Shown here: piece after piece, positions 1 to 64,000 of the stretch | Layout of the letters: the number at the start of each line of letters is the position of its first letter | How positions within the stretch are numbered: the first letter of the stretch is position 1 | DNA from: Camelus ferus | Lineage: Eukaryota | DNA length: 64,000 nucleotides | Direction of reading: 5' to 3' | NCBI RefSeq assembly: GCF_009834535.1 | Contig: NC_045696.1 | Span: forward strand, 41,356,001 to 41,420,000 | The notes under the pieces: model-generated | What the model was told of the DNA's origin: nothing | The model's input: only the letters and a program-made list of their open reading frames with translations | Databases searched by the model: none | Position numbers and translations under genes: made by a program

Positions 1-125
1 CAGATGAGAAAACCAAGGCTTAAAGCATTTCAGTCACCTGTCCAAGGACACTCGGCTAATAGAGTAGAAGTTTGAACTTGGGTCAGTCTGACAAGAATTT
101 ACACCCCGAGCATTCATGCTGTGTT
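1..125. mobile_element. MIR SINE fragment
   Basis: cagatgagaaaaccaaggct...ccaaggacac...tttgaacttgggtcagtctgac resembles the MIR core. Confidence 0.65.
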
Positions 126-239
126 ACCACCCCTGGAGGTGGTCACTGTGGCCTCCGGACAAGAGATGCTGCAGAGAATGTTCAAGGGTTGAATGGACAG
201 GCTAGATTTTTTTCAAGGCTCATTCTTGACATTTCACTT

Positions 240-1820
240 GCTTGTTCATTTATGCACGTTTAGACCTACTGTTATAACATGTGATGCTAGGTTGTGTGTG
301 TGATGGAAGACAAGTAAGACACCAGGCATGACTTCAAAAATGAGCTCACAGGATGGGGAGTTGGGGAGGCAGATGCACATGTGAATATGACTAAAGAAGG
401 CAGGATGAAAAGGAGAGAGTGCCGAGGGTGTCTGGGTTTGGCACCCTGCAGCCCGAACTTGTAAACTAGACAGGCTGCGTTGTAAATCCCATCCCCATGG
501 GATGACTTAAAGCAGGACTTTCTACCCAGATGCAGGGAAAGAAGAGTAGGCCAGATGTAAACCTCATCTCAGGAGCATGACTCACATATTCCTTGAGATA
601 GATTCTTGGAGAGACTCTATGATTTCTTTTACCAGGCAGTGGGGAGCTGGTAGAGATTCTTCAACAGGTAAATAAAGTTAAGCAGGGTGAAGGAAGGCTG
701 ATTTATCAGCAGTGGAAGAATTAGAGGAAAACAGGAGGGAGGAATCTCAATATGCTATAGTCCAGATATAGGATGACAAAGGAGTGAATTACAGAAGAAA
801 TAGAACGAAGGGGGGAAAAAAATGGAAAAGATCAAAGTTCTATTTCTATGAAACAGTTGACAAGACTCTTTATGCAAGGAAAGTGTAAATAAAAATCAGT
901 TTTCACACTTAAGAAGAGGGAAGTTAAAGTGATGAAAAAGGAGTTCTGGTAGTAGTACTGAAAACATGCATTTAGCTTGAGTTTGAGGTGCTGAACACTG
1001 TTACCTGGTCATTCTAAAGAAAATATTCCACAGACAACTAAAAATACACTCTCAGAACTTTGGAAACGGGTCAAGGTCAGAGGTTCAGCATTGTAAGTTA
1101 TTTCCATCTTCAACACCCCTACTATTCCCCATAGAAGAGCAACATCAGACATTCCTGGGAGCTCTTAGAAATGTACAATCTTAGGCTCTTCCTCAGGCCT
1201 AAGAATCAGAACCTGCATTTTAACAGCATCCCCCCAATTTGCAAGCACATCAAAGTCTGAGAATCATTGTTCTACACAGAGGTGATAGTTAAAGACATGG
1301 CTTATAGGTAAGGGAAGATCTCTACTCCACATCTGAGATGGGATAACAAGTAAGCAAAAGAGAAGAGGAAGAGGGTAAGAGAAAAATTTAAAAATTTCAA
1401 CGAAAGAAAGAGTTTAGGACTGGGAGGATGGCCAAACATTCCGTAAAAGAGGTTTAAAAGGTTAAGAACTGAGAAAACTCTCCTGGATCCAGCAATTGAT
1501 CACCAAGAGAAATTTCAGCGGAAAGGTACAAAGAGGATGGAAACCAGTGAAAGGGAATGAAGACTGTCTGGACTATACAGAAATCAAGACTATGAGAGCA
1601 GATCAGTCTGAGAAGCTTCAGGATTAAGACAAGAGAGTGCAAAGCAGCATGGAAGCTATAACAGGGTCAACAGAAGATGCTGTTTGGGGTAGGGACATCT
1701 TGAGCATGTCTGACAGCCAGAGGCAGGGCATCAGTATCAGAGAAGAGGCAAATGTGAAAAGGCAAAGTCTTACAGAATGTGGAAGGGGTGGGATGATGAG
1801 CAGTGTCTGAAGTCGGAAAT
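240..1820 (-). mobile_element. Old L2 LINE relic, interrupted by MER5A
   Basis: Purine-rich degenerate L2-like motifs (ttcatttatgc..., gagtttgaggtgctg, cagcaattgatcacc); boundaries approximate. Confidence 0.5.
1110..1274. mobile_element. MER5A-like hAT-Charlie MITE
   Basis: cctgggagctcttagaaatgtacaatc...aatcagaacctgcattttaacagcatcccc...aaagtctgagaatcattgttcta. Confidence 0.75.
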
Positions 1821-1827
1821 GTGCTCT

Positions 1828-1951
1828 GGGGTGGAGGTGGGTATAGCTCAGTGGTAGAGTACACGCTTGCCATGCACTAGGTCCTGGGTTCAATCCCTGG
1901 TACCTCTGTTAAAAAATAACCAAATAAGCCTAATTACCCCCCCCCCAAAAA
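1828..1951 (+). mobile_element. tRNA-Ala-derived SINE (camelid Vic-1 type)
   Basis: A box gtatagctcagtggtagag, B box gggttcaatccc, tail aaataagcctaattaccccc followed by an A-run. Confidence 0.88.
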
Positions 1952-4779
1952 GGAATATTCCTTGGTAAGAACAGAAGAGAGGTAAAGATAAATCTGGGAT
2001 GAAAGAATGAGCTGATGGCAGATAGCCTAAATTTCTTCAGTGTTGCAGAAGCAGGATGGGTTGGGACATGAAAAGAAACGTAAACAGTACCTGGCTTGGA
2101 ATTACTGATGTGAAAATGGAGAAGTAGAAGATAAAGATACTGATATGAGTAATTCTCAAGGGCAAAAACTATATAACTCTGGGCCTCAATACTATGGGAG
2201 ATGAAAAATAAAAAGTGAATGAAGTTTCAAATTAGGGAGAGTGCAAGCATTACAGTACCCCACAAAGTAATAAGACAAGGGAACTGATACCACCAAAAAA
2301 GTATGAGTTCAACTTCGTCACAAGTTTGGATTAATGGTAAGACATAAACGTAAAAATGCTGACAAGTCACTACTTTTTATTCAGCATGCATTTACTGAAG
2401 TCCTACTACGCGCTAGCTGCTGGCCCGGGGACTGGGGAGATAACAGTGATTAAGATACACATGGTCCCTTGTCTTCATGGAGCTTCAAATTTACACAGCA
2501 AGACAAACGGGCAGCAAGGGGCTGGGCCCAATCAAGTGAGATTCCCAGACGATGAAAAGATTTGCTTCTTAAAAAAACTTGGGATAAAGAAAAGGAAAGC
2601 CAGAGTCAGCTCTGGACCAGCCAAAAAGGAGGACCTTCATTCTACTTTAAAAGCAAGTAAGTGCAACGTCAAAGTATTAGAAAACGCGAAAATGATTTCT
2701 AAACGCATCGTAAAGCTTAGTAAGTTGGCAAAGGAGTGAGAACTAAAGCAACCTTGAACACTTTAACAAGTTGGAAACAGGGGAAGGAAAAAATATGCTA
2801 TTAATGGTGAAATAAACTGAGGTTTTGCTCTTCATCTGGGCCAATTTGGAGAGCTTTCTTTTGACCTTAGATATATTGGGGACAAACACATACGTTCTTC
2901 CTTTCAAAGCCCATTAAGAATAAAAACTGTCAGTGAAGTACATCTTTTCGCCAATGTGAACTCCAAAAAGGATCTAAAAACATGGGCAACCCATGGGCAC
3001 CCTATGGAAATAGGAATGGAAATGTACCACAAAGGATAAAGTGACATTTCATTAATGTTTCTAAGCTTAAAGCAAATACAACAGAAAACAGAAATTTTCT
3101 CATTGGAAACTCACTACACAAGAGCTTTGATATATAAAGTCAAAACTCAAAGTATAATGTAAAAACTTTCCCAGTAAATTATTTACATTTGCATAGGATA
3201 TATGAAGCTATATGAACCAATGTGAAATGATTTTCATTTAAAGAAATCAGACTTTACACATGGTGCCAAATATTAGAGTTAAATGAGTTAAAATGACACT
3301 GGGTGGTGTTTCTGTACCCAGCCAAGGGCATTCGGATTCCCATGGTTTTGTCAGAATTTGTTTCTGAAGAAAAACTTGAGCTGTATTAATTTTCCAGTTT
3401 TCAAGAAGGAATCATTCCCTCTAACTATTATTGCTTTTTCTAACCTCCTGGAGGAGTCTGAATTCTAGAAGAATCATCTGCATAATCATGTAAGTGTGGA
3501 TTTCTCTAGGTCTGCATCTCATTACACTAATTGAGAATTGTTCTGGTTGGATTTATTTGGGTGTTTATCATGTGTACTGTATTTCCAGAGCTTTTAAATA
3601 AGGACTACTATTTTTTTCCCTCAAATACCACAAAGACTTTAAAATGTCAGCTCTTTATTAACTATTCTAATTAGGGAGAAAGGAGGTCATGGGTAAATGA
3701 AACTCACAAGCACTCTAAATGCTTTGTGTCATTATCATTTAATTCTCCCCATGTACGCGTGTCCTAACATTTCCCTATTGCTGTCAAAGATTCTCCTACT
3801 CACTCAGATATGGAAGCTGGCAAGCATCTTGACATGTAACTATTGAATCGTTTAAAGAAAACTTTATTCTAGGTGGAATTATTGTTTTTAAATATATTGT
3901 GATTTGACACGCACGAGTCCATCTATCTGATGAGAAGAACTGAGCCAGAGTGTATGGGCAACGGTGGGGAGGGCCGGTACACCCATGGTCTGAGTATCTG
4001 GGGCCTTCAAGTCAATTGCCTTGGATAAAATTGTAGCTGCACCAGGCCATCTGTTCCTCTACCTTTTCCACATGCATTATCTCTTTGTGCTGTCAGACCA
4101 GAGCAACATCTACCAATTAGAGTAAGTTCTTTCATGAAGAGGCCAGCAGGACCAAGTGAAACTGAAGGAAAGACTTGATAGGGGAAGAAATCATATCCAA
4201 ATTACGCTATACGAATTTGCAAGTGGATATATCAAGCAAGTAACCATTAACATTAGCTACATTTGTTACAAGGGTATCAAATCTCCTTTCATCCTTTCTT
4301 CTTTCCTTCCCTCCCACCCACCCATTCTTTCCCTTTTTTCCTTTTTTCTTTTTAATAAGAGACTTAAATAAAAATGAAGAGGAAAAAGAAAGCAACCCAT
4401 AAATGTTTGTTTTCTCAGCACTGGCACCCTGGAACAATCCACTAGAAACTGGAGTTATCACAAGAAAGCAAGTTCTTTCAAGAATCCATTTTCCAAACAA
4501 GTAAGTTATGGGTTTAGCAGTGGGTGAAATAAGAAATTTTTCGTATTCTTTGAAATAGCTCAAAATTATTTTTCAAAAAATTTAGTCTTGGCATATCCTC
4601 TACATGTCTTTTTTCCAAGAATTTCTTCCTTCAGAACCATGGGCATATGAAGGAAATTTTAATTTTTTTCCTTTCTCAGTTTAGATTTCCTAATCAAAGT
4701 CACATGAAAGGTACTTCTGAGAACTTGTAAACATTTTTAAAGCTCTTTCTTTTCCATCCAACTTACACAAATAAAAATA

Positions 4780-5470
4780 AAGCACTACAAAAAAGATATA
4801 TGGCCCAAAAGTACATGAAAAAATTTTCAATTTCTTTAGTATAAGGGAAATGCATATTAAAATGGTAATGAGAAATGACTGCACTAGAATAGCTAAAATG
4901 AAAAATGTTGATGACATGAAATGTTGTTAAGGATGTGGAGCAATCAGAATTCTCATGCACTGCTTGTGGGAATTTAAATGAAAAAAGTAGGCCAAAAAAA
5001 AAAAACAAAACCAAATACACATCTTCCCTGTGACATAGCAATTCTACTTTCTAGGTATTTATCTAAAAGAAATTAAAAGATATGTCCACAAGAGTCTTAT
5101 ACAATAATATTTATAGAATTCAGGTGTCCACCAGCAAGAAAATGGACCAATACATTCTGAAATAGTCCCATAATAGAATACTACACAGGAATGAAAAAGG
5201 GGATTAACTATTGATACTTGCAACATCATGAATGAATCTCAAAAACATGCTGAATAAATAAGACAGACACAAAAAGAGAACATAGTCTATGATTCTATTT
5301 ATATGGAATTCTAGAGTAGACAAACCCTCTAGTGCTTTCTGGGGTGATGAAAGTGTTCTATTTCTTGATAGGGTATAGAGTAAATAATTATACACCTTGT
5401 TTTTTTGTAAGTGATTAAACTGGATACCTAAGATCTGTGCATTTGACTGGGTTTAAATTATATCTCAATA
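4780..5470 (+). mobile_element. Old L1 (L1M/ME-type) 3' region
   Basis: catgaaaaaattttcaa...aggatgtggagcaatcagaattctc...gcaattctactttctaggtattta...atgaatgaatctcaaaaacatgctga. Confidence 0.8.
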
Positions 5471-5870
5471 ACAAGTCTTTCATTTAAGAAGGGAAGGAAA
5501 CAATTTTTTTTAAATTTAAAAATCACTTTGAATACTTAAAATAAAAAACTTTTTGAATAAAAATGCTTTGGTTGAAGATTGAACTTCTTGAATGTCAGAT
5601 ACAAAGTTTTGAATTTTGAAGCTCATGTAGTAAATATTTATGACAAGCAAGTATCATTTCATACCCAATTTAGAATCATGGGTCATTTAGCACAGCGCCC
5701 AGCACATAGACAATACCAACTACCTGTGTTGGATGGATGAATGGCAGTAATTTAAAGTATATTTAGACTTTTCTTATTTTGTTCTGCCAAAGAAGATGGT
5801 AGCTTCATTTCCAACTGTATTTTCGCTGTACTTACATTTCTCCTGTGTGTGTCTCTCTGGTTTTCTAAGC

Positions 5871-6048
5871 CAGTGATTCCTAAACTTAGGTGGGGATCAG
5901 AATCAATTGGAGGGCTTATTAAAACACAAATGACTTGGCCCCACCCTCGGAGTCTCTGATTCAGTGGGAATTTCCATTTTTGACAAGTTCCCAAGTGATG
6001 GTGATGCTGATGCTGCTCTGTTTCGGGATCACACTCAGAGAACTACTG
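5871..6048. mobile_element. MER5-family MITE
   Basis: Termini cagtgattcctaaact ... cagagaactactg; internal agaatcaattggagggcttattaaaacaca. Confidence 0.75.
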
Positions 6049-6470
6049 TTTTTAGCTCTTCTTCAATTGTCAAATCAAAGATACAGCCTTTGCAAACCCA
6101 AGATCAACTTTTGCAACTTTTAGCAGCCTCTCCTAATCGCTTTCAACCTCATCCTCTGAGCTTTTATTGCACTTACCTCTGATAGCTCCGCTTGCTAGTT
6201 GGCTTATTTTCCCTTCTAGTTTATTCTTTGGAAACGAAAAATACTTGCATGTGTTTTCTATTCAGGTAGATGATAACTCCCGGAATGGTAGGGGCCCTGA
6301 CTAATGAACTCAGGCCCCTCACACCTAGAACAGGCTCCACAGCCAATCGGTGATCTGTAAATACTGATGCCCCCAGTATTTACACATTCTTCTAAAGCAT
6401 ATGCAGATCCTATTGAAAACAAGTGCCAATTTTCAGATGCAAAACAAAACCCTCCATTATGGTGCATTAC

Positions 6471-6603
6471 CTGTCATTGGGACATTGACTTGGCAACGTC
6501 CAGTCGTGGTTAGGGTTGATGAGGAAGCCCCAGGACAGGAAGACTGAGCTCGGTGTCAGGGTGCCAACCACCAGCTGGAGAGGCTTGCGAGACCGTGCTT
6601 TCC
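6471..6603 (-). CDS. ABI3BP: ABI3BP exon 4, 133 bp, start of fibronectin type III domain
   Basis: Acceptor ctccacag|, donor ag|gtaatg; encodes (G)KARSRKPLQLVVGTLTPSSVFLSWGFLINPNHDWTLPSQCPND(R); phase compatible with exon 3. Confidence 0.95.
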
Positions 6604-9600
6604 CTGTGGAGGTAACGGACAGGTTAATTCTGGTAATATTTTCTATATTTTCATGATTTGGGTAAAATGCATAAAGATGATTTAGCAAGATGATGAAGAA
6701 TGTGAAAGCACTAAGTTCCTTTCGTACAGTGCATAAATATCGCTAATGTTTTGCCCATGAATTTAAGCATGAATCAGAAGAAATATTTTTTGAGATTTAT
6801 GTGTGTCTGTGTGTGTGTGTAAGCGTGTAAACTATATCCATTCCTACCTTTTATTTTCTTGTGGGTCAGGGATGAATACAAAGTGGAATAAATTAAACAC
6901 ACATACATATACATATCAGTATATACACACTCACTTTTTGTCTTTTATAGTCAAAATAAAATTATGCTTATTTGTTTAGGACTATGAATTAGTGTGAAAT
7001 AACATCTTAGAATAAAAGAAAGCTTCCATCTAGGTTGTAGGTCATATATATAATATTTAAACCTATTTGGAAGTGTAAAATCCCTCATCAGGTCATTGCA
7101 ATAGCTTTTTTTCTTTTTAAAGCAGTGAGTATCTAAACCCAGAAGGTGCACGTATTTTTAATAATGTCAGAAGAGTAGAAACAATACAGGAAGCACAGTT
7201 GTTCTGATGAGACTAACTGGATTTGGGCAATGCCAAGAGTGATGCTGATAATTCACTATAGATTCTTTTCAGGTATACAGAAGGGCAGACAGTTGCATTT
7301 TCAGAAATATTTGAAACTACAGGAATGAGAGGACAGTGAAAAAGAAGAGGGAAGATCCTCATCATGGAAAATAACACTGGCTCAAAAAAAAGTTTTTAGG
7401 GTAAATAAAAATCCAATATGATTAATTAATTTAAAATCCAATAAAAAACTACATAGAACTAACATACACTATATATGCTTTGTATTTCCATTGATTCCCC
7501 CTGTCATTTCATGAGACTATGTATGTTGCATTTGCTGTAAGAAGAACTTGTGTTATCTCCATCTACTGCAGTAAGAGCCAAACAGTAAGAAGGCCTGTGG
7601 CCTTTATAAAGTAGGTGGGAGCTTGTGGACCTCAGGGAACGTTATCTAAACCCAACGCCCTGGAAAACCGTGCCATGCTTATTGCTTCTGTTAGGTGTAA
7701 GTTGTACAAATTGCTACTCCTGTAGAAAAGCCCTCTGTGACAATGATATACATAACCTGGTGGTGGCAAGTTACTTCATTGTGACATAGATGAATTTTTA
7801 AAAGATATTTAAAATAATTTTCAAGCCTGGTTGTTGACCAGTTGGTTGCAAACATGAAATTTACTTCTCCGTAAATTTTTCCAGCTCCACTTGTAATAGT
7901 ACTTCATGTGATTGGTATTCAGCGGGTTTAAGTCTGGCCCCCAAGGACAGTAGATTAGAATCTGAGGTGAGGGTAGGGGGCACGTGTAGTTTGAAAAAGC
8001 CCTGTGGTGATTCTGATATGGTTTTTTCTGCCCCTGAGTTGATTTTCACTAGTGCAATGCAACTGTCTCATTTTATAGATGAAAAACAAGGCCCAGAATA
8101 GTTTCAAGGGCATTCAATGTCACACTGAGAGCAAAATCAAGACCTGAATCCAGGTCTCCTGAATTGTAACCTGGTTTTCTTTTTGCTACATCGCTGGCTT
8201 AGCTAAAAATGGATAAAGATAATGCCACTTAGAGAAAAGATTTATTTTTCGTTCCCAAGGGGAACCCAAGGTCTACATGACCATCAAATAGTTATTTCAC
8301 AATGTTTGGATCTTAATGTGAAAATGATTAAATAATTAAAATTTACACGGCAAACACAAATATAAAATGAATGGAAGCTAATCCATTACTCATTACATCA
8401 CTCAATTGCAGATTACAAAAACAAAAATGATATCCATTGCCTGAAAGGAAAGGTGGGGTATTACATCCTGAGCAAGATGAAACAATTTCCTGACTCGGTC
8501 ATCACATAGTGAAAAATAATCACTGAGGCCAGTGTCATTGAAGCCCCCAAGTGAAGTGAAATGAAGTTATAAACTGCTGCTAAGATACAATGACTCTCTT
8601 GACTTTCCTTACTTGTTTTTGTATATTTGTTTTATGATCACATTTATATAAAAAAAAAAAAAGTTTAGTGACTATGAAGCCAGAATTTCACAGAACCATA
8701 CACATGCTTCCTGACTTTATTGCTAAATATTTTGAAATCAAAATATTGAGAGTCCATTTTTTTTAACATGTATGGAAAGCTGCCTGGATAACTATCATTA
8801 GTAAGTTGTAAGTACTGATTGAAATTTCCCTTGCACTATGGGATAATCTAAGAGGCCTAGAAAAGGAATCTGTATTCCTCAAAACACTCGAACATTTACT
8901 GCTTCTCTAAAAAGTGGAAACCCACAGAAGGAGAAAAGGGAACTGTGGCAAATGACTTCTGGTAGCCAGGCATGGCTGATACGTCTAGGAGACAGACACA
9001 TAGCTGTGAAGGGTTCCTTTGCTCAGTGTATTTGAATATCTGTATGCTCCCCCCACATTTCTCATCCATTAAAGAAAGATCACAAACAAAAAAGATCCCT
9101 TTTTTCTGCGTGACGTCCAGTGTACCATAAAAGATAAATATGATTAGGAAATAATTATTTGGAGAACAGTTCCCATTAGAACATGAAAAAGCAAAGCAAA
9201 GCATTGGAATCAACTCTATCTACAGAGCTAGAAGGATGTGGCATCAGAGTGAAAAGCATATTCAAATGAAAAAGAATATGAAAAGGAATATATGTATGTA
9301 TACGTATGACTGAAACATTTTGCTGTACACAGAAATCTTTTTAATTAGTAATTTATATTTTAATAAAATACGGTTTTGATGCCAAGAGTAGCAAGTAAAA
9401 TTGGTTTGTGGTTTTGTTTTGTGTCATCTGTGTCACGTTCTGATATCAGAATCAAATTACCTTCACAAAATACGGATTTTCTTCTATTCTTGATTCTCTG
9501 AACTATTTGTAACTTTTGTAGTTAGCTGTTCCTTTGCTTGCATAGTCCATATGTGATTTTTATAAGTAATTCTTGAAAAACTTTATATTCTTCCTTGCTT

Positions 9601-9944
9601 ATTTTCCTTTGTTTTAGCTGCTGGAGATATGTCTCAAGAACTCATATTTTTCCAGAAAGTAGTCAACTTCTTGAATATTCTAATGTATTTGCAGGTATGT
9701 ATGGTGATTTTTTTTAATTGAGGTTTCACTTTTGAGATAATATTAACATTGGTATAGATGATGTATACAGATGCATTTAATGTGAAACATAGTAAAATAA
9801 GAAATTAATCCAAATGCATATTGATGAATCACAAGTTAATCAAGGTTAAACATTGGGTTGGGATAGGGTGACAACTGGGGGTGGCCACATCAAATAAGGG
9901 CAATGATCCCAGATTAACTGCCTTTGCTCTAACATGTTCTGGAC

Positions 9945-10268
9945 TTTTTTCCTTTATTGAAGTATATAGTCAGTTTATAATGTTGAGTCAATTTCTGGTG
10001 TACAGCATAATGTTTCAGTCATACATGAACATACATATATTTGTTTTCATATTCTTTTTCACTGTAAGTTACTACAAGATGTTAAATATAGTTCCCTGTG
10101 CTATATACAGTATGAACTTGTTGTTTATCTATTTTATATATACTAGTTAGTATCTGCAAATCTCCAACTCCCAATTTATCCCTTCCCACCTCCTTCCCCT
10201 CTCCCTGGTAAACATAAGTTTGTTTTCTATGTCTGTGAGTCTAGCTCTGTTTTGCTTATATTCATTTT
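9945..10268 (-). mobile_element. Young L1 3'UTR fragment inside the nested insert
   Basis: tttattgaagtatatagtcagttt...tctggtgtacagc...gtttgttttctatgtctgtgagtc is the reverse complement of the L1 3'UTR seen at 62400-62690. Confidence 0.88.
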
Positions 10269-10351
10269 TGTAGGTGGATGTAAAATAATAAGAAATACAT
10301 CTATCTGACCTGGCATCTGACAAAGGGCTCCTAAATTCCTTGGAATTTCCT
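10269..10351 (+). mobile_element. 5' fragment of a MER21-like LTR
   Basis: tgtag...aataataagaaatac...ctgacaaagggctcctaaattccttggaatttcct resembles the recalled MER21-type LTR start. Confidence 0.55.
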
Positions 10352-10517
10352 TGTACACCAGAAGTTGACACCACATTGTAAACTGACTATAGTTTAATCT
10401 TTAAAAGGGGAAAAAAAAAGCATATTCACAGCTCTATTGGTCCTTCCTAATGGCAAGGGCTTGCTTATTTGACCTGAGAAGAAATTTAAGCAGTAAAATT
10501 GGTACAACATAGGATTT

Positions 10518-10735
10518 TTTTTTTAATTGAAGTACAGCCAGTTACAATGGGTCAATTTCTGGTGTACAGCACAAAGTCCCAATTATGCATATACATACAT
10601 ACATTTTCATATTCATTTTTATTAAAGGTTATTATAAGATATTGAATATAGTTCAATATGTGCAATATAGAAGAAGTTTTTAATCTATTTTTATATATAG
10701 TGGCTAACATTTACAAATCTCACCTCCCAAACTTA
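10518..10735 (-). mobile_element. Young 5'-truncated L1 3' end
   Basis: Poly(T) plus reversed L1 3'UTR; perfect 15-bp TSD tacaacataggattt at 10503-10517 and 10736-10750. Confidence 0.92.
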
Positions 10736-11402
10736 TACAACATAGGATTTCAGTCTTCCTTAAGTATAAACATTTCCGTATGACTAATTTATACACACAA
10801 TATCCTCTTTCCTATTTCAAGTCTTCTCAGCCCTGGGAAGATGGGTGTTGTGCTGCTGTTTTACGAAAGAGTCTTTTTTTGTTTGTTTGTTTGACTAAAT
10901 ACAAGAAATTTAGAAGGATGAAGAGTAAATAAAATCTAAGTTCCCACCCATTTAACACATATGTAAATAAGTTATGCTTTTGAAATGTTCACAGTTCCTT
11001 CAGCAAAGTTTAGACATCAAATTTTGTCCCAAAAGTCTGAAAGTGTTCACACTTCGCAAAACAGAGGCAGGCCAATGGGAGGGAACTCTACACGAGCACT
11101 GGCTATGGGCCAGGCCTGTCCTGCATGTCGCACGTCCCTGAACTTGTCCTCACCGAGACCCTACTGTGCAGCAGACTGGAGAGCAGAGGGGTTCCGTAAC
11201 TTGCCTCATCTCCTGCAGTTTGTACGTGGTGGTGCCAGGATAAATCCTAGGAGCCCCTACCACCAGGTTATGCTGCTCCCCAGGCAGGGTCATCCATTGA
11301 CAGGGGGCCTGCTGGACGCTGTGCATCTTCCCATCTACATCCCTAAGGCATCCCCAAGGCACTTGGGCTCCATGGATAGCAGAGACGAAAAGGCATGGTC
11401 TA

Positions 11403-11904
11403 TATATAGTAACATGTCATCGGCATATAATGACACTTTTACCTCTTCTTTTCCAATTTTGATCCCTTTTATTTCCTTTTCTTGCCTGACTGCTGTGGCT
11501 AGGACTTCCAGGACTATGTTGAATAGGAGTGGTGATAGTGGGCATCCTTGTCTTGTCCCAGATTTTAGTGGGAAGCTTTTGAGTTTTTCACCGTTGAGTA
11601 CTATGCTGGCTGTAGGTTTGTCATATACAGCTTTTATTATGTTGAGATATGTTCCCTCTATACCCACTTTGGCGAGAGTTTTTATCATAAATGGGTGTTG
11701 AATTTTATCAAATGCTTTTTCTGCATCGATTGAGATGATCATGTGGTTTTTGTCCTTTCTCTTGTTGATGTGATGTATTACACTGATTGATTTGCGTACG
11801 CTGAACCACCCTTGTGTCCCTGGGATGAACCCCACTTGGTCATGATGTATCATCTTTTTTATATGTTGTTGGATTCTATTTGCTAATATTTTGGTGAGGA
11901 TTTT
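11403..11904 (-). mobile_element. L1 ORF2 reverse-transcriptase fragment without 3'UTR or poly(A)
   Basis: Open frame [17 protein letters not shown]...[16 protein letters not shown]...[13 protein letters not shown]...YADDMLLYI; perfect 16-bp TSD gaaaaggcatggtcta at 11387-11402 and 11905-11920. Confidence 0.95.
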
Positions 11905-11957
11905 GAAAAGGCATGGTCTAAAGATAATAATAATTAAAAAATCAAACAAAAAAATAC

Positions 11958-12026
11958 CTGAGCATGACTTCTTTTGACTGGGGGGAGGAGCAGGTCGCAC
12001 GACAATCAGATATTTCGGCTCCGCAT
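11958..12026 (-). CDS. ABI3BP: ABI3BP exon 3, 69 bp
   Basis: Acceptor tttccag|, donor cag|gtattt; encodes (D)[22 protein letters not shown](G); phase 1 to phase 1. Confidence 0.95.
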
Positions 12027-13439
12027 CTGGAAACAATAAGCATATTATTTATCAGTGAGATTCTCTGAGAACGAGCAGCATTCAGGACAGCACACCCGTT
12101 GCTGACTCAATGTTCCCCAGCTTTAGTCATCGTACCCACAGCACCATTGGGTGAGAGGGCCCAGGAATTCCAAAAGTTCACCCTTCTTGGGATAGTTTCA
12201 GCCATTGGGTTTTTTAAAAGAAAATTAAATCCAGATTTTCAAAACCCAGTGGTCAGGACTGGGAGAGAGGTCATAAAAAGTATCAAGCCAGACACAGATT
12301 TCATGCCACAGTTTCATCAATCCTTTTCTTAGCAAAGAGATTTTTTTGAAAAATCAGCTCATATCTCTTCTGTTACCCTATTCCTCACGCAGGGTCAGCC
12401 TGGTGCTTCAAAATCAGGGAAAATCCTACTTGCTCAGGACACATGGGTGTCATCTGGTGTATGATTTAAAATCACTCACTTTCTTGGGGATCTGAATATT
12501 TATAATGTCCTATTTTTATCCTGTTTGCATAATTTTTTACCCCGTTACCATATCCAACCAATCATTTTCATAAACAATTTTTAGACAAAGTCACAAGTTG
12601 ATCTAATTTTCACCCAAGATATACCAATTGAAAATATAAAATCTCTTTTAAAAATATTTAGCTTTTAAAGAAAATATTTAAACAACCAATATGTGCTAAT
12701 TCAATCAAGGGCTAATAATTTCTTGGAGAATTTTGTAATTGATGTTTTCAAGATGAATGGTTGATTTAAATACACAGTATATATGTAAGCCAAAGACATT
12801 TTGGACATACAAAATAACATTGTATAAACAGTTCCACAGGATTAATCAATTGGTTGATGGGTATTATCTACAATATTTCTACAGTAACTTTGGATCCTGA
12901 ACCTTATTCTACACCAAACTTCATTTGGATGCTGGAGTCAATCAGAGTTCACTTCTACTTGTCCAGGCAGATCTCATATCTTTGTTTTGTTTTTATTCAA
13001 ATGTCTCCCCTCTCCCCCTTTCCCAAGATGTGCTTGGAACAGAGGCCTTCTCTGCCCAAGGCTTTGCAGGGCTGACTTCATTCTCAGAGACAACCTGGCA
13101 ATTCCACCACGTTTAATGACTCGAGCCTTTGTCTTTTTCCTGGACACCCCACAGAGCCCTATTTGCTATAATCGCCACAGCAATTACCACTGCAAAAGGT
13201 AAACCAGGTAACCTCTTGAACTGACCTCAGAGCTTTGCTCATTTATCGTATTGGTGCCTAATGACCGCAACACAGATCAAGGAACGTTCACCGTGTTTCA
13301 GTCTCACCTGTTTGAAAGCCTGTCTTGCTTAGCAGAGGTTATATAAGGAAAGCTCAACCTAAGTCAAGTTGTCTAGTAGGAATACAATAACATTTTTGGA
13401 TTTTATTTGGGATATGGAACAATATAGGTATTAAGAAAC

Positions 13440-13573
13440 TACCGTGTACTGAGTATTCTCCACATGCCAAATACTCGTTCAACACTTTGTATTCATCACT
13501 TATCACTCCTCATGGCAATCCTACCTGACAAGTACTATTCTTACCCCAACTTACAGACTCAGTCTCTGAGACA
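13440..13573. mobile_element. MIR fragment
   Basis: tactgagtattctccacatgccaaatac...tcctacctgacaagtactattcttacccc...ttacaga. Confidence 0.55.
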
Positions 13574-14522
13574 GAGGCAGCCTTACGGACAACATGTACA
13601 GTCACATAGGACCCCATGCTCAGAAGGGTTCCATGCTTGGTTGAATAGCCTGCTGTCACCATCTTGAAGTTCTTAACACTTTTATCTTTGAATCTGTGTT
13701 TTGCAAGGGCCATCCAACGGGTCATGAGTGTGAGCATGTCTGTACTTCCTTCCATCCACGTGTAGCATTCAAGGTGCCCACTAGCATAGCATTCCAAAGG
13801 GCCCATGATGTGTGGGAGTCCAGTAAGACTCAGAAGCCGAGTACGGTAAGCATATTGCATTGATGACTGAGTACAAGCCTGGGGAGGGGACACCAACAGC
13901 CCTGTGAGGCCACACTTTCCATTAGAACCAGAACTTGCTTCAGATGCAGAAAGAAGACAATGGCATTTTAAGCAACAAAAATGACCAAGAATTCTATCAC
14001 ATCCTTTCTTATTCAAATTTCTTCCCTGTGTTAGCCAGCCACTTACACTGAAAATTATGACCCAAAGGGAAAAGGGAAAGTTAGAGCAACACCCGATTCC
14101 TTCTTTTCAGTTCTCTCTCACTCACAAGCAGAGTATTAGTAGGATGCGCATGTATCAAAAAAGTTCAGTTTTGTGCCTTTCCGCTGGTGTGGCTAGAATA
14201 AAGTACGTAGGCACATATGAACTGCAAAATGCAAACTATGTAATTTCAGTTTTGTTGCTTAGGAGTTAAAGGCTCTTATAGTTGCATTTAAAACAGGCAT
14301 TGCACAAAAGATAATGGTAATATTTATACTAATAATTTAAAGTCCTGATTTTTCTTTACTTAAATGACATTATATAGCAAATAAAATAGCACCATGATGA
14401 GTTGAGAAAAAGTGGGAGAAAGGAAAAAACTTTATATTTCAGTACATTTAATGACATCTTTCCCCTTGTTTTTGAACCACAGACCCTGTGTTTTTATTTC
14501 ACTGCAAATTATGTAGCTATCT
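13574..14522 (+). mobile_element. MER45B/C-like hAT-Tip100 DNA transposon
   Basis: 5' end cagtcacataggaccccatgctcagaagggttccatgcttggttgaat...catcttgaagttcttaa; 3' end tttttgaac...gcaaattatgtagct; about 950 bp. Confidence 0.75.
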
Positions 14523-15849
14523 TAATCTTGTCCCCAAAATGCCCTTTTTAATAAGTCTTTGGAATTCACTTCTAGAAAACAAAGCTAAATCCCCATTTTT
14601 CTAAAATTGTTCCCACTGTGGCAGTGGCTCAGGGCTAGCCTTTCATTTCCCTCCTTGATACACATTGATTCAACTATGCCTTGGTTGTTTAAAAAGTCCT
14701 GAAAATCTAGAAAAATAACCCATATAGAAGCCAAAGATAGTGCCATGATCCAAGACATACGGTTATATGAGCAATTTTAAAGTAATTTTTGTTAATAATT
14801 GCAGTCATTTCACATAAAGTATAGGCTATTACAACCAATTACAAATTGGAACAGACGTCAGGACTTGGGTGCATATGCTGGCTCTCACTGCTCATTAAAA
14901 ACTTCCAAATGATGCTGAAATTTTGTATTTCAGCAGCCTTTACACTCAGTTGGTAACACAGACATGGAAAAATAAAACAACTGAAAAACAGGATTTCTAT
15001 TTCTGTTCTGCACTATGAAATTCTTTGAGGATTTGTAGCGGTCTGGAAATATATACACTTTAGCCTGATTATAAATGTTGGCAACACATGCCAAAATCTA
15101 CTACTTCTTTATTTAGAAAATGTGTATTATTAAGAAAACTTATATAGAATGCAATTACCTTAACAAACTTTCCATTCCTGACAGTTAAGCCTATACAATG
15201 TTGCACACTAAGTACATCTGATTTGCTTCATATCTTAAATGCCCTATGGTGGAGGACAGGGACAACATCCTGCTTAAGGAAAGGTGCTACCGAAATCCTT
15301 TATAAAGTCCTAGATTTTTTTTTGTAATGCAAATAATCCTCCCATAATCACTTTGCTCAATAAATCCTAATTCTCACATTTTTATTAGGGGACATCTGCA
15401 CTGCAAGCCGCACTGCTTTAGGATGCTGTCATTCTAGGGAGGGTTTTTTTTTTTTCCTGCCGTGCAAGTTTCCACAAAACCACCATCCAACAAGCCAGGA
15501 TGATCCAAAAGGAAATCAGGTAAGGGGCTTGAAAAAACAAAATAATTTATTTTACCTCTGCCATTTTTTAAATAATTTGGTTTCATGTCAAACTAAATTT
15601 CTGGGAATAAGAGCATGGATTCTGGAGCCTGCAATCAAATCCACTCAGCTAGTTACCAGGACGAGGAAAAGTACATAACATCAGTGCACCCGCTTTCCTC
15701 ACGTGCGAAGTAGGAAAAATCAGAGTACCTGGGCTCATGGGGCTTTCAGTGATGATTAATTACAGACAGTTCTAATTCAATGGCAGCTATGATGCTGATC
15801 ATGATGGGGTCTTAAAAGCAGAAGTTTGTGTCCTAAGAGCCCTGAAGAC

Positions 15850-16710
15850 ATAGTCCAAAAGGAAAATGTCCAAAACCGTTTTTTTTAAAAGCAAGCACCA
15901 AAGGTTTCAAAATGCAAAAATTCACAAAAAAAGAAAATCACACGCCATCCTGACAAAGATTCTCCCTTGACCAAACTTAAATCAGGCTCTTCTGAGCTCC
16001 TGCTCAACGAGACCCTGACTTTTGGGCTTCCACATTCATTTCCATGTGGTCCAGTTTTAGAAAGAGTCCTGCTGAGATGGTTCAGCCAGAATCCCCCATC
16101 TTCTAGACCTGACCATCAGTCAGGTTCCTCATCCTCCATCCCCTCACAGGTGATACCTGAACACCTGACCACCCTGGCCTGCCTTCAACAAGAACCTTGT
16201 TAGGTCAGTTTAGCCAGAATCCTCCCTGACCCCTGATGTTTCCTCTTAGTAATTTTCTGTCCACTCACTCCTTGGCTATAATTCCCACTTCTCCATGTTG
16301 TATTTGGAGTTGAGCCAAATCTCTCCCTGACTAAAGATCCTATACCTATTGCAAGAACCTCCTCCCCACTGAATCGTCTTCCTTGCCATCTTTAACAAGT
16401 GTCACTGAATAATTTTTCTTTAACAATACATGCTCACAAATATTAATGCAAAAAATCCTATAAAATATACTGACAAGCTGATTCTGGCAGCATAATACAA
16501 TAATACATTATGGCCAAGTGTAGTTTATTGTACATAATAAACACATTATGCACAATATGTAACATAAAGAGGGAGAGAAAAAAATCAGTGCCAATTTCCA
16601 CAAGTGCTGAAAAGGCATTTGACAAAATTTGACATCAACTCTTAATACGGAGTCAATGGAATACTTCCTTAACATGATAAAATATATCTTAAAATATCTG
16701 AACCACATCT
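15850..16710 (+). mobile_element. Old L1 ORF2 relic hosting the MER31 LTR
   Basis: aaagaaaatcacacgcca | ...aatattaatgcaaaaaatccta...ggccaagtgtagtttatt...aaaggcatttgacaaaatt are degenerate RT-region motifs on both sides of the LTR. Confidence 0.6.
15951..16425 (+). mobile_element. MER31-like ERV1 solo LTR
   Basis: TG...CA ends (tgacaaagattctcccttgaccaaact ... aatttttctttaaca), internal repeated gtt(t)agccagaatcc. Confidence 0.8.
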
Positions 16711-18750
16711 TTTAAACGTCAAGGGCCTTACACATACATTTCTGTTGAGTAACTCTCCCTGGCTTTAACAGAATATTCAACTTTCATTTTTCTGTCCCTT
16801 TTATTACTATATACTTTAAAATGTTACACTGTGATTTTATGTTTTTAAAAATGAACCAGATTCTGCATTTTTGAATGTCTGAGACATAGATTGTTTATTT
16901 ACCTAAAGAATGATGTAACCAACTATATTACATGTTCTCCTCATCCAATGATGTGGGAATAACTAAAATGAAGCAGTGGATTGGAAGTATTACTGGAATA
17001 TTTACACATAAGGCCAGCTTTGCCAGAACAGTGAGTTGGAACAACGGAAAGTTCCCACATTCATGCCCCTCTTTGAGATGCCTCCTCACTTTACTGAACA
17101 CGGTTGTCCTCTTCCATCTTACAGTCATTTGTTCTCAGAAAGGATCACAAAAACAACCATTTACACACAGCCTGAGCAAAGTCATGTTAATACAGTACCC
17201 CTACTCGTGACCTGTTCTATTTTAATTATGTAAGAAAAGCATCTGTCCTTTGCTAAATACACACAGGGCATCAAGTATCAAATGGAGAAGATCTTTTGGC
17301 CTAGTGCCCTCTTTTCCCTCTGTCCCTGAAACCATCAGGTACAGAGAGCCACCTTCTCCACACTCTAAAGACAGCTGGCTTGCAAATGTCTTGCTACAGA
17401 TCAGACCCACGGAGGGTATGCAGGCTTTCCTCTGACAGGAGAGGGCCAGCCACCACTCTGCTCACATCACTCTGCCTTCAAGGTCTGGGTTCCTTTGGAC
17501 TCAGTCAGGGAAAGCAGACACCATCTCAGACACTCAAGGCCCAGAGAGGTGTTTCAAGATCAACATGAATTTCCAGGTAACTTTGAGCCTGTTAAAGATG
17601 ATGGTCCATAAACATCTTTTGTCAGTAATTAGGTTTATTTTCGATTAAAAAAAAAAGAAGCCAGATTATTTCTATTGTGATTTGGAGGTTTAAGACCATT
17701 GAGGCTTAATCCTTGGTTCATCCCCATTAAGGGGAAGAGAACTCTCCCTTCTGGGTCCCCAGTGGAGGCTGGAATCTCCTCTTGCTCTTTTGAGGGGAAT
17801 GGAGTCTTAGGAATGCCGCCGGGATGGAGAATGAGACCCCTGAGCTGCCGCCATACGGACCCAGCAAGGAGAACACTGGGCACTGAGCCAGGGGCCTGTT
17901 CATAGAAGGGGTCTCCTCTGAGCAGCTGCGCTGGCGCACGCGGGGACTTGGGCCGCTTGATACGGGGGTAGAGGACCAGCCCACAACAGGGCTCAGTGCA
18001 GTGAGGTGGCCGAGAATGCAACGAAGCCGCCCTGCATGTGGAAGGTGGATGGGCCTCCAGGGGGACTGCACCAGTCACTCTGCGGAATTTTGAAAGCTGG
18101 GGGCAGTGATAGAGTCCTAAGGAAAATACATTGGGTTTTCACTGTCCAGTTGTTTTTACTAATCTATCAGGTGGGAGTTGACTGACTAGTTTTAATTTGA
18201 TTTGGAGACATAAGATCAACGTACTCATGCCTGAACCCCAAATGGTAATTTGCCAATAGTCCATATAAAGCTGTTTTATGAGAAATGGCCTATGAAAAAT
18301 TTGGAATACTGTACTTCATTGGTTCTAAGACATACCCATCCTCCAGCTTCTCAAATCTCTCAGATGGCTTTTACAACCAGTGGTGTGCTACCTTTGGCTG
18401 GGGGCAGTCGTGTCCTCACTGTCACTGCCTGACACCTTTCAGTAAGGTCAAGAAAGTGACAGCTTCAAAACTGGCAGAAGAGGGTCAGTGATTTGGAAGA
18501 AAACCCAGTGGAGCAGTGTTTCCAAAACACGGCATCACCACCGTTTTTGCTGGCACAGAGTGACGTGGTGGAAAAACAAGGCTCTTGATGACTCTGAGTC
18601 GAAGGGTGAGGCAGAAGGGTTGGCGTCTTGAAGTCAAGAGTACTTAGCAATGATTTACCTTTTCTCTTGCTTATTTTTCCTCTTAATTTTTTTTAAGTGA
18701 TAGATCTCTTCCTTCCCCAAACCCCAGCGTAAACAGGAAAAAAAAAAAAA

Positions 18751-19130
18751 ATCAGACACAACTAAATGGAAGGACATTCTATAAAATACCTAACCAGGAC
18801 TCCTCTAAACTGTTAAGATCATCAAAAACAAGGAAAGTCTGGGAAAGTAAGCCTATAGGAGCCAAAGGAGACGTGACAAAATATGATGTGGTATCCTGGA
18901 TGAGGCCCTACAACAGAAAAGGAGCTTAGAGAAAAAGGAAGAAAATCAAATAAGAACGACTAATAATGTATCGATATTGTTTCATTAGTTGTGACAAAGG
19001 TACCATATTAACATAAGATGTGAAGGGTCAGAGAAATTGGATGTGAAGTACACGAATTCTCTGTACTATACCAGCAATTTTTCTTGGATTTAAAGCTATT
19101 GTAACAAAGAATTTATTAAAAAATAAAATT
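18751..19130 (+). mobile_element. L1MC-type 3' end
   Basis: aggacattctataaaatacctaacc...atcaaaaacaaggaaagtctg...gtggtatcctggatgag...acagaaaagga. Confidence 0.75.
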
Positions 19131-22030
19131 ACCTCTTTTTACAAAAATAATAATTATATAAAATTTATATACCTATGAGTCAAAGGAAGCTCTTTTAAGA
19201 AGTATAAACATAAGCCCTCAGGGATACAAAAGCAGTCTCATTAATCAGCAGCTTTATTCTTTCTTAGATTTATATAAAATAGTGGTGCGATTTACAGTTA
19301 AAGGTGCTTTTGATTTTGATAACATAAGGTAACTATTTTTTTTTTATTAAAAATCAATGTGGCACATCGTAAGACTCCTATTAAAGTAGAATAAAATCAT
19401 CCACAAAACCTGAAAAAAAATTATCTATAGTCATGGAAACCTCACAGAAATACTATTGGTTTTTCTCTGTATCTGCAAGTGTCCACATGCCACACTTAGC
19501 TGTAATCTGACCTGAGTGGGTACAATCCAAATTTAAATATTCCCTTTAGCTTTTAACATTTGGCAGACAGCTCCCGTGCCTTATTGCGTCAACACTGAGT
19601 AATGTCTGTTTGAGAAATACCCTTGAAAAGCCTCCTTGTGTTTTAAGCTCAGGCAGCGAGTTCCACTCACACACTAGTCAGTTCTGAATTAAACAATCTC
19701 TTACGTGTGGCCACGCTGGAGGTAAGCGAACAGAGCTCCAGCCCCAGTCCCTGGCTCTGCAGCTCTGTCTTGAGAGCCTGGCCTGTACTGCCGACACTGT
19801 TCCCTGGTCCCTGAAGGGGGTCTGGAAGCAGGCAGCCTCCCGGAGAGAGAGGGGTGCAGTCTGGTGTGGAGTTAGAGGGTAGAAAGAAATGCTACTTGTC
19901 TATTCATTGCTTGAAAGATGAATATCAGCAGTTGTCAATTTCAGGAGTGTAACCAACCCAGCTCCCAACCCCTACCCATCCTCACATTCCAGAGACAAAG
20001 TAACCACTACACATTGACCAACACAACAGCAAATAGGTTTCAGCAACCAGGTACAAAGGGTTGGTATTTGAATGGCAGTCCACACCCATTCTGAAGCCTG
20101 GTTACTAGGAAATGAAAGGCTCAAATATCGTCGTTGCCTCCCTCCAAAGGGTAGGATTAACAAAACTCACCACAAAACACATCCATAATAATTAAGGAAC
20201 TCTAAACTCATCACATATTAACAAGCTAGACCAGTGGCCATTGACAGTCTTGAGCAACGACATCACTGATGTCCTTTCAGGAAATTCAATGCCCCTTCTG
20301 GAAAAACACAAATGGGGCATGTTTATAGAAAACTGGGGAAATCCTGGTATCTACTTGGGCATGTGCTACATCATAGCTTTGCCAAGCTTCTTGGAAGCCA
20401 GAAGTCCAGATAGCAGACAGTAGTTACAAATAATGTCAGTACTGCTCTAAGTGTACTGTGCTTGCTAAGTTTATGAACATAAAAGTTTAGCCATTTTTAA
20501 TAAGTTCTTTTTTTTTAATAGACACTGAATGTTTATTTCTAGATCCCATGGAAAATTAATGGCGTTTCAAGAGTGTTTTTGTTTTTGTTTTTTCAAAGAC
20601 ACCAGACATAACAGAAAAATCCATTCCTGGCAGACTCAAGAATAAAAATATTTACTACTATGAACATTAAACTAGACACTATTAATGCATAATTGTTTAC
20701 AACGCTCCCCCCAAAGTGTTATTAAAACACTTTGTACAGTCAAACTATGGTTCTAAGACTGTTTCAGAACTTTTGACAAGAGATTTCAAATGAGATTTAC
20801 CTATTAGAGAAAGATGAGAGCTTCAAGTTAGACAAATACTCAGTTGCTGAGATTGACGACCCCGCATGTGGTACAACTTCTTCAGGAAATAAGTAGATTA
20901 CTAGCACACTGCCCTTAACTGTACATAAAACGAATGTCTACAGCAATACAAATCATCACGAACTAATAGAAGTTGTCCACCTTTTAGATTATTTCCAAGT
21001 CCTATAGGAAGACGTGGTGGGCTGAGGATCACACTGGATCTGGCCCTGACCCAGTCTGTATTTTGTTCATTTCTGTACTTTTAAACCTGTAAACATAGTA
21101 ATTGCACAAGACAGATTTTCTGATAGAGTGGATGAATGTATTTCTCTATCCCTTTACTGCCTCGGGCAAGAGTAAAGGTGAAGTCTGATGTTTTTCAGGG
21201 AGAGAGGAAAAAGTAATTATGGGTCTGGGAAATCGCCGTCAGCAAAAGCAAATAATCTTTTGAAAAGCTGGTAAACTTTACTCATTGAATTAGTCTTTGA
21301 CAAGCCTATTTGTAGAACTGATTTTTTTCTTCCTTTGAAGTTTTTTCTTATAAAAAGTGTGTGGGTTTGTGTGTAAGAATAATCCTTATCCTTTCAAATG
21401 AAAATAAACCACATTTTAAAGCAAATCCAACTAATTACTGTTCAGTAATTATTTTCCATTACATGTTACAAAATCAGTTGGCAAATGAACCAGTGCCTAT
21501 ATTGACAAAACATTGTGCTAGGGCCCAGGGCTCTGAGACAGTTCTGGCTTCTCTCAAGCCCTTAAGAGGCAGCCTGATGGCCCTAGTGCCCAGGGTAGGA
21601 CAACAGTAAAGGTTAAATGGTCCATTAAAGGTGCAGCTACCCTGGACCACAGAGCAACTGCTAAGGCAAAGAAGACAGGAACATCCGCCATTGGTGGGAT
21701 TCTAGAACATTCAGTCACAGACCTGCTCTGGAGGGAGCTGACAGCTCCTGTGGGTGTGTAGGTTATTAAGAGGAGCTGTTCAGAACTGATGGCAGCAGTG
21801 AGAAGCAGCCCCTCATCTCCTCACTGCTGCGAGAGCAAAGTCTCTAAATATGAAGCCAGAACTCAGCTTTGATGGGAAGAGAGGATGTGGAAAAGGAGCA
21901 CGTGGAAGGAAGAGGTTCGAGAGGGGAAGAGGTTCTCCCAGAGGCTCGGCCACACTCCCTTACTCTTCACAGCTGGCCACCTGGAAGGAAAGATGTACCC
22001 TTTTTCCAAACAGAGGAGTACTTCAGATTA

Positions 22031-22181
22031 TTTTTTCTTTTTCTTTTTCTTGGGGGGCTGGTGGTGGGGAAGGTAATTGGGTTTTATTTTATTTATTTAT
22101 TTAATGGAGGTACTGGGCACTGAACCCGGGACCTTGTGATACTAAGCATGCACTCTACCACTGAGCTATGTCCACCCCTCC
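22031..22181 (-). mobile_element. tRNA-Ala-derived SINE (Vic-1 type)
   Basis: Reverse complement of A/B boxes (ctctaccactgagcta; tgaaccc), ggtaattgggtttta tail, T-rich end; possible decayed TSD cagaggagtacttca / cagaggaacatttca. Confidence 0.85.
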
Positions 22182-24214
22182 AGAGGAACATTTCAAAGAC
22201 ATTTCAATGAGGAAATGTTGCTGGCAACTTTTTCTGAGTTTGCCTTTACTCTTAGTGAGCGCTGGGGAGGCAAAGCCATTGAAAACACACACCTCGCCCA
22301 GCACTGACCACATACTTTCTGGACCCAACAAATGCAAAAATCAAAAGGTGGGATCCTCTACTTTAAAAGTAACATTAAAGATACCAAAATATAAAATTTT
22401 TCCTTTCTTTCATGGACTCGGTCTCAACCTGTCATAGTATTTTTTGGCTATTTGATGTTGTGCTAATACAGACCTTCATCTCCACTCCCCCTCATCCTGA
22501 TCATAATCCTTCTCACCTGACTGCCTGGGACCCTTTCTCAACAGAGGCAGCCTCTGGATCAAAGCACCTGACCCCACATCTCACCCCCAAGGGCAAAAAA
22601 GCCAATCTCTCTTCCCCAAAGGAACCCATAGACCCCAAAGGATTCTAACCTTAGACCCAAGACAAACTGTGTACCTGAATAGGGGTGGGAAAGAAGCTGG
22701 CATTGGCCAAAGACCCACTAATGCACTGTGGCATGGCCGGGACTGCCGCCCCACATCCTGCCAGATGTCACCAAGTGGGGGTGCCCACCAGCCACTCCCC
22801 ACATCCACACCCACGTGTGGCAGAAAGCAGAGGGCAGCAGTGGTTGCTAAGTTTGGGAAGGTGGGGAGGGGACGGTCCAGGAGCAGAGGTGCCAGGGAGC
22901 AGGCAGTTGAGAATGAAATTAGGGGAGAGTGGGAGCCAAGGCAAGAGCCCGGACATCAAGCCCTCAGCACATGCACCACTGTCCCACCTGATCTCACTGA
23001 CAAATAAAACTGAAAGGGTAAACTTGTGAAAATTTTCAAGACAGCAAAGCATTAAACTTCCGTGCAGGGCTCCTCTGAGTGCACTGGTCACATGCCCGTG
23101 AAGCCAGTCATGACCCGCCCCTCCCCCATCTCTGCCGCCCAGCCACAACTCAGATGTACCAGGTAGATCTTCATTTCCAGTCGTCCTGGCTTTCGGTCTG
23201 GAGTTTCTCACTCAGCCATTGTCCCCAGGTCACCCTGCCTCCCTTTCAAGCTCTGACAAATTCTCTCCCTGACACTGGAAACAAATACTTAATGACTAAC
23301 TGCTCTCACCCATTTGCCACCACAGCCAGGACACATCCTTTCCTAGTTTAGAGACCTGTTAGATATTAAAATTGTTGCCTTCATTGCCTGCAGTTTTTTC
23401 CTTGCTTGTGTTTTCTATGTGCACCCCACAGAGAAATTCAGTGTAGGGTGTTGTCTGGGAACTCGTTTAAAGATTGGCAAGGCCTCGCTCTTGAAAGAGA
23501 GCCTGTACACCCACACATTTTCCAGTGAATTCATCACTTCGTTAATATTATCTCTACAAGAAATATGATTGAAAAAACCAGGACTTCGTTTGGATACTTT
23601 CCTTTCAAACAAGAAATCTAGGTCATGTTAGCTATCTTATCGGATGGTAAGCCAAGGCATTCACATCAGCAAGCATTAAAAGCATTTCTTTTTAAATGCT
23701 CTAGTTAGCATTACCATGTGGGGGGGAGGGGTCAGGAATAATTCCCAAGAAAGGAGTTTTTACATAGGGTTCAAAGGAAACAGAATACTTTCTTGCCATG
23801 GGGAAGCACTGAGGTGTGGCGGGCAAGTGCACTGGGCTCTGCAGACAGCCTGTCACCCATCGATTTCTTAACTTCTCGGGGATGTACTGTCTTCATTGGG
23901 AAGAAGATACTAACAACACCTGCTTCAAGGGTTGCTGTGAGGAGGCAATGACCCACTTCTGTAAAGCCCCTTGACTCAGCACATTTTACGTGCTCAGCAT
24001 TGTCAGCGGGTTGGTGAGAACCTCCACTCCAGCATTTGGTGAGCAGCGACTACACACCCAGCCTGCAGAATGGGATGCATCGGGGCCAGCCTGCGGCAAA
24101 CCTCTTCTCCTTGAGGAGTGTCCCCAGAGAAAGGGGCAGAGAAAAGGCTGAGCTATTGGCTTGGAAGACTGGGAGACGATGCTAAGAATTCAAGGCTTTC
24201 TCCCACATGTATAT

Positions 24215-24315
24215 TAAGCATACAATTTAACTAAACTGGGACACTTTGGAGATAAACGGAGGGGGCACTAGTAATAATTTTGCCAGAATAGCAGGTATAA
24301 ACTATAACCATGCCT
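24215..24315. mobile_element. MER94-like hAT-Blackjack MITE
   Basis: aaactgggacactttggaga...gggggcactagtaataattttgccagaatagcaggtataaac. Confidence 0.65.
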
Positions 24316-25971
24316 AAGAATTAGGGTAGAGTTAATGCCTTAAGCCAGCTGAATAATTTTCCCCCCACCTAGAGATCTCCACCCTGGGCAAAAAGACACT
24401 TTTAATTCTGTTGCCTGGGAGGCTTGCCTACCAACTCCCAGCAGACCTTGGGTAGTGAGTTCCGACACTCACAGATCTATCAACCCTGATTATGGACTAT
24501 GTGAGCGCTGGTGAGGTCAGATCTCACCCTGAGCAGCTCACTGTTTAGCTGGTGACACATGATACTAGTGAAAACAAGAACAAAATAATGATAATGGAAC
24601 AATCCAAACCAGAATGTAACCAAACATTGGCCTTCATGGCATAACCCTTCAGGAGGGATCAGTACGTGGCCAAGAGTGTCAAGGGTCCAGGGAAGTAAAA
24701 TGTTTAAGGAAATAATATGTGGGTAGTTAGGAAACTAAGATCTGATTGTTGTCCTTGGTTCTGAGTTGTATTCCTAAGAAAAAAGAAAACTGTAAAGTCT
24801 TAATATTATCTGATATCTACTCCAGACCACCCTCCAACTTATCCTTCTATTGGCAACTGTCTTTCCATTTAAGACCCCTTCTCAACAGCAAGCCTCTCGC
24901 AATCAGTCTGGGAAGAGGTACACTTTTGACCCATGACAAAAGGGCCATCAGCTCTCTGGGGAACCCTTATAATTAAGAATACATTTTAAAAGTTAGATTT
25001 TGGGCTCCATGCATTGTGCAATACACTTGAAAAAATTGTACTTTATATTGGAATATTGTGAGTTTCTTTTATTGTTGTTCCAAGAAAAGACAAACTGTCT
25101 CCAAGTTTATCTATTGTTTGGTCAGGACAGGAAGACCATGAAAACATTACAGTTGAATCCAATAGAAAAAAAGTAGAACTTTAAAAAGATTATTTTTATC
25201 AAGACAGGTGAAATGGGCATCTATTATCAAACAAGCCTCTCTGGTATAAACTCATGGAGAATTGTTTAAGAGATGGCATACAATTTATTAAGAAATTGGT
25301 ACCCACTAGGCCAATTTCTTTTTTTAAAAAATCCCCTTTGAAGCTTATTCAAGTTCTGCTCAATTCTGCAGTGAAGAAAAATCAAGTGATTTGAGACTCC
25401 TGTTTTTTTAAATGAAAAATCTGGATTAATCTTGAAGATTTAAAGCCAAATACTCCCCAGTGGTAAAAGCATTTCCAGAGAAAGAACTAAGTTAGAATTA
25501 GATGACATTTTGAAAATAGTTTTAAACCAAAGAGAAAAATCCATCTTCAATGTGACCAAAGCTGTTTTCAGACATCCTGGGTCTCTCCCTTGCCTCTCAC
25601 TGATTCATTCATTTACCATGCTTCTAACTTTTGACAATATTAGAGGTGAAAAAAAAATATCTAAGGCTTCTAGAGTTCTTAGCTCCCAGGAGTTTTCTAT
25701 TTGGGTGGAGTGTAGGAACAGACAAGATGCAATTTATAAATAACAATTTATGAAGAATGATGGTAAAAGAAAATTCTCAGCCTCTAGGATACGTATGGAG
25801 AGAGACATAAATGTTGACTGCTTTGGCCAGATGTGGCCTTCTGGTAGGGCTTAGCAGATGGACAGCTCATAATAAAGAGAGATGGTGGTGGTCATGGAAC
25901 GGGCAGAAGAGAACAAGTTTTGGGGACACAGGAAATGCTGTTCATATTTTAACTCATTTAAACCTTAATGA

Positions 25972-26781
25972 AGGATTAACAGATACACACTACTATATAT
26001 AAAACATATAAACAAGGACCTACTATATGGCACAGGGAACTATACTCAAAATCTTGTAATAACCTGTAATGGAAAAGAACCTAAATATATATATATATGT
26101 ATGTATGTGTCTATATATATGTATGTGTGTATATATGTATGTGTATATATGTGTGTATGTGTATATATATGTATGTGTATATATATGTGTGTATGTGTAT
26201 ATATATGTGTGTATGTGTATATATGTGTGTATGTGTATATATATGTGTGTAAGTGTATATATATGTGTGTATATATATGTGTATGTGTATATTGTGTGTG
26301 TATATATATGTGTGTGTGTATATATATGTGTGTGTGTATATATGTGTGTGTGTATATATGTGTGTGTGTGTATATAGTGTGTGTGTATATATGTGTGTGT
26401 ATATTGTGTGTTGTTATATGTGTGTGTGTGTATATATATTGTGTGTATATATGTGTGTGTACATGTGTGTGTACATGTGTGTGTACGTGTGTGTGTACGT
26501 GTGTGTACGTGTACATATGTGTGTATGTGTACATATATGTGTATGTGTACATATATGTGTATGTGTACATATATGTGTATGTGTACATATGTGTGTATGT
26601 GTACATATGTGTGTATGTGTACATATGTGTGTATGTGTACATATGTGTGTATGTGTATATATATGTGTGTATGTGTATATATATGTGTATGTGTATATAT
26701 ATATGACTGAATCACTTTGCTGTACACCTAAAACTAACATTGTAAATCAGCTACATTTCAATAAAAAATAATTTTTTAAAA
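25972..26781 (+). mobile_element. Young L1 3' end containing an expanded microsatellite
   Basis: ggattaacagatacacactactatatataaaa...gactgaatcactttgctgtacacc...caataaaaa; TSD aa(a/g)ccttaatga at 25960-25971 and 26782-26793. Confidence 0.9.
26086..26704. repeat. Compound (TA)/(TG)/(TATG) microsatellite, about 620 bp, with an 18-bp higher-order unit
   Basis: Nearly continuous purine-pyrimidine alternation; gtacatat(g/a)tgtgtatgt repeated 8 times from 26511. Confidence 0.97.
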
Positions 26782-26934
26782 AAGCCTTAATGAGTTAGGC
26801 AGCCAATGGCTCCTTCCATGATACATGGCCCCTTTTTTCCTGTTCACTGTTTAAAGGACATTACAGAAGCAACAAATCAAAGGCTTACGTGTACTTTCTA
26901 TTGTAAGAGAAGAGAAAAAATTTCCTACGTTTTG

Positions 26935-27100
26935 AGAGGCAGTAGAGAACAGTGTTCAGAGCTCAGGTTCTAGAGCCAGACTTTCTGGGTTCAAACCCTA
27001 GTGCTGCTTGCTAGCTGAGTAACTCTAGGAAGTTTGCGTAACCTTGCAGAAGTTCAGCTTCCCTACGTGTAGAAGGGCACTAATTATACCACCTACCCCT
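26935..27100. mobile_element. MIR SINE
   Basis: ttctagagccagactttctgggttcaaaccctagt...ctagctgagtaactctaggaagtt. Confidence 0.7.
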
Positions 27101-28389
27101 GCGTAACTGCCATCTCTCACCTGCATTTTGGGGCCACCGTGTACTCACTGCAGGCTGCTATTTTACTTTCTCTGCTCACAGCCTCTTGCTAACTCTTTAA
27201 GGATCCTGCCAGGGAGGAGCGGGAATGAGCTGGTTTCAATGACTGACACTGTATCTTTTCCTCCTATTAGTTTATCCTGCTCCTTTTCACTAGGTATTTT
27301 TCAGCATAATTCCTTATATAGTTCCTTCAGTTATTTTCAACCTCCAGATGTTTTTCTTCAATGAATCCATCACCTTCCTTGTGGTACATACCACAATAAA
27401 ATATTCACTTCTTTTTTGCCATTAGGTAATATTTATCCTTCAATGTAATAAACAGTAGCAATCTCTGCTATTCTGTATTTCATCCCACTTGCATAAAAAT
27501 GAACAGCACATGCTCAGACATTTTATGACAAAGAGAAGGACAGCAGAAGCTCTAAGGGGTTGCAACGATGAGAGAAAAGTGTGAATTTTCTCTTGCTCTC
27601 TGTACAGATGTAAAAATTGAGGGTCAAACTTGTAAGGGGTGTTAACCTATAGAAATATAAATTGCATAAAATTTATAAGCAGGTAATTGACATTCATATC
27701 TGAATCACTGTAAATAAATTTTATTCAAAAAATTTCTAATTAATTTTCCCCAGTGAAATAAAAGCAAGAAACCTCACAATAGGAAACTAATGATTAAATT
27801 TTGACCTGAACTTGATAAAATAAAACTACCACCAGTTAAGTAAAGGAAAGTGTCAGGCTCTTATTTTGAGCTATATTTAGTAGGAGAGGTCAAAATTCTT
27901 TCTATGTTCTTGCTAAAAAGTTGCTTTATTAGAGTAAAAGATTAGAAAAGTGAAATCTGGGGATGACAGACCCTTCCAGCTGTATCGAGGATTCACCTTC
28001 TCCTTTGGAGGCCACAGCTGTGAAACTCTTAAGAGGTACCCGCCTACTCTATTCAGCCAATTGTACCAAACAGGAATTCCCCTTAATGACTGCAAGATGA
28101 TCATGTCAATGGAAAACAGTTGTGTGGGGGCCAAGGCTGCTGCATCACAGCCCTACATTTTGCCTCTTGTTTCTTGATCTGCTTTGGGAGTTGGCCCTTC
28201 CAAGAAAACATTTGTTAGTTGCGGTAGAGAAATGAATATGGTTATGGTTACTTCTTTTCAGTAACTGACAGCTCTGCTAAAACAATCTCCTCCCTCTACA
28301 GTTTTACTGACCACCGCATCCTCCAAACAAACAAACAAATAAAACCATAGGACTATCACTTAGACAAAAGTTTTTAAATCTAGGCGCTA

Positions 28390-28740
28390 AAATCTTAGAG
28401 CTGACCAGAACTTTAGTAGTGATTTAGTTCATTCATTATTAGCAACTGAAACAAACAAAGCTCAGAAAGGTTAGGTAAATTATCCAACACCACTCAATTT
28501 GTTATACCAACTAACCTAACTTATAAAACATACCTACTCTGCTAGGGTTTACATTAGTCTTATCTAAATTATCTACAGTCTTCACAACACTCCTGAAAGA
28601 TTATTTATTTTACAAATTAAAAAAAAGAAACTGAGAAAAGTTAAATGACTTACCCAGAACTACCCCACAGTAAGTAGTGTTGAATTTGAACCTAGCTGTC
28701 GGACTCCCAAAATACATATTCTTTCCCCACGTCACGCTGC
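28390..28740. mobile_element. MIR fragments
   Basis: gaaactgagaaaagttaaatgacttacccaga...tttgaacctagctgtcggactcc. Confidence 0.6.
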
Positions 28741-30204
28741 CTCTCCAGGCAGAGGACGACCTTTCCTAGAATGCAGATGTTCACATTCTAGCCCTGGCTC
28801 TCTCCAGGGCGGAGCATCTACAGGGCTGGTGGTATTATGCCCCCCTCGTCCCTAGTGCAGGAATCAGTCTGAGAGGCTCTAGGCAGGATGGCGCAGGGTG
28901 AGTGACTGAGAGATCCACGGCTGGGGGTGAGAAACACGCTATTTAAGGCAGTGAATGTAAGGGTTAGCAGCTGTGAGAACACCGGAGTAAAGAAATTTGC
29001 CCTCTAAAACCCCTCTGGAGTCCTATCACCTGGTTGGAAGACAAATTCTTTCATCAGAATTCCTGGCAGTGATAAATACATATGATTTTTTTTTTCAATT
29101 TAAGCTTTTCTTGTCTTAAGGATACTAAAATAGCTCCTTAACTTGCTCGACAAAATTGATGGACTGGAACTTTTTCCTTCCCAGGTGACATTGATTAAAG
29201 TCTTTTCAGCTGTCAAGAGAACATTATAAAGTATGAGTCTATAAAGGTTCAATGTTAAAAAATTCTCATGTTTTACTTTATTGGACATTTGCAAAATTAC
29301 CAACAGCTGAACATAAAATCAATAAAGGAAAAACTGGATGTTTAAACCAGAAATGAGAATATTCATGATGTGGGTAAAGAAGGGTATGGGAATCTAGCAG
29401 ATAACGTGGCTCGTGTTTTAACACATCATTGTGGGACTCTTGTGGCTGTTAATAGTTAATGATAGTCACCTGGGAAAATACTATTTTTTTTCTACTCCTC
29501 CAATTAATCTATAAAAATCTTACATGATCTTACAGAAGCAAAATTTTTATGGAAATCTCATATGAATCTTAACTTCCAAAATAGCAAAAGGGAATATTTT
29601 ATGTTTTTTAGTTTTACATTTAAGACCAGAATGTGACTTTTGAAAAAGCCTCTGTCAGTACTAAAATAGATAGATAGACAGATAGACAGACATCAGATAG
29701 ATATTAAAATAAATGTAGAAATGCTTATAAATGATTATTTAGTAGGAGTGTAAGTCCACATATCTCTAAATGTTAACTTGAGTATTTCTGAATGATTAAC
29801 AGCTTCTCATTTCAATGGTGGGATCTTTTAAATACATCAAAACAAGTGGAACGAGTCAAAGTGGCACTTAGTATTTGTTTCAAAAATGAAAGTTACAATG
29901 TCTGGGTATAGTTTGGCGCCGCTGAACAAACACTACTATCTATCTTCCTTTAAAGAGGAGAGCTTGTAAGTGATGCTTTTTTCCCACAAAAAAAAAAAAA
30001 AAAGAATTCTTTGCTCTTGTGCAGCACCTTGCACCCAAGGGATTTCAACTCATCACTTTATGAATTCACTAACACGCCCACAGCTCATCTGTGAAAAATA
30101 GACTTTGTTACTGTTTTACAGATGAGCAGAATTAAGAATGACCACATAGTAAATTGGTGGCAGAAAGGGAATAGATTAGAGACACAAACTTCAAACACAC
30201 AGTT

Positions 30205-31000
30205 TGTACCAGGCAGAACCATGGACCTCAAAGATTGCCCACATCCTCATCTCCAGATTTAACCTAATCATCTTCCTCTGTGAAGATGTTAGGTGACATG
30301 ACAAAGGAGAATTAAGGTTGCAGATACAATTAAGATTGTTGATCCCCTTTCTTTAAAATACAGGCAGCAGCCTGGATTACCCAGGTGGGCTGAATATAAT
30401 CACAAGGATCCTTAGAAGTGGAGGAGGAAAGCAGAAGACACCAGAGCAATGTGGTGTGAGCAGTGCTTGGCCCAGTGGTATTGGATTTTTTTTTTCATTG
30501 AAGTATAGTTGATTTATAATATTATATTAGTTTCAGGTATACAGTATAGTGATTCAGCATTTTACTGATTATACTTCGTTAAAAGTTATTACAAAATAAT
30601 AGCTATAATTCCCTGTGCTGCACAATATAGCCTTGTTGCTCATCTATTTGATACATAGCAGTTTGTATCTCTTAGTCCCCTACCCCCTTCCCTTTCCCCT
30701 TTGGTAACCACACGTTTGTTCCCTGTGTCTGTGAGTCTGTTTTGTATATATGCTCATTTGTATTATTTTTTGGATTTGAAGCAGAGCAATGTGAGCACCT
30801 CTGTAACCTGCAAAAAGCAGGGAAACAGATTCTCCCCTCAGAGCCTCCAAAAGGGAATGCACTCTGCCCACAGCCTTGACTTTAGCCTAGAGAGACCCAC
30901 TCTGGGGTTCTGACATACAGAACTGTAAGATAGCATATCTGTGATATCTTAAGCCACCAAGTTGGTGGTAATTTGTTAGAATAGCAATAGAAAACTAACA
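30205..31000 (+). mobile_element. MLT1-type (ERVL-MaLR) solo LTR interrupted by L1
   Basis: gaattaaggttgcagat...cctggattacccaggtgggc...acagattctcccctcagagcctcca...taatttgtta...gcaatagaaaactaaca. Confidence 0.85.
30487..30770 (-). mobile_element. Young L1 3' end inserted in MLT1
   Basis: Poly(T) then cattgaagtatagttgattta...ggtaaccacacgtttgtt...tgtgagtctgttt; ttggattt on both flanks. Confidence 0.88.
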
Positions 31001-31654
31001 GACAGCTACTTAATCATTTAAGAGCCATTAATACACCCATACCATTAAGAAAGACTGTAAATAGTCAATTTAAGCAACCAAAGAATAACAGTTTAATTTG
31101 GAAATGCAAGTCTATTTTGAAGTAATAAAAGTAGAAGCACACAAATTCCTTGGCATAAAGAAAGATGGAAGAGGAAATTTCTAAGAGGAATGTTTTTGTC
31201 TGCTTCCACTAGAAGACTGGAAGAGAAAGGAGATAAATAAAAGGAACATACTGATCTATAGGATAAGGTAAGAATTCTAAAAATGCTACTAGGAATAGCC
31301 TTCCAGGAGAAGTTTGGGAATCTTTGTGCTTAGAGGCCTTTAAGATACAAATGATCTGTTTTATATGGCTTGGATGGTTTAGGTATATACTAACCTGATG
31401 ACAAGGGCCTAGATTCAGCGATCTCTCATGGCCTCTTCCAGCCTGAATATTATACACAGACTTGACTCAATTCAATTCAGCGCCACAAATATTTACTTGC
31501 CTATCTACTCAACATAGGTCATTCTGCTATGAATAACCAAAGAATAAGGCATAAACTTTGACTTTAAGAAGTTCACAGTTTAATAGTGAACCAAGGTTAA
31601 ACAACCAACCATATTCAAGCCAGACAGTGGGAAGAATCATAAGGGTGGATAACT

Positions 31655-32760
31655 GACACATTGATTAAAAACAATTAAATATCTAAAAACCAATGCAAAA
31701 AACCCAATGCATTCTTACTGATTATAAAACATATAAAACAAACAACAATATCATTGGTCACCACTGCAGGTTTCCAAGGCAGCAATTTATTACAATGAGA
31801 ATTTTTCCTGTCTTTCTCAAAACATATATAAGGAAAGTAAAAGAGTAAATAAAATTCTTCTTTAATGTAGGATTTCAGCTAAAAAATGCAGCAGGAATGG
31901 TGGATTCTATCTAGAATGTAAAACTGCCATTTTACAACTCATGTGTAGAAGAATAGACATGGGCAATGATCATTGCTAGATGCTAAAACCATTAAGGACA
32001 AATTTGATGATGAATTTTACAATGGAAGGATCAGGCTGAGGCCACCTAAACACACCAACCAGCCTTAATATCACTAAGTATGACACCAGCCATTATGCAT
32101 CTCTTTGGTGAGTTGTTAGGAAATCCACAGTACCACCTATAAAATATTATGCACCCCCCCTCAAAAGCTGACTCCAAATCTAATACAGCCTCCAAATCTA
32201 AATGTCTTTCATAGGAAATACAGAGATAGAGGAGTCAGTTCAAAAATACATGAAAGCAACCAGGTTAAATATAGAATGTAGACCAAGACTCATAATCCAA
32301 TTACTCCAGCAAATCAAAGACATTTAAAAGGGGCAAGGAGAGAGGACCGTTACAGAGTAAGAGGCTTATGAGATATAACAACCAAATGCAACATATAGAC
32401 CTTGTAGGATCCTGATTCCAAAAAGAGACAACTCTAAGAAGACATTTTTAAAAATCACCAGAGAAATTTAAGTATGGACTAGGTATAAAACAATATAATG
32501 GAATTATTGTTATAATGTGATAAAGGCAAGGCATTATTTAAAATATTTCTTACCTGTCAGAGATGCATACCGAAGTGTTCACAGATTTGACAAATATGAT
32601 ATCTAGTTATGCTTTAAAATACCCCCCCAAATAGCATGTATGATGAACATGGAATGAGGTAGCAAAACAGTGATATGTGTCCAAGTTGCACGATGAGGCG
32701 TGAGGGTCATTATAGGTTTCTCTCTCCTTATGTGTTTGAATTTTTTTCAGAATAAAAAGT
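31655..32760 (+). mobile_element. L1MC4/5-type 3' region
   Basis: tcattggtcacc...aggatttcagctaaaaaatgcag...aaccaaatgcaacatatagaccttgtaggatcctgattc. Confidence 0.7.
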
Positions 32761-34182
32761 TAGAAGGGATGAAAACAGCTGTTAATAAATGAAAGGGTAC
32801 CTAGTCCTTTGATCATCCCTCATCACTGAACTAGTGAAAGGTCGGTATATTTGTGCTAGAAATCTTCTTTAGCTTTCTGCACAGTTTTCATGAGCAATCT
32901 TTCTATCACCTTTAAGACTGAATGCCTTCTACCTCATAAGGAAAGGAAGCTTACTATTCCTTAAATTCTCAATCTACATAATCAAGGAGAAAACATGATC
33001 ATTAATATATAACTTCTAATGCTCACTAAGTAAAGGAACAGTAGATCTGCTTCTATTTGTGGTGTGGGTACGTATATAGCTTCTGGTCACTTTTTATAGT
33101 TAACAGTGAACATGGTGGGGGAATATTTGCAAATATTCAAATTCTTTATGGTTTATATGGTTAAGGTTAGTGCTGTTACATTTGTCAAAGTGCAAACAAT
33201 TCTCATATTTTGGGGGGCAACAAAAGGTAGTGTGTTTGCTTTAAAGTGCTTATCTTATGTCAAGTCTAATCTAGAGACTTATAATTCATAATGCTACTCT
33301 CTTCCCTAATTTTAAAGTAAAACAGAGACTTCTTTAAGAGGAAACAAGGGCTGCAGGACAATCTGGATTCACCTTCAACATCCCCTCCATATATGCAGGA
33401 AAGTCACATCGGTCCTACAGTAGTTCAAGGTGCAGGATTAAACTCTGGAAGGTCGTAGGAAGGTTTTTAAGCAATAATCCTAGCAGTGGGGCAAAATATA
33501 AATCTTATCTTAGGTCAGGAAACCTTTGACAGAGTTCAAAATAAATGATCCCTTTTTAAGAAATACCCTGTTAAAAAACCTTTTATTTGCAAATAATTTT
33601 TCTGGAGAAGGTCTGAAGGTGCCACATCCTTAAATTATATTTTGATGCAGTTAAAAACATTTTTTAAGGAAATGTAAAATTTTATAATACCTACAAAAGC
33701 TTTAACCATTTCATCTAAAAAACTCTAAAAATTTTAAGTGTATTCCATTTTTTTTCCTTTTGAAAGGCAGCTTCTTAATGAAGAGACATCCAGAAAGCTA
33801 CTAGTTGATATTTTTCACCAGAAGAAAGTAAAGACACTGCAGGGAGGAAAATTAATCCCCATAAACAAGCTATGTTACAGAAATTTAAGCCCAGGTATTT
33901 TGGCTAATTTTTCCTCTATGCAATTTTAGTTATGTAGTCAGGGATTGTAGCTATAATACCAATGAAGTTATTGATTTCTGCAGTAGATACAGAGTATGCA
34001 TTACATATTTTTTGATGTAAAGAGTTCTGCTACGGGTTACAATTATGAAGATGATTTGTAATTCTGGTATTTGGTTCAGCTGATGACGTAGAAGAAATGG
34101 TATTTGCCTTTAAGATTACATATCAAGTGTTACTCATTACCTTTTACTTCTTCTTCCCATGCCTGAAACCCAGACATCTTAC

Positions 34183-34361
34183 CGACTACGGCCTCGGTGT
34201 ATTTCCCTTCTGCAGGAAGAGGGAAGTACTGGTTTGGTGATAAATTGCTGCCATATCCCAGGAGAAAACCTTCCAGTTTACATTAGGACTTGGACGCAGG
34301 AACTTCAAGAAGATGGAGTCACTTGTGGTGTTGATGTGGACTTTCAGGTTTGGCTTTTTAC
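34183..34361 (-). CDS. ABI3BP: ABI3BP exon 2, 179 bp, apparent 1-bp frameshift
   Basis: Acceptor catctttag|, donor |gtaaga. Reads (G)KKPNLKVHINTTSDSIFLKFLRPSPNV, then in a shifted frame LEGFLLGYGSNLSPNQYFPLPAEGKYTEAVV(D); both halves match recalled human ABI3BP. Confidence 0.93.
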
Positions 34362-35179
34362 CTAAAGATGGGAACGAAAAAATAGGTGGCTGTTACTTCA
34401 CCTCTTTCAAGCCCCAAGAAAAATTTGGAGCAAAGGTCAGTTCCTAGAGGCACTGTTATTGGAAAACATGTTATTGAGCTACTCAATATCACAACACATC
34501 CACCTACATGCTAAAATACAGGAGATTTTGAGATCGAAGAAAATAGACTTAATAACATATAAAGCACTCTAGAGTATAAAGTAAAACTTTAGGGTTTTAT
34601 ATTTGGTAGGTTTATTATTGAGAGGTAAATGGGATTTAAGACTATTTTGGCTGTCCACAATTGTTCAGAACCTTCATTTTATACACACTGTCTGGGAATG
34701 GTAAAAGGATCTGAAATTTCTTACTAGTAAGTTGAATTACTGCAGTTTGAAAAGCCCCAGCCTCCTCAACAGTGATCTCCAGCTGCACCCTCCCAGGACT
34801 TAGTGATTAACAGAGTTGGAAAGGGAGGGAAGTGGTTAGGTTTTGGCTTAGGGGTAATTGAGATGGTAGAATAGGGACTTCTGAAAGGAGAAGGGTTGAG
34901 AAGAAAGATGCTTACTTCTACTTGGAGTTTGCTGGATTGGTGAGACAACTACATGGAAATGCCAACAGGAAGTCGACAACCTAAGTGTAATGCTCAGGAA
35001 GGGGGTACAGATCCACCTGGGCATCATTACTTTATACATGATCATTGGGTGAACCTTCCCGAAGAGGCTGCAGAGGAAGGGGAGAAACCCTACATTTTCA
35101 AGGCATTATTATTGTTTTTTAACAATGTAGGCAACAGGGGCAGACAATCATACCAACCAAAGGTCTTGACCAAGCAATA

Positions 35180-35410
35180 AGGAAACAACACTGTCTTTGT
35201 CCTTGGGGCCAGAAGGAGCTGGGTTCAAACTGCAACCCTGCCACTGACTTACAAGTGTACCTCTGGCTACTCACGAAACTGGGTTTGAGCCTTGTTTCCT
35301 GATTTGTAAATTATGGGTAATGGATAACAATGTCTATTTTGACAGGTTGTTTAGAAAGGCTAGTGCAAATGGCACTATCTTAAGCTGGCACATAGTAATT
35401 TCTCAATAAT
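35180..35410. mobile_element. MIR SINE
   Basis: ctgggttcaaactgcaaccctgccact...gagccttgtttcctgatttgtaaattatggg...tggcacatagtaa. Confidence 0.7.
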
Positions 35411-35422
35411 TGGTTACTTAAT

Positions 35423-36041
35423 CAGGTCCATCAATAACACTTTAGCCACAGTTCAGAAATCCAAAAAAGCTTTGTAAAGTTTTTGTACATTCATGTCAAA
35501 CTAATTTGGCAACAAAACTTAATCTGTTTACTAGTTACTGGGGGGAAGTGGGTGGAAGGAGATAAATTTGAGAATTTGAGATTTGCAAATGTTAACCACT
35601 ATATATAAAAATAGATGAATAACAAAATTCTTCTGTATAGCGTAGGGAACTATATTCAATACCTTGTAATAACCTTCAATGAAAAAGAATATGAAAACAA
35701 ATATATGTATATATATGCATGACCAGGACATTGTGCTGTACACCAGAAATTGGCACATTGTGGCACCAACTATACTTCAATTAAAAAAAAAACACTTCAA
35801 TCTGAACTGTAATGAGGTCATTTAGTCTTTCTTTAATCTCACTGAATAGTCAGTGTAACTGATGCACATATTTAATTGTAGGAATATCTAAGTGTTAATT
35901 AAGGGGTGCTGATCAAGACTCCACTGAAGCAGTTACTTAATACATGGTCTAGGCATCCTAGTACATTTCAAAAATTCAAGGATTTTCTGAATTCTAAAAT
36001 GTGTCTGGCCTCAAGAGTTTTAGATAAGAAATCATGGACCT
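35423..36041. mobile_element. TcMar-Tigger-like DNA transposon relic, interrupted by L1
   Basis: Inverted termini caggtccat ... atggacct; internal gaaatccaaaaaagct and ctggcctcaagagttttagataag. Confidence 0.55.
35530..35792 (+). mobile_element. Young L1 3' end
   Basis: gttactgggggga...gggaactatattcaatacc...tgctgtacaccagaaatt...tatacttcaattaaaaaaaaa; flanks actt(c)aatctg. Confidence 0.9.
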
Positions 36042-39000
36042 CAATTATTTTCTTTCTTTATTTCACAGGGATTTCATATTTTTAAAAAATTTTACCTATT
36101 AGGAAGATTGTATTTACTAACTTAATAATTCACATTCTATTTCTCATTTATCAGAGACTGCATACCAGTCAGCCCCCCTGAACAGCATGGACTTCCAAAA
36201 GTCATCACACTAAATTTGTACTATTTCAGTCAAAAGTCATCCTGGACCACCTCAATACAGCTACATAGAATGATTCCATTAGGTCTTCGAAAAAATAAAA
36301 ACAGCCTGGTGTTGGATATCAGACTGTGGGAACTACTCTCTTACGTCCACAGCCAGTACTACCATTTCCAGGTGTGGACATAGTACTTTGTACTTCCCAA
36401 GAATTTGATGAAATTTCTACGTCCTTTTTGGGTCTCTGATGGCCATTCCCATACTTGTGGCAGAATTGAAACTCAGGGATACTGAGTGGCTTTTCCGAAA
36501 CCCGAGCAAGACTCATCCCCAACTCATCTAGTCCAATTCTCTTATAGCACAAAGGAAAAAATTGAGGGCAGCCACACCTCTGGCACTCTACGTGCACGGT
36601 CAAAACTGGATCTTAGGTTCTCCCTAGACTGGACCTCCTGCTCTCATTTTTACTGAGAACTTTGTCATGACCCAGTAGAGTAAGGAGTGGCCAACCCCTC
36701 AACTAAAATGCCCAAAGTGATGCTAACTGCTAATGTTTTGCCCTAACTTCATTAGATTTTGATGAGGTGATTTATACTTCAGACATAACACATATTTTGG
36801 CTGAGGCAGTGTTCTTCTTCTTGGTTATGTGCCCAGATTAACTCAAGTTACCCATTCTGCTCAATGAAACAGAACAAATACAAGTCAAACACATCTTCTG
36901 CTACCGTAGAAATTTATCAGATCTCACAATAAATCAAAACACAACTGTCCCATTTCTAACACAATGTTGGGAAGAAGAGATTAGGAATCTTTGTGTATTT
37001 AGGCTGCTCTCCAGTTGGACTAAGAGCCAAGAGTCACAGCACCATCACATTAGACCTTTGCTCATGGATTGTGGCCTGAGGTACCACATTATTTCTCCTC
37101 CTGGAAAGCAGAAAGGATGGCTGCACCAACTGAGGAAAAGGAAGGCTGGAAACAGAATTTCTAACCATTTTGTTGGTGGAAGCGTTCTCACTTCCTCTGC
37201 CGGGAATTTTCATGACTCCAGTCCTTCTCCCTTTTGCTAATAATTTATGTCAATGAAGATATCAACATCATGGAAATTTTGGAATAAACTGGCATTCATC
37301 TGACCTACTTTCTCCAAAACTCCAATTCATACTACTTTCTGGAGCTAAACTTGAAAAAGTCCTGAAAGAGAAAGATGCACACAAACAAATCTTTTCTCAA
37401 AACAGTATCACAAATTGAATAGTATTTTGAGACCATCCTCCCATTTCCTTATTGGAGCTGGAACTCAGATCCCTTCATTATCTCACCACATGTGACTTCT
37501 CATTACTTCCCAACACATCTCAGTGTCTCTTTGGCCAGTATAAACCTCCTCCCAGTCTGCAGTGCATACGAGGCCCTGGCCCTACACCTGTGCTCACGTT
37601 GTCACCCAGCATGGATTCCCTCTAGCACGCCTTTGCTCACTCAGTTATTACTTTCTATTGACCCTTTCAGAGCCCAGCAAAATGGCTATGCAATTTTTGT
37701 CCTTTTCATCCGAATAAGTTTGTGTCCCTTGAAATGAGTGCCTGTACCCATATTCAATTATACATTTTTAAACAACTTCCCCAATATTTTAGAGTATGTA
37801 TCAATGCATTCTATAATAATTTTTCACCTTTGATAAGTTTAGCTTCACTCTGAGTAATTCTGGCTGAATGGTTAGGAAACCTAGTCATGCAGTGACAGTT
37901 ACTTTTCAACAGTTAGTATGAGGACCTCAGATGAATGACTTAAGGTACAGATAATAATAAAAAAAAATACAACATGATACAAACTCAACTAGGAAAACAT
38001 TCATAAGTAAAGCAGCATATAGATCACGGAGGAAAGCGCAGGAGTGCAGAGAAGAGTGATGGAAGGACATTTTATTGTGCCGTATATGAGAAACGAAGCA
38101 TCAAGAGGAGAGAAAATGAAGAATGTGAATGTTTCAGGAAAGCAATACTAGAATGGCTGAGAAAAAAAAAATGCACGCTGGCAAAGCAGAACTTTGGATC
38201 TACGACAGTTGTTTCTAATCCTCTGTTTACAACACACTAGGGTGTCTCTAAATATTTCAAAGGGTATTGTGAAATTCTAAAAGAAAAAAAATGCCTTTCA
38301 AAACAAAATTAGAATTAATCCCCTTTTAATTTGTAAAAGAAAATGCATGCCCTGTGGCATTAAAAACAGCTAGGAGGGCAGGGAGATGAGAAAAAATCAG
38401 ACAAAAGGTAGAGCACTGCAAGTTCACAGAACCTTCCAGATCAACCAGAGGAGGCAGGCTGTATTGCTGTAGGCACAGGTGTGGGGCTGACATTTAATGC
38501 TGAGCCCAGAATTCTGAGTGGCTGTGGTCCGTTTCAGTACAACTCTGCAAAGAAACATGGCCCAACCGCATGGCACTTAGCTAACCCAGGTGAACTACCC
38601 TGGACATCCAGTGGCTGATCTGCGACAAAGGAGTAACCATTACAACTCACTCAGTAGGAGGAATTCTCCCATGTCTAATCTCTCTTAAGGTTGTCTTAAT
38701 ACTTTCCTAAATATTTCAGAATGCGGTCTAAATTGCTGATATGAAGTTGATCAAGTTGATAAAATCACTTCAAGGGAAAAACTGCAAAATGCTAAATCTC
38801 TCTTCTAAAACTGAAAAATATCTATTAGTGTAGTAGCAATGATTGACTTCCCTCAAAAGCACTCAGTGTTGTAAAACACTAAGTAGCAAGTTTGGGAATA
38901 ATCAGATCAGCAATTATTTTCATAAGATATTAAGTAAAAGCATAGCTTTAATTGTTATGTCAATAAAATAATGACTCAGCTGTTTCAGGATCAAAGAATA

Positions 39001-39224
39001 AACCCTATTCTTACCCACAGTATGTTTCTTTTTTTTACACACATTATATTTACATTGCAAACCTCTGTATTTGTTCAGTCACTTATTTTGTTATATCAGA
39101 TCAAATTTTCTAAGACATAAAAATAATTAAATCAGTTTCCACCAGTTCAGATATAACATATCTGAACACAAGCATAGGTTTAAAAACTGATATATTAGAT
39201 TTTGATCAAATTTTAGTTTTAAGC

Positions 39225-40080
39225 TGTAAAAGGACTAACAAGGAAAAGACTAGATTGGCAGAAAATATTGCAATACATTTACCTAGTTAAAGGACTTGTA
39301 GCCAGAATATTTAAAAGAATTCTTTCTACTCAATAAGAAAACAAAACATTTAAGAATAAAGGGCAAAAGATTTGAATGGATCCCACACCAAAGGAGATAC
39401 ATGATGGCCAATAAGCATACGGAAAGATGCTCAACCTCAGGTTGTCAGATGTTTTCTGGAAGAAGTCAAACAGTAAATATTTCTGACCTTGCAGGGTAGA
39501 TATTGTCTACCATAGCTGCTCAACTCTGCCACTGCAATACAAGAGTAGCGATAGACATTAGGTAAACAAATGGATGTGTCTGTGTTCCAATCAAACTATA
39601 TTTATAAAAATGGGCAGTTGGCTGGATTTGGTCACCCAGTCATAGTTTACCAACTTCAGGCTAACATCCTTAGCCTTCAGGCAAATACAAGTTAAAACCA
39701 CAGTGAGATACCATACACATAAGAATGGCTAACATTTAAAAGACAGCCAGTAACAAGTGTTAGGCAGAATTTAGAGCAACTGGAGCTCTCATACATTTTG
39801 AGTGTAAATGTTAAAAGTTTCATAAGGTTTCACCACTTGTGAAAACTATTGGTCAATCACCAAATAAGCCATCAGTTTCATTCCTAGGTATTTACCCAGG
39901 AGAAATGAAAATATAAGTCTATGCAAAGACTTGTATGCAGATATTCAAAGCAGCACCAAACTGGAAACAACCCAAATGTCCATCAACAGTTGAATGGATA
40001 AACAAATTATGGCTTACCCATACAATGGGATCTGATTCAGCAACAAAACAGAACAGAACAGCATTTCAACACAGTTGAAT
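39225..40080 (+). mobile_element. Old L1 3' ORF2 region interrupted by MER58A
   Basis: gaaaatattgcaatacat...gggcaaaagatttgaa...ctggaaacaacccaaatgtccatcaacagttgaatggataaacaaattatgg. Confidence 0.8.
39438..39658. mobile_element. MER58A hAT-Charlie MITE
   Basis: cagtaaatatt...ctcaactctgccactg...ctgtgttccaatcaaact...gctggatttgg...catagtttaccaac; about 220 bp. Confidence 0.85.
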
Positions 40081-40484
40081 CTCCCTGGCATGCCATCATG
40101 CCACTGTGGAATGAGCCAAATCTTCCTCATCTCTGTAACCACCTTATACAGACTCTCCTTCTGATGGAAGGTCATTCAAGCATCTTGCCATTACAGCACT
40201 GGTAAAAGTAGTTTTAATAGTGCCTAATATTATTATTTACCACTCACCAAATGGTACATATATAAAATCAGTAAGTCCTTTTCAGGCATTATTATGCCCC
40301 AAGAACTGAAAATTCTAAGTTTCAAGTGTATTCCATGTTCTTCTTGGACAGTTGGCTTGCAAGTGGAAACAATTCAATGCTTTTATGATCAGAGCACCCC
40401 AATAAGGAGCTATTAAGATGCCACACCTGAAGTTTACGTATGAAGCAGGGTAGTGACTATCTGACAACACATTCAAAAGTTTCC

Positions 40485-40518
40485 AAAAGAAAAAGAAAGA
40501 AAGAAAGAAAGAAAGAAA
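40485..40518. repeat. (GAAA)n microsatellite
   Basis: Direct reading. Confidence 0.9.
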
Positions 40519-41172
40519 CCATAGCCAATGGCACAGACTGTATTTAGTCGAACTGTAATGCTAAGTTATACAAACTATAATTTTAACATAGGGCTTGTCA
40601 ATAACTTAACATTCAGTTTAATCCTTAGGGACTCAAAAAGATATCATGTAACATAGTGGGGTGCAAATGACTCCCCCTGGCCTGGTACCATGATTCAAGG
40701 AAAGGCATTAGAAGTAGAAAGAAACTCACATGGAATTTCATTTATTTTCCTGTGATGGCCTTAGGGTAAAGGGAGTGACCAAGGCAATTTGACAGTTATC
40801 TTCAGTTGTTCCTGATCCTTCCACAGAGATGTATAGTCAATAGTCTATAACATGGTTTTTTCTTATCAATAACAACCACAGAAACCACCACCTGAAAGCC
40901 AGTGATACAACTAGAAATTTTCCATAATAAGAAAAGCCTGGCAGCTTCCATTAACTATTTTTAGAATGAAGACTAAATGTTGCTATTAATCAAATAATAT
41001 TGGGTATTATAAAAACTACTTCTGCAAATGCTGTAATGGCAAGATGCGTGAACGAACTTCCACCAGAAGGAAAGTCTGTGCAAGGTGGTTACGGAGATAA
41101 GGAAAGTCCAGGCCCATCCTGCAGCGCACGATGGCTTGCCAGACAAGATAGGTGGAAGGAATTAAATTGTTT

Positions 41173-41204
41173 TGGTGATGATGGTGGTGGTGGTGGTGGT
41201 GGTG
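41173..41204. repeat. (TGA)/(TGG)n microsatellite
   Basis: Direct reading. Confidence 0.9.
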
Positions 41205-42108
41205 TGTATGCAGAATTATAATTAAAAACACTCACAGAATAATACTAGACAAAATCCTTTTAAAATTTCAAATTCTTATATTCTAACTATCAATCCCATA
41301 TGGCTCATGGTACCCTGGCTCTCTGGATCTCCAGATTCGGAATTTTCCTCAAAATCCCACAGATCCTCTATCACTCTCTTCCCAACCCTTCACCAAGGCC
41401 CAATAGACAATTTCTGAGAACTTGCAAAGAGCTAGTCTGTAGTAAACACAAGCAGCTCTACAATGTGTCTTCCAGAAACAGGGATCCCACTGACAGTTAA
41501 GTTGCACATTGCAAAACTCTAAATGGCCCCATTCACACCATCTTTTATTTATGGCTCTATATAGCAACCACGTTCACCAAGACCACACAAAAATAATTGC
41601 TACTTATAATAATGGGCAATTTGATACGAGTAACTAGACTGAAACTCTCTATTCTCTTCCCATACGGCCTCTCGCTGCTTGCACCCACCCTGCCTTCCTG
41701 CTTCCATGCCTTTGATTTCTAGCTTCCCTGCCTTCCGATTCTGCTGTCACTGGTGATGAGGGGCTTTGGGTGGCAGGTTGCCTGGTGTAAGGAGGATAGG
41801 GACTCAGCTACAAACACTTTGGCCATTGTGCTCCCTACATTACAAATGTAATTACTTCACCAAAAATACACAATTCAGGTGATGAATCAGGGATCTAAAT
41901 AAGAACAGTAGAGGAAAAGAGATTCTGAGTATTCAGGAAATCATGAATTAATAGCACACAGCTTTAGAGGTGAACAGAAGACATCCCGTCTTGTGCGTCT
42001 TATAATATAAGAAAACACATAATAAATAAAAGAATATGTAAGAGGAATATCTGAAAAATCTGAAAAAATCCTAATTAAAATAATTTACATATATATAAAG
42101 AAAGATTC

Positions 42109-42256
42109 TTTTAGTTTGTTTTAGGAGGGAGGTAATTAGGTTTATTTATTTATTTAAAAATCAATTTTTTTTTTTTTAAAACAGAGGTACTGGAGATTGA
42201 ACCCAGGACCTTGTGCATTCGAAGCACATACTCTACCACGGAGCTACACCTTCCCC
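42109..42256 (-). mobile_element. tRNA-Ala-derived SINE (Vic-1 type)
   Basis: ggaggtaattaggtttatttatt...gaggtactggagattgaacccaggacc...ctctaccacggagctacaccttcccc. Confidence 0.87.
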
Positions 42257-43561
42257 ACTTCCAAGATCATTTAAATCTAAGGAAAAATGGCATTTAAAAA
42301 AAAAAGTACAGAAAGAGTTGTGGTTAAAATCCCATAATCCACACAGACAGTTGCCAAAGGCAGAGAATGGGTGACTTTAGATAAAACTCAGTTTGACTTT
42401 ACGCATACATGATCAGTGTTAGCAGGAAGCTCAAACCAGAGCCTCCCGTGACCTCTGCTTCAGCTCAAGCAGAATAGCCTGTCCCCTCTTCAGTGACTTG
42501 TGGCCAGTCTGCTGGCTGCAGGACATGTTCCCACATGCAGCATGTGCTCCCAGAGTTTAGGAAATAAAAGGTCCCGCTCACCTGGAGAGCTCCCCTCATA
42601 AGACACACCGGACAATTCTCATAGAGCTACAACTTGCCAGGAGTCAACTAGTTAACTTTTTATGAGGACATCATGGTCATCAAATTCACAGAGGATATTT
42701 GCTATTGAATTAAAGAAATGCCATTTTGCCAAAAATCTGAGTAGAAAAATGTTCTCTTCCTCCGGGGGCCCTTTATATCTGTTTGCCCAGCTGTTTGTAT
42801 AAGTGAGTTCCATGTCAGCCAAAACAACCAGTTTCCACCTTGGTCAGAATTCCCAGTGTCCTGATTCCTCGGGCCAGTACTTCACCGTCTGGTGACTTTG
42901 GATGACTGAATGAGACAGACTGGACCTGCCAATGTTGACATTTCAGCACCAGTTGGCGGGGCTAACAGTTTTACCAAAAGGGCAAAAACTTCACTACCTG
43001 CTTTATAACCCAACCAACAGCCAAACAGGAAAATTACTTTCTGCTAGACTGCCTCCTAAGTCAACAGCTTCTCATCCTTCAGAATACTTTCATCCCAAGA
43101 CATATACAGTTGTCACTTGCATACACTCCCTTGATCTAATTCTCCCCAAATTAGTCTTTAAAGTCTGGAGTATGCTGGGTTTTTTTCCAGGGGGTGGGTG
43201 GGAGGGGCAGTCACAGTGCAATCAATAACACTAGTATTTACTATAAGGGAAGAGGGGCGGTGCCATGGTTCACTTCAAACAACTGAAAAAATCAAAATGA
43301 AATCTATGACTTTGGGGAATTTGAGGAATAAGGATTTCTTTTCTCAACTGCTTTTCATTTTATCCATTCATTCACTACAAGGTCCTAGGCATTAGTGATA
43401 CCAATTCAAATATGACCTGTCTGATCACAAAGATTGTGGATTCTAGTAAACTAGGCAGATGAATAAGTCAACTATTTCAGTGCAGCATGATTAGAACAAT
43501 TTGCACAATACAGCTACGGTCAAGGGGCTCTAGGTCTCATGGAAGGGGGATGAAAGGATAT

Positions 43562-43767
43562 ATAACCTCTAAGGAAAAAGAATAGGAAAACGAACATATG
43601 TATGTATATGTATGACTGAAGCATTGTGCAGTACACCAGAAATTGACACAACATTGTAAACTGACTATACTTCAATTTAAACATAAAGCAAAATAAAGAG
43701 AGGGCCTTGTGTGACTGCGCAAGTCATATATATCCATGAGGCCAGCCCTAAATGTGAAGAAAAAAAA
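43562..43767 (+). mobile_element. Very short young L1 3' end with a probable 3'-transduced segment
   Basis: L1 3'UTR to ~43697, ~60 bp of non-L1 sequence, second A-run, then TSD gaa(a/g)ggatatat at 43552-43563 and 43768-43779. Confidence 0.75.
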
Positions 43768-44133
43768 GAAGGGATATATTTAAAAAAGGGTCCCTTTAAG
43801 TTTGTTTAACTAGTCACAGAAATAGGTTTTATGCCATGAGGCTATGTCAAATGCAGATAAGAAAGTAGATCTCAAAATCTATTTTGTAATACTTTTTCGT
43901 ACTGCTTTAGACAACTGGTAGATTCTTAGTAATTATTATTTTTCAATACATGTAAAGAAAAAGAAGAAATCAAACAGGCTAAGGGATTTAACAAAATTCA
44001 GGTCCTTTCTCTTTTCTTTTTCTGCTTGATTTTCATGAAAATCCTAGAGGTGATTTGCTTACATTGTCTTGCTGTTTAAAGTAAGGAATGGTAACAGTAG
44101 GCCCTCCTAATAGAAGGGAAGATAGGTTCCATG

Positions 44134-44322
44134 CCAGGGTTCTTAAAGAGGGGTCCCCCCAATTACATCATCAGGGATCACCTGGGAACTTGTTATAAAT
44201 ACACATTCTCAGGCCCCACTCCAGACCTTCCTGACTCAGAAACTTGAGGGTAGGGCAGTAACCTGTATTTCAACAAGCTGTTTGGGTTATTCTAATGCAT
44301 ACTCAAGTTCGAAGAACCATCA
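44134..44322. mobile_element. MER5A MITE
   Basis: atcacctgggaacttgttataaatacacattctcaggccccactccagacc...gtatttcaacaagc...ttctaatgcatactcaagtt. Confidence 0.85.
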
Positions 44323-44644
44323 CTCTTTGCATCAGAACGAAAATTAATGGGCCCAATGTCTTTTGAAAGCAATTTACAGATATGCAATACAGTGTGAAAG
44401 AAAAAGGACCTCACCCACAGCCCTGTTAAATTTCCTGTCATGAAAATTTTACATAGGTTTTGATCTTTGAAAGAACTCTGAATTATAGTTTTCTAGAATT
44501 ATAATTGTTGGAGACACAAAACATTAAACGTTAGGAAAACAGTAAAATGTTCTTAACTGCTAGTAAAATTTCTCTGACTTATAGCACCAATTATGTGTCT
44601 TTAAATCTAACCATTATTTAGAGGCTTAAAATGTTAACTCATCT

Positions 44645-45280
44645 TTGCTTCTATTATTAAAAATTTCAAACGTAAGAAAAGTTGTAAGAATTGTGCAGTG
44701 CACCCACATAGAGACACCACTAAGAGTCAATGATCAATATTATACTATATTTGTTCTAATGCGTATTTTTTCATTTCACCATCCTTTTATCCATCCATCA
44801 ATCCATCTAGTTTTTCAATGAATTTCAAAGTAGGTTGCACTTTAGTATTCTTCACTCCTAAACACTTCAGTATGCATATTATTAAGTAGAGTTCAATATT
44901 TATATTTTTCTTCTGAGATAAAATTTACATATAAATGAAATACATAAATCTTAACTATACATTGCTGATTTTTTTCAAATGCCATCTATATAAACCCAAA
45001 CCTGTATCAAGATTTAGAATACTACCGTCAACTCAGAAAGTTTCCTCACATCTTTTGACAGTCCATTCCCACTCCATCCTCCTAGAAACAACCATTGTTC
45101 TGATCTTTACTACCACTGTAGATTAGTTCTGCCTGTTCTAGACTTCAATTAAATAGAATCATGCAATATGTGCTGTTTCATGTAAGGCTTCTTGCACTCA
45201 ATGTAATTCTTTGGAGATTTATCAGTTGTGTTGCATGTATCAATAGTTTTTGTTGTTATTTTCACTGAGTAGTATTCAGA
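44645..45280 (-). mobile_element. Old L1 (L1MD/ME-type) 3' end
   Basis: aaaatttcaaacgtaagaaaagttg...aaccattgttctgatc...tagattagttctgcctgttctaga...gttgcatgtatcaatagtt. Confidence 0.75.
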
Positions 45281-46869
45281 TAATGATAAAAACCAACATT
45301 TTTACATCTTCTGGTGCTTCACAGGGTATCAATATCTTGATTTACTGATTTTTTTAAAAAAATGTTCATTATACTTTAATAAAATTTTATCTAAGAACAA
45401 AGGAAAATAAATATATGTACATATATACATACATATGTGTATAGATATACACATATTTTTTTCTTTCCAAGAATATACATTATGCTATTTACCAGGTAAA
45501 CCAAACTATAAACTCTCTGATTTACGAAAGACACCGTAATTATAAGACTTACATAAATGTTCAGTGGTAAATACAGACAGAACTATGTGATGATTTCATC
45601 TCCACTGGAAGGCTAAGAACTGGTCACTGATACTCAAGTTCCCTGATAATCTTTCCGCTCACTCCCAGCAAAGTGGAACATCAGGTACAAGTGAGTCACT
45701 TTGACAACAATATTGACTTTCTATGTCTATGAATGATTTTCACTAAGAAGAAACCAGATAAACTTAAACCTGTGTCATAAGGGAAAAAAACTGCTTATCC
45801 TGCAATCTCAAAATGATCAAGTATCAAAAACCAAAAAAGCTGTCATTCAAGCTGATTAATATCATTGCGTTTGGTCAATTTTTCCATCAGGACCAATATT
45901 TCTTATTCTTTTTGTCTCTTAATAACTCTAATATGGACACACGTGAATTCCACTGTCCAAGTAGAAGTTGAATTTAATCAAAGAGCTTCTTTCTAGAACA
46001 AAGCAGAAAATGCACAACTTCTAGCAGCAGTATTAGAAATCCTGCACAGTACAAGATTATGTATCTCTTGTTGAAACATTGCTTGATGGAGCAGATTAGT
46101 GACACTTTTTGTAAAAATGAAAAATTTGCCATCTTGTAAGAAGCCATTGAACAGTAACAAAACTTTCTGACATCTTTCTGGCATCCATTCATTTATGCTA
46201 AGTCCTACAAATAAAAACACGAGATGGAGCTGGGACAAACTGTTTCATCCGCCATCACTGTTTAGACACTTGGAATCTTCAGGAACTGTTTGTAACTTTG
46301 TCCAGTTAATAAATACCCCGTGCTGATGATACGCAGCTGCTTATTTTAAGATCTCACGGCATTGAAAGCCTTCCATGGGCTAGAGGAAAATGACTAAAGC
46401 ATCATGAGGGTGCGATCAGGTGGCATCATGTCTTAAGGTGGGGGCCGTGAGACTGAGGAGGCTCTAGGAAGGACAGCCTGCTAACAACCCCATAGTGGGG
46501 CATCACACTTCAATATGTTGTGGAAGAAACTGAAGGGGTTCTGGTATCAACGCTGCCTTTCTGTGTTTGACCTAGGTCACCTTCTTCTCCAAGGCTCATT
46601 TTCCTCCTCTGTAGAATGAACTGGAGAAGTCAAATTCATTCTCAGTCTCACATTCAAGGATGTCTCTAATATCTCATCTAGACAAAATACTCTTCCTATT
46701 AAAATGCAGGAAAATAATTCAGAAAATCAACTTGTGTATAAAAACACTATCCTAATAATTTCCAGATAATATTTATTTTTCACATGACTTCCAAAATGTA
46801 CCTCAAATTTGAAATAGAGGGTAGATATTCTCATAGGCATATGGAAAGAATGTGTGTTACCATTGCATA

Positions 46870-47430
46870 TAATTTTTAAGAGCTTTTATGAGGCGTAATC
46901 ACACACCATAAAATTCACCTACTGTAAGTATACAGTTTAAATGTATACTATATTTGGCAATCTTCTAGAATTTGAGTCCCCCACAATTTTCATCACTCTA
47001 AAACATTTCCCTGTATCCATTATAGTCAATAACTTCTCCCATCCTTAGCTGCACCCAACCACTGGCCTGCTTTTTGCTTTTCTGGTAATTTAATATAAAT
47101 GCAATCCTTTGTAATCTTTTGTCTGGCTTCTTTCACTTAGCATAATGTTTATGAGATGCATCCATCCATGTTGTATTGTTCATTCCTTTTAATTGCTGGT
47201 AGCATTTCATTTTATGGATCACATTTGTTTATCCATTTCTTCAGCTTGATGGATATTTGAATTGTTTCCAGGTTGGGTTACTAGGAATAATGCTGCCACT
47301 ATGAATAAGGCTACAAGTCTTTGTGTGGACATATGTTTTTATTTTTCTTGGGAAATAACTATGTAGAAAATAGCTGGGCAACATGGTAACTTTGATGTTT
47401 AACTTTTTAACAGACTGACAAACTTTTCCA
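46870..47430 (-). mobile_element. Old L1 (L1MB/MC-type) 3' end
   Basis: cataaaattcacc...gtctggcttctttcacttagcataatgttt...ttgtttccaggtt...acaagtctttgtgtggacatatgtttt. Confidence 0.8.
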
Positions 47431-47720
47431 TTTTTTTAAAGTTTTTTTAACTGAAATATAGTTGATGTACATTAAATAAGTTACAGGTGTACAACATAGT
47501 GATTTATAATTTTTAAAGTGTATGCTCCATTTATAGTTATTATAAAATATTGGCTGCATTCCCCATGTTGTACAATATATCCCTGTAGCTTCTCCTATAC
47601 ATAATAGTTTGTACCTCTTAATCCACTACCCCTACATTGCCCTTCCCTCCTCCCTCTCCCCACTGGTAACCACTAGTTTGTTCTCTATATTGGTGAATCT
47701 CTTTCTTTGTTATTATATTA
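47431..47720 (-). mobile_element. Younger L1 3' end
   Basis: tttttaactgaaatatagttgatgtac...caggtgtacaacatagtgatt...ccccactggtaaccactagtttgttctctatat. Confidence 0.85.
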
Positions 47721-50654
47721 ATTTTTAAGATAATGAATATTACTCTTGCTTGAGGACACTAGATTGTGAACATCCAAAAAATGAGCTATATTATTTTATC
47801 ACTACCACTAAATAAACATATGTTGCATAACAAAATTAATAATTTTAAACTCTGGGATTTCTCCTTAGTCATTAATGAGGACAAGACCGCTCATCATGTT
47901 ACAATAATTTTTTTAAAATAGTGTAACTCCAATTTATCCGTAAAGCAAGAAATAAGCTTTCTGCAGAGCAGTACAATGGTCATTGATATTCTTAGCGATG
48001 ATTACTATGCAGGGTAAATTACCCAGATGTCTGCTCAATCTCTAGTCATTCCAGGTTTAAGAATATTTTAGACTATACTAATTCTGTGAATATTTGTTCA
48101 CCAGAGAATTAACCACTTCTGGAAGGGTTAATTTTACTATTATTTACACCTAAAATTAAAGTGAAATTTGATACAAACTTTCGCCCTGTGAACCAAATGA
48201 CTTAGGTTCTTCTGACTATGTAAATAAATAGCTATCTATGGTGACTTGGGATTTATTGCTATTTTAATAATATTTGTCATTGCTTCTTTCTCAATGAACT
48301 AAAATTCAAACAGAATTAGACATTTTTGAATGCCTAAAATGTTTTTCAATATGGAAAGGATACTGAAATTTCTGGTCATATCTCTTATGTATATATATCT
48401 CATTATTAACTTCTCTGACAGTTTTGTGACTAATATAGCACTTGAACTTTTCTAGGTGAGGGGGAAAAAGCCAAGATGGCTTGGTATCATTGCTTAGTGA
48501 TCTGACATTATTAAAATTTCCAAGCCTGTATGGTGGATGTGACTCAAGCTTAAGACTAGGTATGTAAAATAGAATTTTATAACATTTATAAAATGTTAGG
48601 AAAATCTACCCAAATAAACTATTCAGGGGGAAAAAATCTTCTTGACTTAAAATTGCAGAAATAGGAAAGAAGCCTTCCTCATAACTCTTTTTTTATGTGA
48701 CAAAATTAGGGTTTTGTTTTTTTTTTTTTTCTTTTCCTTGTTATTTATAACTTAGGAGCCGAGGTGAATTGTCCCCTCTCTATTCCAAATTCTAAACTAC
48801 AAAATGAAGAAATGAGTTTGCCCTTTGAGTATTCCAAATATTATTCATGGGAGGTTACTCTTTAAATACTGAAGATGTGAATAATTCTAGTCATCATGGT
48901 CACACCATTGCCTGGTGTGGGATGAATTAACTTAAGTTGTAAGGGAAGCAGAAGAAGAGAGGCCAGGGGACATAATGAGGGACCAAAGTAAGTTGAAGTT
49001 GAGATAGTAAACTGGTGGGTAACAGAAACTACAAAGCTGAGAAAAAGATAAAGACTATGGGGCAAGACAGCTTACTGGTAGCAGGAAACTGACACAAGGG
49101 AAGACTAGAGTGAAAACCCAGGGTTCGCTGCCGAGATGCCTGGACCTTCCATAGCTCCCAAATTGCTACGACCCAAGGAGGCAACAAGTCCAAAGGATGA
49201 GCAGGAATCAACCAAAGTATCAGTGTGCACACGAAGTGAGGACAGAGGGTGGGAACAGCATTCTCACACAGTCAGAAGCGCAGGAGCAGAGGTGCTGAGG
49301 GCAGAAGTAATTGATGCATTAGAGACCCTAAGGAAGGTCAGTGTGGCTGGGAGGTGATGGGGCAAAGGGATGCAATGAAGCATCAGAGGGCAGATGGGGA
49401 CCCTTTGGGCCACCTTAAAAGATCTATCAGTGTATTCAAAGCAAACCTTAATTATTTTCTCCCACTAAGCTTCACATACACACACATATTTCTGAGAAAT
49501 GACTAATACAAAGTGTAAATATTACACAGGTATATAAATATATCCACATGGTAGAAACTTTCCCTCACATGCCTTAGTGAAAAACAGCAAGATTTGATTT
49601 GATCAGGAAAAATATGCTATTTTTTAATTAAAAAATACCAAAGATATTTTACAACTAGATTACAGTTTAAACAGAATTCAATAAATACAGGTCCCTCCAG
49701 CAAATATTAGATGTGTTATTGAGACCAATGCAGGCAGTTTTGTTTGTGAAACAAGGAAATAAAGTCTTACTTCTTTTTTTAAAAAAATTGATTGTTATTA
49801 ATTCTATTCTTTAGCCAAAAACTAAATGAAAATAAAGCAACCTGACTCTAATTGACTATTGGCAGGGAGAGATGGGGAGTTCAGCTGCTGATCGTTTAAT
49901 GTAATTCTGTCTTTCCCACATCACCCCTCTATTGCGCTGTCCACCCCAGGCTGGTACCACGTTTCCTATTCTTCCTCCTGGAACGTTTGCATCTCTGTTT
50001 CCACCCCACTCCAGTAATAATTCCTGCATTCACTTTTTAACTTGAAAACAATACAAATAATACCCACTTATTTTAATGAAAAAGATGAAAATTAAAAAAT
50101 TAACATTTTGCAGAAGTGTTGCAAAAGAGATAAATTTTTTTTAATTACTCATTACTTAACAGGCAGAGAGGTCTTCAGTAAAGAAAATGCCCTTCCAGAT
50201 ATTTTTCCCAGGTATGATGTACTGACAGTATGCAAAAATAAGGTTATATTCTAAGTGCCATTTTATAACCTGTACTTTCATTAACATAAATACACTTCTG
50301 CATTCTGATTTTTAATGACTATGCTATCTTTTAACCAATTCATAGGGATCTTTCTTTGACAGTAGATAAACTGATACCACATCACCTCAGGGAGTTATCA
50401 GAGTTTAACAATCATCTCAGTAATTTCAATATACAGGAGAGCTTGATCTAAAAAAGTTTTTACAATTAGTTTGAGCCTAGTTTTTCATTACATTTGAGAG
50501 CTGTCATAGTGAATCGATATGACAACTGGATAAACTCACTGTATTGTTTGTGAGATTATTGCTAACATTTTTGACTATGTAAGCACTAATATTTCCATGT
50601 CCTTGAAATTCTTTGCCAGGTCCTATAAGGTGTGGTGCTTTAGGGAAGGAGGCC

Positions 50655-50880
50655 TGAATAGTGGGAAAACACGAGGTTTGGAGCCAGAAAACCTGTGTTC
50701 AAGTCCCAAGTTAAATCCATAATCGCCCTTTTTATATGAATAATTAATGTCTGAATGTCACATTCTTCCCTATAAAATAGGATAATCATACATATCTACC
50801 CTCTCAGAGTTGCTGGTAGGATTCAGTGAAATAGTTTGTGAAAAGCAGTTTCTAAACAGTACAACTCAGTAATAATTGTC
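50655..50880. mobile_element. MIR SINE
   Basis: tttggagccagaaaacctgtgttcaagtccc...ctataaaataggataatc...agagttgctggtaggatt. Confidence 0.7.
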
Positions 50881-51458
50881 ATCAATGAGATGTTATTACT
50901 GGGTTCTTTCAATTTGGATGTACTTTGAATTTTTCAAGTTTCTTGAATTTCAACCAAATATTCATTCTATAAATAAAGATGTGGCATATATGTGATTGTA
51001 AGCTAACAAGGACACTGTCCTTGGCACAAAGAGAATATTCAATAAATATTTTTCAAATGAATGAACAAACACATACAACACTTTAACTAAATAGGAATGC
51101 TAAGATAAACAAATGGATTGTTTGTTTAAAGAAACAAGGAAATGGATTATATTAGAGGATATAGACTTGTAAGAGTTACCAAAACACACAATAACTTCTA
51201 CATAAACATAAAGGAGTAAGACTCAAGCTGAGGTAATTCAAAAGAACACTGACTAATTAGGAGTGAGTGGGTCAGGAATGGTGCCCTATAGAAGAAGCAG
51301 CAACAGAGCCGGGTCTTGAAATGTCAAGAAGGACTTGTCCAGAGAACAGGAGGAAAGGAATTTCAAACTGAAGAACAGTAAAGATGAGTGGGTGTTGATA
51401 TCTGTGATACTCCACCCTACAAGATATTGTATAAGGCATGTGCTGTCAAAATCTCTTG

Positions 51459-52073
51459 TTGTTCATATGTACCCCAGTGTTCACAGCAGCACTGTTTACA
51501 ATAGCCAAGACATGGAAGCAACCTAAAAGTCCATCGACAGATGAATGGATAAAGAAGTTGTGGTATATTTATACAGTGGAATATTATTCAGCCATAAAAA
51601 AGAATAAAATAATGCCATTTGCAGCAACATGGATGAACTAGAGGTTATTATATTAAGTGAAGTAATGCAGACAGAGAAAGACAAATATCATATGATGTTG
51701 TTTATATGTGGAATCTTAAAAAAATACAAATTTTATTTATAAACCAGAAATAGACTCACAGACATAGAAAACAAACTGTTATTATCAAGGGGAAAGGAGG
51801 GGGTATATAGATTAGGAATATGGGATTAACAGATACACATTACTATATATAAAATAGATAAACAACAAGGACTTACTGTATAGCACAGAGAACTATATTT
51901 AATTTCTTGTGATGTGCTGTAATGGAAAAGAAACTGAAAAAATATGTATGTATGTATGCATATGTGTAATTGAATCGCTTTGCTGTTCATATGAAAATAA
52001 CATTGTAAATCAACTACATTTCAATGAAAAAAATCAGAGTTAAAAATTTTAAAAATAAAATAAAATAGAAAAA
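51459..52073 (+). mobile_element. Young 5'-truncated L1 (end of ORF2 plus 3'UTR)
   Basis: Encodes [20 protein letters not shown]...[10 protein letters not shown]...MPFAATWM; A-rich tail; perfect 11-bp TSD aaaatctcttg at 51448-51458 and 52074-52084. Confidence 0.93.
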
Positions 52074-52495
52074 AAAATCTCTTGCTCAACAGTCTTTCCA
52101 TCCACTCTTTAATTTAAAATTAGTAGATCATAAAATCTGACACCATTTTATATCATTCCCACATGGAAACCTTTCTTCTGACTGGGTAGTTTTCTAAGGA
52201 GTCTAGACATCAAAAACTGCATGTACTTAATTTCTGTGGTGTCCAGCCCATTCCAGGCATCTCATACCAGGCATTCACAGTATCATGATGTCCAGCTTCA
52301 TGGAGCTGGGACAACACGGCCTGGGGCCATGACACTGAACCCAACACACTCAGTTTCATCTGTAGATGCAAGAGGTACACCTCTGTCCCCTCTAATGAGC
52401 AGTGGTGGACTGATTCTTAACATTTACATATATAGAGTGTTCGTGGGAGGGCAGCTGAAACTCTGTTTCCCACACTAGCATTGAAACAGTTTCAA

Positions 52496-52663
52496 GGGGG
52501 AGGGTGTAGCTCAGTGCATTCCTAGCATGCATGAGGTCCTGGGTTCAATCTCCAGTATCCCCACTGAAAATAAAGAAATAAACCTAATTATATCCCCACC
52601 AACAAAACATTTTAAAAATTTAAAAAAGAAACGGTGAATGAAAAAATATAAGTTTAAAAAAAG
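52496..52663 (+). mobile_element. tRNA-Ala-derived SINE (Vic-1 type) with a small A-box deletion
   Basis: gggtgtagctcagtg^cattcc...gggttcaatctccagta...aaataaacctaatta; TSD gaaacagtttcaa / ggaacaatttcaa at 52483-52495 and 52664-52676. Confidence 0.87.
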
Positions 52664-55600
52664 GGAACAATTTCAATGGTTTTAATGACTCTAGAAATGT
52701 GTGAGAAACGTCTGGTGCAGATTGGAGAATTCCAAATGCCTCAGGCATTTAACTTCCCATTCTCCACAACTTCTCTACAACATAACACCTTTGATCACTT
52801 TAATATATGTACTTTCACATGTGCACCCACACATGCATGCACCCAGCCACCCACCCCCGTACCCACCTTGAGTTTACTCCGACACAATGGTATCCTAGAG
52901 CTCATTTTTCTAAGAACACTTTTCCGTCTCTCCCTTTCTTTCCTTCCTCCTCTGGCCCTCATAACTTGGCAAGTCATTAAGATTCAGTCTCTTGCTCCTT
53001 CAGAGAACTCTTTTTACACTCTGGCTTCAGGAATAGCTTAGCTGTTAACTACCAAGTCGCTGGGCTTACTCTGAAATCTGCACCTCTAGTTCTGAATAGT
53101 CTCTCAGCTCCAGTCCTCCCAACTTACTGAACTACTGATGCTGTCACAGATGACACCAAATCCTAACCATCCCAATCTTCCACAAAATCCAATTTTCTGC
53201 TCTGCCTTGCCTACTTCTGCCACAGTCCTAGGCACCCAAGTCACCCTTCCAGAGTCATCTTTCATACCACACGATAAAGCTGGCATCCAACCTGGAGAAA
53301 TCTAAATGCAAAGATGCCTACGACTTGACTTCACTATCAACCGGGGATTTTGGAGCAGTGGTTCTCTCCTGAAAAGCTAAACTGGAGGAAAAACATGACA
53401 TTCCCTCTTTTTTTCTCCCTACTAAATCTTGCCCACTTTGGTCCAGGACATTCAGAACATAATACTTTTATTATAATGAAGAGACTCTTAAGGACAAACC
53501 AGATAGAGATTATGGTGTGACACCATTTAAATCACTTGAAACAGGTTGTCAGTGAATCAGTGTTTCCCAGCAATTCATACTCACCCTCTTTCCTAGCCTT
53601 TTAAAATAAGATCATTGCTTATTATTTCTAACTTACCCCATCTGTATACTATTGAATAAAATCCCAGCTCTTCCTATTGGAATTCTGATCTCTGAGAGGA
53701 AAAGGCATTTTTATCTCTGGTCTCCAAATGAATTCCTTAAGTTTTGGTAAAAATTGCCCCTCTCCCAGTTCAATTCATCTCAAAAAAAATTATTTTTAGG
53801 GTGCTGCCCATGAAGAGGGTGCTACACCACACACTGGGGATATAAAGACAACACCATCTCAACCTTGAATTACCAGTTTCTCCTGTACACAGTCAAGAAG
53901 AATTTCCATATTATCTGTCCTTTTATTTCTACAAAATACCACTTAGTTCCCCTGAGCTGCTTTTTTGCTCTAATTTTTTTCTGTTTCTCTCTTTCCATTT
54001 CCAGCTTTTAAAACCTCATCCTGCTTCCTTGATGTTGTCTTTGGTTGTTTTTTGTTTTTCACCCTTCAAATACATACTTCTTCCGAACCCTGTGTAAGGT
54101 GACCTCATCCCCCTTTGGGTAACGAAGCCGTTGTGTCTTCTGACCCTGCATAATACCCATAGTCTTAGCCCGAAAAGACCCATTCGATCTCACCCATTTT
54201 TATAATCACCAAACTCATCACTTCCCCAATCACTATCCCTCTTAATATTTCCAGATTAATAATCACACAATCCTGCTTTGTTATGTTACCTCTTCCCCCT
54301 TCCACCTCTAGCACCAAAACAGTAGAAAACTCCAGAATGTTCATGGCATAAAGGTCAGAATAAGGCTGTCCTCATAAATGGGAAAAAACAGACTATTATA
54401 AAATAAAGTTTCAGGCACAGGAGGATTAGTGCACATGCAAAAATGAGTAAGACGCTCCCCACCTTTGCTCCACAGTGATGAGGGATACTGATTCCTCGGT
54501 GTTAACTCTAACACCTGGTAAGGCTTACACCCAGAAAGTTACATGTGCAAAGGAAGAAAGGAGTTTTTTGAGGAATTCTTCTCAGAGCAGGTAATACCAC
54601 TTTTCCCCGTGGAGGAGGCTACCAGACAGTTGGAGAGACTATTGTTATATAAAGTCATGTTTGACATTTATTGGATTTAGAGGGTATAAGATTCCTCTCC
54701 AGGGAAAAGTTCATGGGGAAGGTGGGACTTCAGCTGAGCTTTGAAAATAAGAGCCAAATGACAAGCAGGACTTGGAATAGCATTTCAGGCAGAAAATGGT
54801 AGAAGCAGAATCTCATGTCAGACTCTAAACCCTGCACACAGTGACAGAAAGCAAATAGGCCAGTGTGGTTGAAATGGAAGGTTCATGTTCATAGTTACAT
54901 GGAATCTCAGAGTTGGAAAGGACCTGAAATTAAGGGCATTGATTCTTTCTGTCATGATGACATTAGACAGATACGCTGGAGCGAGACTGAGGATTAGTTC
55001 TTAGGAGGACGAGAACCTTTCTCCTTCCCAAACACTAATTTGTCTAACAAAGGCCCAGGCACAGCGATCCTAGGCAGTGCATTTCTGGTTTTTATCAGAA
55101 TACTTTCCTCTCAAACACGGCATTTACAAATATACATGAGACATCTGCCTTTTAGAAATAATTCAATGGTCATTTGCAAGACTTACTGTTATTTTCTAAC
55201 ATGGCATAATAAACCAAAACTTGGAATCAACAGTACAAACAGGAAGCTCTAACTTCAGGCCAAAAAGGCAACAATTCTGATTTTTTGGCCAAACCATAAA
55301 AAGGCTGAAGAGGGTTGGGATTTATGAAATCTTGGAATTGCCCCTTGGATAGAATTTCACTGGCTAGCCATTAGTCACAGAATCACTTCTAATCAATTTC
55401 AGGATCATGTTCACTTACACGCTTTCCCTAAATTCCCTTCATTACATTTATTTTTAGAATGACTGTTCCCTGGGAGCCTCTCTTCATTTCTTATTCTTCT
55501 CCTCTCTCCTTCGCTGCTATAATTGAAATATGAAATTTTGCAATGAAATAAATGAAGCAGTAAGAAACTGACTGTGGTACAGAATCACTTTGTCAGCCAC

Positions 55601-56696
55601 TCCCATCAAAAACATGTGATAGGAGATAAAACAAGATCTAAACAGTTCCACAGGCCTTTATATTACACGTAGACAGTCTTAGTAAATAATCAGCACTAAT
55701 TCAGCATGAAACTTTTATCCTTTTAGGGGGCAAGATATTAAGCTGCATTAGTACTTAAGGGATGAAACCCTTTTCCTCCACAATTCTGGGCCCCCATGAA
55801 AGTGCCAGATAAATCGTCATATAAATCCACAATACACAAAAACATGCGTGGAAACACCTGCCAGCAACTCTCATTATTATCAGAAACAGCAAGCATTCAC
55901 CAAGCCTGGGGCAAAAGTAAAATGCATTTGTAATTCTTTTCATTTTTTAACTTTTTTTCCCCCACAGAATCATACAGTTTGGCTGGCAAGGGAGAGGGCA
56001 GGGAAACCAGGACCTGTCTCGCCTCATCAACTCAGCAAAGGCTCTCGACAGCCACACAGAGAGCCATCAACACACGTGTCATCAGGCAGAAAGAGGTGGC
56101 GGTTGGATGCTGAGAATCCCTGCCGCATATTTCTAGCTCAAAGGGCTTGCTGTCTGCCCAAGAAAATAATAAATTCAGCTCAAGAAAGGAACAAGCTCCT
56201 GACAAAAGCACTATGCTCAGTGCATGTTACAGATGAGTGTCACCTGAGCATCATCTGAGTGGGACAGGGAACAGAACTGGCCCTAGAGGTTCTCCTTCCT
56301 TGAGGATGAGTGGACTTTTTGAAAAACAAAAATGAACTTCATGAATGACACTGCTGATCCAGTTTCCCTCTGCAAGGTGTTCACTCTGTGACCTCCCCCA
56401 TAAAAGATTCGGTAAGATTTCCATTACGTTTAACAACTTATTGGAAACCATGTTAGATGTTTGACCTATGTATTTCTGTTCTTCATAAGGTTTCAAATTA
56501 GATGTTCTCTGTTTGAATCTTCCATTATTTTGATAATTTAGAATTTTTTTCTTTTCCCAGACATCTTCTAATTAGAATCATATAACAACAACAATAATGG
56601 GTATTAGGATTAACAATACATGTGGAATCTTTTGCATCTATTGACAAGTCTGTAGGGAAAGTAGGTTTTTTTTTTTTCTTAAATCATTATAGAATC

Positions 56697-58295
56697 TCAA
56701 TCATTCATTCACTTAACAAATATTTACTGAGCATCTAGAATATGCCAAGTTCTTTTCTATGAGCTGAGAAAGTGGTCATGAATAAAACAAACAAAAAGCC
56801 ATGTTTTTCGTTGACGTCACATTCTAGTGAAAAGAGCTAGACAAGTAGTAATTAAGACATGTGATATGTCAGATGGTAGGGCAGATATCGCTGCTGTTTC
56901 TTGATAACCTGATTTCCCTCTAATTCTGGGCACAAGAAATAACTATATATTTCCATATCCTTGAAATTAATCATGACTATGTAATTAATTTTCACCCAGT
57001 AGGCTGAGGGCAAAAGGGACCTATGCCACTTCCAGAACTGCACATTAAACTGTTGGTGCAAGACCCTCCAATCCCATTCTAAACCTCCTGCAGGGAAGCA
57101 ATCAACCAGATGGAGCCTGAGCCTTGAATAACTACAAAGAGCAGGCGCCATGGCCATCATCAGTGGGCATGTAATTGAGCAAGAGGTATATTTTTGTCAT
57201 TCGAAGGCCACTGAGATTTGGGGCTTGTTTCTTGTTGAGGCATAATCTGGCTTAACCTGACTAGTATAGGGGGAGATAAATGCTGTGGGAAGAAAGCAAA
57301 TCAGGAAAGCAGTTCAGAAGGCTCAGGTAGGGAGGAAATACAGTCTTAGGTATATTTAGGAGGCTTTGCTTAAGGATAAAGACCTGAAGAAAAAGAGGAG
57401 GTCAGTCATTCAGATATCTGGGGGAGGAACATTTCAGGCTGAAGGAATACCCAGTTCAAAGGGCCAGAGAAAAAGGGACATGCATGGCCACTGTGGCTGT
57501 AGGAAGAAGAGCAAGAAGGAAACGGTAAGAAGAAAAGCCAGAGGTAACTGGGCCAGATGCACAGAGCCTTCTAGGGAGGATCTGGAACTTTATCTAAGCT
57601 GGAAAGTTATTGGAGGGTGTTGAGCAGAAGAGTGACAACATCTGACATATTTAACAGAATGACTGTGAGTGTCATGGGAGAATATCCTGAAAGGTAAAAG
57701 CAGGAGACCAGTGAGGGCACTGCAGCAATAATACAAGGGACCCACGTGAGAGATGGTGGTAGCTTGAATCAGGGTGGGAGAGCATGTGACTGAGAAAAAC
57801 AGAGAAATAAAGATTTGGGATAAATTTTGAAAGTCAAGCTGAAAATATTTGCTGGTGAATCAAACGTGAGATTCATGAGCAAAAATGGAGTTACAAATGT
57901 CTCTATTTTTTTTCAACCTTAATAATTGGAAAGACAGAGCTGTCTTTAACTGAGCTGGGAAAGACTGTAGGAGAAGCAAGCCTGGGGAAGGAGGGACTCG
58001 AGAGCTTAGTTTTAGACATGCTGACACCTCGGTGTCTACTGGAAAGTCAAGTGGAGATACTGAGCAGGGACTTGGATAAACAGGCCTGAAGTCAAGCACA
58101 TGGTCAGGGCTGGAGATAAAAATTTTCAACTTATCAGTGTTTAGATGGTATTTAAAGTCACTAGACGAGATGAGATCACTAAGGGAGTGAGAGGAGAGAA
58201 AAGAGATCCAAAGACTCAGTCCTGGGATGTTCCAATTTAAGAGATGGGTGAGATGAGAATGAATCAGCGAAGGAGACTGAGGAGTGGCCAGTGAA
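56697..58295 (-). mobile_element. L2 LINE relic interrupted by an MLT1 LTR
   Basis: tcattcattcacttaacaaatatttactgagcatcta (L2 3' end reversed)...gagcagaagagtgacaacatctgac...agttttagacatgctga...agatggtatttaaagtca. Confidence 0.85.
56885..57268 (+). mobile_element. MLT1I/J-type solo LTR
   Basis: tatgccacttccag...gagcaagag...gccactgagatttggggcttgtt...gcataatctggcttaacctgactagtata. Confidence 0.7.
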
Positions 58296-58809
58296 AAAGG
58301 AGGAAACCAGACACAGGAGGAAACTGAAGCCCAGAGATGGTAACTTACTTGCCAAAGGAGAACCAAACTTTAACTGTGATCTGAGGCCTTACTGCACACA
58401 GCTCAGCTCATGGTCTGGAAAGATTGAGATGGGACTCAGAATAATTGCATATTATTTTTTTGTGGAATATCTCATAAAAATTGTCTAAACTGAGAAATAC
58501 GTGGCTGGTGCTACAAACAATGAATGGACTAAGAAATGAAACAGAATAGAGGAAGAGAGATTGTATGAGGGAGAGAGACACAAAGCTCCAGTTGGCACCA
58601 GCATATTCTTTACAGCCTCATTCTGTGAGAGAGAACATACTTTGAGGATCTACTTCACCAGAGGGACGAGCAACTTGGTGTTCTTATCCAGGATGATTCT
58701 GCCATATCACCAATATCCTCTAGTGTACTCTGCGGGGAAAACTAATGAAAGGAGTAAGCATACCTGTAATTTTAAAACAGAAAGATAGGATAAAAGTGTT
58801 CTCCAAAAC

Positions 58810-60505
58810 ACTGAAATTATGATTAGGATGTAGAAAGCTGAACAAAACATCGCTCCCACCCTTACAACAACCAAAAGAGTACCCCTAAACAATCTTCAAA
58901 TTTGCAGGTGTTTAAAAAATAATCAAAAGAGTTGATGTTGCAGGGAAAACTGACATCTAAGGAAAAATAAGCACATCCAAGGAGAGATGCCACTAACTGC
59001 CAAAGAAGCTAGTAAGAAGAATTTGGTTAAAATTTTTAATGAATTTCTAAAGGCCGAGTGTGGATCTTCTAGAGAATACGGAACCCCTGGGAGTCACAGG
59101 CACAGGGAGAATTTGCAGCCACCTGTAGGCTCTTCTCCATGCCCCTCATGGCTGCTTACAGGAAAGACTAGAAGTAGTGAGAGGGCCCGGAGAAAGCCTC
59201 CTTTGCGGGGCAAGCCTGGGGTGGGGGTGGGGGTGGGGAGGGGGCTATAGCAGCCACCGTGGGAAAGTCAGAAAATACCACCTGGATCTTTCTCTTCTGT
59301 CTTTCCTGTGGACACAAGCCCAACTCCATGGGAGGAAAGACAACCTTGATGCTCTAAGCACAGGTGAAGAGCCACTGCATCTGGGAGAAGGGAATGGGAA
59401 TACAACCTCTATTCCTGGGAGAGGGGCAGGAATACCTCCTAGTCCCAAGCCATCAGTGATTTCCACCGTGGGTGAGGCGGACCCACCTCTACCATACAGG
59501 GCGCAGCGCCTTCCTAACACAGGATGGATAAGAACAGCAGACGGAACCCATCCAGACCCCCTAGCAACTGTCTAGTAAGCACAGACTAACAAGGACCCCA
59601 CCAGCTGAATGCTAGGGGAGCACCAAGAGCATGGAGAGAAAGCCTTTTCTGAGCTGCAGACTCAAAGAGAAGACGATAAGAAATACCCTCTGAAAAATCA
59701 GTTCTCGTTTTACAAGGTAATGCTAGAGAAATCTGAAGTCTGTGGTGCATTGGAGTAATCATGGCAACAATAGTTCAACTCATGACACAATTGTCTCAAC
59801 CTAAGGCCTAACAAAAGAAAATGCACGCTCATTTTCAGGCATAAAAACTATTTTCCTAGTCTCTACTGTCCTAGAAAGATGTTAGGTTTAAAACAAACAA
59901 ACAAACAATATGTGAGACTGTACAAAGAAAGAAGAAAAAACCACACTGTCAAGAGATCAAGCAATCCACAGAACCAGACTCTGATATAGCACACATATTG
60001 GAACTAGCAGATGGAATTTATAATAACTTTGATAAATATGTTTAAGGCTCTAGTGGAAAAGACAGGCAGTATGTATGATCAGATAATTTCAGAAGAGAAT
60101 AGTGTAAGAATGAATCAAATTGAAATGTCAGAAATGAAAAACATGGTAATCAAAAAGTAAGAAGTGAACTTTTTAAAAAGTAGAGCATCTAAGAGGAACA
60201 ATAAGAATCAGTTCAACATACATGTAATTGGAAACTCGGAAGAGAAAGAAAATTGAACAGAAAAAAATATTTGAAGAGAGAAAGAGTTGACATTTTTCTA
60301 AATCAATGATGGACACCAAACCACAAACCCAAGAATCTCAGAAACTATCACACAGAATAAATACAAACAATCACCAGAGATAGAGATAGAGACAGGGACA
60401 GAGACAGAGATAGAGATATATCTCATCTTCAAACTGCTGAAGACAAAGACAAAAACTGGGAGGCAACCAGGGCAAAAGGACCTATTACATACAGAAGAAA
60501 AAATG
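58810..60505 (+). mobile_element. Old L1 (L1MC/MD-type) 5' region and degenerate ORF1
   Basis: GC-rich 5'UTR-like part, then agaaccagactctgatat...aatatgtttaaggctctagtggaaaa...gaaaaaaatatttgaaga...ccaagaatctcagaaa. Confidence 0.6.
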
Positions 60506-61075
60506 TGTTATACAAAATGGTAAATGGAACTTTTCAGGCATGATTAAGGTTATGGACCTTGAAGTAAGGAGATTTTCATGGATTTTCTGGGTGGGCCCAA
60601 TCTAATTACATGACCTCTTAAAAGCAGAGGACTTTGTCTGGCTGGAAGCAGGACAGATGAAGTAGAAGGGGAGGTCAGAGAGATTCAAAACATGTGAAAG
60701 ACTCAACCTGTGGTTGCTGGCTTTGAAGATGAAGGAAGGGGGTCATATGACAAGGAATATGGGTGGCCCCTAGAAGCTGAGAATGACTCTCAGACAACAT
60801 CCAACAAGGAAACAGGGGCCTCAGTCCTACAACCACACGGAACTTAATTCCACCAAGAACGTGAACGAGCCTGGAAGTGGATTCCCTCTCAGGAACCTCC
60901 AGTTAACAAGTCCACAGCAGCCAACACTTTTACGTCTCCTGACACTTGGAACAGAGAAGCCAACCACACCCACCCAGACTTCCAACCTACAGAGCTGTAA
61001 GAGAATAAATTTGTGTTATTTAAAAACTGCTAAGTTTGTGGTAACTTATTGTGGCAGCCATAGAAAACTAACACA
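60505..61075 (+). mobile_element. MLT1E/F-type solo LTR
   Basis: gattaaggttatggaccttgaa...ggtgggcccaatctaattacatga...ctcagtcctacaaccac...gctaagtttgtggtaact...catagaaaactaacaca. Confidence 0.85.
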
Positions 61076-61681
61076 GTGTTTTTACATCATCCACTCAAAG
61101 GCAGGCTTCATGAACAGCAAGGCTTAGCAAAGGCAGCACTAGCACCAACTCCTCACTGCAATAAGGACGCAAAGGCCCATTCTGGCACTAAAAGGCTCTA
61201 CCCAAAGAAATATGCCTCACCCCAGCTGCCCACCATCATATTTGAGTTTCCAGTTTTGAATCAAGAATCAATCCTAGAGATAGAAGTTACTTGTGATAAT
61301 AAGAAACAGAAGACGAGTAAGGCATGGTCTATCCCAGGGCTCAGGTATAAATCATGCATATTAGGAAGTGAAGTTCACTGTCAGATAGTGTGAGGTTGGC
61401 CGCAACAAGCACCATTAAGGGACAGAGAGGGAAAGAGACATGGTAGCAGAGGATGTTTGGATACAACAGTAGGCCTAGCTGGTGGCATAGCAGGGTGAGA
61501 AGAAAATGTGAAAAGAGGGAGGAAACAGCCTAATTCACAATTAGTGGTAAAGCAAGTTATAAACCCAGATTCAGATATTATTGCCACTATTATGATGCAA
61601 AAAGTCAAACTCTCCTTTTGTAAAATTTTGTGTTTAAAAACTAAAAACTTTCTGTTTATGACATTTTCACATAAATCAGCC

Positions 61682-62694
<1,013 letters not shown>

Positions 62695-62759
62695 TTACCA
62701 TCAGTAAGTCTGTTCTACCTGCCAAATCATTGATTTGAGACTATATATAAAAAATCTTT

Positions 62760-63265
62760 GGACATCAATGGTCTAAATAAGAGAGATCATCACAGTGGAT
62801 CAAGAACAAGACCCAGCTATATGTCATCTATAAGGAACCCATTTTAAATGTAAAGCTACATATGGATTAAATGGGTTCTATAAGGAACCCATTTTAAATG
62901 TAAAGCTACATATGGATTAAAAGTAAATGGATAGAGAAAGATATATCATGTTAACACTAATCAAAAGAAAGCAGAAGTAGCTATATTAAATTCAGACAGA
63001 GCAGACTTCAAAGCAAGGAATTTTATTAGGAATAAAGAGGGACATTACATATTGAAAAAGGGGTCAATTCTCTAAGAAGATATAACACTCCTCAACATAT
63101 ATGTGCCTAACAGCACAGGGTCAAACTGTGTGAGGCAAAAATTGACAGAACATCAAGGAGATGTAGATTAATAATCCACATCAGAGTTAGAGACCTCAAC
63201 ACTTCAACAACCCTCTATCAGAAATGGACAGATTTAGCAGGCAAAAAATCTGTAAGGACATAGTT
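62760..63265 (+). mobile_element. Old L1 ORF2 endonuclease-region relic
   Basis: aatggtctaaata...caagacccagctatatg...acactaatcaaaagaaagcagaagtagctatattaa...gataaagagggacattacat. Confidence 0.8.
62827..62921. repeat. Perfect 45-bp direct duplication with a 5-bp spacer
   Basis: tctataaggaacccattttaaatgtaaagctacatatggattaaa at 62827-62871 and 62877-62921. Confidence 0.95.
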
Positions 63266-63269
63266 GCTC

Positions 63270-63730
63270 CCTGTAAGGTCAGCAGTGACTGTATTTTCTA
63301 GGTCACAAGATTCTCATCTTACTACAGCTTTAGCAGCATCACATAATGTTGATCACACTCTCCTTCAAACAATTCTTCTAGTTCTGTGACTACTCTTTTT
63401 TGTGTCTTTGTAATCTCAAACTTCTCTACCTGCTCGTTAAATATTGGAGGATTTTGAGCCTCATTCTGAAAGCCTTTTCACAGTAATTTTATTCATTTCT
63501 ATGATCTGAACTGTCATTGACACACTGATGATTCCTAGTTTATAACTTTAATCCAGACTTGTCACTGAGTCTAGATCCATATGTGAAACTGTCTACTCAA
63601 CACTCTTCACTCAGATGACTCAAAGTCATCTCAGATTCCACATGCCTAAAACTGAACCCATGTTCTTAGCCTTATAACTGACTCTTTTCAAGTATTTGTT
63701 CTCTGATGGAATGACCGTTATCCTTATCAT
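63270..63730 (+). mobile_element. L2 relic
   Basis: gttgatcacactctccttc...ctgatgattcctagttta...ccagacttgtcactgagtctaga...catgcctaaaactgaac. Confidence 0.65.
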
Positions 63731-63739
63731 GATGGCGTT

Positions 63740-63940
63740 CATGCATTGTTTAGATACATTAACTCATTTAATCCTCACTACAATTCTCTGATATGGTGAC
63801 TAGTGCCATCCCCATCTCAAAGGTGAGACAGAGTAGTTAAGGGATCAGCTAAAGACCACCCATTAGTACCCAAGTAGCAGAGCTGGGATTGAAAACACAG
63901 GCAAGGTTAGGGTACATGTTCTCAACCACTACATTGTGCT
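63740..63940. mobile_element. MIR SINE
   Basis: ctcatttaatcctcactacaattctctga...atccccat...gcagagctgggattgaaa. Confidence 0.7.
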
Positions 63941-64000
63941 CACGATAGGTACAGGCTAGGAAACTGGTAGTCAGTCTTTAATGCTTTCTTCTTTTCTCCC

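Follow-up and report, generated by a model that had tools for sequence, protein, structure and literature searches.

A single-base frame break in ABI3BP exon 2 of Camelus ferus: a likely assembly consensus error

The ABI3BP (TARSH) gene in the Camelus ferus genome sequence lacks one base in the assembled codon 55, which lies in coding exon 2. This is likely an assembly consensus error, and the sequenced animal likely carries an intact gene; the probability of this reading is put at roughly 0.82. ABI3BP is a known gene and the lesion is a known kind of artefact. The base would have been dropped in consensus calling and then missed by polishing, a kind of error described for long-read camel assemblies. 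The division between an error and a rare allele rests on comparative evidence and on priors. In the following, the window is the whole 64-kb stretch of DNA that was analysed.

The frame break and its gene

Exon 2 of ABI3BP is found on the minus strand at 34183..34361; its residues, 27-86, make up most of the first FN3-like domain. It is bounded by a canonical AG acceptor (TTTAG, minus strand, 34362..34363), with pyrimidines at 17 of the 20 upstream bases, and by a canonical GT donor (GTAAGA, minus strand, 34181..34182). The exon measures 179 bp; 180 bp are needed. The missing base maps to 34277..34279 (minus strand), which reads AAA at codon K55 and is where the frame switches. The phase-1 frame of the exon (KKPNLKV to PSPNV) reads KKPNLKVHINTTSDSIFLKFLRPSPNV, continues as NWKVFSWDMAAIYHQTSTSLFLQKGNTPRP, and ends at a TAG at 34188-34186. 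The other frame, which runs from 34279 to the donor (KLEGF to TEAVV), reads KLEGFLLGYGSNLSPNQYFPLPAEGKYTEAVV. When camelid ABI3BP proteins are compared with the window by tblastn, exon 2 appears as two matches in different frames, meeting at 34277-34279. The first-pass annotation had described a 179-bp exon between canonical splice sites, one base short at this point, and a shifted peptide followed by the TAG; the sequence and the tblastn matches agree on the former, and translation confirms the latter. The frame break is not a chance feature, because its two halves are identical to Bactrian camel ABI3BP at 27/27 and 32/32 residues, and because the junction is crossed in a single frame by all 120 homologs among the matches listed.

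The assembled run at the break consists of three A only. Runs of exactly three A or T are a very common context (2,023 in the window), and this counts against an error. The lost base would extend a homopolymer only if codon 55 is AAA and not AAG; the missing base could be A or G, and the placing of the lesion in a homopolymer at first pass would hold only in the former case. If the codon is AAA, a run of four A would have been shortened to three. A metagenome scan for exon 2, aimed at the K55 codon in a relative, gave no matches.

Two further exons of the gene are seen in the window, both on the minus strand: exon 3 (11958..12026, 69 bp) and exon 4 (6471..6603, 133 bp). Each is intact and identical in protein to camelid ABI3BP. 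Exons 2, 3 and 4 occur in order on the minus strand and match ABI3BP proteins, as is expected of an ortholog. The second half of exon 2, used as a query, matched 1,860 proteins, and ABI3BP or target of Nesh-SH3 is the name given to most of the 120 that were listed. The gene had been assigned to ABI3BP at first pass, with exons 3 and 4 described as intact and conserved, and the exact match of exons 2-4 to camelid ABI3BP bears out both statements. A scan of the remaining exons for lesions had also been proposed. It is covered for exons 3 and 4, the only others seen in the window, and neither carries one; one of the three exons in the window is thus broken. The tblastn comparison of camelid ABI3BP proteins with the window gave no convincing match for residues 1-26 or beyond residue 158.

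The lesion falls within a folded domain. Residues 31-207 of a homolog, P0007, match the tandem FN3 domains of DCC and neogenin (E 2e-5 and 4e-5), a likeness measured on this homolog and not on the broken exon, and the residues at the break align in P0007 with a conserved DCC segment. Pfam searches with the short exon pieces found nothing, and the AlphaFold model of P0007 (mean pLDDT 31) was left unused. C-terminal FN3 and TARSH_C (PF21731) domains are present in another homolog, P0068; the corresponding exons lie outside the window.

The window also holds several repeat features. A 502-bp internal reverse-transcriptase fragment with an open frame (Pfam RVT_1, E 2e-34), which we take to be L1 ORF2, lies within 11387-11920, between exact 16-bp direct repeats (11387-11402 and 11905-11920). 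It has no 3' UTR or poly(A). On the plus strand the flanking repeat reads GAAAA..., which makes the reverse-transcriptase piece antisense to the normal insertion orientation; it could represent either an internally primed insertion or the inverted half of one that was twin-primed. Exon 3 reads through in frame into this fragment, giving a 237-codon open frame (12048-11338, minus strand); the in-frame continuation is probably due to chance. The exon 3 donor (CAG/GTATTT) is weak-looking, and intron retention at exon 3 would make a chimera of ABI3BP and reverse transcriptase. Intron 2 contains a compound (TA)n/(TG)n array of about 620 bp (26085-26705) with higher-order periods of 18 and 36 bp. 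An exact 50-bp tandem duplication (62827-62921; 1.9 copies, 100% matches) lies inside a repeat-derived stretch; it could be young or an assembly slip.

Predicted effect of the premature stop

Read literally, the sequence is predicted to be a null: the product would be 84 residues long, and its mRNA is a predicted NMD target. The premature TAG in the shifted frame (codon 85; 34186..34188, minus strand) lies 3 nt before the donor, with the exon 3/4 junction 72 nt downstream of the stop. The open frame that remains on a literal reading amounts to 84 of at least 1,115 residues (less than 10%), as in a pseudogene. By the positional rules given in PMC12668785, a stop is expected to escape NMD if no more than 150 nt separate it from the start, if it is close to the last junction, or if its exon is longer than about 400 nt. 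None of this holds for codon 85, which lies past the 150-nt limit and well upstream of the last junction, and NMD is therefore predicted. The expectation at first pass that so early a stop would trigger NMD fits these rules.

Routes by which the gene might escape the lesion were also considered. The next in-frame methionine is residue 293; reinitiation there is unhelpful, as the product would be without the N-terminal hydrophobic region. No GT or AG near exon 2 restores the whole frame, and rescue by splicing is unsupported. The in-frame alternative donors only truncate the exon (39, 66, 72 or 132 nt kept), and the one in-frame alternative acceptor (87 nt kept) is weak, with pyrimidines at 9 of 20 positions. 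Every alternative splice form deletes or scrambles part of the FN3 domain. Skipping of exon 2 would keep the frame but lose 60 conserved residues; of the 407 stored proteins, 288 contain the exon-3 motif, and in none of these is exon 1 seen joined to exon 3. Programmed ribosomal frameshifting requires a slippery heptamer. None is present at the site by eye, and this route is rejected.

These properties suit a real null allele too. The break could be a recent frameshift allele in the sequenced animal, either homozygous or heterozygous and picked by the consensus, and rare in the species; we regard this as unlikely, although it is the foremost of the alternatives. Its product would be made up of the signal region, half an FN3 domain and 30 foreign residues, 84 in all. 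The position of the stop relative to the exon 3/4 junction, the distance to methionine 293 and the lack of an exon 1-to-3 protein are in its favour, as is the use of knockout mice as adults. Survival of Abi3bp knockout mice makes a real null allele biologically possible by analogy, and to that extent it counts against an error.

Camelid records, sequencing runs and alternative readings

The closest known sequences are the ABI3BP proteins of Camelus bactrianus (XP_074218458.1), C. dromedarius (XP_064352031.1) and Vicugna pacos (XP_072822623.1). The window exons give the same residues at positions 27-53, 55-86, 88-109 and 111-153; the difference is that the camelid records cross K55 in one frame, whereas the window is short one base there. 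The comparisons place the window among the camelids. All 93 camelid-named cluster representatives examined are intact and contain no X, and so are all 29 listed cluster members. The isoforms behind these records fall into six RefSeq accession series (alpaca, dromedary and Bactrian camel have two each) and represent at most six independent observations. No Camelus ferus ABI3BP protein occurs among the members listed for two large clusters (15 of 144 and 15 of 37), and no ABI3BP model among the rows listed is marked 'LOW QUALITY'. In a further search among more distant relatives, the site is spanned by 90 of 148 new representatives, whose identity is 31-90%. Exon 2 is, as judged by sequence comparison, under deep constraint.

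The intact camelid records and this constraint both favour an error. So does the isolation of the lesion: it affects one of three window exons, and exons 2-4 show no amino-acid change from the Bactrian camel protein over the 124 codons compared. Such absence of accompanying decay is what a consensus indel error leaves behind. The shifted peptide is also missing from the protein searches, which again favours an error and speaks against a rare allele. Its words occur in none of 407 stored proteins, which carries little weight, since transcripts subject to NMD seldom receive a protein annotation. With the 57-residue shifted product as query, over a length range that covers the 84-residue protein, one candidate came back, an intact exon. 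It should be noted that a young allele would show no decay either. At an assumed divergence of 0.3%, exons 2-4 would show no amino-acid change with a probability of 0.43; at an assumed neutral divergence of 2.5% the figure is 0.001, so that only a very young loss is compatible with the data. Old loss of ABI3BP is ruled out by the 124 of 124 matching codons and the intact camelid records. The first-pass annotation had ranked a consensus error or a very recent allele above old pseudogenisation; with three camelid species intact and no changes in exons 2-4, this ranking stands.

Known false inactivating mutations in mammalian assemblies resemble the ABI3BP lesion. In the data given by Sharma et al. 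2018 (PMC5865188), 85-91% of the conserved genes that are still flagged after filtering are mutated in a single exon only, which is insufficient for loss; a gene loss call there requires lesions in several exons and their validation with raw reads. The likeness to the present case is the single-exon lesion. The difference is that Sharma et al. validated lesions with raw reads; the assignment for ABI3BP is made by likelihood. A camel genomics paper (PMC7468183) describes a screen for reading frames broken by uncorrected PacBio indels, which concerns the same animal group and the same lesion type. That screen covers dromedary proteins (CamDro2/CamDro3), and ABI3BP is not discussed in the parts of the paper drawn on here.

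That ABI3BP has become a young unitary pseudogene, lost by fixation throughout this camel species, is the least probable of the readings and can be given only a very slim chance. The literal sequence, with under a tenth of its frame open, would accord with it, and the records listed include no fourth camelid that would exclude it. Alpaca, dromedary and Bactrian camel are intact, so such a loss could not predate those splits, and exons 2-4 hold neither a second lesion nor an amino-acid substitution, a result that has a probability of 0.001 at 2.5% neutral divergence. By the marks of a unitary pseudogene given in PMC5865188, inactivating mutations would be expected in several exons, and only one of three is affected; relaxed selection or a shared lesion would also be expected and neither is found, a comparison with weak power for a very young loss. 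No report of ABI3BP loss in camels was found in the open-access literature searched by titles, abstract starts and listings. Taken more broadly, a camel lineage with a natural ABI3BP knockout at high frequency or fixed is very improbable.

The word content of public sequencing runs was compared using 263 sampled words from 32800-35450 (2.65 kb), with 24 runs listed. The top 14 runs (13 samples, 5 studies, two organism labels; 9 guessed to be DNA and 5 unstated) each hold 0.94 of the words, and none reaches 1.0. The share is 0.19-0.42 in six runs that are RNA or guessed to be so, and zero in four; the six are no evidence of expression. The 0.06 shortfall corresponds to about five isolated differences in 2.65 kb, of which the deletion alone would account for about 0.01; about four of the five would be unrelated to the exon lesion. 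Words from exon 2 make up 5.7-8% of the query, which is near the size of the gap. The 0.94 ceiling fits several differences private to this sequence, as with private consensus errors, and so favours an error; it does not locate these differences. The same value would be reached with a rare divergent haplotype, and the ceiling also fits a private one; camel intron heterozygosity is given as 0.002-0.003 in the part of PMC7468183 used here. Against a rare allele, the full word set of the region occurs in none of the listed runs. Both organism labels reach the same 0.94, so neither is closer to the window than the other. If the allele were fixed, runs of its own species would be expected to score about 0.01 higher, which speaks against species-wide loss, but rounding makes this a weak test.

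In long-read assemblies, frameshift errors usually outnumber real frameshift alleles. This prior is part of the reason for favouring an error over a rare allele. On the other side, the 502-bp reverse-transcriptase fragment keeps an open frame, so indel errors are not dense in this window. A consensus error is still the preferred reading of the break at codon 55.

Meaning for camel ABI3BP

Abi3bp knockout mice have been used as adults; in the portions of the two papers cited here, they recover more poorly after infarction and show less radiation-induced kidney ageing (the review PMC6426741, and PMC11134664). They give a picture of a real null. The mouse knockout differs in being engineered and not natural, and is silent on whether the camel lesion is real.

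If the missing base is an error, its only significance is cautionary: ABI3BP would be miscalled in gene-loss screens and in variant calling on this assembly, and the base needs correcting. If it is a real rare allele, it would rank as an unremarkable loss-of-function variant that could be of some help in studies of genetic load in a small population. A null that is common or fixed, if true, would be a natural knockout of an extracellular-matrix senescence gene and of specialist interest. At fixation or high frequency it would mean that a camel lineage had recently lost a deeply conserved matrix protein linked to senescence, one that alpaca, dromedary and domestic Bactrian camel all retain; it would also be nature's equivalent of the knockout mouse, in which heart repair is poorer and the kidney ages more slowly.
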